Part shown: positions 1 through 7,264 of the stretch, in pieces | How the letters are laid out: every line of letters starts with the position of its first letter | How positions within the stretch are numbered: the first letter of the stretch is position 1 | Source of the DNA: a virus | Taxonomy: Duplodnaviria > Heunggongvirae > Uroviricota > Caudoviricetes | IMG/VR virus record: IMGVR_UViG_2565956631_000003 | Span: 1-7,264 of that record | Reading direction: 5' to 3' (one strand) | DNA: 7,264 nucleotides | Notes under the pieces: model-generated | Database searches by the model: none | What the model was told of the DNA's origin: nothing | The model's input: only the letters and a program-made list of their open reading frames with translations | Position numbers and translations under genes: made by a program

Positions 1-63
1 CGTTGGAAGGTATTTGCAGTTTTCGCAGATTATGTCGGTGATACTTCGTCGCTGTCTCGCCAC
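1..63 (-). CDS. Partial ORF downstream of ninB, 3' end beyond the window; possible nin-region gene with a C-x2-C motif
   Basis: The ninB reading frame stays open after its stop (199-201) to position 1 on the minus strand. The best start is GTG at 63..61, preceded by AGGAGG (73..68). Translation [21 protein letters not shown]... Not in the ORF track because no stop lies within the window. GTG starts at 180 or 114 are possible but lack a Shine-Dalgarno. Confidence 0.3.
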
Positions 64-198
64 ACGTCCTCCTTTTCCTGCGGTAGTGGTACACCCCTGT
101 TGGTGTTCTTTCACACCGGAGACACCATCGATTCCAGTAAGGTTGATTTGGTCGGAAGCGGTTATCTTCTTTGCATTCACCGCACCGATAACATCGCA

Positions 199-639
199 TC
201 ATGCTGCCCTGTCTCCCCATCTTGCTTTCCACTCCAGAGCTAGTCGCGCTTCATCTGACCACTTAACTCCACGCTCTGTACCGAATGCCTGTATAAGCTC
301 TAATAGCTCCGCAAATTCGCTTACACACATCCTGCTGGTTGACTTGCCTATTACCACAAAGCCATTCCCGGCAAGGTTAGGAACAACATCCTGCTGCTTT
401 AATGCTGCGGTAAACACACACTTCCAGCTTTCTGCATCCAGCCAGCGACCATGCCATTCAACCTGACGAGAGACGTCACCAAGGCAAGCCCAAAGCTTTC
501 GGTTTTGGTCTAAGCTGCGGTTGCGTTCCTGAATGGTTACTACGATTGGTTTGATTGGGTCTGGAAGGATTTGCTGGATAGCTTGAATGGCGTTCTGCTG
601 ATGAATGGGGCTTCTTAGTTCAAACGTTCGTTTCCTCAT
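199..639 (-). CDS. ninB: NinB recombination protein (lambda NinB/Orf family)
   Basis: 146-aa [59 protein letters not shown]..., matching my recollection of lambda NinB almost along its full length. AGGTGA Shine-Dalgarno before ATG 639..637. Position downstream of the replication genes is as in lambda/P22. Confidence 0.88.
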
Positions 640-874
640 GGCTCACCTTCTGCACGCATGGATTAATTAACGCCAAAATAGCTTCTGGTTTCTCAATAAC
701 ATCGAACCGCTCACCACTTGCCATTCTTACAATCGTAAATCCGGCATCAAATAGGGTTTCGATGTTGTCAGAGTTAACGTACAAGGGCTCATATGCACTT
801 CTGGTGCTTTCTATCACGCCTGTGCTTGGTGGCTGATAGATGCTGCATTGCATGGTTAATTTTATAAATGGCAT
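620..874 (-). CDS. Hypothetical 84-aa protein, unrecognised
   Basis: ORF with ATG at 874..872 preceded by AAGGAG at 9-nt spacing. Its 3' end overlaps the ninB start by 20 nt, and it lies 5 nt downstream of the preceding gene, so it is operon-packed. No family recognised by eye. Confidence 0.6.
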   Translation of the reverse strand: MPFIKLTMQCSIYQPPSTGVIESTRSAYEPLYVNSDNIETLFDAGFTIVRMASGERFDVIEKPEAILALINPCVQKVSHEETNV

Positions 875-878
875 ATAC

Positions 879-1199
879 TCACTCCTTCAATTTGACTCCA
901 GCAGCTCGGATGTTTTCCTCATAAGCATCCATTGCATCACCGAAGCCATTGGAATAATCAACAGTAAACCCTTTGGCTAATGCTTCTCTGCTGTCGATAA
1001 ACTTTGGCGCGGTTATTTCAATAGCTGATCGCGATGCCTGCCACGTTTGCCAGTGGCCTTGAACATCGTCCATCACATATTGACCACCAATATTACCACT
1101 GCCAATTTCATGGTGATTTTCAGGGTAACGGATAAGGTCTGAGGATTCGCCTCCACGTCGCAACCAACTTTCTTCAAACTGCTTTCTTGATTCGTCCAT
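879..1199 (-). CDS. Hypothetical 106-aa protein, unrecognised
   Basis: ORF with ATG at 1199..1197 preceded by GAGGG at about 9 nt. Acidic soluble protein with a Gly-rich segment (HEIGSGNIGGQY). Its start lies 15 nt after the stop (1219-1217) of the upstream membrane-protein gene. Confidence 0.6.
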   Translation of the reverse strand: MDESRKQFEESWLRRGGESSDLIRYPENHHEIGSGNIGGQYVMDDVQGHWQTWQASRSAIEITAPKFIDSREALAKGFTVDYSNGFGDAMDAYEENIRAAGVKLKE

Positions 1200-1216
1200 C
1201 GATACTTACCCTCAGT

Positions 1217-1423
1217 TCAACTCACAAAACGCCACGCCATTTTTGCTACAGCGACAGGCATAACACCGATAATCACCCACAGGAAAATGCTACCGAAAAG
1301 CACACCCACCAGGTCTTTACCTTCGCCTACCAACCGGACAAAACTGCTGGCAACAACAATGAACGTCGCCACCATCCACATAGCACCGAGAATCCTCAAT
1401 GCAGAGAAAATTAACTCAGCCAC
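1217..1423 (-). CDS. Small (68 aa) membrane protein with two predicted transmembrane helices
   Basis: GTG start at 1423..1421 with a GGGGGAGAG Shine-Dalgarno 6 nt upstream. Sequence (M)AELIFSALRILGAMWMVATFIVVASSFVRLVGEGKDLVGVLFGSIFLWVIIGVMPVAVAKMAWRFVS shows two hydrophobic stretches of about 20 aa separated by a short charged loop. Confidence 0.55.
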   Translation of the reverse strand: MAELIFSALRILGAMWMVATFIVVASSFVRLVGEGKDLVGVLFGSIFLWVIIGVMPVAVAKMAWRFVS

Positions 1424-1438
1424 GATTTACTCTCCCCC

Positions 1439-1470
1439 AAATAAAAAGGCCCGCGATTACCAGCAGGCCT
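1439..1470 (-). terminator. Intrinsic terminator after the helicase gene (tR2-like position)
   Basis: Minus-strand RNA GGCCUGC-UGGUAAUC-GCGGGCC forms a 7-bp GC-rich stem (one G-U pair) with an 8-nt loop, followed by UUUUUAUUU. Located between the helicase stop and the next gene. Confidence 0.55.
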
Positions 1471-1498
1471 GTTACAAGCTCAGTGATGTAGATGGTCA

Positions 1499-2935
1499 TC
1501 AGAATCCTCCTTTCTTCTTGGACTGCGGTTCCTCGCGTTCACGGCGGCGCATTTCAGCAGACTGTTGGTCTGTGTCATAAATAGCGCCATTTGCCTGTAT
1601 GCAATACACCGTGCCGGTATTGCCATGGCGATTGAGGCGAAGGATTAGTTCGGTTTCACCAGGAGGAACGCTGTCATCAAAAGCACCTTCACGATGGATC
1701 CCCACCCAATAATCGCAATCCTGTTCAATCTGCCCTGTATCTCGTGAGTCACTTGGTAATGGGCGTTTATTGGTTCGGCTTTCCAGTGCGCGGTTAAGCT
1801 GTGTCAGAAGCACAACAACACAATCAAGCTCTTTGGCAAGGTTCTTCAGTCCTTTGGTGATCATGCCGTAAGCAAGGTCGTTGCGATCGGCCTTCTCAGC
1901 GGTCATTAGTGTCAGGTAATCGACCAGAATCATGCCAACACATCCTTTTTCTCGCTTGATTCGACGACTTTCGCTGACGATTTGAGCCAGAGATAATCCC
2001 GGCGTGTCGTCGATGTAAAGCAGGTCGATTTCACTCAAGCGATTGGCTGTTTCGATCGCCCTGTTGAAGTCACCATCGTAATCACCCTGATAGCCGTCAT
2101 CGGCGTCATTTGTCGCCGGAAGGTAAAATATATTCGGGTTAACACCAGACTTCTGCCCTACCAGTTTTTCCAGTATCTGGTCACCTGGCATTTCAAGGCT
2201 GAACATCAGAGCTGGCTTTTTCTCATGCACTGCGCAGTTGATTGCCATCTGGCTGTATAGCGTCGTTTTCCCCATCTTAGGGCGAGCGCCAATGACAAAC
2301 AGAGAGCCTTTAACCAGACCTTTCGGTGACAGCATCCTGTCCAGCGATGGGATCCCTGTGCTCATTCCTCGTTGTTCGCCTGACGGGTCAAATCGCTTCT
2401 CAAGGTCGCTAACCCAGTCTTCCATGACCTCACCAAATGAGCGAAGGCCGCGACGCGATCCGGTTTTTGCATGGTCTGTCAGTTGCGTGAAAATCGCCTG
2501 AATAGCTTCGTACTTCTGCGTTGCAGTCATTCCGTTGCGGGAATAGAGCAATTCCGTCGCTTCAGTCATGCGGTTGATGGCGTAGCGTTCCATTGCGGTT
2601 TCACGAACCTGCATTGCATAGGCAACGATGTTTGCTGCGCTTGGCGTGTTCTTTGCGATCTCAGCGATATAAGCAAAACCGCCAACAGACGCCGTTAACG
2701 ATTTACGCTCCAGTTCATCGAAAAGCGTCAGGCCATCTACTGGCTTTTGCTCACGGTGCATTCTGGTTATTTCTTCGAAAAGGATTTTGTGTGGTCGACT
2801 GTAAAATGAATCAGGCTTCAGCATCGCCAGGACTTTCTGGACGCGCTCACTGCTGTCATCATCCAGAAGCAATCCACCAATCACCGCCTGCTCTGCCTCG
2901 ATGCTATGGGGCGGCGCATAAAAATTATCGGTCAT
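1499..2935 (-). CDS. Replicative DNA helicase, DnaB family (P22 gene 12-like)
   Basis: DnaB-like N-terminal region (SIEAEQAVIGGLLLD), Walker A GARPKMGKTT, and a RecA-like C-terminal core. Start taken as ATG 2935..2933 (MTDNFYAPP...) with GAGGG 9 nt upstream; the ORF track's 2950 start is an upstream in-frame GTG. The start overlaps the stop of the upstream initiator gene (ATGACCGATAA). Confidence 0.9.
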   Translation of the reverse strand: MTDNFYAPPHSIEAEQAVIGGLLLDDDSSERVQKVLAMLKPDSFYSRPHKILFEEITRMHREQKPVDGLTLFDELERKSLTASVGGFAYIAEIAKNTPSAANIVAYAMQVRETAMERYAINRMTEATELLYSRNGMTATQKYEAIQAIFTQLTDHAKTGSRRGLRSFGEVMEDWVSDLEKRFDPSGEQRGMSTGIPSLDRMLSPKGLVKGSLFVIGARPKMGKTTLYSQMAINCAVHEKKPALMFSLEMPGDQILEKLVGQKSGVNPNIFYLPATNDADDGYQGDYDGDFNRAIETANRLSEIDLLYIDDTPGLSLAQIVSESRRIKREKGCVGMILVDYLTLMTAEKADRNDLAYGMITKGLKNLAKELDCVVVLLTQLNRALESRTNKRPLPSDSRDTGQIEQDCDYWVGIHREGAFDDSVPPGETELILRLNRHGNTGTVYCIQANGAIYDTDQQSAEMRRREREEPQSKKKGGF

Positions 2936-3824
2936 CGTGTTCACCCTCACGAACTTTCAGGTAGGTATTATCGTTAAGCAGGAAATCAAATCCCTTTTTG
3001 TGCCAGACGGTTCCGCGTTGATGGTTTAGGCGCTCTTCGAACATCCATCGGCAATTTTCGCCTACGTAGCTCAAATAATTTCTCCAGTCCTGCATCGTGA
3101 ACCCATGCCCGTCAAGCTGGCGTGTTATCACTCCGGCTTTTCGCCAGAACGTTCGGATCTGGTTTTTACGCTTGTCATTCAGTGCGCGGATTTTTGGCGC
3201 TTCAGGAAGGATTTCGTGGTAAGCATCGACAACATCCTGACAGCTAACGGAAGGTTTTTTCTTGTCAGACTTTTTGTCTGCTGCGGTACTCTCTAATACG
3301 TCAGTATTAGAGATAATATTATTATATTCTTTATCTGTGGTAATTTGCTGGTAATCTGCTGGTACAGTATTGCTTGCAGGCATTGGTATTGCTGGCTTTG
3401 AGGTGGTAATTTGCTGGTAATCTGCTGGTACAAAATTTGACTGATAATCGTCATATTTCTCTACCGAGAAAACTGAGAATTTACCGTGTGAAACCCAGTC
3501 AATCATGCCGAGCTTTTTGAACTTTCTAAGCAGGTACTGAACGCGATCTGGTTTGAGTCCTGTTTCAAACGCCAGAGAGTTTCTACCGCCAAGTAGCTTC
3601 CCTCTGCCTACCAGAATTTCTCCTGCGTCAGTCATTACATACTCAGGCGTATGCTTTGCTTTGAGGATTAAGTGAACCCACAGATGCGCAGCTTCTGCGT
3701 CCTTGTAAAACGGCACATCCATAATTTTACGGTGCAGCAAGGCATACCCCTTACCGCTGCTTTGATGCGGTTGTTGTAGCCTTCTGGCCTCTCTGGCTTC
3801 GGCTAGATTAGATATGTTACTCAT
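2925..3824 (-). CDS. Phage replication initiator (lambda O / P22 gp18 functional analogue) containing the origin
   Basis: 299-aa ORF immediately upstream of, and coupled to, the helicase. N-terminal region looks like a winged-helix DNA-binding domain. A central duplicated peptide [10 protein letters not shown] is encoded by the iteron DNA. Family assignment is by position and architecture, not a confirmed match. Confidence 0.75.
3305..3431. repeat. Replication origin-like iteron array with flanking AT-rich tract, inside the initiator gene
   Basis: Two perfect 30-bp copies of GTGGTAATTTGCTGGTAATCTGCTGGTACA at 3336-3365 and 3402-3431. Each holds two sub-iterons of about 11 bp (GGTAAT[T/C]TGCTGG), with degenerate copies between (GGTATTGCTGG at 3384-3394). 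Adjacent AT-rich stretch at 3305-3335 (ATTAGAGATAATATTATTATATTCTTTATC) lies downstream in the gene's direction, as in lambda ori. Confidence 0.65.
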
Positions 3825-3963
3825 GACCTTTCTCCTTCTGCATCAGCTTCACTTTTTCCAACTCAGCCCGGAATCGACCAGGCTGCTTGAAGCTGGACAG
3901 GAAGCGATCACGTAGTATGTGTTTGTGAATTTTGTCCTGGTAAGGACTGAGTTGTTTTGTCAT
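3817..3963 (-). CDS. Small 48-aa basic ORF between cII and the initiator gene
   Basis: ATG at 3963..3961 preceded by GGAG at 5 nt. Translation [48 protein letters not shown]. Its TAA stop overlaps the initiator start (ATGAGTAA), suggesting translational coupling. Absent from the ORF track, presumably because it is short. Confidence 0.35.
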
Positions 3964-3973
3964 AATTACTCCT

Positions 3974-4049
3974 GTGGATTGATCCAGTAATTCCCTCAGA
4001 ATTGCATATCAATTTGCTTAAAATCCTCGGTGGCGGCCGGGGATTTTTT
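3974..4049 (+). ncRNA. oop: oop-like antisense RNA overlapping the 3' end of cII
   Basis: -10 CATAAT at 3961-3966 with a weak -35 TGGTAA at 3938-3943. Plus-strand intrinsic terminator at 4025-4049: CCUCGG-UGGCGG-CCGGGG stem-loop followed by AUUUUUU. Predicted transcript of about 76 nt. GAUCCAGUAAU...CCUCAGAA resembles my recollection of lambda oop RNA. Confidence 0.55.
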
Positions 4050-4292
4050 CTTTGTGATTTCATCAAGCGCATACTTAAAAGCCCTGCTAATCGGACTGAT
4101 GTCTGATGCCATTCCGAAAGCACACAAGACCGAAGCAATAAATCTCCAGTCCGTTCTGCTTATCTTCGATTCATGACAGCCAATCATCTTTGCCAGACCG
4201 CGCTGGGTAAGCGTTGACAGGTTGATTAGTAAATCAGTTTCAGCGCGATCAATTTCTCGCTGTGTTGGCTTGCTGTAGCTTGCTTGTGCCAT
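3996..4292 (-). CDS. cII: CII-like transcriptional activator
   Basis: 98-aa ORF whose C-terminus ...[18 protein letters not shown] is close to my recollection of lambda CII (...TNKKRPAATERSEQIQMEF). Helix-turn-helix segment ...SKISR.... Sits between cro and the replication genes. AGGAAA Shine-Dalgarno upstream of ATG 4292..4290. Confidence 0.85.
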
Positions 4293-4302
4293 TTGTTAAT
4301 TT
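4270..4302 (+). promoter_or_regulatory. PRE-like CII-dependent promoter (antisense to the cII 5' end, directed toward the repressor gene)
   Basis: TTGC-N6-TTGC direct repeat at 4270-4273 and 4280-4283 (TTGCTGTAGCTTGC), the CII-binding architecture of lambda pRE. Weak -10 TAATTT follows 13 nt after the second repeat (4297-4302). Position inside the start of cII matches lambda. Confidence 0.45.
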
Positions 4303-4350
4303 TCCTATATTGGTATTGAGTTATAGCGGCACACCCAATGGATTTGCCGC

Positions 4351-4390
4351 TGATGTTTGCTCACCCGGTTAGAGGTGAAAGGCCAGAACT
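4351..4390 (-). promoter_or_regulatory. nutR (boxA + boxB) N-utilisation site
   Basis: Minus-strand boxA GCTCTTTAACA (4390..4380). boxB hairpin UCACCU[CUAACC]GGGUGA (4368..4351) has the same 6-nt loop as the nutL boxB. Located between cro and cII, as in lambda. Confidence 0.6.
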
Positions 4391-4407
4391 GTTAAAGAGC
4401 AATTTGC

Positions 4408-4593
4408 TTATGCCGCTTGGCGGTAAGCACTTTCTTGATACTTCAGGGCGCCAGCTGTAACGATTTCCAATCGATAGGCGTCTTTCTCTGGGATAACTTC
4501 TTTCCACTGAGAGACTGCTGCATCGCTAATGCCTAGTGCTTTAGCAACAGCACGCTGGGTTCCGAAGTGGTCAATAACATCTTTTTTGTACAT
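4408..4593 (-). CDS. cro: Cro repressor (P22 Cro-like, 61 aa)
   Basis: MYKKDVIDHFGTQRAVAKALGISDAAVSQWKEVIPEKDAYRLEIVTAGALKYQESAYRQAA matches my recollection of P22 Cro. GGAG Shine-Dalgarno 7 nt upstream. Divergent from the repressor gene across the operator region. Confidence 0.9.
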   Translation of the reverse strand: MYKKDVIDHFGTQRAVAKALGISDAAVSQWKEVIPEKDAYRLEIVTAGALKYQESAYRQAA

Positions 4594-4607
4594 AGACTCG
4601 CTCCGAA

Positions 4608-4673
4608 ATTAAAGAACACTTAAATTATCCACCAAAGGAATCTTAAGTCAAGTTTATTTAAGATGTCTTAACT
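4608..4673. promoter_or_regulatory. Right operator region with three P22-type operator sites and divergent PR/PRM promoters
   Basis: Three 18-bp sites fit the P22 operator pattern ANTNAAGNNNNCTTNANT: 4608-4625 ATTAAAGAACACTTAAAT, 4631-4648 ACCAAAGGAATCTTAAGT, 4656-4673 ATTTAAGATGTCTTAACT. PR on the minus strand: -35 TTGACT (4651..4646), 16-bp spacer, -10 GATAAT (4629..4624). The repressor ATG at 4674 has no Shine-Dalgarno, so it may be leaderless from PRM. Confidence 0.7.
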
Positions 4674-5324
4674 ATGAATACACAACTGATGGGTGAGCGT
4701 ATTCGCGCTCGCAGAAAAGAACTCAAGATTAGGCAGGCTGCCCTTGGAAAGATGGTTGGCGTGTCTAATGTTGCTATTTCCCAATGGGAGCGATCTGAAA
4801 CTGAGCCCAATGGCGAAAACCTATTGGCCTTAGCCAAGGCTTTGCAGTGCTCCCCTGATTACCTGTTGAAAGGAGAGGATAGTCTTTCAAACATTGCCTA
4901 TCACAGCAGGCATGATCCAAGAGGTTCGTATCCTCTAATTAGTTGGGTAAGCGCAGGATGTTGGATGGAAGCTGTAGAGCCATATCATAGGCGTGCAATA
5001 GATAACTGGTACGACACAACGGTAGATTGTTCTGAAGACTCTTTTTGGCTCGACGTTAAAGGCGATTCAATGACTGCCCCGGCAGGACTGAGTATTCCTG
5101 AGGGGATGATTATTCTCGTCGACCCAGAAGTCGAACCACGTAATGGAAAGCTGGTAGTCGCCAAACTTGAAGGAGAAAACGAGGCGACATTCAAAAAGTT
5201 AGTTATTGATGCCGGTAGAAAATTCCTGAAACCACTCAATCCACAATACCCAATGATTGAAATCAATGGGAACTGTAAAATCATTGGCGTTGTCGTTGAT
5301 GCCAAGCTAGCAAACCTTCCTTAA
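4674..5324 (+). CDS. c2: Prophage repressor, P22 c2-type (HTH plus S24 LexA-like autopeptidase domain)
   Basis: 216-aa ORF MNTQLMGERIRARRKELKIRQAALGKMVGVSNVAISQWERSE... with an N-terminal helix-turn-helix, an Ala-Gly cleavage site (VSAG-CW), a catalytic Ser in GDSM and a downstream Lys. Near-full-length match to my recollection of the P22 c2 repressor. Confidence 0.92.
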   Translation: MNTQLMGERIRARRKELKIRQAALGKMVGVSNVAISQWERSETEPNGENLLALAKALQCSPDYLLKGEDSLSNIAYHSRHDPRGSYPLISWVSAGCWMEAVEPYHRRAIDNWYDTTVDCSEDSFWLDVKGDSMTAPAGLSIPEGMIILVDPEVEPRNGKLVVAKLEGENEATFKKLVIDAGRKFLKPLNPQYPMIEINGNCKIIGVVVDAKLANLP

Positions 5325-5349
5325 GGGGCTTTCGCCCCTTTTTTATTTC
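5323..5349 (+). terminator. Intrinsic terminator downstream of the repressor gene
   Basis: AAGGGGC-TTTC-GCCCCTT hairpin (5323-5340) followed by TTTTTTATTT. Confidence 0.6.
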
Positions 5350-5388
5350 CCGTTAAAAATCAAAGACAAACTAAATTCACACCCATAA

Positions 5389-5442
5389 AATTAAGTTTTC
5401 TTCAAAAATGCACTTGACCAATAAATTAAGAAGTCTTAAATT
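5389..5442 (+). promoter_or_regulatory. Left operator/promoter region (OL sites and PL)
   Basis: Two P22-type 18-bp operator sites: 5389-5406 AATTAAGTTTTCTTCAAA and 5424-5441 AATTAAGAAGTCTTAAAT. PL: -35 TTGACC (5414-5419), 17-bp spacer, -10 TAAATT (5437-5442), directed toward N. The second operator overlaps the spacer and -10. Confidence 0.6.
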
Positions 5443-5488
5443 TAAGCCATCAGCAGGACGCTGGAAGCCAAACGGAACAGATTGGCAG

Positions 5489-5528
5489 GCTCTTTAACAT
5501 CGACGGACTCTCAACCTAACCGTTGAGA
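5489..5528 (+). promoter_or_regulatory. nutL (boxA + boxB) N-utilisation site
   Basis: boxA GCTCTTTAACA (5489-5499). boxB hairpin UCUCAAC[CUAACC]GUUGAGA (5509-5528), a perfect 7-bp stem with a 6-nt loop. In the PL leader upstream of N. Confidence 0.65.
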
Positions 5529-5638
5529 CCAGAACTTGAGTGGTTTTGGGGATGGCGCGAATTGCAGCTGCAAGACAGCGATCGAGAAGATAAGCACCTC
5601 GACGCGTCATGCGCCAAAGCCACTTAAAGGAGACCATC

Positions 5639-5944
5639 ATGGTAACCATTGTCTGGAAAGAATCCAAAGGTACGGCAAAAAGCCGCTACAAAGCTCGCAG
5701 AGCAGAACTTATTGCCGAGCGACGCAGTAATGAAGCACTGGCGCGAAAAATTGCTCTAAAGCTCTCTGGTTGCGTCAGAGCAGACAAAGCAGCATCACTC
5801 GGAAGCATTTGCTGCAAGAAGAAAGAAGAAGTCGTTCGAAAAAATAGAAGTATTTATTACAAGGATTCAAACCCATTAGGAAACAAAATACATGCAGTCC
5901 AAAAAATAAAATTGTACAGTAAACTACCGTACGGTGCTTATTGA
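5639..5944 (+). CDS. N: N-type transcription antiterminator (phi21-like arginine-rich motif)
   Basis: AAGGAG at 5627-5632, 6 nt before ATG 5639. N-terminal MVTIVWKESKGTAKSRYKARRAELIAERR is the arginine-rich boxB-binding motif I recall for phage 21 N. First gene after nutL. The in-frame ATG at 5609 lacks a Shine-Dalgarno. The 3' third of the gene is markedly AT-rich. Confidence 0.8.
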   Translation: MVTIVWKESKGTAKSRYKARRAELIAERRSNEALARKIALKLSGCVRADKAASLGSICCKKKEEVVRKNRSIYYKDSNPLGNKIHAVQKIKLYSKLPYGAY

Positions 5945-5946
5945 GT

Positions 5947-6285
5947 ATGCTTATGGTGAAAAAGACTATTTATGTTAATCCTGACCGCGGACAAAACAGA
6001 AAAGTATCTGATAGAGGTCTTACATCTCGAGACAGGAGGAGAATAGCGAGATGGGAAAAGAGGATAGCATATGCATTAAAAAACGGTGTAACACCTGGAT
6101 TTAATGCTATAGATGACGGTCCTGAATATAAGATTAATGAAGACCCAATGGATAAAGTTGACAAAGCATTAGCAACACCATTTCCTCGCGATGTCGAAAA
6201 AATTGAAGATGAAAAATATGAGGATGTAATGCACAGAGTTGTTAATCACGCTCACCAACGAAATCCAAATAAAAAATGGTCATAG
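5947..6285 (+). CDS. Hypothetical 113-aa protein in an AT-rich segment immediately after N
   Basis: ORF begins at the N stop (TTG 5941, ATG 5947 or 5953; no clear Shine-Dalgarno, so the start is uncertain). Arg-rich N-terminal half (RGQNRKVSDRGLTSRDRRRIARWEKR) and acidic C-terminal half (EDPMDKVDK...EKIEDEKYED). AT-rich codon usage unlike the flanking genes. No family recognised. Confidence 0.5.
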   Translation: MLMVKKTIYVNPDRGQNRKVSDRGLTSRDRRRIARWEKRIAYALKNGVTPGFNAIDDGPEYKINEDPMDKVDKALATPFPRDVEKIEDEKYEDVMHRVVNHAHQRNPNKKWS

Positions 6286-6309
6286 CACACTTCGGTGGGT
6301 TTTTTATTG
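6286..6309 (+). terminator. Possible weak terminator (tL1-like position)
   Basis: Short CAC-UUCG-GUG hairpin followed by GGGUUUUUUAUU. The stem is weak; the U-tract is strong. Confidence 0.3.
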
Positions 6310-6418
6310 TCTGAACTAACCGAATTTATTACAGCAAGCCACGCAGTGAAATGGGTGTGACTTGTGTTGGTCGCCAGAAAATGAAATTAGGCAGCAAACC
6401 ACTTATTTGAGGTGATAT

Positions 6419-6505
6419 ATGGAAGAAGAATTTGAAGAGTTCGAAGAGCATCCTCAGGATGTGATGGAACAATACCAGGACTATCCGTATGACTACGACT
6501 ATTGA
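6419..6505 (+). CDS. 28-aa highly acidic, aromatic-rich micro-ORF overlapping the ral start
   Basis: GAGGTGA Shine-Dalgarno 6 nt before ATG 6419. Translation MEEEFEEFEEHPQDVMEQYQDYPYDYDY. The TGA at 6503-6505 overlaps the ral ATG (6489) by 17 nt. Confidence 0.4.
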   Translation: MEEEFEEFEEHPQDVMEQYQDYPYDYDY

Positions 6506-6689
6506 TAAAAATCAATGGTGTGGACAATTCAAGCGATGCAATGGATGCAAGCTGCAATCGGAATGCATGGTTAAGCCTGAAGAAATGTTTCCTGTAATGG
6601 AAGATGGGAAATATGTCGATAAATGGGCAATACGAACGACGGCAATGATTGCCAGAGAACTTGGTAAACAGAACAACAAGGCTGCCTGA
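6489..6689 (+). CDS. ral: Ral antirestriction protein (lambda Ral-like, 66 aa)
   Basis: MTTTIDKNQWCGQFKRCNGCKLQSECMVKPEEMFPVMEDGKYVDKWAIRTTAMIARELGKQNNKAA matches my recollection of lambda Ral. Four Cys (C-x5-C-x2-C-x5-C). Early-left operon position downstream of N. Confidence 0.7.
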   Translation: MTTTIDKNQWCGQFKRCNGCKLQSECMVKPEEMFPVMEDGKYVDKWAIRTTAMIARELGKQNNKAA

Positions 6690-6728
6690 TGGTGGCCTTT
6701 ATTTTTGGCATAAACAACAGAGGCTAAC

Positions 6729-7025
6729 ATGGAATTTAAAGGTACTGAAGGTAAGTGGGAAATAATGATGGATGGCGATGAGATTAAAATCATCCAGGCA
6801 GACTCACTTGAAAATGGCGCAGGCTGGCGTTCGTATATTGCAATCTGTGAGGAAGTTCAATGTATTGAAGATGCCAATCTAATAGCGGCAGCACCTGACC
6901 TTCTCGAAGCACTTCAGTTATTACTTAAGCAATCCAAAAATAGAACAACGACAACATATCCAGAATGGTATGGAGCTGTTAATAAAGGTCTTGCAGCAAT
7001 CAGCAAGGCTCTGGGAGGTGAATGA
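6729..7025 (+). CDS. Hypothetical early-left protein with an ANLIAAAPDLLEAL motif (possibly Ead/Ea22-like)
   Basis: 98-aa ORF with GAGG Shine-Dalgarno 5 nt upstream. The NLIAAAPDLLEAL motif recurs in small lambdoid early proteins by my recollection. Family assignment is tentative. Confidence 0.55.
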   Translation: MEFKGTEGKWEIMMDGDEIKIIQADSLENGAGWRSYIAICEEVQCIEDANLIAAAPDLLEALQLLLKQSKNRTTTTYPEWYGAVNKGLAAISKALGGE

Positions 7026-7234
7026 TGTGCGAGTTTTATGAAGCAGATATCAAACGCCCAGAAATGGCAAGTGATGCGACATTACGTGATTACTTCGCTG
7101 CTAAGGCTATGGCAGCAATAGTGCGCAGATGGGACGGACATTCCTTTGGCGGTGGACAGAATTCACCACAGTACAAAGAATTAGCAGATGATGCCTACTT
7201 TATTGCTGATGCCATTCTCAAAGCTCGCGAATAA
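7022..7234 (+). CDS. Hypothetical 70-aa protein, translationally coupled to the upstream ORF
   Basis: ATGATG start overlaps the upstream stop (GGAGGTGAATGATG), with GGAGG as Shine-Dalgarno. The true start may be ATG 7025. No family recognised. Confidence 0.55.
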   Translation: MMCEFYEADIKRPEMASDATLRDYFAAKAMAAIVRRWDGHSFGGGQNSPQYKELADDAYFIADAILKARE

Positions 7235-7264
7235 GCACTGTGTATTCATTCCAACGAGTGAATA

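Follow-up and report, generated by a model that had tools for sequence, protein, structure and literature searches.

The closest described counterparts of the locus analyzed here are those of phages HK022 (gp59-gp60) and Sf6 (gp48-gp49), which have the same order of helicase gene, small ORFs, PF26207 gene, FlbD-like gene, and ninB. The order is gp58, gp59, gp60, ninB in HK022, which has two extra ORFs (gp56, gp57) after its helicase gene, and gp48, gp49, gp50 (= ninB) in Sf6. In both phages, the FlbD-like gene overlaps ninB by 20 nt, as it does here, and the genes are annotated merely as hypothetical or ‘flagellar protein’. For an E. coli prophage with the same order, the NCBI pipeline gives the names ‘phiTE_015 family protein’ and ‘flagellar FlbD family protein’. 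Relatives of the PF26207 product are the type member, phiTE_015 of Pectobacterium phage phiTE, and orf41 of Pseudomonas phage D3, which share the motifs SR..FE.W, W..W.ASRAAIE, and a C-terminal ..AG.K. with it; all three are small proteins of early or accessory regions. However, phiTE is a virulent myovirus, and its gene adjoins a Lar-like gene, not the helicase-ninB junction. SwrD, the founding protein of the FlbD family, forms hexameric rings, resembles RemA, ComK, and LytTR domains, influences both motor torque and the level of fla-che transcripts in Bacillus, and has been reported absent from Escherichia (2026 preprint, PMC13232269). In lambda, ren lies at the same position, between the replication genes and ninB; lambda can do without its nin region, which depends on N (PMC10695390).

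We compared these systems with a 7,264-nt stretch of DNA from a virus of the Caudoviricetes (IMG/VR record IMGVR_UViG_2565956631_000003; hereafter, the window), in which ORFs of 106 aa and 84 aa lie between a helicase gene and ninB. Each gene is one more copy from a catalogued phage family, and their arrangement has been published before, for HK022 and Sf6. The 84-aa protein is 95–96% identical to that of these two phages, and the upstream PF26207 protein is 73% identical to its counterpart in HK022 and 34–41% identical in Sf6. The PF26207 allele of the window has a cassette combination that differs from those of HK022 and Sf6. The genes of the region are as follows.

199–639, minus strand: ninB/orf recombination mediator (Pfam NinB, 180 bits)
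620–874, minus strand: 84-aa ORF, acidic protein of a prophage branch of the FlbD/SwrD family, with a predicted SwrD/RemA-like beta fold
879–1199, minus strand: 106-aa ORF, acidic soluble protein, PF26207 (Phage_phiTE_015), PHROG 343
1217–1423, minus strand: 68-aa strongly hydrophobic ORF (PHROG 1165, E 3.5e-37) with two likely membrane helices
1416–1499, minus strand: 27-aa ninA-like ORF, its ATG overlapping the helicase stop codon
1447–1470, inside the 27-aa ninA-like ORF: tR2-like intrinsic terminator hairpin (pattern match)
1499–2950, minus strand: DnaB-type helicase gene (Pfam DnaB and DnaB_C)
2925–3824, minus strand: O-like replication gene
between the O-like replication gene and cII, minus strand: DUF2740 ORF
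3996–4292, minus strand: cII
4408–4593, minus strand: cro

A sequence-only reading of the window had described this junction as a pair of unrecognized, tightly coupled small genes. The ORF list confirms their lengths and coordinates and the 20-nt overlap of the 84-aa ORF with ninB (620–639). Both proteins are soluble, as had been stated, and also acidic (pI 4.9 for the 106-aa protein and 4.6 for the 84-aa protein), and the Shine-Dalgarno-like sequences are found as GAGGG, 9 nt 5′ of the ATG of the 106-aa ORF, and AAGGAG, 7 nt 5′ of the ATG of the 84-aa ORF and located inside the 106-aa gene. Other parts of that description need correction: the gap between the two ORFs, given as 5 nt, is 4 nt (GTAT, 875–878), the 27-aa and 68-aa ORFs of the same junction had been overlooked, and both proteins belong to recognized families (PF26207/PHROG 343 and the FlbD-like PF06289/PHROG 8458), with the arrangement annotated in HK022 and Sf6.

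The order of transcription is cro, cII, the DUF2740 ORF, the O-like gene, the helicase gene, the 27-aa, 68-aa, 106-aa, and 84-aa ORFs, and ninB, with tight packing and overlaps typical of the whole operon. The opposite strand encodes a phage 21-type repressor and N, along with Nun and ral, a set that is also seen in phage mEp235. The stretch of Sf6 that is homologous to the 1416–1499 region is annotated as gene 45 (NinA-like), tR2, and boundary sequence; the folding energy of the tR2-like hairpin is by itself ordinary (z -0.74). We gathered 80 viral loci through the 106-aa family, mostly from E. coli and Shigella-type phages and not independent samples, and the 68-aa ORF (GRAVY = 1.49) is the most frequent upstream neighbor of the PF26207 gene, lying directly upstream in 49 of them. 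No promoter-like site was found within 150–1700, and an Rfam scan of the whole window found no known RNA family. Both genes would belong, as accessory members, to the rightward (pR) delayed-early operon of a lambdoid prophage; lying past the tR2-like terminator, they would share a transcript with the replication and nin genes and require N antitermination. Because they are positioned past this terminator and a phage 21-type N gene is present, delayed-early, antitermination-dependent expression is expected. By analogy with the lambda nin region, both genes would be dispensable for growth and plaque formation, and a nonessential, delayed-early character is what they would share with lambda ren. 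The 106-aa protein has no similarity to lambda Ren in BLASTP (E 7.9 over 3 residues).

For the 106-aa protein, a member of a widespread phage family, 153 homologues were found, in which the frame is kept at low identity. Nearly all of the 120 homologues listed (of 153) carry precomputed PF26207 annotation, including one that is 98% identical, and comparison of the homologue profile with phiTE_015 in hhalign gave a probability of 98.5% (E 1.6e-15). The motifs of PF26207 (N-terminal SR..FE, central W..W.ASR..IE, and C-terminal AG.K) are present, as they are in phiTE_015, and residues W53, S56, R57, and K105 are invariant in 64 homologues. Helices make up most of the AF2 model (pLDDT 76), which also has two short strands (residues 61–63 paired with 103–105) and a disordered stretch at residues 28–42 (pLDDT below 50). 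No solved structural relative of this model was found, its matches among viral models were limited to uncharacterized phage proteins, and a profile search of PDB sequences with the family returned chance-level matches only (annexin, a cyclase).

Near-invariant amino acid blocks of the PF26207 protein lie at residues 1–10, 50–62, and 97–106. These three short blocks would frame two allelic cassettes, V1 and V2, that reassort between phages. The parts of the gene are listed below, with the loci in which homology to the window is interrupted.

875–912, minus strand: C-terminal conserved block IRAAGVKLKE with stop codon and GTAT spacer, the left joint of the slot
913–1014, minus strand: cassette V2, about residues 63–96; homology of L040, L041, L049, and L065 is lost here and present on both sides
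1015–1043, minus strand: middle conserved block WQASRSAIEI, with W53, S56, and R57 invariant
1044–1175, minus strand: cassette V1, about residues 9–52, exchangeable; homology of L074 is lost here and present on both flanks
1176–1199, minus strand: N-terminal conserved block MDESRKQF, with BLAST joints in L074 and amino acid entropy near zero at residues 1–10

Judging from these alignments, the PF26207 gene is itself mosaic in structure, with two cassettes that can be exchanged. Amino acid entropy is high at residues 11–49 (V1) and across V2, and the V1 variants, which form at least 7 classes, reassort with the V2 classes (at least 5). In our reading, the variants retain a loose common pattern, such as an aromatic-Gly motif ahead of the C-terminal block, which argues for diverged alleles, not unrelated inserts. 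The middle block shows synonymous variation beside invariant residues, implying that selection acts on the protein. In the end blocks, even third codon positions hardly vary in this sample, as would suit sequences that serve as recombination joints and carry translation signals. Truncated copies of the PF26207 gene also occur.

Pairwise DNA comparison located the boundaries of a cassette slot downstream of this gene. Homology between phages stops at window position 875, just past the PF26207 stop codon and GTAT, and in loci of the same ninB type without the 84-aa gene it begins again at 638/639, the ninB start codon. The window carries the following elements between these limits.

640–874, minus strand: DNA specific to the 84-aa cassette
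620–637, minus strand: last six codons and stop of the 84-aa gene, read out of frame from the conserved ninB 5′ end
638/639, minus strand: 5′ end of ninB, the right joint of the slot

The left joint is a 38-nt island (875–912) of 89–92% identity that stands beside unrelated sequence in L040, L041, L049, and L065. It encodes the invariant IRAAGVK(V/L)KE and the AAGGAG ribosome-binding site, which serves whichever gene follows. In L018 and L020, the same junction sequence is found 5′ of the 84-aa gene despite a broken or different upstream gene. The last six residues of the 84-aa protein, taken from the ninB end, are predicted to be disordered. What follows the PF26207 gene differs among related phages: it is the 84-aa gene, an acidic ORF of 48 aa, a membrane ORF of 63 aa, another ORF, or no ORF at all. 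This upholds the earlier view of the junction as a variable accessory slot, as does the confirmed presence of lambda ren in the same slot. The exchange points would be the PF26207 C-terminal block with its ribosome-binding site on the left and the ninB start on the right, and phage recombinases could use short homologies at these joints. Rad52-like recombinases of phages generate mosaics at short, diverged homologous stretches, with exchange of small fragments being more frequent than that of whole modules (PMC3945230). As far as can be read from the compared loci, the pattern is the familiar lambdoid cassette exchange across short conserved sequences.

The 106-aa and 84-aa genes are not co-inherited and do not co-vary. 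The 84-aa gene is present in 5 of the 80 viral loci with a PF26207 gene and missing in the other 75. Among annotated phage genomes searched by tblastn, the 106-aa family occurs in 79 records versus 12 for the 84-aa family. Of 5,426 complete E. coli genomes, 14 have the 84-aa cassette and 263 the 106-aa gene (51 full-length). The 84-aa gene is thus a rare cassette. When loci with a close 84-aa copy were compared, PF26207 C-terminal-block sequence was immediately upstream in 21/21, which, in our own reading, probably reflects a common recombination joint. The upstream genes in these loci form 12 clusters at 80% identity and are 27–100% identical to the protein of the window, while the 84-aa proteins next to these 12 alleles are 93–100% identical. 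L018 combines an intact 84-aa gene with an upstream gene that is interrupted by a premature stop. The upstream neighbors of distant 84-aa homologues are different: Klebsiella prophages have a Ren-like gene at this position, Pectobacterium phage ZF40 a gene for a 278-aa protein, Serratia an 82-aa ORF, and other prophages NinX. Profile-profile comparison of the two families found no relationship. In one protein (P0128), an FlbD-like domain is joined to a tail with weak similarity (10.4 bits) to the PF26207 C-terminus, a possible hint that the two families are linked; the multi-repeat matches P0132 and P0135 from the representative search were discarded as low-complexity repeat proteins.

The 84-aa protein scores 23.9 bits against Pfam FlbD (PF06289; gathering cut-off 24.7) and matches PHROG 8458. 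Among the members of its family, 42/44 match FlbD at E≤0.01 (best 1.2e-08), and near-identical copies carry precomputed PF06289.17 annotation. A total of 138 profile matches were obtained. The frame is kept in distant copies (35–45% identity) from prophages of Klebsiella, Serratia, Pectobacterium, Dickeya, Enterobacter, and Citrobacter, and the pooled pN/pS of the gene in close copies is 0.31. Since this family and PF26207 both retain their frames in many homologues at low identity, they are more than chance ORFs. Most homologues with an organism named in the source come from Klebsiella species, and one carrier is Shigella phage Sf6. In the loci examined, the homologues are always located in the prophage replication/nin region and never in a flagellar operon, which sets them apart from FlbD/SwrD.

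The AF2 model of the 84-aa protein (pLDDT 83) has strands at residues 3–14, 23–34, 38–43, 47–51, and 56–59, a helix at 63–70, and a short helical turn between b2 and b3; residues 75–84 have a pLDDT below 50, and C-termini vary across the family. FlbD/SwrD proteins of Bacillus subtilis and Borrelia burgdorferi have a similar domain sequence and the same five-strand plus helix topology, in agreement with the strand/helix topology described for SwrD (PMC13232269). The nearest solved structures are the DNA-binding RemA, AgrA LytTR, and ComE, the same folds as reported for SwrD; a profile search of PDB sequences with the 84-aa family found nothing. SwrD has two conserved motifs, Asn-x3-Leu/Ile at the pore and Pro-Asp-Thr at the surface (PMC13232269). 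In an alignment made by eye, the phage protein carries N34-x3-I38-E39 and T47, so that by our reading the Asn-x3-Ile-Glu and the conserved Thr of FlbD/SwrD are retained, whereas G45-F46 replaces the Pro-Asp of the surface motif. The pore-motif Asn is absent as a conserved residue in the Klebsiella and Pectobacterium members. Compared to SwrD, the b1–b2 hairpin of the phage protein is about 16 residues longer.

Based on these results, we consider it probable that the 106-aa and 84-aa ORFs are two genuine, independently inherited accessory genes in a cassette-exchange hot spot, not a jointly acting pair, and that they are adjacent because both sit at this hot spot. The sequence-only reading had proposed instead a functional two-gene module (superinfection exclusion, anti-defense, or toxin-antitoxin-like) whose products act mutually or together, and this now appears quite improbable. 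Cognate pairs co-vary and these two genes do not, which argues against a cognate module: the partner is missing in 75/80 PF26207 loci, a single near-invariant 84-aa cluster stands beside 12 divergent upstream alleles ranging from 27 to 100% identity, L018 keeps an intact 84-aa gene beside a truncated upstream gene, and the distant 84-aa homologues have unrelated neighbors. The synteny comparison thus shows essentially no conservation as a pair. The 4-nt gap, with the ribosome-binding site of the second gene inside the first, would favor coupling, but tight packing and overlaps are the rule throughout the operon; the PF26207 C-terminal sequence directly upstream of every close 84-aa copy and the fusion-like P0128 also count on the side of a module. 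Pfam, NCBIfam, and PADLOC showed no toxin, antitoxin, or defense-system domain in either protein (NCBIfam and PADLOC gave zero matches for three small proteins), and a promoter of its own was not found for the pair in 150–1700, both of which speak against the toxin-antitoxin-like version. It is more improbable still, to the point of being nearly negligible, that mosaic recombination produced one or both ORFs as by-products with no function. The out-of-frame origin of the last six 84-aa residues from the ninB 5′ end, their predicted disorder, the rarity of the 84-aa gene, and the truncation of some PF26207 copies would agree with such an origin. However, both families retain intact frames and conserved residues across genera at 25–45% identity, the pN/pS of the 84-aa gene is 0.31, synonymous changes accompany invariant residues in the PF26207 middle block, and both proteins have confident folded models.

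The ‘flagellar protein’ label given to the 84-aa family by annotation pipelines is doubtful because the named hosts are mostly Klebsiella and one carrier is Shigella phage Sf6. Most Klebsiella and Shigella are non-flagellate. The label is probably a misnomer, and it is unlikely that the 84-aa protein is a true functional FlbD/SwrD orthologue with which the phage alters host flagellar motor output or flagellar gene expression. The Pfam FlbD match, the flagellar label from PGAP and PHROG, and the SwrD-like fold would support such a role, given that SwrD affects torque and fla-che transcripts in Bacillus (PMC13232269). Yet the gene resides in the phage nin region, not in a flagellar operon, Escherichia is without SwrD according to the same preprint, the window protein falls under the Pfam cut-off, Gly-Phe-Thr stands where SwrD has Pro-Asp-Thr, and the pore Asn varies across the phage family. 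We also have little expectation that the protein regulates phage or host transcription as a RemA-like ring bound to DNA or RNA, even though the best structural matches (RemA, AgrA LytTR, ComE) bind DNA and the same resemblance was noted together with altered transcript levels in a swrD mutant (PMC13232269). In RemA, the DNA-binding arginines are on a helical insertion between b3 and b4 (PMC13232269). The corresponding connection in the 84-aa model consists of residues 44–46 only, a 3-residue turn, the identity to RemA (DUF370) is 18%, and the protein is acidic (pI 4.6), with 11 Asp+Glu versus 6 Lys+Arg. Direct DNA binding is therefore unlikely, given this charge and the missing RemA insertion, and the domain scan found no HTH or other nucleic-acid-binding domain.

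Functional statements on both proteins are drawn from fold, charge, host range, and position only. Literature searches on FlbD with phage or prophage, on phiTE_015, on PF26207, and on lambdoid/ninB/anti-defense found no functional study of either family. From the model, we give about an even chance to the 84-aa protein being a SwrD/RemA-like ring that binds a protein partner. A more specific version, which we regard as improbable, places a SwrD-like ring on a non-flagellar target present in all Enterobacterales, such as the cytoplasmic face of TolQR or ExbBD (a MotA-like 5:2 ion-driven motor). If this is true, superinfecting phages and colicins that depend on Tol or TonB would be shut out when the motor is blocked, and the result would provide the first function for phage FlbD-like proteins and an experimental handle on the unresolved SwrD mechanism. 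For the PF26207 protein, a tentative suggestion is that the conserved blocks form a scaffold that exposes two variable surfaces for contact with a partner that itself varies; host takeover and anti-defense are examples of such a role. In a separate reading, it may be a two-cassette specificity protein whose shuffled cassettes track variable host defense proteins. Either gene singly may have an anti-defense or exclusion role, and if either protein proves to be such a factor, the alternative cassettes of the slot are natural candidates too.

Whatever their targets, the two genes bear on other questions. The literature has the SwrD family absent from Escherichia, though a SwrD-fold protein is encoded here in enterobacterial prophages and could help studies of the fold. 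The PF26207 gene provides a clean example of intragenic cassette shuffling between blocks of 24–38 nt. As a minor observation on gene neighborhoods, a Lar-like restriction-alleviation gene adjoins each of the two families in one context, a weak lead.

The 84-aa FlbD-like gene of the window occupies an interval between the PF26207 (106-aa) gene's stop codon and ninB, and in related loci this same interval holds other cassettes. These were located as follows, each comparison locus (L-number) having its own coordinates.

L040 688-840 and L074 4274-4426: 48-aa acidic ORF (MSAYEEIMLALRFFFGVEEDEN...)
L024 2494-2700 and L034 4319-4525: 63-aa membrane ORF (MSRRSSFLGFVIFLFCTGY...)
L065 4313-4380: third ORF

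All of the alternative cassettes begin at a common start junction, TGAG(T/C)ATG. A PF26207 gene in L018 (3700-3996) is interrupted by an in-frame TAA within its exchangeable cassette V2 (...GHNCAID*CADAIRAAGIKVKE), with an intact 84-aa gene downstream, and therefore the latter persists without a full-length upstream partner. On the 5' side of the 106-aa gene, the following minus-strand features were found in the window.

1217-1423, minus strand: 68-aa ORF (PHROG 1165), located after the helicase gene and before the 106-aa gene
1416-1499, minus strand: 27-aa ninA-like ORF, whose start codon shares one base with the helicase stop codon
1447-1470, minus strand: tR2-like intrinsic terminator hairpin, inside the ninA-like ORF

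In 49 of the 80 related loci, the 68-aa ORF immediately precedes the PF26207 gene, the two being separated by a 17-nt spacer, and it is thus a steadier neighbor of this gene than the 84-aa gene. Its product is very hydrophobic (GRAVY 1.49) and probably forms two membrane helices. Its GTG start is overlapped by the stop of the ninA-like ORF; the homologous stretch in Sf6 carries the annotations tR2 and mosaic 'boundary sequence'.

Pairings involving the FlbD-like family were also found in other prophages.

L103 3702-4225 and L104-L106 3702-4225: 100-aa gene and FlbD-like gene (74 aa), Klebsiella prophages
L110-L112 4001-4363: P0128 (120 aa), FlbD-like domain with a C-terminal tail (...GYASGADDMRNKCNLAIRAAGITVRGDR)

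In the Klebsiella prophages, the 100-aa gene always precedes the FlbD-like gene with an ATGA overlap, and this pairing is kept across two different replication modules. Similarity to lambda Ren is seen at the N-terminus of the 100-aa protein (43 residues at 33% identity, E 2e-07). The 'exclusion protein ren' label that phage vB_Kpn_RAH1 places on the FlbD-like gene itself is probably displaced by one gene. P0128, encoded between a NinX-family gene and either ninB or a DUF1367 gene, has a tail with weak similarity (10.4 bits) to the C-terminal module of PF26207; this domain joining could reflect a functional link, or could merely be one more recombination product. Each family has a Lar-like neighbor in one context: phiTE_014, a Lar-like restriction-alleviation gene, adjoins the PF26207 member phiTE_015 (L109 8969-9647), and a Lar_restr_allev gene is immediately 3' of the Serratia FlbD-like gene (L107 1277-1715), a guilt by association that hints weakly at anti-restriction for both. 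Some PF26207 proteins (L043, L061, L063, and L097, around 3896-4330) carry a cysteine-rich N-terminal extension of ~32 residues (MSKCQKCNNTGMCDSGGSTPWGEPIFIECDC...) resembling a small zinc-binding module.

Three further genes were found on the plus strand of the window.

5609-6285 and 6489-6689, plus strand: phage 21-type N antiterminator gene, directly followed by the Nun gene, then ral

Nun is of the transcription-termination/exclusion type, ral matches Pfam Ral (E 1.6e-48), and the N-Nun tandem also exists in mEp235. Based on this gene content, the window joins immunity of the phage 21 type to a replication-nin segment of the HK022/Sf6 type.

Follow-up and report, generated by a model that had tools for sequence, protein, structure and literature searches.

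The window, by which is meant the whole 7,264-nt (7.3-kb) stretch of DNA analysed here, comes from a lambdoid phage, of which it covers the immunity, replication and nin segment. Its rightward early (pR-type) operon lies on the minus strand, and the small gene under study, orf68, was found in this operon directly after the replication genes. The features of the window that bear on orf68 are the following:

5941-6285, plus strand: gene for a Nun-like termination factor, directly after the N-like gene (phrog_5632, E=5e-71)
5609..5944, plus strand: gene for an N-like antitermination protein, in the leftward operon (phrog_271 'anti-termination protein N-like', E=1.7e-31)
4674-5324, plus strand: cI
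4593-4408, minus strand: cro
4361..4401, minus strand: nutR-like site 3′ of cro, with a boxA-like TGCTCTTTAACA at 4401..4390 and a boxB-like hairpin at 4378..4361
4292-3996, minus strand: cII
3824-2925, minus strand: gene for an O-like initiator
1499..2950, minus strand: gene for a DnaB-type replicative helicase (the 'P' of HK022 and HK620), with Pfam DnaB and DnaB_C matches and the annotation of HK022, HK620 and mEp235
1416..1499, minus strand: ninA, 27 codons (MTIYITELVTGLLVIAGLFIWGRVNRG), one hydrophobic helix (phrog_5907, E=1.1e-18)
1439..1470, minus strand: intrinsic terminator tR2, hairpin at 1470..1447 and T-tract to 1439
1430..1438, minus strand: Shine-Dalgarno (SD) sequence GGGGGAGAG of orf68, with a GGAG core that ends 8 nt before the GTG
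1217..1423, minus strand: orf68, GTG start at 1423, 68 codons and a TGA stop; two-helix membrane protein of PHROG 1165
879..1199, minus strand: nin-region gene of 106 aa, 17 nt 3′ of orf68 (PHROG 343, function not assigned)
620-874, minus strand: nin-region ORF of 84 aa (PHROG 8458, 'flagellar protein')

The hairpin of the nutR-like site is visible in the centroid fold, and it resembles the boxB of phage 21. The pair of N-like and Nun-like genes is also annotated in phages mEp235 and mEpX1, both of which name the former N; in the window, the pair is followed by a ral-like gene at 6489-6689. The helicase gene is the upstream neighbour of a compact module consisting of ninA, tR2, and orf68, and the gene order 3′ of the helicase continues from orf68 through the 106-aa and 84-aa ORFs to NinB. 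The 106-aa gene is one among several alternative downstream neighbours of orf68 in related loci.

Two labels in this segment deserve caution. The 84-aa ORF scored 23.9 bits against Pfam FlbD, just under the 24.7-bit cut-off, and a flagellar label is odd for a phage early gene. A 48-aa ORF at 3817-3963 (minus strand, PHROG 1913) follows cII and overlaps the start of the O-like gene, a position at which the PHROG label 'tail protein' is implausible.

The tR2 terminator within ninA

The terminator adjoining orf68 consists of a hairpin, whose 8-bp G+C-rich stem (AGGCCTGC/GCGGGCCT) encloses a loop of 8 nt, and a tract reading TTTTTATTT; the first T of this tract pairs within the stem, and the T run ends at 1439. 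Its predicted fold (-15 kcal/mol, z = -2.8) was equalled by none of 200 shuffled sequences, and the hairpin ranked as the top terminator in a scan of the window. The tR2 element of lambda, AGGCCUGC-UGGUAAUC-GCAGGCCU followed by UUUUUAUUU, was recovered in full except for a single A-to-G change in the right arm, which converts a U-A pair to a U.G pair and is synonymous in ninA. Because the same element is present in lambda (NC_001416) bar this one wobble-preserving change, the terminator is identified by sequence as lambda tR2 itself, an internal terminator of the pR operon. It has the expected position, with the replication genes on one side and the nin genes on the other; HK620 annotates it as tR2, and mEp235 as a terminator. 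Changes in the stem among related loci preserve wobble pairing (C to T in locus L048, A to G in the window), and the others fall in the loop.

The terminator is not intergenic. The ninA ORF spans the entire tR2 hairpin and the U-tract. The ATG of ninA shares one base, the A, with the TGA of the helicase gene (TGATG, a 1-nt overlap), and its TGA falls 8 nt inside orf68 (GTGGCTGA). The same ORF was found in 84 loci, with variants amounting to 10 synonymous and 7 conservative states, and each of six unrelated upstream genes supplies a GGAG-type SD sequence 6-10 nt before the ninA ATG. NinA is annotated in HK620 and HK630, and HK620 marks tR2 within ninA. A preliminary description of this DNA had proposed a tR2-like terminator that ends the replication operon, with the 68-aa ORF just downstream. 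The strong intrinsic terminator and its adjacency to orf68 were upheld; however, the terminator lies inside the pR operon rather than at its end, and inside ninA (1499..1416), an ORF which that description had missed together with the probable translational coupling through tR2.

The tR2/ninA arrangement is already known, both from the annotations of HK620 and HK630 and from experiments in lambda. The maximal termination efficiency of lambda tR2, measured in vivo in a reporter system and without N, was about 0.9 (Li et al., NAR 2016, PMC4824070). With an upstream stop codon less than about 27 nt away, ribosomes repressed termination, and the natural NinA start, 30 nt upstream of tR2, was active, was judged "is not weak", and lowered termination only by about 10% (PMC4824070). 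The helicase stop in the window lies 28 nt from the tR2 hairpin, just past the 27-nt interference distance of PMC4824070, so by this rule full termination at tR2 would be expected.

Two related loci carry rearrangements in this element. An HNH/AP2-type endonuclease gene, HK022_57 (203 aa), is inserted within ninA of HK022, just before the hairpin (locus L004, 1702-2443), and the tR2 hairpin, the SD sequence and orf68 are kept despite the insertion. The truncated ninA of this phage (HK022_56) retains the first 9 residues, which are followed by a different hydrophobic segment and a basic tail. In locus L067, about 100 nt before orf68, half of the tR2 hairpin (GGCCTGCTGGTAATCGCA) is duplicated in tandem and in frame; ninA thereby gains 21 nt, or seven codons, and alternative hairpins arise.

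The orf68 gene, its alleles and its product

The 68-aa, GTG-initiated ORF with a strong SD sequence that the preliminary description had reported was confirmed at 1423..1217 on the minus strand, with the GGAG core 8 nt before the GTG. The protein matched the phrog_1165 HMM with E=3.5e-37, residues 1-68 aligning to profile positions 1-68 of 68. A GTG start followed by exactly 68 codons was present in all 87 related loci, among which there were no frameshifts or premature stops, and the SD sequence was kept as GGGGGAG[A/G]G in 86 of the 87. A homologue search returned 205 clusters, almost all of 68 aa; every one came from prophages of Escherichia, Shigella or Salmonella, under the label "hypothetical" or "membrane protein", and among the matches listed, 112 of 120 homologues were 68 aa long. 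The gene is already catalogued, as a PHROG member and as a protein identical to ADO67670.1 of phage HK75, and its exact sequence was found on 291 contigs.

A 52-aa version starting at an internal ATG is annotated in mEp235, HK630, and HK75. At the corresponding position, Met15, 26 of 112 listed homologues have Leu or Ser instead, and residues 2-14 are conserved. Because Met15 varies while the residues before it are conserved, the 52-aa start is judged to be wrong. In the Salmonella phage SPN9CC allele, an ATG occupies the GTG position and the 8-nt overlap with ninA is the same (ATGGTTAA). A NinA-Orf68 fusion by frameshifting was also considered, and was ruled out by an in-frame TAA 6 nt upstream of the GTG and by the lack of a slippery site.

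Three allele lineages share the same length and hydrophobic pattern: the main E. coli type, the HK620 type, and the ATG-initiated Salmonella SPN9CC_0027. The HK620 allele (locus L001, 1778-1984) is an unannotated 68-aa GTG ORF of 57% protein identity, located between ninA and ninB. Compared with it, orf68 gave a dS of 1.13 and a dN of 0.36 (dN/dS about 0.32), and pooled pN/pS over 42 unique orf68 sequences was 0.41 in frame, whereas the two shifted frames gave 0.55 and 0.96. These values suggest that the constraint on orf68 is only moderate (dN/dS 0.3-0.4), not strong. The last ~60 nt of the gene are 94-100% identical in DNA among E. coli alleles, a pattern that indicates a recombination joint (mosaic) inside orf68 and accounts for part of the conservation of the C-terminus.

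An exhaustive phmmer search against 1.8 billion representatives gave 17 matches, all but one of them small phage-type proteins, including a handful of distant relatives of 63-68 aa with 30-40% identity. The exception, P0131, is a repetitive, artefact-like sequence of 375 aa. Metagenome-assembled genomes labelled Cellvibrionaceae, Bacillota and Collinsella (loci L086, L088, and L089) carry near-identical orf68 copies; as evidence of host range these labels were rejected, since they most likely reflect contamination by enterobacterial prophages during binning. Because the homologues, the 87 intact loci, the conservation of the start, the divergent alleles and the distant relatives all agree, orf68 is judged to be a genuine gene and not a chance ORF.

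Of 5426 complete E. coli genomes, 538 (~10%) carry the entire ninA-tR2-orf68 block, with up to four copies per genome; the block was also found in 97 phage records, including 48 of Stx2a-converting phages; the ninA-tR2 element alone was found in 110 records. In E. coli and Salmonella, orf68 is always accompanied by tR2. The block has at least six unrelated types of upstream gene (DnaB-type helicase, ren, and others) and at least five types of downstream gene, and thus behaves as an independent mosaic cassette. The gene encodes a conserved membrane protein that some 10% of complete E. coli genomes and most of the sequenced Stx2a-converting phages of the collection carry. Several database records give it the wrong 52-aa start or, as for HK620, omit it.

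The two hydrophobic helices of the preliminary description were borne out. Kyte-Doolittle hydropathy in a 19-residue window peaked at 2.15 (residues 11-29) and 2.49 (residues 41-59), both well over the usual transmembrane threshold of 1.6, and an AlphaFold2 model built on a 13-sequence alignment (mean pLDDT 92) showed two helices, residues 2-33 and 38-67, that form a hairpin. Relatives at 30-40% identity keep W16, G35, D37, W49, G53, P56, K61, and W64, and also K/R10; the second helix and tail thus carry the motif W-x3-G-x2-P-x4-K-x2-W. The C-terminal tail, KMAWRFVS, has eight residues, two of them basic. Orf68 is predicted to be a helical hairpin of the inner membrane with a short G-x-D loop outside. 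Both termini are probably cytoplasmic, because basic residues are found at positions 10, 61, and 65 and the loop, G-E-G-K-D, contains both acidic and basic residues, a topology read from a weak positive-inside bias. The reading of helix 1 as a cleaved signal peptide was discarded, as the VAS-S motif is not conserved in other alleles.

Expression and possible roles

A consensus scan of the minus strand over the 500 nt upstream of orf68 returned no sigma-70-like promoter, even at 8 of 12 matches, the scan being a crude one that may miss weak or non-sigma-70 promoters. The G+C content of orf68 (0.49) is like that of the neighbouring genes. In the distant relatives, the gene belongs to a compact early operon of nin type, where it follows replication genes, overlaps its neighbours by 4 nt, and has no terminator in front. 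Because orf68 has no promoter-like site of its own, has neighbour-like G+C, and has distant relatives embedded in early operons, it does not resemble a lysogen-expressed moron.

Read-through of tR2 by N-modified polymerase belongs to classical lambda genetics. Since a tR2 of the lambda type is ~90% efficient, no promoter-like site was found, and both an N-like gene and a nutR-like site are present, dependence on antitermination is the best reading of the locus. The preliminary description had left the choice between N antitermination and an unrecognised promoter; tR2, the N-like gene and the nutR-like site speak for the former, whereas the 500 nt searched hold no candidate for the latter. The gene would be transcribed from pR as a delayed-early gene, by polymerase that has to pass tR2 within ninA. 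Read-through by N-modified polymerase would provide the main expression, with roughly 10% basal read-through otherwise, so that one would expect no orf68 expression in the lysogen, a little from unmodified pR transcripts, and full expression after N-modified read-through. For the phage of the window itself, we infer N-dependence from these elements. Most likely, orf68 is a delayed-early, antitermination-dependent lytic gene and not a moron expressed in the lysogen.

Translation of orf68 would rely on the strong SD sequence directly 3′ of the tR2 U-tract, and termination-reinitiation coupling from ninA to orf68 probably helps. The overlaps of helicase with ninA and of ninA with orf68, combined with the strong SD sequence, suggest translational coupling along the series helicase-ninA-orf68. 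The nin region has long been known as a "chain of interlinked genes" (an expression cited in a passage of PMC8022706), and coupling of orf68 would fit this description. The locus would thus offer a clean natural case in which transcription and translation both cross a terminator embedded in a translated mini-ORF.

Searches for a function returned little beyond the family itself. Pfam, NCBIfam and PADLOC scans covered orf68, ninA and the two ORFs downstream; neither orf68 nor ninA had a match, and extending the scan to 13 members of the family and relaxing the limit to E<=10 did not change this. For orf68, PADLOC gave no match at E<=0.1, phrog_1165 was the sole PHROG match at E<=0.01, and a profile search of PDB sequences gave no match. 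Foldseek comparison of the AlphaFold2 model with BFVD and PDB retrieved only generic helical hairpins (best E=0.7). The Rfam search of the entire window at E<=1 returned only a spurious snoRNA match, elsewhere than the orf68 region. A full-text literature search found no paper on the orf68 protein.

The size of Orf68, its two hydrophobic helices, its dispensability as judged from position and from the gene's absence in lambda, and its spread through prophages (538 of 5426 complete E. coli genomes) would all agree with a superinfection-exclusion, abortive-infection or toxin-like factor that acts at the inner membrane, either protecting the lysogen or killing the infected cell. In favour of this idea, DNA entry is blocked by small membrane proteins such as HK97 gp15 and T4 Imm, the latter an early product of lytic infection. 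However, no match was obtained with PADLOC, Pfam or NCBIfam, and the architecture of a moron is missing, as there is neither a promoter-like site of its own nor an atypical G+C content. Because orf68 lies behind a roughly 90%-efficient terminator in a repressed pR operon, it is expected to be silent in lysogens, and this expectation from its position behind tR2 argues against a protective role there. For a type I toxin, which pairs a single-TM peptide of less than 60 aa with an antisense RNA, the product is too long (68 aa) and has two helices; moreover, there is no Rfam match, and neither a promoter nor a terminator was found on the plus (antisense) strand across 1217-1470. The expression architecture speaks against exclusion that protects the lysogen, against abortive infection, and against a toxin role, and we regard a factor of this kind as unlikely. 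A holin- or antiholin-like factor of lysis timing, resembling class II holins such as S68 of phage 21, is extremely doubtful. Orf68 has the size and the two TM helices of that class (68 residues), and one weak structural match to a mycobacteriophage holin (E=6.7) appeared amid many generic hairpins. Against these points, the gene lies in the nin region right after the replication genes and not in a lysis cassette, is expected to be expressed from pR rather than from a late promoter, has no holin PHROG or Pfam match, and encodes a tail of eight residues, two of them basic, versus the typical long charged tail of holins.

The moderate constraint (pN/pS about 0.4) raises the further question of whether orf68 is a hitch-hiking ORF that has no function of its own and is kept by linkage to tR2 and the SD sequence or for another purpose of the DNA. 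The constant presence of tR2 beside it in E. coli and Salmonella would be explained in this way, and lambda does without the gene with no obvious harm. Nevertheless, the 87 loci contain no frameshift or premature stop, alleles at dS>1 keep the length, the start position and the hydrophobic pattern, and the shifted-frame controls are less constrained than the gene itself. Relatives at 30-40% identity keep the eight key residues in unrelated contexts that have no tR2. Passive retention of orf68 is therefore very unlikely.

The preferred reading is that orf68 is a genuine, non-essential membrane hairpin gene of the nin region, expressed as a delayed-early gene from pR during lytic growth, and not an exclusion gene expressed by the prophage; we give this reading as a whole a probability of about 0.7. 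As for any biochemical role, we infer that Orf68, made during lytic growth, would use its conserved second helix and C-terminal tail (W49, G53, P56, K61, and W64) to bind a membrane partner or to self-associate within the membrane. A role in the lytic phase, for example in blocking superinfecting DNA or in modulating a host membrane protein, is possible. It is a speculative and rather improbable extension that NinA, with 27 aa and a single TM helix, and Orf68, with two such helices, whose reading frames interlock across tR2, form a lytic membrane module that is switched on by read-through of tR2. If this were true, the module might block the entry of superinfecting DNA or modulate a host inner-membrane protein, which would matter for the large number of Stx2a-converting phages with the block. 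A phenotype of orf68 would add a function to the poorly understood nin region.

Comparison with known systems

Class II holins, such as S68 of phage 21, are proteins of about 68 residues with two transmembrane helices. Orf68 differs from them in its genomic location, in having no match to a holin HMM, and in its short, weakly charged C-terminus. The products of rexB and sieB of lambda, of sieA of P22, and of gene 15 of HK97 (gp15) are membrane proteins of temperate enterobacterial phages that mediate exclusion and are expressed in the lysogen; their genes have their own promoters or occupy immunity-region or moron positions. Unlike these genes, orf68 is placed after tR2 in a pR operon under repression, and neither a promoter-like site nor a PADLOC match was found for it. 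Imm of T4, which confers superinfection immunity, is likewise small, located in the inner membrane and produced early in the lytic cycle. No sequence or profile relationship of Orf68 to it was detected, phrog_1165 being the only profile matched at E<=0.01.

The closest counterparts of orf68 are the members of PHROG 1165, namely ADO67670.1 of HK75, gp58 of HK022 (AUM59826.1), orf70 of Stx2-converting phage 86, mEp235_046, HK630_052, and SPN9CC_0027. They share the family and the position after ninA/tR2 and show no material difference from orf68; the copies in E. coli phages have 92-100% DNA identity to the orf68 of the window.

The lambda ren-ninA/tR2-ninB junction (NC_001416, 40568-40650) has the same ninA ORF, hairpin, U-tract and GGGGGAGAG SD sequence, bar one A-to-G change. 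The upstream gene is ren in lambda, whereas it is the DnaB-type helicase gene in the window. The lambda order is ren-ATGA-ninA (containing AGGCCTGCTGGTAATCGCAGGCCTTTTTATTTGGGGGAGAG)-ATGA-ninB, in which neighbouring starts and stops overlap, as they do in the window. Lambda lacks orf68; the stop of its ninA directly overlaps the start of ninB, and GGGGGAGAG serves ninB there. Relative to lambda, orf68 is an additional cassette that separates the tR2/SD element from the nin gene that comes next.

Follow-up and report, generated by a model that had tools for sequence, protein, structure and literature searches.

A putative replication origin of iteron triplets, AT-rich tract and covarying palindrome inside the initiator gene of an HK022-type lambdoid phage

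The initiator gene of this tailed phage carries two long direct repeats in its middle, and the question that they raise is whether they form the origin from which the phage replicates, as was proposed in a first-pass annotation made from the sequence letters, or whether they serve the protein, the control of replication or the exchange of modules. We considered this locus within the whole stretch of DNA analysed, of 7,264 nucleotides, which we call the window. Positions 3290-3432 are very probably the origin from which an HK022-type lambdoid replicon starts theta replication, placed inside the linker-coding part of its own initiator gene; this assignment comes from sequence comparison, fits every line of comparative evidence and coincides with the annotators' reading of near-identical phages.

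The repeat array and the gene that contains it

A repeat search of the window recovered the perfect 30-mer GTGGTAATTTGCTGGTAATCTGCTGGTACA twice, 66 bp from start to start (Table 1), just as first described; the chance expectation for such a 30-mer pair in 7264 nt is 3e-11. Tandem Repeats Finder gives a period of 11 in both 30-mers and, over 3337-3432, the sequence autocorrelates best at lags 11, 22 and 33. Two iterons of about 11 bp had been proposed for each repeat, but three cores were found, at 11-bp spacing (gene strand TGTACCAGCAG / ATTACCAGCAA / ATTACCAC). These units are direct repeats, no inverted symmetry being reported inside the 30-mers by the repeat search. The degenerate copies noted earlier between the repeats come down to a single clear in-register unit, AAAGCCAGCAA at 3389-3399, which agrees with a full unit at 8/11 positions; a second TACCA in the spacer lies 2 nt out of register. 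Since the six cores and the degenerate seventh share one common 11-bp register, the cores should all point to approximately the same side of the helix.

Both 3 x 11 = 33 bp and 66 bp are divisible by 3, which lets the array be translated as a duplicated peptide, and the ten residues concerned are indeed found at aa 133-142 and again at aa 155-164 of the 299-aa initiator, as had been observed. The 11-bp period itself is not a multiple of 3, so that the three cores are read in three frames. A 53-aa minus-strand ORF (3293-3454) was treated as spurious, being the iterons in another frame.

The adjacent AT-rich tract of the first description was also recovered: 3305-3336 has a GC content of 12.5%, and stability in the window is lowest, for 25-, 30- and 40-mers alike, at 3305-3334 (-26.4 kcal/mol; mean -39.8, sd 3.0). 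The limits then given to the array, 3305-3431, need correction at both ends, as the 30-mer extends to 3432 and the origin element reaches left to 3290, where a perfect 10-bp inverted repeat, overlooked at the time, follows the AT tract.

Table 1. Positions of the putative origin, of the initiator gene and its domains, and of the helicase gene in the window
Feature	Position	Strand	Remarks
Phage DnaB-family replicative helicase gene	1499..2950	-	Pfam DnaB and DnaB_C; overlaps the 3' end of the initiator gene
O-like replication initiator gene, HK022 type, 299 aa	2925..3824	-	whole putative origin in its middle
Helical C-terminal domain (aa 192-299), presumed helicase-recruiting module	2928..3251	-	pLDDT 82-91
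Inter-domain linker (aa 133-191), predicted disordered	3252..3428	-	carries iterons, AT tract and palindrome
Perfect inverted repeat TCTCTAATAC-tgac-GTATTAGAGA (gene strand)	3290..3313	.	repeat search
AT-rich tract, presumed DNA-unwinding element	3314..3336	-	gene strand AGATAAAGAATATAATAATATTA; 3' of the iterons on the gene strand
Iteron cluster 2, immediately upstream of the AT tract	3337..3366	-	same three cores as cluster 1; VT2-Sakai 'ori iteron 2'
Inter-cluster spacer	3367..3402	-	keeps clusters 66 bp (6 x 11) apart; poorly conserved sequence
Iteron cluster 1, promoter-proximal	3403..3432	-	cores TGTACCAGCAG ATTACCAGCAA ATTACCAC; encodes the 10-aa peptide; VT2-Sakai 'ori iteron 1'
N-terminal domain (aa 1-130), predicted winged helix, presumed iteron-binding	3435..3824	-	structural model and helix covariation

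The initiator is 98% identical to HK022 O and 99% identical to the O proteins of mEp235, VT2-Sakai and HK620, and it matches PHROG 345 'replication initiation O-like' (E=5e-88). The AlphaFold2 model, built from a 26-sequence alignment, is of medium confidence (mean pLDDT 67; a single-sequence model, at pLDDT 43, was unusable). It gives pLDDT 77-92 for aa 40-130 of the N-domain, with helices at 81-88 and 92-104 and a beta wing at 108-121; the 13 residues 92-104 are the predicted recognition helix. Compared with the PDB using Foldseek, the N-domain returned winged-helix DNA-binding domains exclusively, with weak scores (E 0.009-0.05), and a profile search of PDB sequences with the initiator gave no match. 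PHROG 'DnaD-like helicase loader' families match aa 25-193 (E=4.5e-21), and the resemblance of the N-domain to Pfam Phage_rep_org_N is marginal and below the cut-off (E=0.094). The linker has pLDDT values below 50 and is modelled without secondary structure. The helicase encoded by the next gene scores 584 bits against NCBIfam TIGR03600 phage_DnaB (cut-off 499) and is the presumed client of the origin complex.

Conservation of the array across homologues

The repeats are present, and at the same place, in every homologue that has the N-terminal domain; their absence from close homologues, named in the first-pass annotation as grounds for refutation, was not observed. All 115 of the 115 homologous loci with the 11-bp array have triplets in a single 11-bp register, with the AT tract next to them and, where it was searched, the palindrome. 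The usual layout is three cores, a 33-bp variable spacer and three cores, giving a cluster spacing of 66 bp; two triplets per locus are the rule, and one, three or four occur occasionally. The initiators of the natural variants with one, three and four clusters measure 277, 321 and 343 aa. An AT tract of 21-27 nt stands at the matching position in all homologues. One natural variant (L064) has a single cluster, and therefore either two clusters are not strictly required or the L064 copy is defective. At least seven iteron types could be distinguished: TTACCAGCA, TTACCAACA, GTGCCAACA, TGTCCAACG, TGTCCAGCC, TGTCCAGCG and AATCCAAAG.

Were the repeat simply a duplicated linker peptide devoid of function as DNA, arisen by protein-level duplication or by slippage in a tolerant disordered segment, then the predicted disorder of this segment and the common occurrence of in-frame 66-bp copy-number variants would be readily understood. 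The 11-bp sub-period is however out of frame with the codons, and from one iteron type to another the peptide is wholly different although the DNA grammar remains constant. Moreover, when the window is compared with another homologous locus (L073), the codons at identical residues agree at 24/25 positions within the iterons and AT tract but at 92/167 outside them (Fisher p=3.6e-5), and the peptide between diverges; for the AT tract the frozen codons are 7/7. As the 11-bp cores are read in different frames, their codons are frozen and the spacer diverges freely, selection acts on the DNA and not on the peptide, and we consider a purely peptide-level duplication extremely unlikely. The same tendency is seen in relatives with matching iteron, where spacer amino acid identity is 2-5/11 against an iteron nucleotide identity of 82-100%, and among 46 close variants, where the spacer varies at 7/36 positions and the iteron clusters show singleton changes alone, at 2/30 and 3/30 positions.

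The iteron type goes with the N-terminal domain, and in particular with the recognition-helix residues predicted in it; it does not go with the C-terminal domain, for which the minimum identity within a type is 45% and the maximum between types 100%; from these comparisons the C-terminal domain is seen to be exchanged independently of iteron type. Overall N-terminal identity overlaps in the wider sample (same-type minimum 51%, different-type maximum 81%, leaving out L006 and L115, whose 'same-type' values of 25% and 40% are extraction artefacts), and physical linkage would by itself account for part of the association of iteron type with the N-terminal domain. The covariation of iteron type with recognition helix nevertheless supports the earlier suggestion that the iteron sequence would define the replication specificity of this phage.

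In Erwinia phage Eho59, and there alone, a C-domain of the lambda-O type takes the place of the usual one and the next gene encodes a lambda-P-like loader, and the N-domain, iterons, AT tract and palindrome form one cassette with the junction right after the palindrome. This junction, the mosaic junctions just downstream of the element and the shuffling of C-terminal domains independently of the N-domain and iterons could all suggest that the main role of the repeats is that of a recombination or module-boundary sequence for the exchange of lambdoid replication modules. A boundary should have one sequence in all types; the iterons and the palindrome, however, vary from type to type and it is the architecture and the pairing that are kept, so that we give this explanation hardly any credence and retain the origin as the preferred reading.

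The palindrome beyond the AT tract

On the gene strand, the next feature after the AT tract is a palindrome with arms of 10 bp each (3290-3299 and 3304-3313), the DNA of which encodes part of ISNTDVLES. Homologues have 18 different palindrome sequences, all at one place. Their covariation is complete: 207/207 cells are Watson-Crick paired and 9/9 pairs have changed on both sides, with no wobble. With partners slid by 1-3 columns as a control, 29-53% of cells were paired, and the background was 1/817 control windows and 6/3600 shuffles. Folded as a single-strand DNA hairpin, the palindrome has an energy of -7.5 kcal/mol (z=-4.4). It constitutes a third origin element, unmarked in the public records examined.

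Covariation by itself does not tell RNA pairing from DNA pairing, and the palindrome might work as RNA, either as a terminator or processing hairpin for an antisense (+ strand) transcript or as a hairpin of the O mRNA. In a simple scan, 3290-3313 is terminator-like on the + strand, with a T-rich tail, and the phage L record has automatic antisense 'terminator' features over the corresponding spot. Yet just 3/10 pairs are G-C, the tail TAATATTATT contains no clean U run, and G-U wobble is found in 0/53 changed cells, though RNA helices usually tolerate it. The position relative to the iterons and AT tract is also fixed in every homologue, and there is no promoter-like site in 3100-4100 that could feed such a transcript. 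A role as RNA is thus unlikely; Rfam at its gathering threshold gave no match in the window. The palindrome most likely acts as DNA, whether as a hairpin or cruciform after unwinding or as a dyad-symmetric site.

We further propose, tentatively, from evolutionary evidence and as an idea somewhat short of probable, that the palindrome is obligatory in this origin family and recognised by its shape and not by its sequence, alongside a head-to-tail 'triplet' binding of the initiator to the 11-bp units that would be unlike the dimer-on-dyad binding of lambda. If the shape reading is true, a hairpin or cruciform extruded by the melted AT tract may mark where the phage helicase is loaded or where priming starts.

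Relation to known origins and proposed function

The reading of these repeats as origin iterons is not new, since they are so annotated in near-identical phages. The O genes of VT2-Sakai, HK620 and HK022 have nucleotide identities of 98.6-99.3% and contain the same element as the window; the 'ori iteron' features 1 and 2 of VT2-Sakai (AP000422) correspond exactly to the two 30-mers, the rep_origin join of HK620 (AF335538) covers 3337-3432, and the Sf6 and L records have a homologous rep_origin annotation. The VT2-Sakai and HK620 records mark the two 30-mers alone, leaving unmarked the three 11-bp cores, the AT tract and the palindrome. The public origin annotations were made by analogy with lambda. 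The literature searched gave no experiment showing that an element of this family acts as an origin, is bound by the initiator or is unwound; for origin mapping in HK022, VT2-Sakai, HK620 and Sf6 it gave sequence-based statements only.

For phage L, six 11-bp repeats in gene 18 have been described as the likely origin, and genetics are cited by which the replication region of L behaves as a unit (Zaworski 2020, PMC8022706). The gene 18/O of L, ST64T and Sf6 contains these six 11-bp repeats, TGTCCAACGGA, as predicted origin in an identical layout of three cores, a 33-bp spacer, three cores and an AT tract, with the same palindrome TCTCTAATAC/GTATTAGAGA. L/Sf6-type initiators are 64-67% identical overall to that of the window and 91-98% identical in the C-terminal part (aa 185-299), and a DnaB-type helicase gene also follows the initiator gene in L, Sf6, HK022, Chronis and others. 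By contrast, the iteron word is TGTCCAACG in the L type and TTACCAGCA in the window, and the recognition helix NKVKSLLRSF of the L type is replaced by a different 10-aa stretch; a different replication specificity is therefore presumed.

The likeness to the lambda origin, also put forward in the first-pass annotation, holds for the layout and fails for the parts. In both phages the origin lies mid-gene, in the inter-domain region of an initiator of 299 aa, and iterons, AT-rich tract and palindrome with 4-nt spacer are ordered along pR transcription; the palindrome arms are of 12 bp in lambda and 10 bp in the window. The N-domain and iterons would act as the specificity cassette in both, lambda O binding through its N-terminal part. 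However, lambda has four internally dyad-symmetric iterons of 18 bp, spaced by about 20-24 bp, and the window has two triplets of 11-bp direct repeats. The proteins share no detectable sequence similarity: BLASTP of the initiator against lambda O gives E=4.8, and Pfam Phage_rep_O (PF04492), which matches lambda O at E=6e-36, leaves the window protein and three homologues unmatched even at E<=10. Lambda O recruits the host DnaB via P, whereas the window has a phage DnaB-type helicase gene and no P homologue downstream. Finally, the palindrome of the window family covaries and that of the lambda type is conserved in sequence, being kept in four more distant lambda-type genes with no covariation signal; a viral-contig scan with lambda O returned 99-100% identical copies only.

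P22 also has origin repeats inside its initiator gene 18, followed by the DnaB-type helicase gene 12, and its replication genes lie in the early-right operon after orf48, as in the window; P22 gene 18 has four repeats of about 20 bp and its protein shares only some 25% identity with the L type (PMC8022706). In Bacillus phage SPP1, oriL lies in gene 38, encoding the origin-binding gp38, and combines direct repeats with an AT-rich unwinding element, and the phage has a DnaB-family helicase (PMC6316719); SPP1 differs from the window in having a separate helicase loader, gp39, and a second origin. DnaA boxes and an IHF site, as beside plasmid-type iteron origins, were rejected as co-factors: no DnaA box was found within 1 kb of the origin with one mismatch allowed (the window total is at chance level), and the whole window lacks an IHF consensus. 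A promoter inside the origin was likewise rejected, none being found in the interval scanned (3100-4100).

Plasmid iteron arrays serve control as well as initiation, and the repeats could in principle be initiator-binding sites for autoregulation, for a pR roadblock or for handcuffing-type copy control, with the true start of replication elsewhere; a cluster number of 1 to 4 in nature might suit such a titrating array. In every case, however, the array adjoins the least stable AT tract and a conserved palindrome, which is the layout of the experimentally defined lambda origin, and the Eho59 cassette travels with the N-domain. The window moreover contains no second iteron array, its three iteron-like 9-mers outside the element (1345, 1457 and 3935) being at chance level. 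Control sites with a start elsewhere are in our opinion very unlikely, and the element is again best read as the origin itself.

From the observed anatomy of the element and its evolution, we infer that the predicted winged-helix domain at the N-terminus would occupy the three 11-bp units of each cluster in a head-to-tail arrangement, and that the bound initiator would oligomerise and distort the DNA, upon which the adjacent AT tract, the least stable DNA of the window, would melt. The C-terminal domain may then bring the phage's own DnaB-type helicase from the next gene. Transcription from pR passes through the element, as in lambda, and the strictly maintained palindrome past the AT tract is part of it.

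Because the repeats were already annotated as origin iterons, little is added here as discovery; what our analysis contributes are DNA-level selection statistics, the matching of iteron types to recognition-helix variants and the covarying palindrome. The 156-bp element matches 372/5426 complete E. coli genomes. Replication specificity would be set jointly by the origin and the initiator's N-terminal domain in a module that many E. coli, Shigella and Salmonella prophages carry, Shiga-toxin phages such as VT2-Sakai among them. Knowledge of the exact element may be useful for building replicons and for predicting replication incompatibility or interference between co-resident prophages. It may also be useful for reading origin-sensing defence systems such as Lamassu, which senses the phage origin, at the lambda origin (PMC12663957).

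Features of the window and its genetic setting

The window comes from a lambdoid phage or prophage and spans its immunity and replication region, with the early-right operon on the minus strand and cI on the plus strand. Where they match it, its nearest records, mEp235 and HK022, are 98.5% and 97.4% identical. Because the ORF at 5609-5944 carries an arginine-rich motif, GTAKSRYKARRAELIAERR, and both records have a Nun or Nun-like transcription termination factor annotated somewhere among the genes under the match, the immunity region looks HK022-like. PHROG 1913, labelled 'tail protein', is the match for the DUF2740 ORF lying between O and cII; several RefSeq records copy this name, which at the position of P22 orf48 and HK022 gp53 looks like an annotation error. 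The plus strand contains, without mismatch, the 33-bp block that Hayes et al. (PMC3349717) assign to the oop promoter and 5' end; about 35 nt beyond it follows a strong hairpin that resembles a terminator and carries a T run, antisense to the cII 3' end. These two features point to an oop-like antisense RNA about 80 nt long, a candidate for which Rfam gave no match.

Coordinates of features in the window
Feature	Position	Strand
ninB	199-639	minus
DnaB-family helicase	1499-2950	minus
O-like initiator, 299 aa	2925-3824	minus
Palindrome arms	3290-3299 / 3304-3313	
AT tract	3314-3336	
Iteron cluster 2	3337-3366	
Spacer stretch with two recurring motifs	3377-3399	
Iteron cluster 1 (promoter-proximal)	3403-3432	
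DUF2740 ORF, 48 aa	3817-3963	minus
oop promoter/5' end block	3956-3988	plus
cII	3996-4292	minus
Terminator-like hairpin and T run	4020-4053	plus
cro	4408-4593	minus
cI repressor gene	4674-5324	plus
ORF with arginine-rich motif	5609-5944	plus

The iteron array and its conservation

The perfect 30-mer GTGGTAATTTGCTGGTAATCTGCTGGTACA occurs twice in the initiator gene, 66 bp from start to start, as the first-pass annotation had described (chance expectation for such a pair, 3e-11). Tandem Repeats Finder assigns a period of 11 to both copies, and base autocorrelation has maxima at lags 11, 22 and 33. Read on the gene strand in 11-nt units counted from gene nt 393, clusters 1 and 2 are both TGTACCAGCAG ATTACCAGCAA ATTACCAC.., with the spacer units AAAGCCAGCAA TACCAATGCCT GCAAGCAATAC between them and TAAAGAATATAATAATATTATC right after cluster 2. 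Since this register displays three cores per 30-mer, the two iterons proposed for each repeat are corrected to three, and of the degenerate copies proposed between the repeats a single spacer unit lies clearly in register. With these small corrections the original observation is confirmed, including the adjacent AT-rich tract (at -26.4 kcal/mol, where the window averages -39.8 with sd 3.0, 3305-3334 is its stability minimum for 25-, 30- and 40-mers, and has lower stability than every intergenic control region) and the duplicated 10-residue peptide (aa 133-142 and 155-164 of the initiator). No DnaA box or IHF consensus was found near the element.

Public records already name these repeats. The window's O gene finds a 98.6-99.3% identical counterpart in the 40 phage records listed; VT2-Sakai (AP000422) carries misc_binding features 'ori iteron 1' and 'ori iteron 2', bound moiety 'O protein', that map exactly to clusters 1 and 2, and HK620 (AF335538) a two-piece rep_origin covering 3337-3432. 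Sf6 is annotated with a 'repeat region reminiscent of the phage lambda origin; similar to phage HK620' and phage L with a 'putative origin of replication'. Zaworski et al. (PMC8022706) regard the six 11-bp repeats in gene 18 of phage L as the likely origin and describe lambda, P22 and L as each having different iterons inside their initiator genes. These labels for VT2-Sakai, HK620, Sf6 and L are all sequence-based, and the literature searched contained no experimental origin mapping for the HK022/L-type family, that of HK022 O and phage L gp18. Of 5426 complete E. coli genomes, 372 have a match to the segment 3285-3440, in as many as 3 places each; in 219 the match covers 80% or more of the segment. 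Identity is just 80-90% in 127 records, which are probably other iteron or C-terminal variants.

Homologous loci were collected from phage records, 80 viral contigs and 33 species-representative bacterial genomes. In every locus encoding the N-terminal domain the layout is the same and stands at the same place, namely three cores at 11 bp, a 33-bp variable spacer and three further cores, then an AT tract of 21-27 nt and a palindrome. The iteron word depends on lineage: TTACCAGCA (the window), TTACCAACA, GTGCCAACA, TGTCCAACG, TGTCCAGCC, TGTCCAGCG or AATCCAAAG. Two enterobacterial prophage homologues, from Leclercia and Silvania (L112 and L113), depart from the 11-bp period: their TTACCA cores are spaced at 12 bp, so that the repeat is in frame and encodes NYQPNYQEDYQ (gene nt about 400-560). 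Cluster number varies in frame by 66-bp steps (gene coordinates about 390-620; homologous proteins P0001-P0027), from one in locus L064 (277 aa) to three in L058, L059 and many E. coli proteins (321 aa) and four in P0001/L090 (343 aa), which is consistent with unequal crossing-over between 30-mers. Two spacer motifs recur across different iteron types: AAA(G/C)CCAG, just past the third core, and TACCAATGCCT, which is present in the TTACCAGCA and TGTCCAGCC lineages and absent from the L/Sf6 type. They may serve as additional binding sites or reflect a conserved P-M-P peptide.

Each of the three cores in a cluster falls in a different reading frame, so a peptide repeat cannot be the source of the 11-bp period. 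Iterons and AT tract are frozen among TTACCAGCA-sharing relatives that have diverged elsewhere, whose spacer peptide keeps just 2-5 of 11 residues. For one pair, the window and locus L073 (78% nucleotide identity in the N-terminal coding region), identical residues have identical codons in 24/25 cases within iterons and AT tract, versus 92/167 over the remainder of the gene (Fisher p=3.6e-5). A set of 46 close variants shows a weaker signal, with 7 of 36 spacer positions variable and iteron changes seen as singletons. On this comparative evidence the array is very probably the replication origin. The repeats were already known as origin iterons from public annotation, and our additions are limited to a covarying palindrome and a catalogue of iterons and recognition helices.

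A covarying palindrome beyond the AT tract

The AT tract is followed directly by a palindrome, two perfectly complementary 10-bp arms around a 4-nt spacer, which the first-pass annotation lacks and the public records examined leave unannotated. Across homologues the position is filled by 18 different palindromes, every one perfect; arms measure 9-11 bp, spacers 2 or 4 nt, and the distance from the last iteron is fixed. Aligned on their centres, 23 distinct 30-mers show Watson-Crick pairing in all 207 cells of the nine pairs, although the palindrome finder used for anchoring biases towards pairing; both sides change at 9/9 pairs, and sliding the partners by 1-3 columns leaves 29-53% paired. As background, such a palindrome is present in 1 of 817 control stretches of 70 nt taken from these loci and in 6 of 3600 shuffles. 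As the encoded peptides differ between homologues, the constraint is not at the protein level. Folded as single-stranded DNA, either strand gives about -7.5 kcal/mol (z about -4.4). The palindrome is unlikely to act instead as an antisense terminator or as a hairpin in RNA: its stem is AT-rich, its U tract is poor, and none of the 207 cells is a wobble pair. The lambda palindrome (12-bp arms, 4-nt spacer) occupies an equivalent relative place, but the lambda type is conserved in sequence without covariation, whereas the HK022/L type covaries. In Erwinia phage Eho59 (L204), GTCAGAGAATT, the left arm of the lambda palindrome, stands right after the phage's own palindrome.

The initiator, its iterons and the relation to lambda

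AlphaFold2, run on a 26-sequence alignment, divides the protein into three regions. The N-terminal domain is modelled with confidence (aa 40-130, pLDDT 77-92); helices 81-88 and 92-104 form a helix-turn-helix, and residues 108-121 a beta wing. The stretch encoded by the origin, aa 133-191, is an unstructured linker with pLDDT below 50, and the C-terminal domain is helical (pLDDT 82-91). Foldseek against the PDB returned winged-helix DNA-binding domains alone (CRP, ArsR/SmtB, MarR, TubR), weakly (E 0.009-0.05). Among 19 sequences, N-terminal core identity is at least 73% for same-iteron pairs and at most 73% for different-iteron pairs, and C-terminal identity (45-100% in both) gives no separation; in a wider set of 49 the N-terminal medians are 83% and 51%, with overlapping ranges. 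The predicted recognition helix follows iteron type more cleanly than N-terminal identity does.

Predicted recognition helices and iteron types
Recognition helix	Iteron
Window type (10 residues)	TTACCA(G/A)CA
DR(V/I)KYLLNKF or NRIKYLIGKF	GTGCCAACA
NKV(K/R)SLLR(S/T)F	TGTCCAACG
DRVK(S/A)LLRKF	TGTCCAGCC/G
NKVKSLLDTF	AATCCAAAG

This association is supportive of the N-domain as the putative iteron binder, and is not decisive because physical linkage alone would yield part of it. The predicted winged-helix domain would bind the 11-bp direct repeats head to tail, a plausible mode since PhoB-type regulators are established to bind 11-bp direct repeats in this way.

The proposed match to the lambda ori architecture holds for position and element order: both elements lie in the middle of a 299-aa initiator gene, both run iterons, AT tract, palindrome along transcription, and specificity would reside in N-domain plus iterons here, as it does in lambda. 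It fails for iteron type, initiator family and helicase partner. The window has 11-bp direct repeats in two triplets and lambda four 18-bp sites, each dyad-symmetric; Pfam Phage_rep_O matches lambda O (E=6e-36) but not the window initiator even at E<=10, and BLASTP between the two found no significant similarity (E=4.8); the partner is a phage DnaB-family helicase, in contrast to the lambda P loader of host DnaB. The element would work like ori-lambda, but it lies outside the lambda O family and belongs to the HK022/L type, with its 11-bp iteron triplets inside the gene.

In Eho59 (Erwinia phage vB_EhrS_59, 325-1976) the initiator is a natural chimera. Its N-domain is of the HK022 family, and its origin has three-plus-three GTGCCAACA iterons, an AT tract and a palindrome. 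Immediately past the palindrome the gene switches to a C-terminal domain of lambda type, 70% identical to lambda O 178-299, and a lambda-P-like loader comes next. Both N-domain and origin are thus joined to a lambda-type C-domain, so the two travel as a single cassette.

Follow-up and report, generated by a model that had tools for sequence, protein, structure and literature searches.

orf48 (DUF2740), a conserved 48-codon cistron ahead of the O-like replication initiator in a mosaic lambdoid phage

The locus described here raises the question of what a 48-codon reading frame represents when it lies between cII and the replication initiator of a lambdoid phage, opposite the promoter of the oop antisense RNA. 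An earlier note on this DNA had singled out the frame as an unannotated basic ORF with a GGAG Shine–Dalgarno and a stop codon overlapping the start of the initiator, and had offered two readings of it, a real micro-protein or simply a coupling leader for the initiator. These elements are all present in the window (by which we mean the whole 7,264-nt stretch of viral DNA that was analyzed; Table 1). The frame runs from ATG to TAA on the minus strand and encodes a basic peptide (12 Lys/Arg against 6 Asp/Glu), with 5 nt separating the end of the GGAG from the ATG. Its TAA (3819–3817) falls 5 nt beyond the initiator ATG (3824–3822), such that the two genes share 8 nt. Between the cII stop (3996) and the O start (3824) lie 171 nt, in keeping with the gap of about 170 bp given in that note; the accompanying figure of about 36 bp for lambda requires amendment, given that in lambda 32 nt separate the end of cII (38653) from the start of O (38686).

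A catalogued gene in a mosaic early region

The frame is the long-known lambdoid/P22 gene orf48 (Pfam DUF2740), and is not new. Its peptide matches DUF2740 (PF10872) at E=8.9e-29 (99.4 bits against a cut-off of 27, spanning profile positions 1–43 of 43) and PHROG_1913 at E=2.7e-28, and displays the traits of the family, namely a size of ~46–48 aa and the conserved core HK(N/H)ILRDR; an NCBIfam scan of the same peptide returned no match. Bases 3700–4100 are 100% identical to phage HK022, in which record U02466.1 labels the CDS “orf48 gene product; sequence well conserved in phage P22” and AF069308.1 names it HK022_53. The gene is called orf48 in P22 and hkaW in HK620 and HK630, and “DUF2740 family protein” is the name assigned by PGAP in 400 of 5,426 complete E. 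coli genomes. P22, HK022, and HK620 match the window in family and position, and the curated P22 record does so in initiator overlap and pO placement too; the peptide of the window is identical to that of HK022 and 85% identical to that of P22, with no material difference. The term “unannotated” can therefore not be kept as a mark of novelty; it is true only of some records, and is probably explained by those that omit the gene, such as RefSeq NC_002166.1 (in which none of cI, cro, cII, or orf48 is annotated).

The family is a narrow one. When 1.8 billion representative proteins were searched with a profile HMM, the true matches fell into only about five clusters, each of them from Enterobacterales, and no domain fusion of informative value emerged; in phage records the orf48 family is found 127 times, as compared with 97 for the HK97 gp53 type discussed below. 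Three candidates from these searches were rejected, one of them (P0059) because the apparent fusion protein is a cII–orf48 read-through artefact, and the others (P0061 and P0063) because they are repetitive matches. Two coincidences of name were likewise set aside: “orf48: gnarl1” in PMC12373910 is a library index number and does not denote this gene (the DUF2740 motif is absent from the supplements), and the “ORF48” of PMC6456863 belongs to an unrelated series of prophage ORF numbers. The literature searched contained no mention of DUF2740 and no assignment of function to orf48, nor any data on its translation (ribosome footprints, peptides) or phenotype.

The surrounding genes show that the window is a mosaic lambdoid (pro)phage in which an HK022-type cII–orf48–O–P block is combined with P22-like cI and cro; we read it as such because no single phage record covers more than 75% of it (the best match is to mEp235, at 98.5%), because cI and cro are of P22 type, and because the cII–orf48–O–P block is HK022-like. 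The initiator, annotated as O in HK022, matches PHROG_345 (“replication initiation O-like”) at E=4.7e-88 and contains repeats at 3337–3371 and 3403–3437.

Table 1. Features of the window, with strand and the basis on which each was placed.
Feature	Position	Strand	Basis
ninB	199–639	−	ORF list and Pfam
DnaB-type replicative helicase, phage-encoded (“P” of HK022)	1499..2950	−	Pfam DnaB, DnaB_C
O-like replication initiator, 299 aa, HK022 type, with origin iterons	2925..3824	−	PHROG_345
orf48 / DUF2740 CDS, 48 aa	3817..3963	−	ORF list, Pfam, U02466.1 annotation, pooled dN/dS
orf48 stop / initiator start overlap, ATGAGTAA	3817..3824	−	Sequence
Candidate mRNA helix, 3′ arm, GGUCAUGAGUA, includes initiator AUG	3818..3828	−	Fold prediction
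Initiator's own Shine–Dalgarno, AAGGAG, in orf48 codons 43–44	3832..3837	−	Direct sequence reading
Local mRNA hairpin (predicted), CAGCCUGG/CCGGGCUG, codons 27–34 (nt 79–100)	3864..3885	−	Fold, alignment
Candidate mRNA helix, 5′ arm, UACUACGUGAUC, orf48 codons 16–20	3906..3917	−	Minimum-free-energy fold
oop promoter pO: −35 TGGTAA 3938–3943, 17-bp spacer, −10 CATAAT 3961–3966	3938..3966	+	P22 homology
orf48 Shine–Dalgarno, GGAG, within conserved lambdoid junction block	3969..3972	−	Sequence
oop antisense RNA, ~80 nt	3974..4053	+	Terminator scan, fold, lambda and HK97 homology
cII	3996..4292	−	Pfam Phage_CII, E=2.7e-33
cro	4408–4593	−	ORF list and Pfam; P22 type
cI	4674–5324	+	ORF list and Pfam; P22 type

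Coding constraint on orf48 and the predicted peptide

A random frame of 48 codons is open with a probability of (61/64)^48, or ~0.10, so that openness alone does not take orf48 beyond chance; it is the comparative data that mark the ORF as real. Homologous loci were drawn from annotated phages, from one genome per species, from viral contigs, and from the contigs carrying the most divergent members. Between them, these sources supplied 19 different alleles at the DNA level (from E. coli, Salmonella, Klebsiella, Citrobacter, Enterobacter, Pluralibacter, Atlantibacter, Pseudescherichia, and Erwinia), which are mutually related, so that counts across them are not independent; the 80 viral loci are confined to the best matches, with a single peptide encoded throughout. 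We observe no frame disruption in 17–19 distinct alleles, down to 58% amino-acid identity (in an Erwinia phage), and indels among the alleles comprise whole codons only. Pairwise dN/dS values (Nei–Gojobori) range from 0.10 to 0.69, mostly 0.15–0.45, with dS reaching ~1.8. For the 12 ungapped alleles taken together, the orf48 frame has a pooled dN/dS of 0.33; four of the other frames give 0.98–1.27, and the remaining one, the antisense frame with which orf48 shares wobble positions, gives 0.49. Each of the five other frames holds 18–46 stops, where the orf48 frame holds none. The earlier note had named frame disruption, or a lack of codon-level conservation in relatives, as grounds for abandoning the ORF, and what the alleles present is the reverse of both.

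The distribution of change along the gene is uneven. Minimum substitutions by codon position are 15/11/34 across codons 13–39, a clear third-position excess, which is absent from codons 1–12 (14/8/11) and codons 40–48 (7/9/10). Such a pattern fits second jobs for the two ends: the first ~10 codons double as oop promoter DNA on the other strand, and the last six hold the Shine–Dalgarno and ATG of the initiator (conservation at the C-terminus being partly explained by the AAGGAG embedded there). Between them, the central 27 codons are conserved as protein. Across 17 proteins, 21 of the 48 residues are invariant, with Lys14, Arg18, Asp19, Arg20, Gly29, Arg30, Phe31, Arg32, Ala33, Glu34, Leu35, Glu36, and Lys37 unchanged throughout the 17-sequence alignment. 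Any constraint on synonymous sites would lower dS, and the true dN/dS would then be lower still. Judged by these comparisons, orf48 reads as a conserved protein-coding cistron under purifying selection.

The peptide is predicted to be a basic two-helix element, joined at an invariant QPGR turn; the AlphaFold model (built with the 17-sequence alignment) places helices at residues 7–23 and 28–44, with a mean pLDDT of 80 and a pTM of 0.38. Comparison with the PDB by Foldseek, and with BFVD, gave no usable match, and known helical-hairpin folds (Rop-like RNA binders, helicase-loader hairpins) showed no significant structural match to it. A sequence profile search of the PDB returned nothing below E=0.5, and neither Lambda_CIII nor any other Pfam family besides DUF2740 was matched at E<0.01; genuine CIII genes are located elsewhere in related loci.

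The oop junction and the replication module

The placement of pO in the window rests on homology and on P22 annotation: it maps onto the “promoter oop” of the P22 record BK000583 (32346–32374), covers the first 26 nt of orf48, and has as its −10 (CATAAT) the complement of the orf48 ATG together with the three bases upstream. Its absence from the promoter scan list is accounted for by the scan itself, as pO has 8 of 12 consensus matches and the threshold was 9. The RNA that would issue from it is predicted to fold into two hairpins (−30.4 kcal/mol, z = −4.1) and meets an intrinsic terminator at 4020–4047, within the 3′ end of cII (terminator scan); at E≤1, Rfam returned for the window only a spurious snoRNA match and no oop family. 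Taken with the P22 correspondence, these features indicate that the window carries a lambdoid oop/pO antisense unit opposite the 5′ end of orf48. In print, OOP has been described as spanning −90 to −10 relative to the ATG, the junction as holding a 33-bp conserved block, and orf48 as absent from lambda (Hayes et al, 2012).

Comparison with lambda informs on what is specific to the present locus. The lambda cII–oop–pO–O junction is alike in possessing the ~33-bp block with the oop 5′ end, the CATAAT over the start codon and the GGAG, and in having its oop terminator within the 3′ end of cII; it differs in that the lambda junction runs directly into O, whereas in the window a separate 48-codon cistron is interposed, and in that the partners of lambda O are the P loader and host DnaB, whereas the module of the window encodes its own helicase. 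The junction block, ...CAGGAGTAATTATG, is common to lambda O, HK97 gp53, and P22 orf48. The earlier statement that the ORF lies opposite the oop promoter is borne out by the layout of the curated P22 record. The suggestion that its translation would converge with oop transcription is contradicted by the direction of pO, which fires away from the ORF and into the 3′ end of cII; the converging transcription is that of pR against pO across oop, exactly as in lambda. Nor is the arrangement a trait peculiar to this ORF, since what follows this conserved junction is O in lambda, gp53 in HK97, and, in one locus of our set (L102), a ParB-like gene. The complementarity of OOP to the mRNA reaches to within 2 nt of the orf48 Shine–Dalgarno, and OOP could on that account damp translation of orf48 and the initiator too. 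The same OOP-to-Shine–Dalgarno geometry is found for lambda O.

At every locus examined, orf48 overlaps the O-like initiator. The arrangement is GGTCATGAGTAA in 98 of 99 loci, giving the overlap ATGAGTAA, and ATGGATAA in the one variant; at locus L184, the overlap is 4 nt. Wherever the gene after the initiator was readable, it encodes a phage helicase, be it of the DnaB type (HK022), the P22 gp12 type, or a 626-aa primase-helicase. Two loci separate orf48 from its upstream neighbors, through insertion of the ParB-like gene between cII and orf48 in L102, and of a 249-aa gene at the same point in L186. In both, orf48 is still fused to the initiator, and the block comprising Shine–Dalgarno, ATG, and pO −10 remains with cII, where it now heads the inserted gene; no pO −10 is found opposite the orf48 start of either locus. 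Because orf48 stays with the initiator in these two cases, and not with cII/oop, we assign it on gene order to the replication module rather than to the cII–oop unit; its position opposite pO is a consequence of the module-junction site. The DUF2740 motif was found in none of the 80 loci encoding a lambda-P-type loader, a narrow test in that all 80 are close relatives of lambda.

The partners of orf48 within the module vary more than the peptide does. One and the same 48-aa peptide is encoded ahead of two initiator classes between which BLAST detects no similarity, in 33 loci an HK022-type initiator with a DnaB-type helicase and in 40 loci a gp18-like 286-aa initiator with a primase-helicase, and the identical peptide also stands beside several divergent cII alleles. 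Between the window and P22, where orf48 retains its 85% identity, cII and P22 C1 give no alignment, and O matches gp18 at 23% identity over the C-terminal 150 aa only; orf48 is thus more conserved than its neighbors. The pairing of one peptide with unlike initiators argues against a partner surface specific to one initiator, and its partner is probably something common to these modules, be it nucleic acid, the SF4 helicase fold that they share, or a host factor for replication or stability. The alternative to which the distribution also points is a generic cis role for orf48.

The slot between cII and O can also hold an ORF of a different kind. In HK97, ES18, ST104, and several Stx2 phages, it is occupied by a 53-aa ORF of the HK97 gp53 type, which is like orf48 in slot, in its Shine–Dalgarno/ATG junction, in being basic, and in overlapping the initiator start, and which is likewise followed by an initiator of gp18-like type and a DnaB-type helicase. 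Similarity between gp53 and orf48 does not extend past residue 11, and the stretch concerned is encoded by pO DNA common to both; homology of the two was accordingly rejected, the matching residues reflecting that promoter DNA, and gp53 is a positional analogue of orf48 and not a homologue. The HK97 initiator is 51% identical to P22 gp18, yet is preceded by gp53. Lambda replicates without orf48. As HK97-type modules carry an unrelated 53-aa ORF in its place, and lambda has no such gene, orf48 is not a universal cofactor of these initiators.

Proposed coupling to the initiator and rival explanations

Retention of the overlap at all loci examined suggests an arrangement suited to translational coupling of orf48 and the initiator, and we looked to the predicted mRNA structure for a means by which this could operate. 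In the minimum-free-energy fold (z = −2.7), nt 47–58 of orf48 pair with GGUCAUGAGUA, which contains the initiator AUG. The 7-bp core of this helix was recovered independently by RNAalifold and is intact in 16–18 of 18 alleles; in 11 of 15 alleles the Arg18 codon is the predicted pairing partner of the AUG (probability 0.58–1.0), and that codon is CGT in 19 of 19 alleles, against five different codons for Arg30. Occlusion of the initiation site was compared with that in synonymous-codon permutations; in 8 of 15 alleles, no more than 0.1 of the permutations equaled or exceeded the natural sequence, which is only a modest excess. Other pairings replace the coupling helix in three loci (L006, L102, and L186), and the alleles contain no compensatory changes in it, as both arms are nearly invariant. 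A local hairpin at nt 79–100 is also predicted, with 89.6% of cells paired across alleles and no variation at the four-fold sites of Pro28, Gly29, and Ala33 within it. From these models, structure-gated coupling of the initiator to orf48 is plausible. The arrangement resembles coupled overlapping cistrons of the ATGA/TAATG type, both in a stop 5 nt past the downstream AUG and in a downstream AUG predicted to pair with the upstream coding sequence; it would differ from them in that the initiator has a strong Shine–Dalgarno of its own, by reason of which coupling may be unneeded.

The reading that we consider likely is that orf48 is a real small gene of the DUF2740 family and the first cistron of the replication module, with translation coupled to that of the initiator and a peptide directed at a common target. 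Transcribed from pR after cII, the order would be orf48, O-like initiator, phage-encoded helicase, with orf48 translated off the pR transcript at about the level of the initiator or higher. Ribosomes that end at the orf48 stop, 5 nt beyond the initiator AUG, would reinitiate there or unmask the AUG; translation of orf48 would in this way both supply ribosomes to the initiator start and open the pairing between codons 16–20 and the AUG, amounting to translational coupling. The peptide for its part would act on a target common to different replication modules, as its distribution suggests. Of the two readings originally offered, the leader draws support from an overlap retained at every locus examined, and what falls away is the exclusive choice between leader and micro-protein; this dichotomy is probably false, because the data are compatible with both roles together.

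Were orf48 purely a coupling leader, the act of translation alone would matter (through ribosome delivery and unmasking) and the peptide would be functionless. The invariance of the stop–start overlap, the predicted pairing of the initiator AUG inside orf48, and the presence of the unrelated gp53-type ORF in the same slot, also overlapping O in 97 phage records, would all follow from such a role; a leader, though, needs no particular residues, and this is hard to square with a dN/dS of ~0.3, the third-position excess of the core, 21 invariant residues in 48, and 85% peptide identity between phages whose cII proteins cannot be aligned and whose initiators are weakly similar, such that we regard the pure leader as quite unlikely. 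A chance open frame in the spacer, its conservation derived from DNA/RNA signals or from recent recombination at the module junction, is a still more distant prospect and in our view very improbable. About one in ten random frames of this length is open, both ends overlap DNA/RNA signals and lack third-position excess, several four-fold sites are invariant, and near-identical copies occur in different mosaics; against this stand a frame open in every allele where the other five accumulate 18–46 stops, the 15/11/34 codon-position pattern of the core, and the consideration that RNA constraint lowers dS, making the real dN/dS even lower.

A role in the lysis–lysogeny decision is suggested by location, since orf48 adjoins cII and oop in most phages, pO lies over its first 26 nt, OOP complementarity extends to 2 nt from its Shine–Dalgarno, and a small basic helical peptide is predicted; CIII offers a precedent in that it acts on CII stability through FtsH. 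On such a scheme, the peptide would stabilize or antagonize CII or modulate OOP–cII mRNA pairing, or the orf48 start would compete with pO/OOP. We give this little credence, in that orf48 parts from cII/oop and stays with O where insertions intervene (L102, L186), lambda has the same pO/oop geometry without orf48, no match to Lambda_CIII or another characterized family was obtained, and the identical peptide sits beside several divergent cII alleles. That orf48 encodes a tail protein, as the PHROG_1913 label and the product names copied from it into RefSeq phage records (P22 included) would have it, is barely credible: the product is only 48 aa long; its gene is always located in the early-right operon, flanked by cII and the initiator, and at no locus in a structural module; the podovirus P22 and the siphovirus HK022, whose tails are unrelated, both carry it; and nothing was found to support the label. 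Since position in the early operon contradicts it throughout, the label is almost certainly an annotation error, and its spread through RefSeq merits correction.

Within the preferred reading of a coupled small gene with a common-target peptide, a more specific proposal can be framed, which we put forward as possible but doubtful: DUF2740 would be a dual-coded element of lambdoid modules that bring their own SF4 helicase, in which an mRNA switch between the Arg18 region and the AUG gates the initiator and the peptide serves as a generic host/helicase factor, for example (under the same doubtful proposal) by neutralizing host DnaB/DnaC or a protease. A potential parallel for the peptide is ORF104 of Staphylococcus phage 77, a small protein that Hood and Berger reportedly described in 2016 as binding the host helicase loader DnaI. 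It would be alike in its size of ~50 aa, in its location beside replication genes, and in belonging to a phage with a helicase-loading function of its own; no relationship to orf48 was found in sequence or in fold, and we treat the analogy as a lead only.

As a discovery, the ORF is of small value, the gene having been in GenBank since the 1990s and having a Pfam family of its own. It is nevertheless among the few genes without an assigned function in the best-studied phage regulatory region, and is conserved at 85% between phages whose cII proteins cannot be aligned. The dual-coded proposal, if true, would explain both the association of one peptide with unlike initiators and its absence from the lambda O–P module, which borrows host DnaB. 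The strict linkage of orf48 to helicase-followed initiators, together with a non-homologous occupant of the same slot in gp53, makes for a concrete and cheaply testable hypothesis of what a small gene at the head of a lambdoid replication module may contribute.

A mosaic window and its genes

The window is a mosaic in which P22-type cI and cro are joined to an HK022-type block of cII, orf48 (the 48-codon DUF2740 gene between cII and the O-like initiator), O and P. No single phage record matches more than 75% of its length, and the best phage-record match is to mEp235 (98.5%). Within the initiator gene, each of two 35-nt direct repeats contains an internal GGTAAT(T/C)TGCT repeat, and the pair presumably comprises the origin iterons.

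Features in the window and in related loci (L095, HK97; L102 and L186, loci with a gene inserted between cII and orf48)
Feature	Sequence	Position	Strand	Description
84-aa ORF	window	620-874	-	between ninB and helicase region
Direct repeats	window	3337-3371, 3403-3437		two, near-identical, 35 nt (GTGGTAATTTGCTGGTAATCTGCTGGTACA...); inside initiator gene
Predicted local mRNA hairpin	window	3864-3885	-	CAGCCUGG/CCGGGCUG
N-like ORF	window	5609-5944	+	arginine-rich stretch GTAKSRYKARRAELIAERR; weak, sub-threshold Pfam N_peptide match
Nun-like ORF	window	5941-6285	+	arginine-rich stretch RDRRRIARWEKRI; directly after N-like ORF
Ral	window	6489-6689		downstream of N-like/Nun-like pair
HK97 gp53	L095	721-882		small basic ORF, 53 aa; between oop and gp18-like initiator
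Inserted gene	L102	2707-3504		265 aa, ParB-like HTH; between cII and orf48
Inserted gene	L186	2755-3504		249 aa, no assigned function; between cII and orf48

The tandem N-like and Nun-like genes (5609-6285) form an unusual arrangement; we take the arginine-rich stretch of the second to be similar to HK022 Nun, and Nun is annotated in the matched region of the related phage mEp235. We also observe that the 84-aa ORF matches Pfam FlbD just below threshold (23.9 bits versus 24.7), an odd resemblance for a nin-region gene.

Annotation and predicted local structure of orf48

The PHROG_1913 label for the orf48/DUF2740 family (window 3817-3963) is “tail protein”, a name repeated in RefSeq phage records that include P22 (NC_002371.2), SE1, ST160, mEp043 and Erwinia phage Midgardsormr38; this is almost certainly an annotation error, because the position of orf48 is invariably within the early replication operon. 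The RefSeq HK022 record (NC_002166.1) carries only 36 features and is missing cI, cro, cII and orf48, all of which are annotated in GenBank U02466.1 and AF069308.1.

The hairpin predicted within the orf48 message covers the most conserved codons of the gene (Q27-E34) and is retained in 15-17 of the 18 alleles (distinct DNA versions from related loci). Within it, the P28, G29 and A33 codons show no variation at their four-fold sites, a pattern that may or may not stem from selection on the RNA.

Alternative occupants of the cII–initiator slot

In both loci with an inserted gene, it is this gene, not orf48, that is headed by the conserved oop/pO/SD block (oop 5′ end, pO −10, Shine-Dalgarno and ATG), and the orf48 start overlaps the stop of the inserted gene as ATGA. 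HK97 gp53, of a type present in 97 phage records, is not homologous to orf48, yet it fills the corresponding slot, with oop on one side and an initiator resembling P22 gp18 on the other; it starts at the same conserved SD/ATG junction and likewise overlaps the initiator start. Own-helicase lambdoid modules therefore come in two flavours, carrying either orf48 or gp53.

Follow-up and report, generated by a model that had tools for sequence, protein, structure and literature searches.

The locus between cII and its downstream neighbour raises the question of what is encoded there on the plus strand, opposite to the early genes of a lambdoid phage. The window, meaning the whole stretch of DNA analysed here, comprises 7,264 nt of the IMG/VR virus record IMGVR_UViG_2565956631_000003. 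The first-pass annotation of its sequence had proposed an oop-like antisense RNA directed against the 3' end of cII, and that reading is favoured by homology to lambda oop, by the match of a dedicated covariance model and by the structure of the predicted terminator. OOP is a textbook cis-antisense RNA, known for more than 40 years. With a probability of about 0.92, positions 3957-4050 (+) are the pO-oop-tO unit of an HK022/mEp235-type lambdoid phage, orthologous to lambda oop. The predicted RNA has the antisense placement, the homology, the placement of the -10, the self-termination and the two-hairpin plan of a lambdoid OOP.

The ORF list and the Pfam matches identify a lambdoid immunity and replication region in reverse orientation, formed by cI, cro, cII, orf48, O and a DnaB-like P. 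The repressor gene (cI; 4674-5324, plus strand) is P22 c2-like, with Peptidase_S24 and HTH_3 domains, and the Cro protein (4408-4593, minus strand) is of the P22 type. The remaining genes, all on the minus strand, are cII (3996-4292; Pfam Phage_CII, E 2.7e-33), which is the target gene of oop, orf48 (3817-3963, 48 aa; Pfam DUF2740, E 8.9e-29), an O-like initiator (2925-3824) and the DnaB-like helicase P (1499-2950). The cII stop codon is located at 3996-3998 and the intergenic gap between cII and orf48 is 32 nt. The place of the lambda O start is occupied here by orf48, and the DNA upstream of pO falls within this small gene, named 'orf48' in U02466, the original HK022 entry. Several RefSeq phage records (mEp235, UAB_Phi20) call orf48/DUF2740 a 'tail protein', though it is an early-operon ORF between cII and O; the name looks like a propagated misannotation.

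The best match across the whole window is mEp235. Between 3800 and 4300 the identity is 99.6% with mEp235, 99.0% with HK022 (U02466 included) and 98.4% with VT2-Sakai and many Stx phages. As in mEp235, the cII-orf48-O-P module is combined in the window with cI and cro of the P22 type, and N-like and Nun-like genes accompany them. The N-like ORF (5609-5944, plus strand) contains an arginine-rich motif and has a weak Pfam N_peptide match (E 0.0037); the Nun-like ORF (5941-6285, plus strand) lies directly downstream, and both are annotated adjacently in mEp235. One phage with an N-type antiterminator plus a Nun-type terminator/excluder deserves attention.

Three other elements were identified near the locus. 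A TTGC-N6-TTGC sequence at 4270-4283 (+), in the 5' end of cII and directed at cI, is the CII-binding motif of a pRE-like promoter and carries that annotation in mEp235 and VT2-Sakai. In the O-like gene, repeated coding stretches around 3293-3454 (a 10-residue stretch present twice and 11-residue repeats in the mirror-frame ORF) mark origin iterons, annotated as 'ori iteron 1/2' in VT2-Sakai. Finally, the terminator scan reported a terminator-like hairpin on the minus strand at 4127-4152, within cII, with 9 pairs, 4 of them G-C, and a weak T tail, which is probably due to chance (1.2 expected per region).

The reverse complement of lambda 38569-38749 was compared with window positions 3900-4070, and the two align without gaps from TTTGTCATAAT to the T-run. 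From the -10 to tO the identity with lambda is 79% (74/94), against 57% at the DNA level in the rest of cII and 35% between the CII proteins, so that the part under the antisense overlap is conserved beyond what coding would explain. Lambda oop is taken here to start at G 38675 and to be 77 nt long (38675-38599), and the aligned base in the window is G3974. The same length is given in the literature (PMC3349717, PMC5488031), and the overlap between cII and oop in lambda is 55 nt (PMC3349717). The layout and size of lambda oop, which the first-pass annotation had taken as its model, correspond in the predicted RNA at the -10, the +1, the terminator and the overlap by this direct alignment.

The likeness to lambda OOP comprises the antisense position between cII and the next rightward gene, the -10 TGTCATAAT lying over the ATG of the downstream gene, the G at +1, the length of 76-77 nt, the 54-55 nt of cII overlap, the two hairpins and a terminator core that codes for PAATE. 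There are also differences. In the first hairpin the 3' arm reads AUCAAU here and CUGGAU in lambda, and the 5' stem pairs nt 1-10 with 35-44, with an additional inner helix of 7 bp, whereas nt 4-14 pair with 35-45 in lambda. The terminator has two swapped base pairs, the TTGAGT -35 is not in place, and the gene downstream of cII is orf48/DUF2740 instead of O.

The predicted oop RNA extends over 3974-4050 (+) and measures 76-77 nt, from G3974 (+1) to a 3' end in or just after the T6 run. Ending at 4049 or 4050, it would cover 54 or 55 nt of the cII coding sequence, stop codon included, together with 22 of the 32 intergenic nt. The last 17 cII codons and the stop are complementary to it, in agreement with the roughly 54 nt of complementarity claimed at first. 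The arrangement being cis-antisense, complementarity with the pR transcript is perfect and takes in the 22 nt that follow the cII stop codon together with the final 54-55 nt of cII. Folding of 3974-4049, which had been suggested as a check, gave a minimum free energy structure of two hairpins at -30.4 kcal/mol. Shuffled versions of the same segment averaged -16.9 +/- 2.55 kcal/mol (z = -5.29), none of the 200 being as stable. When the halves were folded singly, the 5' hairpin reached -13.6 kcal/mol (z = -3.26) and the terminator a z of -4.47.

The second hairpin is the predicted intrinsic terminator tO (4020-4049, plus strand), with a 12-bp stem (4020-4031/4036-4047), a GGCG loop and a T6 run at 4044-4049. 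The terminator scan reported it as a plus-strand hairpin at 4020-4047 with 12 pairs, 5 of them G-C, and a 4-nt loop followed by the T-run; the hairpin with U-tract first placed near 4025-4049 is therefore present. Thirty distinct oop sequences, obtained from 120 IMG/VR loci and from reference phages, form mosaic classes, and across the 30 variants 98.3% of the cells of the terminator helix are paired, compared with 36-62% in slid controls. Two pairs are changed on both sides (C-G/U-A and G-C/C-G), with a covariation score reached by none of 500 shuffles, and the loop varies freely in sequence and length. These double changes are non-synonymous in cII, where lambda Lys-Arg-Pro...Glu-Arg-Ser becomes Lys-Ser-Pro...Glu-Asp-Phe, and it was therefore the hairpin, not the peptide, that was kept. 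Lambda CII remains active without its last 17 residues (PMC3349717), so the coding constraint is weak, which fits a hairpin kept over a peptide. The two compensatory changes are very probably a single event spread by recombination and count as one observation.

A covariance model, R1, was built from 10 lambda-class oop variants of IMG/VR prophage contigs with the two-helix structure of lambda. In the window it gave a full-length match at 3974-4049 (+) with 55.4 bits and an E-value of about 2e-12 (2.1e-12), a rough figure owing to the shortened calibration, and its runner-up was the reverse strand of the terminator, with 12.5 bits. An identical match was obtained in HK022, VT2-Sakai and mEp235, and lambda scored 106 bits. 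On P22 and mEp213-type loci R1 gave no match at E<=1, and one model therefore does not cover all the oop classes. At the gathering score, Rfam 15 gave no match for the window and none for lambda's own oop; the latter result implies that Rfam 15 has no OOP family, so that a negative from it is uninformative. The Rfam matches seen at E<=10 (Ref55, BSnc120 and His_leader) were rejected as chance-level and terminator-driven. A covariance-model search had been named at the outset as a means of refuting the antisense RNA: as a test against Rfam it is invalid, and in the form of the custom model it returned a match.

The predicted promoter pO is an extended -10 at 3958-3966 (+), formed by TG at 3958-3959, one base, and the CATAAT that the first-pass annotation had correctly located at 3961-3966. 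Its bases and position are the same as those of the lambda pO -10 in the alignment. Read on the minus strand, its CAT (3961-3963) provides the orf48 start codon ATG, and the lambda counterpart CAT is the ATG of O (787-789 in locus L003). The best-placed candidate for a -35, TGGTAA at 3938-3943 (+), was read by eye; with a 17-bp spacer and a match to TTGACA at just three of the six positions, it is probably not genuine. The promoter scan missed pO, since at a spacing of 16-18 bp no hexamer matches TTGACA at 4 or more of 6 positions. Since the search for a -35 gave just 3/6 matches, pO is read as an extended -10 promoter and not as a plain -35/-10 pair. The lambda -35, TTGAGT, located 17 bp from its -10, is displaced here by a 9-bp gap and by another upstream module, which consists of the coding sequence of orf48.

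The TG of the extended -10 is kept in all the oop classes, including the P22 type (TGGCATAAT), and a lambda/P22 hybrid pO with the lambda -10 and the P22 -35 region has been described (PMC3349717). Full activity of lambda pO is reported to require about 94 bp of upstream sequence (PMC5869508); its replacement by the orf48 module in the window leaves room for a different promoter strength. The predicted pO of the window is likely to be active, as P22 shares the upstream module and makes oop.

A LexA-box-like palindrome, CTGT-N8-CCAGTA, spans the predicted oop +1 (3972-3989, both strands) and has one match in the window against 0.01 expected by chance. It agrees at 14 of 20 positions with the LexA consensus (TACTGTATATATATACAGTA) and is conserved over the oop start of lambda as CTGTTGATAGATCCAGTA. 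A LexA binding sequence has been located within lambda oop-pO (PMC5869508), and we infer that it is the same site. The palindrome over +1 may link pO to the SOS response.

The proposed mechanism follows that of lambda. RNA polymerase would start at G3974, a position given by the lambda alignment, from the extended -10, would transcribe against the pR operon and would stop at the terminator at 4020-4049, producing an RNA of 76-77 nt. By analogy with lambda, RNase III would cut the duplex of oop and cII mRNA, the cII message would decay and the level of CII would fall, which would favour lytic growth. Convergent transcription from pO may also dampen the read-through of pR into orf48-O-P and tune replication in this way. 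Inhibition of cII by lambda OOP through RNase III is attributed to Krinke and Wulff (1987, 1990) in the citing passages of PMC5869508 and PMC3985674, and Krinke et al. (1991) is also cited for RNase III cleavage of lambda oop/cII.

This second effect could even be the main one. Interference of convergent pO with pR transcription into orf48-O-P and the origin would then be the function of the element and the RNA a by-product, a reading that is compatible with an antisense role and that is considered possible, though on the unlikely side. In lambda, a mutation of the pO -10 raises pR read-through and impairs the replication of phage and plasmid, and raised levels of oop RNA leave plasmid copy number unchanged (PMC3985674). 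Across lambdoid phages the promoter and the 5' end are the most conserved parts, the RNA body changing with the cII allele. Every allele examined, however, has a strong terminator inside the 3' end of cII, with about 55 nt covered, which interference alone would not need, and this terminator was maintained through compensatory changes. Moreover, CII activity in lambda is abolished when OOP is provided in trans by plasmids (PMC5869508, PMC3349717).

A conserved 33-bp pO/oop core, TTTGTCATAATTACTCCTGTGGATTGATCCAGT, lies at 3957-3989 (+). It contains the -10 and, beginning with the oop +1, the first 16 nt of the predicted RNA; on the opposite strand, orf48 has its Shine-Dalgarno sequence and ATG there. 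Its reverse complement is identical to the published 33-bp 'high homology region' ACTGGATCaATCcACAGGAGTaATTATGaCAAA, listed for 23 lambdoid phages with HK022 and Stx phages among them (PMC3349717). The orf48 Shine-Dalgarno, AGGAG, is complementary to 3969-3973, immediately outside the predicted oop RNA. In the IMG/VR contigs (loci L004-L123) the core is a mosaic joint, where at least three unrelated upstream modules meet at least four oop/cII-end bodies. The upstream modules are lambda O, HK022 orf48 and an HK97 gp53-like ORF, and additional crossover points were identified inside oop.

Part of the conservation could come from the other signals in the core, namely the orf48 Shine-Dalgarno and ATG and the recombination joint. 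It is highly improbable that all of it does, with the C-terminus of cII kept as coding sequence, the core as the orf48 ribosome-binding site and start or as a patch of homology for recombination, and pO too weak to matter. The joining of so many modules and bodies at the core and the presence in it of AGGAG and the orf48 ATG would be expected under this explanation, as would a pO with no recognisable -35, but the compensatory changes in the terminator stem are non-synonymous in cII, the dispensable end of CII puts little coding constraint on it (PMC3349717), and the hairpin with its T-run is specific to the oop strand. P22, with the same upstream module, does make oop, and all classes have kept the TG of the extended -10.

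The strand of the hairpin is given by three properties: it is more stable on the plus strand (-16.8 kcal/mol) than on the minus strand (-11.1 kcal/mol), the U-G wobbles of the helix (kept in 26/30 and 20/30 variants) would turn into A-C mismatches if the cII mRNA formed it, and T6 follows on the plus strand only. Together they indicate a terminator for the oop strand only. An action on the other strand in place of tO, as a structure or terminator within the pR/cII mRNA that would, for example, stabilise the mRNA 3' end or cause a pause ahead of orf48-O, is scarcely credible and was rejected on stability and on the missing U-tract: the reverse-strand hairpin has a z of -3.55 and the weak covariance-model match mentioned above, but both wobbles are lost as pairs there while most variants keep them as U-G, only four U follow the stem, all of them from the stem extension, and termination 40 nt ahead of the stop codon would leave cII truncated.

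The first hairpin of the predicted antisense RNA is a 5' stem-loop of the HK022 class (3974-4017, plus strand), with an outer helix of nt 1-10/35-44 and an inner 7-bp helix of nt 14-20/26-32, GUAAUUC/GAAUUGC. The lambda register of this stem was tried for all the variants and rejected, with 74% of the cells paired and no covariation; the HK022 register gave 79% paired over the variants, also with no covariation. Each class fits its own 5' register and none covaries, so the claim of covariation was dropped for this stem, and the support for the predicted stem-loop is purely thermodynamic. Natural recombinants with mismatched 5' and 3' arms fold less well (-23.3 and -24.1 versus -30 kcal/mol). 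The P22- and mEp213-type cII alleles have the same pO core and 5' end, with another hairpin and U-tract in their own cII 3' end. HK022-class oop might be more than a sequence variant of lambda oop, the oop alleles being structurally matched to the cII alleles with allele-specific pairing kinetics or stability; this suggestion is offered with considerable doubt. If it were true, recombination at the 33-bp joint would sometimes yield an altered lysis-lysogeny set-point.

The element itself is already known, being the HK022/Stx-phage version of lambda oop. The 76-nt sequence is identical in HK022, mEp235 and VT2-Sakai, the surrounding 500 bp are 98.4-99.6% identical, and nothing of substance distinguishes the oop of these phages and of the Stx phages from that of the window. 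The pO/oop core of HK022 and Stx phages and their cII-oop-orf-O-P organisation have been tabulated (PMC3349717, Fig. S1/S2). OOP is listed for 'lambda and Stx phages' in two reviews (PMC5488031, PMC12197685), and according to the reviews on Stx phages 'sequences similar to' OOP occur and OOP 'is predicted to' repress cII. No direct mapping of an oop transcript of the HK022/Stx class was found in a search of the literature on 933W, Shiga toxin and HK022, which yielded only reviews and PMC3349717.

RNA-seq has revealed P22 oop, an RNA antisense to c1, with its 5' end at GAUUGAUCC (PMC13397905). It shares with the window the orf48-type upstream module, the TGnCATAAT -10 and the first ~15 nt (GUGGAUUGAUCCAGU); past nt ~15 its body and terminator are unrelated, and the RNA is shorter, of ~63-67 nt. 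In the transcriptome of the BTP1 prophage, OOP-BTP1 is annotated at the position of lambda OOP (PMC7067206).

The RNA between cII and orf48 is unannotated in the records of HK022, mEp235 and VT2-Sakai, and the lambda RefSeq record likewise lacks oop. A match to the 123-bp segment 3938-4060 was identified in 1217 of 5426 complete E. coli genomes (~22%), and the best match is at least 99% identical in 644 E. coli records. In the five E. coli matches listed, the features under the oop segment are the two flanking CDSs only. The practical point is thus one of annotation, a known feature being routinely missed by gene annotation, and this gap would be filled by a curated OOP covariance model, or by several that represent the lambda, HK022 and P22 classes. 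In Stx phages the element is predicted to have a further significance, as it may affect the lysis decision and hence the release of toxin.

Follow-up and report, generated by a model that had tools for sequence, protein, structure and literature searches.

The DNA analyzed here (the window, 7,264 nucleotides in all) is the immunity region of a lambdoid phage. Bases 3900-5700 match mEp235 at 99.6% and are 98% identical to phage 21, as well as to lambda imm21 and DE3. In orientation, the window's plus strand is equivalent to lambda's leftward strand, and the gene order P-O-cII-cro / cI-N is confirmed by the list of open reading frames and by Pfam (Table 1). The surrounding genome resembles mEp235, with its DnaB-type helicase and nun, rather than phage 21 proper.

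Table 1. Genes, promoters and RNA elements of the window, in order of position
Feature	Position	Strand	Basis or detail
DnaB-type helicase	1499-2950	-	
O	2925-3824	-	
DUF2740 small gene	3817-3963	-	
cII, 98 aa	3996-4292	-	ORF list; Pfam Phage_CII, E = 2.7e-33
pRE: CII box TTGC-N6-TTGC (4270-4283) and -10 TAATTT (4297-4302)	4270-4302	+	OL657228 annotation mapped
cII Shine-Dalgarno AGGA	4303-4306	-	ribosome-binding site mapped from OL657228
G-free A/C/U tail 3' of the hairpin	4307-4324	-	1 G in 20-nt tail
tR1 hairpin: AGCGGCA/UGCCGCU outer stem, A.G mismatch, 4-bp inner stem, AUU loop	4325-4351	-	
nutR boxB UUCACCU[CUAACC]GGGUGAG	4360-4379	-	-7.6 kcal/mol, 0/200 shuffles as good
nutR boxA GCUCUUUAACA	4390-4400	-	exact match; boxA-R in phage 21 OL657228
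cro, P22-type Cro, 61 aa	4408-4593	-	ORF list; Pfam P22_Cro, E = 5.7e-28
pR promoter, TTGACT-16-GATAAT	4624-4651	-	consensus scan, 10/12 matches
cI (LexA-like)	4674-5324	+	
pL promoter, TTGACC-17-TAAATT	5414-5442	+	consensus scan
nutL boxA GCUCUUUAACA	5489-5499	+	exact match; boxA-L in OL657228
nutL boxB UCUCAAC[CUAACC]GUUGAGA	5509-5528	+	-8.0 kcal/mol, z = -5.1, 0/200 shuffles as good
N antiterminator, 101 aa, phage 21 specificity class	5639-5944	+	identity to 1NYB peptide
nun homologue	5953-6285, start perhaps 5941	+	

The pR promoter sits among the OR operators, as annotated in phage 21, and drives the transcript that runs through cro, nutR, tR1 and cII. The annotated pL start of phage 21 maps to about position 5449 of the window, and the start of the pRE transcript would lie near 4309. 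A strong hairpin resembling an intrinsic terminator, with 12 pairs and a T-tract, lies on the plus strand at 4020-4047, opposite the end of the cII coding sequence. It corresponds to the terminator of the lambda oop RNA, and AJ237660 annotates the phage 21 oop RNA there. The O gene contains two near-identical copies of about 30 nt (GGTGGTAATTTGCTGGTAATCTGCTGGTACA; 3337-3367 and 3403-3433), some 66 nt apart and each with an internal repeat, which look like O-bound origin iterons as annotated for the phage 21 ori. Overlapping the cI stop codon at 5323-5340 (plus strand) is a GC-rich hairpin with a T-tract (AAGGGGCTTTCGCCCCTT TTTTATTT), likely an intrinsic terminator of the cI transcript, which precedes pL and the OL operators. 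A terminator is annotated at the equivalent position in phage 21, but on the opposite strand.

Nun is an exclusion factor: it attaches to lambda boxB and brings lambda transcription to a halt. The protein encoded by the nun region shares about 99% identity with HK022 Nun (PDB 6ALG chain N, E = 2e-71), and its gene lies directly 3' of N. This phage thus has both an N of phage 21 specificity and Nun, whereas in HK022 Nun replaces N. The mEp235 annotation likewise shows both.

The two nut sites are the elements through which N would act. On the pR and pL transcripts, boxA recruits NusB/NusE, and the boxB hairpin with its CUAACC hexaloop binds the arginine-rich motif of N, so that RNA polymerase resists termination. 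The window holds exactly two exact matches to boxA (GCTCTTTAACA), one on the minus strand in nutR and one on the plus strand in nutL. With up to one mismatch allowed, 0.16 matches are expected by chance, and none of 200 shuffled windows contained two. Together with the U that precedes it, nutR boxA reads UGCUCUUUA, the rrn-type form (consensus boxA CGCUCUU(U)A, rrn UGCUCUUUA; PMC2724277). The boxB hairpin follows after a spacer of 10 nt in nutR, measured to the 7-bp stem, and 9 nt in nutL. The nutL stem is a perfect 7-bp inverted repeat; two of the 7 bp of the nutR stem are U.G, and the CUAACC hexaloop there holds if the U.G closing pair is counted. Counting outward from the loop, nutR and nutL show two-sided differences at five of their seven stem pairs and one-sided differences at the other two.

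Residues 8-29 of N, the arginine-rich motif, show 100% identity to the 22-residue N peptide of phage 21 in PDB 1NYB (chain A), a structure whose RNA is the phi21 boxB with a CUAACC hexaloop (PMC12550061, a 2025 survey of loop motifs). Over its full length, N shares 79% identity with its phage 21 counterpart, with no difference in the first 56 residues and divergence in the C-terminal third. In OL657228, the complete phage 21 genome (PMC9119081), the annotations boxA-R, nutR, boxA-L and nutL map onto exactly these window bases, with both boxB hairpins marked as stem_loops, and the nutR stem_loop is annotated in AJ237660 as well. The placement is also that of phage 21, with nutL on the pL transcript ahead of N and nutR on the pR transcript after cro. 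Judged by sequence, then, both are genuine phage-21-class nut sites, and the identity to the solved complex makes it nearly certain that N21 would bind both boxB hairpins. The first-pass annotation had recognized boxA at both sites, two boxB stems that differ around one shared loop, compensatory variation between them, and a phi21-type N motif as their partner, and all of this is borne out. The span it had assigned to these features, 4325-4390, contains the repeat discussed below but barely touches nutR boxA, and nutL lies about 1.1 kb away.

Two further observations concern nutR boxB. In relatives, base 6 of the phi21-type loop varies, giving CUAACC, CUAACA and CUAACU, along with one CUAAUC; these variants occur at loci L242 (PA28), L278, L286 and L289, and loop bases 1-5 are otherwise constant. 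We also noticed that UUGCUC (4397-4402, minus strand), which overlaps boxA at its 5' edge, could pair with GAGCAA (4357-4362, minus strand) just 3' of boxB. The resulting 6-nt long-range helix would enclose boxA, the spacer and boxB, but it is probably due to chance, because the minimum-energy fold does not use it and the upstream arm is absent in VT1-Sakai.

Between nutR and cII lies an additional inverted repeat, with arms AGCGGCA (4325-4331) and TGCCGCT (4345-4351) separated by 13 nt. The first-pass annotation had given its sequence and coordinates correctly. On minus-strand RNA the stem extends inward by four pairs to form an 11-bp interrupted hairpin, and a 33-nt segment in this sense, that of the pR transcript, folds at -15.9 kcal/mol (z = -4.4; 0/200 shuffles), compared with -12.7 kcal/mol for the plus-strand RNA of the same segment. 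By itself, a bare 7-bp perfect repeat with a loop of 3-20 nt is weak evidence, with 9.3 expected per shuffled window, or 0.09 per 68-nt gap between boxB and cII. The reality of the hairpin rests on its extended stem and on its conservation.

The hairpin starts 9 nt after boxB, and its 3' end is 18 nt from the cII Shine-Dalgarno sequence and 32 nt from the cII ATG. In both the minimum-energy and the centroid folds, the Shine-Dalgarno and AUG of cII are unpaired, and the hairpin overlaps neither. As the first-pass annotation had also remarked, the repeat has no U-tract: a scan for intrinsic terminators calls it on neither strand. We therefore ruled out an intrinsic terminator at 4325-4351, which is followed by AUAACUCAAUACC when read in the pR sense and by GAUGUUUGCUC when read the other way. 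A search of the whole window against Rfam at a permissive threshold returned no nut or tR1 family, and its sole match was a chance snoRNA (E = 0.53). The G-free tail that follows the hairpin would, by analogy with lambda, be the zone of pausing and transcript release.

This hairpin already has a name in public records. In AJ237660, an older phage 21 record, the feature 'terminator tR1' spans 343-368 and has the sequence AGCGGCAAATCCATTGGGTGTGCCGC, the 4325-4351 repeat itself. AP000400, from VT1-Sakai, labels AGCGGCAAATCCATTGGGTGTGCCGCTATAACTCAA, comprising hairpin and tail, as 'putative rho-dependent terminator for pR transcript'. The tR1 mark of OL657228 covers 4 nt that map to 4310-4313, which is 12-15 nt beyond the base of the hairpin and immediately ahead of the cII Shine-Dalgarno. 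Matching of these sequences identifies the repeat as the hairpin called tR1 in public phage 21 records, although the labels themselves may rest on analogy. The nut sites, N and the hairpin are all known and annotated, contrary to the novelty that the first-pass annotation had implied.

Comparison with known systems shows which aspects of this arrangement are shared. In phage 21, the sequence from boxA through boxB and the hairpin is identical to the window, including the CUAACC hexaloop; phage 21 differs at two bases between the hairpin and cII (4302 and 4313). Lambda has the same order of elements from cro to cII, with a U-tract-free hairpin and a G-poor tail at a similar distance from the ATG (36 nt in lambda, 32 nt here), but its sequences are unrelated and its boxB loop is GAAAA rather than CUAACC. 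The lambda hairpin folds at -5 kcal/mol and lies 25 nt after boxB, whereas the hairpin here, at -15 kcal/mol, is about three times as stable and lies 9 nt after boxB. Rosenberg et al. reportedly assigned the lambda hairpin to tR1 in 1978, and Lau, Roberts and Wu (1982/1983) are said to have found lambda transcripts released in clusters after it. The lambda record places rutA and rutB on either side of boxB. In the lambda pR-cro-nutR-tR1-cII arrangement, Rho-dependent termination reaches 74-93% in vivo and is abolished in rho mutants (PMC4937328).

Modules of P22 and of Stx phages (types B, D, E and F) also have boxA and boxB followed by a hairpin of 6-7 bp, 27-37 nt before cII or c1. They differ from the window in boxB specificity class and in hairpin sequence, and their hairpins are short (18 nt) with loops of 4-6 nt, yet some of these modules precede a cII almost identical to that of the window. 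The first-pass annotation had proposed a comparison of folds and sequences with phi21, P22 and lambda; the phi21 site proved identical, and lambda and P22 proved to share the layout with other sequences. HK022-type putR, in contrast, occupies the same interval between cro and cII, next to the same cII gene family, without a separate hairpin at -75 to -16. HK022-type antitermination operates through put RNA and without N (PMC9378689).

We extended this comparison by gathering regions upstream of cII from a viral contig collection with three cII queries and two DNA anchors. About 90 contigs carry the phi21-type module, and among them the hairpin hardly changes while its flanks vary. The sole diverged lineage of this type, comprising PA28 and Stx1a phages at 86% identity, keeps the hairpin at -16.4 kcal/mol, and a search of the viral collection for diverged copies added this lineage only. 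A 17-nt anchor outside the hairpin, searched against one genome per species, found nearly all of its matches in unrelated taxa, probably by chance.

Altogether, eight sequence-distinct nutR modules (phi21, PA28, lambda, P22 and four unnamed) each have a different hairpin, whose 3' end lies 27-37 nt ahead of the cII ATG; the 20-nt tail after it is G-poor, with 0-2 G (Table 2). The distance from boxB to the hairpin ranges from 6 to 29 nt, so the spacing to the ATG is far tighter. These modules are not fully independent, because P22 and type D share a stem and lambda and type B are partly alike, and common ancestry is possible. In a fixed window from -75 to -16, folding is better than that of dinucleotide shuffles in the five modules tested (z from -1.7 to -3.3), whereas the HK022-like put-type module has no hairpin in that window (z = +1.2). 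Loci L056, L347 and their relatives carry the same cII family behind a put-type module without boxA, boxB or a hairpin at the tR1 position.

Table 2. Hairpins preceding cII in eight nutR modules
Module	Hairpin	Distance from 3' end to cII ATG	Folding energy, pR sense (kcal/mol)	G in 20-nt tail
phi21 / window	AGCGGCA..UGCCGCU	32 nt	-15.1	1
PA28 (Stx1a)	AGUGGCAA..UUGCCGCU	31 nt	-16.4	2
lambda	UAUGCA-UUUAUU-UGCAUA	36 nt	-5.3	1
P22	GCGCAU-CAACGA-AUGCGC	33 nt	-7.2	0
type B	UAUGCGU-UUCC-ACGCAUA	37 nt	-6.5	0
type D	GCGCAU-AAGUUG-AUGCGC	33 nt	-7.5	2
type E	ACUCAUC-GAAA-GAUGAGU	34 nt	-8.5	2
type F	ACGCAUC-AACA-GAUGCGU	27 nt	-9.0	2

The collection also shows to which unit the hairpin belongs. Near-identical cII genes lie behind phi21-type, P22-like and HK022-like put-type modules. 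Those behind P22-like modules have the same GGAAAATTAACAAATG leader and another hairpin, and those behind put-type modules have another leader and no hairpin. The junction between module and gene falls between the hairpin and the cII ribosome-binding site. Because the same cII follows differing modules and the junction is 3' of the hairpin, we assign the hairpin to the nutR module, not to cII.

Changes within the stem are less informative. All hairpin changes in the PA28 lineage are one-sided (C-G to U.G, U.G to C-G, and a shifted internal mismatch). Among the seven distinct variants of the phi21-type hairpin family we found no two-sided compensatory change, and 7 of 12 pairs never vary; covariation therefore lends no statistical support there, and the shuffle control for it was uninformative. 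The two fixed stem differences between phi21 and PA28 are C-G to U.G, which are tolerated in the pR-sense RNA only. Across all modules, six single-site stem transitions are compatible only with the pR sense and two only with the antisense, a difference that is not significant.

Taken together, these observations make it very likely that positions 4293-4407 (minus strand) form the nutR-tR1 control region of phage 21 immunity and that 5489-5528 (plus strand) is the matching nutL. The tR1 mechanism set out here is drawn from analogy with lambda tR1. When N is absent, Rho would load onto the unstructured, C-containing RNA around boxB. Polymerase would slow in the G-free stretch 10-20 nt past the hairpin, just ahead of the cII ribosome-binding site, and Rho would then free a cro-only transcript there. 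The hairpin probably helps to fix the point of pausing and release, and probably shields the 3' end of the released cro mRNA, as the lambda case would suggest. With N at nutR, polymerase would instead read through into cII, O and P. The first-pass annotation had offered two roles for the repeat, in a Rho-dependent tR1 or in translational control of cII, and the first is the better supported, by the independent labels in AJ237660 and AP000400 and by the similarly formed and similarly placed hairpins in lambda, P22 and five other types of nutR module.

Several features point against a simple copy of lambda. The gap of only 9 nt between boxB and the hairpin leaves no lambda-like rutB, C exceeds G around nutR to a modest degree only (C minus G of +3 to +6 per 40 nt across 4430-4341), and the hairpin has about three times the stability. 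In a more far-reaching proposal, which we consider improbable as a whole, the hairpin would be a required, module-specific part of every N-dependent lambdoid nutR-tR1 cassette. It would serve two transcripts: on the pR transcript it would set where Rho releases the RNA and where the cro mRNA ends, and on the convergent pRE transcript it would act as a leader structure. The strong phage 21 version would offset the missing rutB.

Alternatively, the hairpin could control cII translation, either by shaping the mRNA upstream of the ribosome-binding site or by bounding a ribosome standby site. Its 3' end is close enough to the Shine-Dalgarno and ATG for this to be considered, and the near-constant distance from hairpin to ATG across the eight modules would fit, although it would fit a role in the pRE leader equally well. 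However, the unpaired Shine-Dalgarno and AUG, neither of which the hairpin overlaps, and the 18-nt gap rule out sequestration of the ribosome-binding site by the hairpin. Together with the association of the hairpin with the nutR module rather than with cII, seen where differing modules precede near-identical cII genes, they leave translational control, the second role offered in the first-pass annotation, disfavored and in our judgment unlikely.

Less likely still is that the functional RNA comes from the opposite strand. The CII-activated pRE transcript is antisense to cro and sense for cI, and a start near 4309 would place the repeat at about +15 to +42 of the pRE RNA, as a 5'-proximal hairpin that could affect stability or elongation. 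The plus-strand RNA does still fold, but less well than the pR sense (-12.7 versus -15.9 kcal/mol), because, in the phi21 and PA28 lineages alike, U.G pairs of the pR sense turn into C.A mismatches. Moreover, a hairpin that begins some 15 nt into the RNA is ill-placed for protection of the 5' end.

We regard as very unlikely the idea that the repeat is part of the nut site itself, with its 3' half (UGGGUGUG) resembling boxC, a GU-rich element placed downstream of boxB, and contacting NusA or other Nus factors. The 3' arm does contain GGGUGUG, a run that we take to resemble lambda boxC, the name boxC being that of a third nut element (PMC2724277). Nevertheless, this GU-rich run is base-paired within the hairpin, PA28 alters it to GGGGAUUG, and GU-rich sequence is absent from the corresponding hairpins of P22 and of types B, D, E and F. 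Least probable of all is that the palindrome arose by chance or that a dimeric protein binds it at the DNA level: perfect 7-bp repeats are not rare, as the shuffled windows show, but this stem reaches 11 pairs at z = -4.4, is near-invariant in about 90 contigs amid varying flanks and does not resemble this phage's operators, and modules of unrelated sequence keep a hairpin at the equivalent place, which argues for an RNA form rather than a DNA motif.

The reading of 4325-4351 as the hairpin of a nutR-tR1 region places it within a well-studied system, since the phage 21 nut sites and N are classic, structurally solved examples of RNA-protein recognition. For that system, the natural boxB loop variants could tell which loop positions N21 reads. 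Apart from the survey of modules, the value of the present analysis is limited to correct annotation. What the analysis adds, modestly, is the survey itself, in which a hairpin at the tR1 position is constant in N-dependent lambdoid nutR regions and absent from the put-type module, and which thereby provides a testable statement on what a lambdoid tR1 region needs.

Follow-up and report, generated by a model that had tools for sequence, protein, structure and literature searches.

The interval 4608-5442 is, with high confidence, an imm21 immunity region, carried by a lambdoid prophage of the coliphage 21 type. It is very probable that this region arrived as a single inherited piece comprising the 5' part of cII, nutR, cro, OR, the repressor gene, OL, PL, nutL and the first part of N. 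Judged by its sequence, this immunity and antitermination block is already known, and is not a novel P22/phi21 hybrid. The sole twist is an HK022-type nun exclusion gene within N, an arrangement that many of the phages sequenced to date also carry. The window discussed here is the whole 7,264-nucleotide stretch analysed, and its features are collected in Table 1.

Table 1. Predicted genes, sites and mosaic segments of the window, in order of position
Feature	Position	Strand	Basis or match
Segment: lambda-like ninD/E	1-207		
ninB, 146 aa	199-639	-	Identity: HK022 96.6%, phage 21 93.8%, lambda 93.2%, P22 90.3%
Segment: HK022-like nin and replication genes up to cII	~580-4298		
DnaB-like replicative helicase (P22 gp12 / HK022 P type)	1499-2935	-	Pfam DnaB, DnaB_C
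Replication initiator O (HK022 / P22 gp18 type)	2925-3824	-	96-100% to HK022, mEp235
orf48 (DUF2740)	3817-3963	-	Pfam DUF2740, E = 9e-29; 85% to P22 orf48
oop promoter	~3938-3966	+	Mapped from P22 oop promoter annotation
oop-like antisense RNA	3974-4053	+	Terminator scan; putative RNA ends
cII, 98 aa	3996-4292	-	phrog_191
oop terminator hairpin, then U run	4020-4047	+	
Segment: phage 21	~4060-5790		
pRE cII-binding site TTGC-N6-TTGC, predicted	4270-4283		Read from sequence; matches mEp235 annotation
nutR (boxA GCTCTTTAAC 4400-4391; boxB hairpin 4379-4360)	4360-4400	-	Folding, pattern
cro, 61 aa	4408-4593	-	100% to phage 21 Cro
OR1	4608-4625		Pattern search
PRM	within OR region 4608-4673	+	
PR	-35 at 4651-4646, -10 at 4629-4624	-	Promoter scan; overlaps operators
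OR2	4631-4648		Pattern search
OR3	4656-4673		Pattern search
Immunity repressor, 216 aa, LexA/S24 type	4674-5324	+	100% to phage 21 cI frame
Repressor-gene terminator	5323-5340	+	Terminator scan and folding
OL3, degenerate (also in phage 21)	5360-5377		Mapped from phage 21 record
OL2	5389-5406		Pattern search
PL	-35 at 5414-5419, -10 at 5437-5442	+	Promoter scan; overlaps operators
OL1	5424-5441		Pattern search
PL transcript start	~5449	+	Mapped from phage 21 record
nutL (boxA GCTCTTTAAC 5489-5498; boxB hairpin 5509-5528)	5489-5528	+	
N, 101 aa	5639-5944	+	phrog_271; intact frame, good Shine-Dalgarno
Segment: HK022-like nun cassette	~5807-6317		
Insertion relative to phage 21 N gene, 472 bp	5862-6333	+	N-frame restoration on deletion
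nun, Nun-like transcription arrest/termination factor	5947-6285	+	phrog_5632, E = 2e-69
N 3' end remnant, phi21-type, untranslated (NRIYYSKPRSEMGVTCVGRQKMKLGSKPLI, then stop)	6318-6410	+	
Segment: phage 21/lambda-like N' remnant, orf28, ral	6318-6721		
Lambda orf28-like small ORF, 28 aa	6419-6505	+	Read from sequence
ral, 66 aa	6489-6689	+	66/66 identical to lambda and phage 21 Ral
ral terminator	6678-6699	+	Terminator scan and folding
Segment: other lambdoid genes	6722-7264		

The control block matches phage 21 without a break

In 100-bp windows the DNA from about 4060 to 5790 is 99-100% identical to coliphage 21 with no break, a span that takes in most of cII, nutR, cro, OR, the repressor gene, OL, PL, nutL and the first 56 codons of N. 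Identity to phage 21 is again 99-100% at 6350-6700, while P22 reaches 75-95%, and only over 4390-5503. A single BLAST block, 3956-5861, aligns to phage 21 at 97.5%. Over the full length of 4300-5640, phage 21, lambda imm21, phiv205-1, mEp235 and DN1 (a DE3 derivative) match at 99.6-99.7%. The figure for P22 in this comparison is 83.7%, and its nucleotide identity in the BLAST alignment to the window is 83.5%. Carriers of the imm21 block thus far seen are lambda imm21, DE3, phiv205-1, mEp235 and Kapi1. Among 50,697 phage records, no P22-group phage was closer than phage 21 across 4400-5500. A uniform match to a single phage was therefore found for 4300-5640; over all 7.3 kb of the window, coverage by a single record peaks at 81%.

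The initial annotation had paired P22-type immunity with a phi21-type N, which amounts to a P22-derived immunity cassette (c2, cro and operators) joined to a phage-21-derived N and nutL at junctions near gene ends. Seen against P22 alone there is indeed an apparent switch, with homology beginning at 4390, just after cro, and ending at 5503, between boxA and boxB of nutL. However, phage 21 runs at 99-100% straight through both points, where P22 stands at 75-95%, and the repressor and Cro are those of phage 21, differing from the P22 proteins at 14 and 1 residues. Because phage 21 identity runs through 4390 and 5503, the P22/21 homology boundary is an old property of phage 21 and not an event in this prophage; the supposed partners are already contiguous in coliphage 21, and we regard such a joining as very improbable. 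The 99.6% identity of the imm core to lambda imm21, and the matches to DE3-related records, would also fit DNA from an imm21 laboratory construct (lambda imm21 or DE3) in place of a natural prophage. But the flanks, made up of HK022-type replication genes, a nun cassette and non-lambda genes, are absent from lambda imm21 and DE3, and the fullest matches to the wider context come from chromosomes of wild E. coli, among them BR1220 (goose) and strain HS, so the chance of such an origin is negligible. An imm21 block inherited whole remains the reading we adopt.

Repressor, Cro and operators

The likeness to P22 reported for the repressor, Cro and operators of this imm21 block is real (93.5% identity to P22 C2, 98.4% to P22 Cro, shared operators), but the closest relative is phage 21, at 100%. 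The repressor belongs to the same family as that of P22 immC and has a nearly identical DNA-binding domain, its N-terminal domain matching PDB 1ADR/2R1J (P22 C2) with 2 changes in residues 1-66. Ala94-Gly95, the Ser of GDSM at 130-133 and the Lys of FKKL at 173-176 would, by analogy with lambda cI, have the catalytic roles.

A pattern search with the operator consensus ANTNAAGNNNNCTTNANT found five sites with 0-1 mismatch. The operators take the form ANTNAAG-N4-CTTNANT, with three 18-bp sites at OR and three at OL, of which OL3 is degenerate. P22 immC has the same 18-bp consensus; OR1, OL1 and OL2 are identical there, and OR2 and OR3 differ at 2 bases and 1 base. The whole of OR, 4608-4673, is base-for-base that of phage 21 and differs from P22 OR at 4 bases, and the OL/PL region (5360-5449) is 99-100% identical to phage 21. 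The positions of operators, promoters, boxA and boxB coincide with the annotation of the phage 21 record. The five strong operator sites fall precisely at the ends of the interval 4608-5442 picked out by the initial annotation, flanking the repressor gene.

From the identical repressor and operators we predict that a lysogen is immune to phage 21 and lambda imm21. We take phage 21 and P22 to share immC specificity, and the host strain is probably immune to P22-immC-type phages as well. A literature search found no explicit statement of 21/P22 homoimmunity; only a citation of Poteete et al. 1980 turned up.

A chimeric N with phi21 RNA specificity

The nutR region is 98-100% identical to phage 21, which has boxA-R and nutR annotated there, and the coordinates of nutL are those of phage 21's annotated boxA-L and nutL stem-loop. 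Both boxB hairpins have a 7-bp stem and a CUAACC hexaloop, and lambda-type boxB is absent from the window in a search allowing up to 3 mismatches. Codons 1-56 of N are identical to phage 21 N, and residues 8-29, the arginine-rich motif, are those of the phi21 N peptide in PDB 1NYB chain A, solved with its boxB. The earlier assignment of the arginine-rich motif and boxB to phi21 is borne out, and the specificities deduced from the sequence, P22/21-type for the operators and phi21-type for N and boxB, were correct.

From about 5807, near codon 57, the last third of N follows the donor of the nun cassette. Identity to phage 21 N is 77.6% overall and sparse over the final 30 residues; the C-terminal part is unlike phage 21 N while keeping the family pattern IYY...G...QKIKL..SK.P. 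This N thus reads as a chimeric allele with phi21 RNA specificity, and not as phage 21 N proper. In lambda N the C-terminal region contacts RNA polymerase. Because the corresponding third differs here from phage 21 N, the full function of the chimeric protein is assumed, on the strength of the presence of the allele in the phage isolates mEp235, mEpX1 and Kapi1; with PDP110P1, these carry the same allele at 97-99% identity.

The nun cassette inside N

The 472-bp insert is flanked by a 10-bp direct repeat, ATTTATTACA, at 5852-5861 and 6324-6333. Within it are the 3' codons of N, the region of the nun promoter, nun itself and a terminator-like hairpin that is weak. When 5862-6333 is removed in silico, the frame of a phi21-type N reappears (...IYYSKPRSEMGVTCVGRQKMKLGSKP) and runs to the TGA at 6408-6410; the phage 21 coordinates of the two BLAST blocks flanking the insert overlap by 16 bp. 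The stretch 5827-6302 is 96.4% identical to HK022 and 6318-6721 is 98.5% identical to phage 21. Both nun and the N 3' remnant had been missed by the initial annotation.

Read from the ATG at 5953, nun gives a 110-aa form, identical to HK022 Nun at 109/110 residues. It is identical at 108/109 residues to PDB 6ALG chain N, the single change, S11R, lying outside the ARM and the C-terminal region. Its residues 20-45 correspond to the 26-residue peptide of Nun in PDB 1HJI (E = 5.5e-11), an identity that follows from the 6ALG alignment. The ARM is kept, as are the C-terminal H93, R94, N97, H98, H100, R102, K106, K107 and W108, residues tested in PMC5386594. The nun promoter annotated in O276 (-35 ATGCAG, -10 TACAGT) aligns unchanged to about 5892-5920, and the hairpin directly after nun has no folding advantage over shuffled sequence (z = -0.4). 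Expression of Nun from the prophage is predicted.

Robert et al. 1987 reportedly found that Nun ignores phi21 nut sites. On this basis, and given the published description of Nun action as specific to lambda (PMC5386594, PMC4124055), we predict that Nun would be indifferent to phi21 boxB. The prophage Nun should exclude phages with lambda-type nut/boxB.

The replacement of the last third of phage 21 N, with the original 3' end left untranslated, and a Pfam N_peptide match confined to residues 4-60 and below threshold, could suggest that the nun insertion inactivated N and left a cryptic prophage in decay, defective in N and with a control module no longer able to sustain lytic growth. Against this, the 101-aa frame is intact behind its good Shine-Dalgarno sequence, the substitute C-terminus has the family pattern, the window's remaining early genes are all intact, and the same allele with nun is found in the isolates mEp235, mEpX1 and Kapi1 and in Stx1a-converting phages. 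We consider inactivation improbable and treat N as an intact chimeric allele carried on an imm21 block.

The nutL-N-nun-N' arrangement, counted at a threshold of at least 80% coverage, occurs in 212/5426 complete E. coli genomes and in 22 phage records. The N-nun cassette neatly illustrates how a moron-like element can insert into a regulatory gene, and it is already widespread in sequenced phages and E. coli genomes. A literature search for N plus Nun in mEp235-type phages found general Nun papers only and no discussion of the combination.

In HK022, polymerase modified by put resists Nun. The swapped C-terminus of N might likewise be coupled to nun in function, beyond linkage, the N tail protecting its own elongation complexes from Nun or competing with it. 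In every phage inspected (mEp235, mEpX1, Kapi1, PDP110P1, PA28 and Stx1a phages) nun follows this N 3' allele. A plainer reason for the linkage is that the nun promoter sits within those codons. We think functional coupling unlikely; if true, N with phi21 specificity and Nun with lambda specificity would be a matched offence/defence pair, mobile as a unit.

HK022 shares with the window the 120 bp upstream of nun, including the annotated nun promoter, at 96% identity, but it lacks an N gene and relies on put RNA. Of this N allele it retains, ahead of nun, just the final ~39 codons, in which TGG replaces the stop codon, whereas here those codons form the 3' end of a full N gene under a phi21-type nutL. 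In tblastn, N residues 22-101 match the HK022 putL-nun interval at 58.8%, with the identities nearly all in the last ~39 residues; outside these the N/putL alignment is about 22% identical and includes a stop codon. We do not claim that HK022 putL derives from N coding sequence.

cII, replication genes and ral

The cII protein shares 98% identity with that of HK022, 89.8% with that of phage 21, 37% with lambda cII and 24% with P22 C1, which places it in the HK022/HK97/21 type. Lambda likeness had been noted in the cII C-terminus, oop, ninB and ral. It holds for only the last ~18 residues of cII. For the oop region, nucleotide identity is 79% with lambda but 100% with HK022, and ninB is likewise nearer to HK022 (97%) than to lambda (93%). 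For ral the claim stands, Ral being 100% identical to that of lambda and that of phage 21.

The elements of the cII/pRE/oop circuit are all present, with TTGC-N6-TTGC in the 5' end of cII and the oop terminator in its 3' end. Folding of the predicted oop RNA gives two hairpins (-30.4 kcal/mol, z = -3.6). An Rfam scan of the whole window, sub-threshold matches included, gave only a chance snoRNA-like match within cro (E = 0.53), so Rfam lends no independent support to oop, nut or put.

The helicase gene has about 98% nucleotide identity to HK022. Two 35-nt direct repeats in the O gene, 94% alike (3337-3371 and 3403-3437), are ori-like and by analogy with lambda O/ori may be iterons. On the far side of the nun cassette, the orf28-like region shares 98-100% identity with lambda and phage 21, and lambda orf28 lies directly upstream of ral. 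Ral is 75% identical to P22 Ral and should alleviate restriction in the host.

Mosaic structure and named relatives

The description of the window as a lambdoid mosaic is upheld: by segment-wise identity it is built of phage 21, HK022-like and lambda-like pieces. The expected placing of module boundaries near gene ends is not. The real breakpoints lie in or at cII, where the HK022-type replication genes start, inside N, and after ral; two of the main ones, in N and in ninB, are intragenic. The 5' ~60 nt of ninB (about 580-639) are 94% identical to HK022 vs 74% to lambda and phage 21. As HK022 and phage 21 are both about 99-100% identical there, the left edge of the phi21 block is placed to 4060-4298.

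Phage 21 (OL657228) is 99-100% identical from most of cII to N codon 56, has identical repressor and Cro proteins, and is 98.5-100% identical over ral and the N 3' remnant. It differs in having O/P replication genes of the lambda type and a cII whose C-terminus resembles that of lambda; it lacks nun, and nothing interrupts its N gene. The order cII-cro-repressor-N-nun is found at 98-99% identity in mEp235 (NC_019708), Kapi1 and the E. coli BR1220 and HS prophages; mEp235, whose genes are annotated N-like and Nun-like, matches 1170-6411 and the BR1220 prophage 1430-6731. The nin-side genes (1-1170) are different, and mEp235 and Kapi1 diverge after 6411, hence lack this ral segment. P22 differs in its N (gp24, 34% identical), its boxB, its c1 (24% identical to this cII) and its sieB, and no immI region is visible in the window.

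A model of control and exclusion

The following steps rest on the lambda/P22/21 paradigm. In a lysogen, repressor of the LexA type would occupy the 18-bp sites OR1-3 and OL1-3, keep PR and PL off and promote its own production from PRM. RecA-stimulated self-cleavage of the repressor would let PL and PR fire. The arginine-rich motif of N would then bind the phi21-type boxB of nutL and nutR and, with boxA and host Nus factors, allow RNA polymerase to read through downstream terminators. cII would act at pRE, with antisense oop RNA tuning cII. The HK022-type cassette within N would supply the substitute C-terminus, the nun promoter and nun, and the Nun made by the prophage would arrest transcription of superinfecting phages with lambda-type boxB, sparing the prophage's own phi21-type nut sites.

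Likeness to the most famous relative, P22, can mask an exact match to the less familiar phage 21, and such a masked match can make a recombination junction appear where there is none. The correct annotation is an imm21-type immunity region with an N of phi21 specificity, a Nun-like exclusion factor and Ral, not a P22/phi21 hybrid. The predicted phenotype of the host would combine 21/P22-type immunity, phi21 nut specificity, Nun exclusion of lambda and restriction alleviation by Ral.

Early region and control elements

The 7,264-bp window is the early region of a lambdoid prophage, with the rightward operon on its minus strand. The sequence features on which the initial annotation had relied (operators, a phi21-type N motif and boxB, a lambda-like ral) were borne out as real rather than chance by pattern searches, folding and identities. 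The interval it had singled out, 4608-5442, ends exactly at OR1 and OL1. All five matches to the P22/21 operator consensus (0-1 mismatch) are intergenic, in two regions on either side of the repressor gene, and a promoter scan placed PR and PL hexamers overlapping them. There are exactly two copies of boxA (GCTCTTTAAC) in the window, one past cro and one past PL, and on the 3' side of each lies a hairpin of 7 bp whose loop is CUAACC. The phi21 N peptide whose structure was determined together with its boxB (PDB 1NYB) agrees with N at every residue from 8 to 29, and Ral is identical to lambda Ral.

Features of the window, from gene calls, protein comparison, profile searches (Pfam, phrog) and, for operators, a pattern search
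Feature	Position	Strand	Remark
ninB	199-639	-	
HK022-type small genes (three)	620-874, 879-1199, 1217-1423	-	
DnaB-like helicase	1499-2935	-	
O-type initiator	2925-3824	-	
orf48/DUF2740	3817-3963	-	
cII	3996-4292	-	
cro	4408-4593	-	
Operator matches	4608-4625, 4631-4648, 4656-4673, 5389-5406, 5424-5441		
Repressor	4674-5324	+	
N	5639-5944	+	
nun	5947-6285	+	start 5947 or 5953
Leftover 3' end of N	6318-6410	+	untranslated
orf28-like ORF	6419-6505	+	28 codons
ral	6489-6689	+	
Small gene, function unassigned	6729-7025	+	98 aa, phrog_1273
Small gene, function unassigned	7022-7234	+	70 aa, phrog_2201

Several smaller observations concern individual genes. The equivalent of lambda orf28 encodes an acidic product (MEEEFEEFEEHPQDVMEQYQDYPYDYDY) and overlaps the start of ral. 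In the nin region, the first small HK022-type gene encodes an 84-aa homologue of HK022 gp60 that matches phrog_8458 (E = 8e-40), a family named 'flagellar protein', and falls just below threshold for Pfam FlbD (E = 3e-5; 23.9 bits against a cutoff of 24.7). The lambda-identical ninD/ninE sequence (1-207) directly adjoins ninB; lambda ninC (PAPS-reductase-like) is absent between them, as it is in phage 21. Within O, two 35-nt direct repeats (3337-3371 and 3403-3437, 94% alike) encode a repeated PADYQQITT motif and, by analogy with the lambda ori inside O, are probably origin iterons.

Phage 21, not P22, is the close relative

The initial annotation had read the region as P22-type immunity paired with a phi21-type N. 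Local BLAST against fetched reference loci and a table of identity in sliding 100-bp windows gave one picture, and it does not support that pairing. Coliphage 21 (OL657228) matches 3956-5861 as a single block, with 99-100% identity from ~4060 to ~5790 and again at 6350-6700, whereas P22 homology is confined to 4390-5503, with 83.5% identity (75-95% in individual 100-bp windows). Compared with phage 21, the repressor (against the cI reading frame) and Cro are both 100% identical; the corresponding P22 figures are 93.5% and 98.4%. OR matches phage 21 at every base and has four differences from P22. When 4300-5640 was searched against the database, lambda imm21, phiv205-1, mEp235 and a DE3 derivative matched along its entire length at 99.6-99.7%, against at most 83.7% for P22-group phages. 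Immunity and N were thus not joined here as two modules but are the native contiguous layout of phage 21. The points at which P22 similarity stops, 4390 and 5503 (the latter between nutL boxA and boxB), are the edges of old P22/21 homology.

P22 and 21 reportedly share immC specificity, as Botstein and Herskowitz described in 1974, which is consistent with their identical helix-turn-helix region. In the phage 21 record, the repressor is annotated from an internal Met (190 aa); the uninterrupted 216-codon frame at 4256-4906 of that locus is identical to the window repressor and co-linear with P22 C2. The close kinship of the two phages' operators is classical (Poteete et al.).

Junctions within genes

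Unless based on BLAST, junctions were placed from the sliding identity table. Lambda matches 1-207 (ninD/ninE region) at 96-100%. While ninB is common to all phages compared, its 5' end and the sequence onward to 4298 follow HK022 (94-100%), with a short mEp235-like patch at ~900-1050. HK022-like sequence gives way to phi21-like sequence at some point in 4060-4298, a stretch over which HK022 and phage 21 each show ~99-100% identity to the window; further left (cII 3' end, oop; below ~4060) the window follows HK022, at 100%, and not phage 21, at 74-82%. Phi21 identity falls off inside N from ~5790, HK022 takes over at 5827-6302, and identity to phi21 and lambda returns at 6318 and stops at 6721, past the ral terminator. 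Beyond, 6694-7264 matches other lambdoid phages. The two halves of 6722-7264 match different ones (mEp043, 97%; Dewey and CurroJimenez, 99.6%), which suggests an additional junction near 6995-7025. Several junctions are thus intragenic, in N and ninB, with another in or at cII, contradicting the earlier view that module boundaries fall near gene ends.

A nun cassette inserted in N

The initial annotation missed a complete nun, which starts 3-9 nt past the N stop codon. Its product is identical to HK022 Nun at 109 of 110 residues and to the cryo-EM chain 6ALG_N at 108 of 109; its ARM matches a Nun peptide whose structure bound to lambda boxB is known (PDB 1HJI), and the C-terminal residues probed in PMC5386594 are all conserved. 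Compared with phage 21, N carries a 472-bp insertion (5862-6333), with the 10-bp direct repeat ATTTATTACA on both sides. When the insertion is removed in silico, a phi21-type N frame (...IYYSKPRSEMGVTCVGRQKMKLGSKP) is regained that continues to the TGA at 6408-6410. The cassette supplies N with a homologous but divergent C-terminus (...IYYKDSNPLGNKIHAVQKIKLYSKLPYGAY), and the nun promoter annotated in O276, an HK022 hybrid, lies within these cassette-derived codons and is conserved in the window. The 50 bp left of the insert (about 5807-5857) already hold 14 clustered differences from phage 21 and match HK022, so that on the left the two N alleles seem to have been joined by homologous crossover; on the right, the join looks illegitimate.

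Downstream of nun, the leftover 3' end comprises 30 codons and the stop of the original phi21-type N. It is diverged in mEpX1 and mostly matched (to 6411) in mEp235 and Kapi1, so the insertion into N is old.

Proposed regulation

The following scheme is drawn from the lambda, P22, 21 and HK022 paradigms. Repressor bound at OR and OL would turn off PR and PL while being synthesised from PRM. On SOS induction it would cleave itself at Ala94-Gly95, derepressing the prophage; it has the GDSM and FKKL motifs, which hold the presumed catalytic Ser and Lys. N would load on the phi21-type nutL and nutR for antitermination, cII would activate pRE at 4270-4283, and oop (~3974-4053) would act antisense to the 3' end of cII. 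Nun would be made constitutively in the lysogen, bind lambda-type boxB on transcripts of superinfecting phages and arrest RNA polymerase, as described for Nun (PMC5386594, PMC4124055). A pattern search found no lambda-type boxB in the window, and the prophage's own nut sites should therefore escape Nun.

Relation to known phages

The control module is already known. Identical modules with N and nun are present and annotated in mEp235 (98.6% over 1170-6411) and Kapi1, and also in wild E. coli prophages such as BR1220 (98.9% over 1430-6731) and HS. In mEpX1 the nutL-N-nun unit is as in the window, but the immunity region is different. HK022-type phages, unlike the window, lack N and retain of this allele only the final ~39 codons, directly 5' of nun; in HK022 and O276 these codons contain the annotated nun promoter, and the stop TGA has become TGG (HK022 locus L002, 7634-7760; O276 locus L009, 1290-1412). 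Of 5426 complete E. coli genomes, 212 contain the unit that extends from nutL through N and nun to the N remnant at a coverage of at least 80%, as do 22 phage records, among them PA28 and Stx1a-converting phages.

A mechanistic coupling of the swapped N tail with Nun is an improbable idea. As the best single record in database searches covers no more than 81% of the window, its exact patchwork is one more lambdoid combination, as expected for the group.

Follow-up and report, generated by a model that had tools for sequence, protein, structure and literature searches.

The window, by which we mean the whole stretch of 7,264 nucleotides analysed here (positions 1 to 7,264 of the IMG/VR record IMGVR_UViG_2565956631_000003), holds the immunity and early region of a mosaic lambdoid phage or prophage of E. 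coli. The genes and signals that frame the segment of interest are the following.

199-639, minus strand: ninB
1499-2950, minus strand: DnaB-like helicase gene
2925-3824, minus strand: O
3996-4292, minus strand: cII
4408-4593, minus strand: P22-type cro
4674-5324, plus strand: LexA-family repressor gene (cI)
5323-5345: strong terminator of the LexA-family repressor gene
about 5414-5442: pL, found by a consensus promoter scan
6419-6505: acidic open reading frame of 28 codons, where the window continues like phage 21
6489-6689: ral, the anti-restriction gene of the pL operon

Two open reading frames annotated without a function follow ral and close the layout. No database record matches the window as a whole; the best match is phage mEp235, which is 98.5% identical over positions 1-6411. 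The stretch between pL and the acidic reading frame contains the N gene, the nun gene and the signals and junctions around them.

5639-5944, plus strand: N antitermination gene of phage-21 specificity, 101 aa, chimeric (protein alignments; PHROG 271, E 7e-31)
5807-5944, plus strand: variant 3' end of N, AT-rich and linked to nun; 97-98% identical, from 5827 onwards, to the non-coding N remnant that precedes nun in HK022
5852-5861, plus strand: left copy of the 10-nt exact direct repeat ATTTATTACA, covering Ile-Tyr-Tyr codons of N; spacing of the copies 472 nt
5892-5897, plus strand: putative -35 hexamer of the nun promoter, ATGCAG, inside the N coding sequence (homology to the phage O276 annotation)
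5915-5920, plus strand: putative -10 hexamer of the nun promoter, TACAGT (homology to the phage O276 annotation)
5956-6285, plus strand: nun, transcription arrest/termination factor gene, 109 codons counted from GTG 5956 (matches to 6ALG and PHROG 5632)
6013-6087, plus strand: arginine-rich motif, Nun residues 20-44 (26/26 identical to the lambda boxB-bound peptide of PDB 1HJI chain B)
6232-6282, plus strand: polymerase-inserting tail, Nun residues 93-109 (HRVVNHAHQRNPNKKWS), identical to 6ALG chain N
6286-6305, plus strand: nun terminator, a short hairpin followed by T6 at 6300-6305 (folding energy), weakened by a C-to-A change at 6287
6324-6333, plus strand: right copy of the direct repeat, forming the sharp right junction of the cassette (repeat search and phage 21 alignment)
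6324-6410, plus strand: displaced phage-21-type N 3' remnant (IYYSKPRSEMGVTCVGRQKMKLGSKPLI, then stop) (phage 21 DNA identity; protein alignment)

The AT-rich segment and its junctions

The sequence-only reading of this DNA had pointed to an abrupt AT-rich segment at 5815-6310, and sliding GC analysis bears this out. The segment has 35.9% GC (0.359-0.366), against 45.7% in the whole window and 48.2% in the 415 nt upstream. Only 0.3% of the 496-nt windows are as poor in GC, every one of them starting at 5813-5843, and the steepest left-to-right fall of the entire window lies at 5823 (0.20, with 150-nt arms), showing that composition is not uniform. The end of the segment had been placed at a U-tract near 6300. 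The T6 run does lie there, behind its short hairpin, but the right edge is less abrupt than this implied, with no sharp compositional boundary and 42.6% GC still prevailing over 6311-7264.

Comparison with phage 21 delimits the segment from the other direction. DNA identity to phage 21 amounts to 99.4% over 5300-5638, 98.8% over 5639-5799 and 84.6% over 5800-5838 (98.1% over 5300-5838 as a whole); DNA-level similarity is gone after 5861 and resumes over 6318-6721 at 98.5%. Relative to phage 21 the window thus carries 472 extra nucleotides between flanks that are 98-99% identical, and a single stretch of the phage 21 sequence (locus L001, 2017-2032) aligns to both 5846-5861 and 6318-6333. The insert comprises the divergent AT-rich N 3' end, the nun promoter (by annotation homology), nun and its terminator. 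Its left boundary is fuzzy, being a gradient within 5800-5861 and not a single point. Downstream of the insert, the stretch that we describe as the displaced N 3' remnant is annotated by the NCBI pipeline as a partial 'regulator' pseudogene in E. coli MLI108K3. The proposal of a horizontally acquired moron is supported in so far as the segment is a mobile, moron-like cassette: the 472 nt have no counterpart in phage 21, and the same segment occurs in the different context of HK022.

The N gene itself consists of two parts. Codons 1-56, including those for the arginine-rich motif, are identical to phage 21 N, and the last 45 residues are a divergent homologous variant; Pfam returns only a sub-threshold match to N_peptide. 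A junction inside N and a chimeric C-terminus had been suspected from the letters alone, and the alignment, in which identity to phage 21 stops after residue 56, agrees with both. The variant C-terminus lacks the canonical polymerase-binding form and keeps only RK..IYY.K....G......QKIKL.SK.P. The tail of phage 21 N is the one that resembles lambda N, which marks the AT-rich tail as the unusual variant. A lambda-type N on a metagenomic contig (locus L012) has the same variant motif, YKDSNPFGNKIHAVQK, suggesting that the variant N end is probably functional; the N upstream of nun is presumably complete and working. Full-length counterparts of this N do exist in known phages, a finding that the sequence-only reading had held would speak against a chimera, but only in mEp235, mEpX1 and Kapi1, which have the same chimeric N-nun. 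Within the phage collection, all full-length matches (residues 1-99 or 1-101) are in phages that also carry nun.

The hexamers of the putative nun promoter match, letter for letter and at the same distance from each other, those of the 'nun gene promoter' annotated in O276, a phage that carries the HK022 immunity region. The consensus scan of the window picked up pL and did not pick up the nun promoter. The assignment is made by homology only and concerns a promoter that is weak by consensus, and we treat it as a candidate. In a prophage, nun would most likely be transcribed from this weak promoter of its own within the N 3' end, and during lytic growth it would also be read from pL. A promoter lying inside the variant N 3' end would explain the constant association of this piece of N with nun. 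The primary paper on nun promoters is that of King, Madsen and Weisberg (2000). At the other end of the gene, the terminator folds at -3.2 kcal/mol in the window, against -10.3 in mEp235 and -11.8 in HK022. The C-to-A change at 6287 is private to the window and absent from six of six relatives (mEp235, HK022, O276, PA28 and two E. coli prophages). With its terminator impaired, the cassette may therefore not be a closed transcription unit in the window.

The nun gene and its predicted role

What is the protein encoded after N, which the sequence-only reading did not recognise? It is Nun of coliphage HK022, matching PDB 6ALG chain N, a chain of solved structure, at 108 of 109 residues (E 3e-71, residues 1-109) and PHROG 5632, 'Nun-like transcription termination factor' (E 2e-68). 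The single difference is S11R (Ser11 to Arg), outside both the arginine-rich motif and the tail, and the mEp235 and HK022 records annotate Nun at the homologous place. The length of 114 aa given to the reading frame at the outset results from counting mechanically from TTG 5941. In database entries the gene opens with ATG 5947 (112 aa) or ATG 5953 (110 aa), and residue 1 of the 109-residue chain of 6ALG is the Val of codon GTG 5956.

The description of the protein as bipolar, Arg-rich and then acidic, was nearly right: residues 1-45 have 14 K/R against 4 D/E and residues 46-92 have 6 against 14. It missed the last 17 residues, which are basic and His-rich again. This C-terminal tail is conserved in nearly all aligned full-length Nun homologues, and the residues studied by mutation (H93, R94, N97, H98, H100, R102, K106, K107 and W108; for their roles see PMC5386594) are all present in the window copy. 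The gene is intact in all relatives examined, where disruption had been named as a sign against the initial proposal, and its pN/pS of 0.04-0.15 (against HK022, PA28 and mEp235) indicates purifying selection. Searches with Pfam and PADLOC gave no model match to Nun, be it of a defence, an anti-defence or any other kind, which fits the 'hypothetical protein' labels that the gene bears in the RefSeq records of E. coli genomes that were inspected.

In the published account of HK022 Nun, the target of the arginine-rich motif is the boxB hairpin in the nascent nut RNA of lambda, for which it competes with lambda N, the C-terminal segment enters the elongation complex and blocks translocation, and Mfd releases the arrested complex, ending early lambda transcription prematurely (PMC5386594, PMC4496710). 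Nun is present at a low concentration, about 100 nM, in HK022 lysogens, and is a superinfection-exclusion factor expressed by the prophage against phage lambda and not against host defences (PMC5386594, PMC4496710). We infer that the same mechanism holds for the window copy on account of its 99% identity to HK022 Nun. The N-terminal arginine-rich helix would recognise and bind boxB of the lambda nut RNA and the His/Lys/Trp tail would wedge into the elongating RNA polymerase, stopping its translocation. The early transcription of a superinfecting lambda would be aborted and the lysogen would survive.

The nut sites of the window bear on whether the resident phage is exposed to its own Nun.

5489-5528, plus strand: nutL, phage-21 type (boxA 5489-5496, boxB 5509-5528), identical to the annotated phage 21 nutL
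4361-4400, minus strand: nutR, phage-21 type (boxA 4393-4400, boxB 4361-4378), identical to the annotated phage 21 nutR

The boxB hairpin of nutL folds at -9.5 kcal/mol. A search for lambda boxB with up to 3 mismatches found none anywhere in the window. With nut sites and an N motif of the phage-21 type and with no lambda boxB, the resident phage is probably spared by its own Nun; these features are consistent with a Nun that would exclude lambda, with its lambda-type nut sites, but not the resident phage.

Origin and distribution of the cassette

HK022, HK75 and O276 share window positions 5827-6302 at 96.4% identity. In HK022 the segment lies in quite a different context, after putL, and the 114 nt upstream of nun are a remnant of an N tail, in frame over 39 codons with 'EVVRKNRSIYCKDSNPLGNKIHAVQKIKLYSKLPYGAY', in which the stop codon has become TGG. 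The presence of an N 3' remnant upstream of nun in a phage without N indicates that its nun cassette and the one in the N-nun phages have a common ancestor. A tblastn candidate for an extension of this remnant into putL (N residues 22-62) was rejected, as alignment with shuffling gave no significant similarity upstream of 5827 (p about 0.2-0.27).

The arrangement of N, nun and remnant recurs in mEp235, mEpX1, vB_EcoP_Kapi1, Lambdavirus PDP110P1, PA28 and a set of Stx1a-converting phages, with N-nun identities to the window of 97.5-99% in mEp235, mEpX1 and Kapi1 and 91% in the PA28/Stx1a group. The right junction is common to all N-nun phages. The left one varies, lying at about 5800 in the window and mEp235, at about 5840 in PA28 and at 5827 in HK022, a combination consistent with a single founding event and later homologous exchange inside N. 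The cassette would have joined an N gene of the phage 21 type through recombination around the conserved Ile-Tyr-Tyr codons, a process that left the 10-nt direct repeat and put a displaced copy of the former 3' end of N on the downstream side of nun.

Among complete E. coli genomes, 213 of 5426 (about 4%; coverage at least 80%) have the nun arrangement, including O26, O103 and O55:H7 strains. A collection of 5.8 billion proteins holds Nun homologues in only 20 clusters at 90% identity, some of them 60-68% identical, as in Citrobacter braakii. The literature search returned no paper on the co-occurrence of N and Nun or on Nun-like variants, which does not prove that none exist.

Tails of the Nun type were also seen on other proteins. 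The gene immediately after N in phage 434 encodes a protein of 289 aa in which an unrelated head of 270 aa precedes a Nun tail. ORF43 of Hafnia phage Pocitis76 (88 aa), likewise immediately after N, is 50% identical to lambda N 1-52 over its first 52 residues and continues with the Nun tail; the phage's own N carries a motif different from this lambda-N-like head. Two contigs from the Logan metagenomes with HK022-like putL encode a Nun homologue and then a second, overlapping Nun-like gene with the same tail and a head similar to the motif of phage 21 N (12/30 identical; pairwise E 2e-4). Logan metagenome contigs are the sole source of the protein with the phage-21-like head: a tblastn search of 50,697 phage records gave no further copies, nor did scanning 185,579 representative genomes for its sequence pattern.

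Taken as a whole, the segment is very probably the nun cassette of HK022-type lambdoid phages, seated within the 3' end of an N gene of the phage 21 type. Could its AT-richness nevertheless be a by-product of coding, without foreign origin? The N tail and Nun are indeed rich in Lys, Asn, Ile and Glu, and the stretch in which a promoter is embedded, the variant N 3' end, is the most AT-rich of all (31.5% GC over 5815-5944). The bias is, however, strongest at third positions, with GC3 of 0.26 in the 3' part of N and 0.24 in the nun reading frame against 0.40 in the 5' part of N, 0.42 in cI and 0.41 in ral, which locates it at synonymous sites. Nun homologues of 60-68% identity are moreover encoded at about 45% GC, so that the protein itself does not demand AT-richness, and phage 21 cleanly lacks the segment. 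We consider an origin of the bias in coding constraints very improbable. Still less credence can be given to the suggestion of the sequence-only reading that the gene encodes an early anti-defence or host-takeover factor. As the first gene after N in the pL operon, nun is also expressed early in lytic growth, and overproduction of Nun is reportedly toxic to E. coli (PMC4496710). On the other side, the protein is 99% identical to one whose structure has been solved and whose role is defined, no defence or anti-defence model matches it, and anti-restriction in this operon belongs to ral (6489-6689). Mutations in nun are reported to affect neither the lytic growth of HK022 nor lysogenisation (PMC4496710), which, together with the arrest of lambda, identifies Nun as a lambda-directed superinfection-exclusion factor (PMC5386594, PMC4496710).

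The polarity of the event can be read in two ways. The order N, nun, N 3' end might be the older state in this lineage, and a deletion between the two copies of the N 3' end, or between the ATTTATTACA repeats, would then have removed the cassette from phages that resemble phage 21. A deletion between the repeated N 3' ends regenerates exactly the intact phage 21 N, the shared right junction implies a single old event, and the displaced remnant is undecayed. However, the cassette is distinct in both GC and GC3, it occurs also in the unrelated put-type context of HK022, the C-terminus of the phage 21 type is shared with lambda N and looks canonical, and a tandem duplication of the N 3' end still requires a prior acquisition event. 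Loss from an older composite is in our judgement unlikely, and the identity of the gene as nun would be unaffected by it. Insertion of the nun cassette into a phage-21-type N is probably the direction of the event.

The finding itself contains little that is new, as it re-identifies a textbook gene in an arrangement that is already known and annotated in mEp235 and mEpX1. Its practical value lies in better annotation of nun: by homology, the E. coli genomes counted above would possess a lambda-excluding Nun beside a phage-21-type N. The anatomy of the locus offers a clean worked example of a moron entering within a gene, where the replacement gene end also houses the putative promoter of the moron.

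Relation to known systems

Nun might belong to a modular family of prophage arrest factors, whose members would share a conserved tail that jams the polymerase, VNHAHQRxPxKKW, and would differ in their RNA-targeting heads, each taken over from the N protein of a rival phage. We put this forward tentatively, as a possibility that we would not yet favour. The phage-21-N-like head of the second Nun-like gene would in that case target phages like the one in the window, the specificity of a resident N would as a general rule be orthogonal to the head of the resident Nun, and the AT-rich variant N 3' end could act as an adaptor with a built-in promoter, by which the cassette might be joined to any N gene. 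If this were true, Nun-type exclusion would be programmable, with several specificities, in contrast to the unique, lambda-only exclusion that has been described (PMC4496710).

Of the known systems, phage 21 is the nearest for the regulatory framework: its nutL, nutR and pL region are 99% identical to those of the window. The phage 21 N differs in its C-terminal 45 residues, which read KDSNPLGNKIHAVQKIKLYSKLPYGAY in the window and SKPRSEMGVTCVGRQKIKLGSKPLI in phage 21.

HK022 is the nearest for nun. Its Nun (UniProt P18683 according to the GenBank note of phage 434) agrees with the window protein in 108/109 residues, and the arginine-rich motif and arrest tail are the same. The 114 nt upstream with the promoter hexamers are likewise shared, and in both cases nun belongs to the pL operon and lies on the same flank of cI. 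HK022 lacks N, however, and its nun stands after putL and the 39-codon N remnant and is followed by IS903, whereas in the window a complete phage-21-type N precedes nun, and the N 3' remnant and ral come after it.

The phages mEp235, mEpX1, Kapi1 and PA28 and the Stx1a phages have the same chimeric N, the same nun and the same right junction with the 3' remnant of the phage-21-type N. They differ from the window in the genes further downstream, as is ordinary in mosaic genomes, and in the terminator mutation, which is private to the window.

Morons in the sense of Juhala et al. (2000) are characterised in PMC3594210 as extra DNA between conserved neighbours, with deviant GC and a promoter and terminator of their own. 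With lambdoid morons such as HK97 gene 15 (PMC3594210), the nun cassette has in common the extra DNA, the deviant GC and a product acting in superinfection exclusion. It differs from them in being placed within the 3' end of a gene and not between genes, and in supplying a replacement gene end with the putative promoter embedded in that coding sequence.

Nun-type tails in other proteins

The C-terminal tail of Nun, the HK022 transcription arrest factor, recurs at the end of proteins whose N-terminal portions differ:
L012 (metagenome contig, Logan ERR3406188), 2824-3117, and L013 (metagenome contig), 473-766: second Nun-like gene, 97 aa
L010 (Hafnia phage Pocitis76), 1290-1556: ORF43, 88 aa, directly downstream of the Pocitis76 N gene
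L006 (phage 434), 377-1246: 289-aa protein of PHROG 12139, encoded directly 3' of N

In both metagenome contigs the 97-aa gene and the stop codon of a Nun homologue overlap. The 97-aa product joins an N-terminus, MVKITINPAKDNSKNRRYKERGELIAKRKA, similar to the arginine-rich motif of phage 21 N, to the Nun arrest tail YKVNHAHQRRPDKKWS. This protein could be a Nun acting against phage-21-type nut sites, that is, against phages like that of the window. The Pocitis76 ORF43 looks like a natural hybrid of an N head and a Nun tail: residues 1-52 match lambda N at 50% identity (E 4e-15), the protein closes with the Nun tail RVVNHAHQRNRHKKW, and the arginine-rich motif of the phage's own N differs. We observe the exact Nun tail VNHAHQRNPNKKWS also at the C-terminal end of the phage 434 protein, the first ~240 residues of which have no significant similarity to Nun; the 3' DNA common to nun and the phage 434 gene is 81% identical over 63 nt.

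The Logan contig carries a further gene downstream of an HK022-like putL and the Nun homologues:
L012, 3617-3940: lambda-type N (MDAQARRRERRAEKQAEWKAANP...)
The variant C-terminal motif of this N, YKDSNPFGNKIHAVQK, is that of the AT-rich N end in the window.

Signals flanking nun

The stem of the nun terminator bears a private C-to-A change at window position 6287, with which the hairpin is less stable, at -3.2 instead of about -10 kcal/mol. None of the relatives set against the window, six in all (mEp235, HK022, O276, PA28 and two E. coli prophages), shares this change. In a lysogen, transcripts from the nun promoter might read through into a small ORF (6419-6505) and ral. The region holds four terminator-like sites where 1.0 would be expected, among them the following:
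window 5914-5932, minus strand, opposite N and nun: terminator-like hairpin with 8 pairs and a T-rich run after it
It overlaps the -10 element and expected start site of the nun promoter, and could serve to stop antisense transcription or have arisen by chance.

In PA28 and Stx1a phages the end of N is altered:
L005 (PA28 and Stx1a phages), 1237-1674: N end and nun region
Here a 1-nt deletion close to the N end extends the N frame by 13 codons into the start region of nun; the nun gene is intact and carries 7 substitutions. Its terminator hairpin is degraded.

Small early-left ORFs

Short reading frames lie downstream of nun:
window 6729-7025: 98-aa ORF
window 7022-7234: 70-aa ORF
window 6419-6505: very acidic 28-codon ORF (MEEEFEEFEEHPQDVMEQYQDYPYDYDY) between the N remnant and ral, overlapping the ral start
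The sole matches of the 98-aa and 70-aa ORFs, PHROGs 1273 and 2201 respectively, are of the function-unknown class. The acidic ORF, conserved in both phage 21 and DE3, has a PHROG of its own (16060, E 7e-19).

Follow-up and report, generated by a model that had tools for sequence, protein, structure and literature searches.

Lambda orf28, an acidic micro-gene overlapping ral, is very probably a selected protein gene and is linked to two unrelated families of restriction-alleviation genes

The window analyzed here is a stretch of 7,264 nucleotides from a viral record assigned to the Caudoviricetes. The DNA surrounding the feature under study is a lambdoid early-left operon with the gene order N, nun, orf28, and ral. 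A reading frame of 28 codons, orf28, overlaps the start of ral, and a terminator-like hairpin closes the cassette formed by these two genes. The features of this region are as follows.

5609..5944, phage-21-like N (PHROG 271)
5941..6285, HK022-like nun (PHROG 5632)
6409..6416, plus strand, Shine-Dalgarno sequence of orf28, GAGGTGAT, with its GAGG core 6 nt 5' of the ATG
6419..6505, plus strand, orf28 coding sequence (lambda orf28, lambdap47), ATG, 28 codons and TGA, peptide MEEEFEEFEEHPQDVMEQYQDYPYDYDY
6477..6480, plus strand, weak Shine-Dalgarno sequence of ral, AGGA, within orf28 codons 20-21 and 8 nt 5' of the ral ATG
6489..6505, plus strand, 17-nt dual-coding overlap of orf28 and ral
6489..6689, plus strand, ral, ATG at 6489, 66 aa, antirestriction protein Ral (PF11058, E=1.6e-48)
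6678..6709, plus strand, terminator-like hairpin with T-run closing the orf28-ral cassette, 9-bp stem followed by TATTTTTGGC

The 17-nt overlap comprises orf28 codons 24-28 and the stop codon, with the T of codon 24 at 6488; on the ral side it corresponds to codons 1-5 and two bases of codon 6. At the other end of the cassette, the 5' arm of the terminator hairpin overlaps the last ral codons. The tandem of N and nun is already known, as it is annotated in phages mEp235 and mEpX1. Past the nun stop, positions 6281..6305 hold a short GC stem, capped by a UUCG loop, together with a T-run (gcacacTTCGgtgggtttttt), which has the look of a weak terminator and was not flagged by the terminator scan.

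The predicted duplex between the orf28 Shine-Dalgarno region and the 3' end of 16S rRNA has an energy of -6.9 kcal/mol. Random 18-mers from the window have a median of -2.2 kcal/mol, and 2% of them reach -7. An earlier note, made from the sequence alone, had described a 28-aa frame at 6419-6505 with a good Shine-Dalgarno sequence and a 17-nt overlap with ral, all of which the sequence bears out. Its figure of about 50% Asp and Glu was too high, the actual content being 12 of 28 residues (43%), and it had not recognized the frame as an annotated lambda gene. Orf28 has a net charge of -12.4 and a pI of 4.05. Ral (pI 8.8, charge +2.5) is of opposite sign.

A length of 28 codons is by itself within chance, given the 27 frames of at least 20 aa (with any start codon) found in the last 1.26 kb of the window. 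In acidity, orf28 ranks first among the 69 ATG-initiated frames of at least 20 aa in all six frames of the whole window, with 43% against 21% for the runner-up, and the binomial probability of its composition is about 3e-6 to 3e-5. The composition and conservation of orf28 exceed chance, while its length alone does not. The downstream product, Ral, contains four invariant or near-invariant cysteines (C11, C17, C20, and C26), and their CX5CX2CX5C spacing suggests a metal-binding knuckle; a sequence search of the PDB returned no related solved structure for Ral.

Both the DNA and the protein of orf28 are 100% identical to orf28 of phage lambda (lambdap47, NP_040623.1). In the lambda genome, orf28 occupies 34271..34357 and ral 34087..34287, with the same overlap at the ral start in the pL operon. 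The lambda entry differs in nothing from the window and is labelled 'hypothetical protein'. The feature is the long-annotated, uncharacterized lambda orf28, and hence already known. Orf28 matches PHROG 16060 (function unknown) over positions 1-28 of 28 with E=7.1e-19. Searches returned neither a Pfam family (E up to 1) nor a PDB sequence (E up to 10), and a tblastn search gave no match, probably owing to its low-complexity filter. The peptide string is absent from the papers searched. When orf28 was knocked down by CRISPRi, no plaque phenotype appeared and the gene was classed as non-essential, although type I restriction was not active in the host used (PMC10695390).

Complete E. coli genomes carry the orf28-ral segment in 888 of 5,426 cases (~16%). 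Among the matches listed, the RefSeq/PGAP annotation of E. coli usually gives only an 'antirestriction Ral family protein' and no orf28 coding sequence (for example, H113-H120). A Ral protein 100% identical to that of the window, as lambda's is, also occurs together with orf28 DNA on short or low-coverage contigs of unrelated bacteria (L009-L024, L027, L029, L030, and L032), in assemblies that include Pseudoxanthomonas, Nocardioides, Paenibacillus, Kitasatospora, Bradyrhizobium, and Enterococcus. These occurrences most likely reflect lambda contamination of sequencing libraries. Similarly, the 48,361-bp record MW057783.1, 'Campylobacter phage CJLB-4', seems to be either contaminating lambda DNA or mislabelled: the Ral it encodes is the same as lambda's, and its orf28-ral segment gives a match with the coverage and identity seen for lambda.

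For the analysis of selection, about 300 ral loci were gathered from phage records, viral contigs, and genomes. The orf28 frame is open in all 50 distinct full-length nucleotide variants. Over the 22 codons that lie outside the ral overlap (codons 2-23), variable sites number 6 at first, 6 at second, and 20 at third codon positions (Fisher P=9e-7). The pN/pS ratio is 0.17 in the orf28 frame, against 0.19 for ral on the same loci. The other two sense frames give 2.5 and 1.6, and the antisense frames 1.5, 0.29 (with stops in 47 of the 50 variants), and 3.8. In the sets with and without ral alike, the non-coding frames have ratios of at least 0.76 or are ridden with stops. These ratios were computed pairwise and ignore phylogenetic non-independence, and the contrast between frames is large.

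Changes of length among the relatives are in-frame, and some of them start with GTG instead of ATG. Residues E7, F8, H11, P12, D14, M16, Y19, Q20, and Y22 are invariant, defining a conserved core E-F-x-x-H-P-x-D-x-M-x-x-Y-Q-x-Y-P that is followed by a tail of Tyr and Asp. Codons 19-23, which contain the ral Shine-Dalgarno sequence, also vary at third positions, which places the constraint there on the peptide and not on the ribosome-binding site. At deep divergence, Orf28 retains 75-88% identity, versus 48-56% for Ral. The earlier note had named loss of the frame in relatives as a sign against a functional peptide; both the frame and the peptide are conserved. On this comparative evidence, orf28 is almost certainly a real, selected protein gene, and its product is probably a disordered, acidic and aromatic mini-protein of 3.7 kDa.

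Two other causes for the conservation of this segment were considered and rejected. A conserved RNA structure is not apparent, as the single-sequence fold has z=-1.9 and the consensus of 38 diverse sequences reaches only -2.6 kcal/mol with no covariation; Rfam gives no match. An antisense frame of 56 aa (6387..6557) is likewise discounted, since the two largely open antisense frames are those with pN/pS of 1.5 and 3.8, and the antisense frame with a low ratio is the one interrupted by stops in 47 of 50 variants.

An intact orf28 accompanies ral in 115 of 122 distinct contexts (~94%). The remaining contexts consist of four with a disrupted orf28 (two nonsense changes and two deletions of ~45 nt) and three with a different upstream gene. 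Conversely, a scan with the lambda-type peptide finds ral directly downstream in 116 of 120 matches and a ral remnant with an internal deletion in three. Nearly all relatives linked to ral retain the 17-nt overlap. Across 32 different upstream contexts, some of them non-homologous, a purine block resembling a Shine-Dalgarno sequence lies 5' of orf28, with a median energy of -6.9 kcal/mol against a background of -2.2. The upstream regions of ral, with a median of -4.0 kcal/mol, pair more weakly than those of orf28. The two genes thus display the hallmarks of an overlapping pair, namely the 17-nt overlap, a weaker ral Shine-Dalgarno sequence located within orf28, and the conservation of this arrangement, and from this architecture orf28 is likely to be translationally coupled to ral. 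The coupling geometry that the earlier note had pointed out is upheld, and its overlap extends to the relatives; the orf28 site is strong, and the weaker AGGA of ral lies inside orf28.

The association of the two genes is not absolute. In P22, a lambda-type orf28 (97% nucleotide identity) precedes a ral that is only 76% identical, indicating a recombination (mosaic) joint between the two genes; this pairing shows no sign of allele-specific co-adaptation of orf28 and ral. In addition, ral occurs without orf28 in L181/L233, L007, and L008. A ral subgroup whose product begins with MSANVD (L181/L222, L233) lacks orf28 and is overlapped (ATGA) by a 66-aa frame, MAKITFGFCGAEKAHAVQKG..., for which no PHROG match was found. 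In loci that lack orf28, Ral is free to change in its first five residues.

Other loci carry deletions. In the three remnants (viral contigs L370, L413, and L428), orf28 is intact and the ral behind it has lost the same internal stretch (…CAATGGTGTGGACAAT joined to ACGAACG…), apparently between short GG(A/G)CAAT repeats. In L139 and L162, the deletion of ~45 nt lies between GAGG and CAGG and places the orf28 Shine-Dalgarno sequence before Met16, leaving a frame of 13 codons (MNKYQ[DE]YPY...) that spans the ral start.

A complete scan for a diverged type of the peptide (HP-x-DDM-xx-YQDYP) yielded 34 loci in viral contigs and 12 in metagenomes, four of which repeat viral contigs. Many of these loci are without ral. 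In at least 11 contigs (nine viral and two further metagenome contigs), the gene order is N, a gene for a 77-aa product, an orf28-like gene, and a hairpin with a T-run. Against PF14354 (Lar_restr_allev), the 77-aa product scores 33.8 bits, where the gathering threshold is 28.6; it also matches PHROG 599, the Lar-like restriction alleviation proteins, with E=1.6e-10, and shares 30% identity with Rac RalR/Lar (E=2e-9). The start of the orf28-like gene overlaps the Lar stop by 8 nt in the geometry GTGGGTGA (711..718 of L460) and is preceded by GGGAGG. The start codon is GTG in most of these contigs and ATG in L477. Close relatives of this Lar gene in viral contigs have orf28 immediately downstream in nine of nine cases. 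Past the terminator, the Lar-type loci (L431, L439, L447, and relatives) carry a small hydrophobic frame (e.g., MISTGNYIFGWLVIGVLMGLGFIAGGNG), followed by a homolog of the 98-aa frame at 6729..7025 of the window (PHROG 1273, unknown function).

In six other contigs (L437, L457, L459, L455, L471, and L479), the orf28-like gene stands alone and is followed by a terminator. The Cys-rich frames upstream of two of these stand-alone genes give only sub-threshold zinc-ribbon matches. Altogether, 13 of the 19 contigs without ral have an orf28 that shares a start/stop overlap with a small Cys-rich restriction-alleviation gene. No Ral is detectable in the examined flanks, which cover up to ~14 kb of each contig.

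The Orf28-like peptides from loci without ral all match PHROG 16060 (E 1e-8 to 1e-12). Nine distinct sequences of this set have a pN/pS of 0.09 at a pS of 0.69. Their last five codons, free of any overlap with ral, still encode [FY][DE][YF]D[YS], with synonymous differences. Six of the nine sequences have a hairpin GGCTGCC...GCAGCC with a T-run directly past the orf28 stop, related to the one in the window, and the other three have a different hairpin. As judged from these substitution patterns, purifying selection acts on the peptide sequence as such, whether ral is present or not. Selection on its own sequence suggests that Orf28 is neither a mere leader of ral nor an obligate Ral subunit.

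In the comparison, orf28 sits at the beginning of the early-left operon, and its linkage extends to two gene families in opposite orders: ral follows it with a 17-nt overlap, or a Lar-family gene precedes it with an overlap of 8 nt. Ral and Lar belong to unrelated families that share one phenotype, the alleviation of type IA restriction with enhanced modification (for Lar, according to the family annotation). Adjacency to one of these two genes is conserved, as expected for an accessory module, with the six stand-alone genes as exceptions. Being adjacent to two unrelated anti-restriction genes, Orf28 probably helps the phage to escape host restriction enzymes. The earlier note had raised the prospect of a functional acidic peptide acting as a nucleic-acid mimic or a Ral partner; that the peptide is functional gains support, of an indirect kind, from this tight linkage to Ral and Lar.

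From gene context and conservation, we favor, with modest confidence, a reading in which Orf28 is a trans-acting acidic and aromatic mini-protein, co-translated with Ral or Lar and taking part in type I restriction alleviation; the tie to restriction alleviation is held at that same modest level. Ribosomes would load at the strong orf28 Shine-Dalgarno sequence, read through the weak ral ribosome-binding site, and terminate 14 nt beyond the ral ATG. By re-initiating, they would make both products together. Orf28 would then act in trans in the alleviation of restriction by type I (EcoKI-type) enzymes. As an acidic decoy or ligand, it might dock on a basic surface that binds nucleic acids, carried by the restriction-modification enzyme or by its zinc-ribbon-like partner (Ral or Lar). 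We propose this putative decoy or DNA-mimic mode of action only tentatively. A role as chaperone, as antitoxin, or as something else are further possibilities. Also speculative is a stricter version, in which Orf28 is a second component of Ral/Lar-type alleviation, an acidic peptide of 23-30 residues that may bind the type IA enzyme or the small zinc-ribbon partner and be needed for the full switch from restriction to de novo methylation.

Two published plasmids bear on this stricter version. [quoted passage not shown] From an earlier inducible ral clone, the relief was 800-fold (PMC3874165). The comparison of these plasmids is an anecdote, confounded by expression level and possibly by what the earlier insert contained. 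Against an obligatory partnership stand the ral genes that lack orf28, the orf28 genes found alone in six contigs, and Rac ralR of E. coli K-12, which has no orf28-like neighbor; the neighboring gene product there, RcbA, is a basic protein of 69 aa.

AlphaFold2 models of two natural fusions of orf28 with ral, used in place of a co-fold, give low-confidence helix or coil for the peptide part and no confident docking, and are uninformative. Fusion P0001 has a mean pLDDT of 68 and a pTM of 0.40, with a pLDDT of ~65 for the peptide part; in fusion P0011, most of the orf28 part is below 50 and the alignment mis-pairs nine residues.

Among known systems, Ocr (T7 gp0.3) and ArdA are very acidic, early-expressed proteins that counter type I enzymes, EcoKI among them (PMC9410887). 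Orf28 is likewise very acidic, and its content of 43% Asp and Glu would suit a DNA-mimic surface, although the AlphaFold2 models place nothing firmer than low-confidence helix or coil there. Ocr and ArdA are folded proteins of ~116-166 aa that imitate an extended piece of B-DNA with their carboxylates, whereas Orf28 has 28 residues and is modeled with low confidence. In contrast to them, it always accompanies or replaces modifiers of the Ral/Lar type, instead of being the sole factor. The Pfam (E up to 1) and PDB (E up to 10) searches also do not place Orf28 in the Ocr or ArdA family.

A precedent of similar size is Stp of phage T4, a 26-residue peptide that acts on the type Ic enzyme EcoprrI and triggers the PrrC anticodon nuclease. 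Like Orf28, Stp is a phage peptide of fewer than 30 residues, and its target is a type I restriction-modification complex, which shows that so small a product can do that job. Unlike Orf28, it is not acidic; the two have no sequence resemblance and occur in different contexts.

The alternative that survives best, although we regard it as rather unlikely, is that Orf28 is an independent early effector. It would act in trans on another host or defense protein, such as a DNA- or single-stranded-DNA-binding protein or a client of the acidic SSB tail, and would lie beside ral or lar only because the early-left operon begins with a cluster of anti-defense genes; the tight linkage could indeed simply reflect such a cluster. 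This reading accommodates the stand-alone orf28 genes that have their own terminator and are still under selection, the function of ral and Rac lar without orf28, and the mosaic joint of orf28 and ral in P22. It also draws on the resemblance of an acidic stretch with a C-terminal aromatic residue to the tails of SSB-type proteins, exemplified by E. coli SSB (...DDDIPF) and T7 gp2.5. Orf28 ends in a comparable way, with an acidic run and a C-terminal aromatic residue (…DYDY, …DYDF, …YPYDF), but is a free peptide and not the tail of a DNA-binding protein. Loose clustering, however, would not predict start/stop overlaps with two unrelated restriction-alleviation genes in opposite orders, nor direct adjacency in 116 of 120 lambda-type matches and in nine of nine Lar relatives.

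A regulatory role for the nascent peptide is improbable. Here the N-terminal run MEEEFEEFEEHP would make early elongation fragile, through an intrinsic ribosome destabilization relieved by EttA, so that synthesis of Orf28 and, via coupling, of Ral would depend on Mg2+ or on the energy state. After Met, Glu fills five of six positions (EEEFEE), which matches the description of a window enriched in Asp, Glu, and Pro, and the ral Shine-Dalgarno sequence is weak and lies within orf28. A screen of E. coli for N-termini of this class found ten candidates among 4,187 frames, and seven of the eight that could be assayed attenuated translation (bioRxiv 10.1101/2021.02.02.429294). Pausing that depends on EttA requires acidic residues among the first 30 and is passed on to a co-translated downstream gene, as from aceB to aceA (PMC11282234). 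Like MgtL-type and EttA-dependent leaders, orf28 is a short upstream frame, rich in Asp and Glu directly after Met, whose translation would affect the next gene.

Unlike such leaders, orf28 is conserved over its full length, has no attenuator RNA, and is also found behind its partner or with no gene following it. Selection extends along the entire peptide and takes in the non-acidic invariant residues F8, H11, P12, M16, Y19, and Y22, and orf28 persists both with only a terminator downstream and in a position downstream of lar. No conserved RNA structure surrounds the ral ribosome-binding site (consensus -2.6 kcal/mol). An action solely in cis on the downstream gene, by RNA switch or by coupling, thus does not describe orf28, which has no conserved RNA structure, no Rfam match, and selected copies without a downstream gene. 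Sensitivity of early elongation would be at most an added property.

It is similarly improbable that Orf28 is an antitoxin or chaperone that masks the DNA-binding face of a basic, Cys-rich partner of the Ral or Lar family until this partner meets its target. The opposite charges of the two proteins (-12.4 versus +2.5) and their co-translation in both gene orders would suit such a pair. Rac RalR is moreover annotated as an endodeoxyribonuclease (DNase) toxin, with an RNA antitoxin, RalA. Against this stand the stand-alone orf28 genes that are selected with no partner nearby, the existence of ral without orf28, and the lack of any confident AlphaFold2 packing in the natural fusions.

The last alternative, a spurious frame or a pure coupling leader in which nothing or only the act of translation matters, as the earlier note had considered in writing that orf28 may be only a coupling leader for ral, could draw on the overlap geometry, the weak ral Shine-Dalgarno sequence, and the 13-codon frame retained over the ral start in L139 and L162, but is scarcely credible given a pN/pS of 0.17 in the orf28 frame only, comparable to that of ral (0.19), and homologs that persist under selection without ral. 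The same holds for its variant, a programmed frameshift that yields an Orf28-Ral fusion. Fused frames do exist in databases, but they amount to three or four singleton short-read contigs, arising from 1-nt or in-frame deletions, and there is no slippery site in the orf28/ral overlap. The '76 members' of the fusion cluster are ordinary Ral proteins.

We therefore return to Orf28 as a candidate trans-acting participant in restriction alleviation. Selection equal to that on Ral, survival without ral, and coupling to two families make orf28 a concrete candidate player in the action of Ral and Lar on type I enzymes, the mechanism of which has been open since 1980. The gene has remained a 'hypothetical protein' since the lambda genome was sequenced, although lambda is among the best-studied phages. 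If Orf28 were indeed a second component of Ral/Lar-type alleviation, no smaller anti-restriction factor would be known. Its involvement could then explain why the mode of action of Ral has only been inferred, a direct interaction with EcoKI being merely suggested, as well as the near-inactivity of ral expressed without orf28. In practical terms, constructs for recombineering or transformation that carry ral only may miss a needed cofactor or the natural ribosome-loading site.
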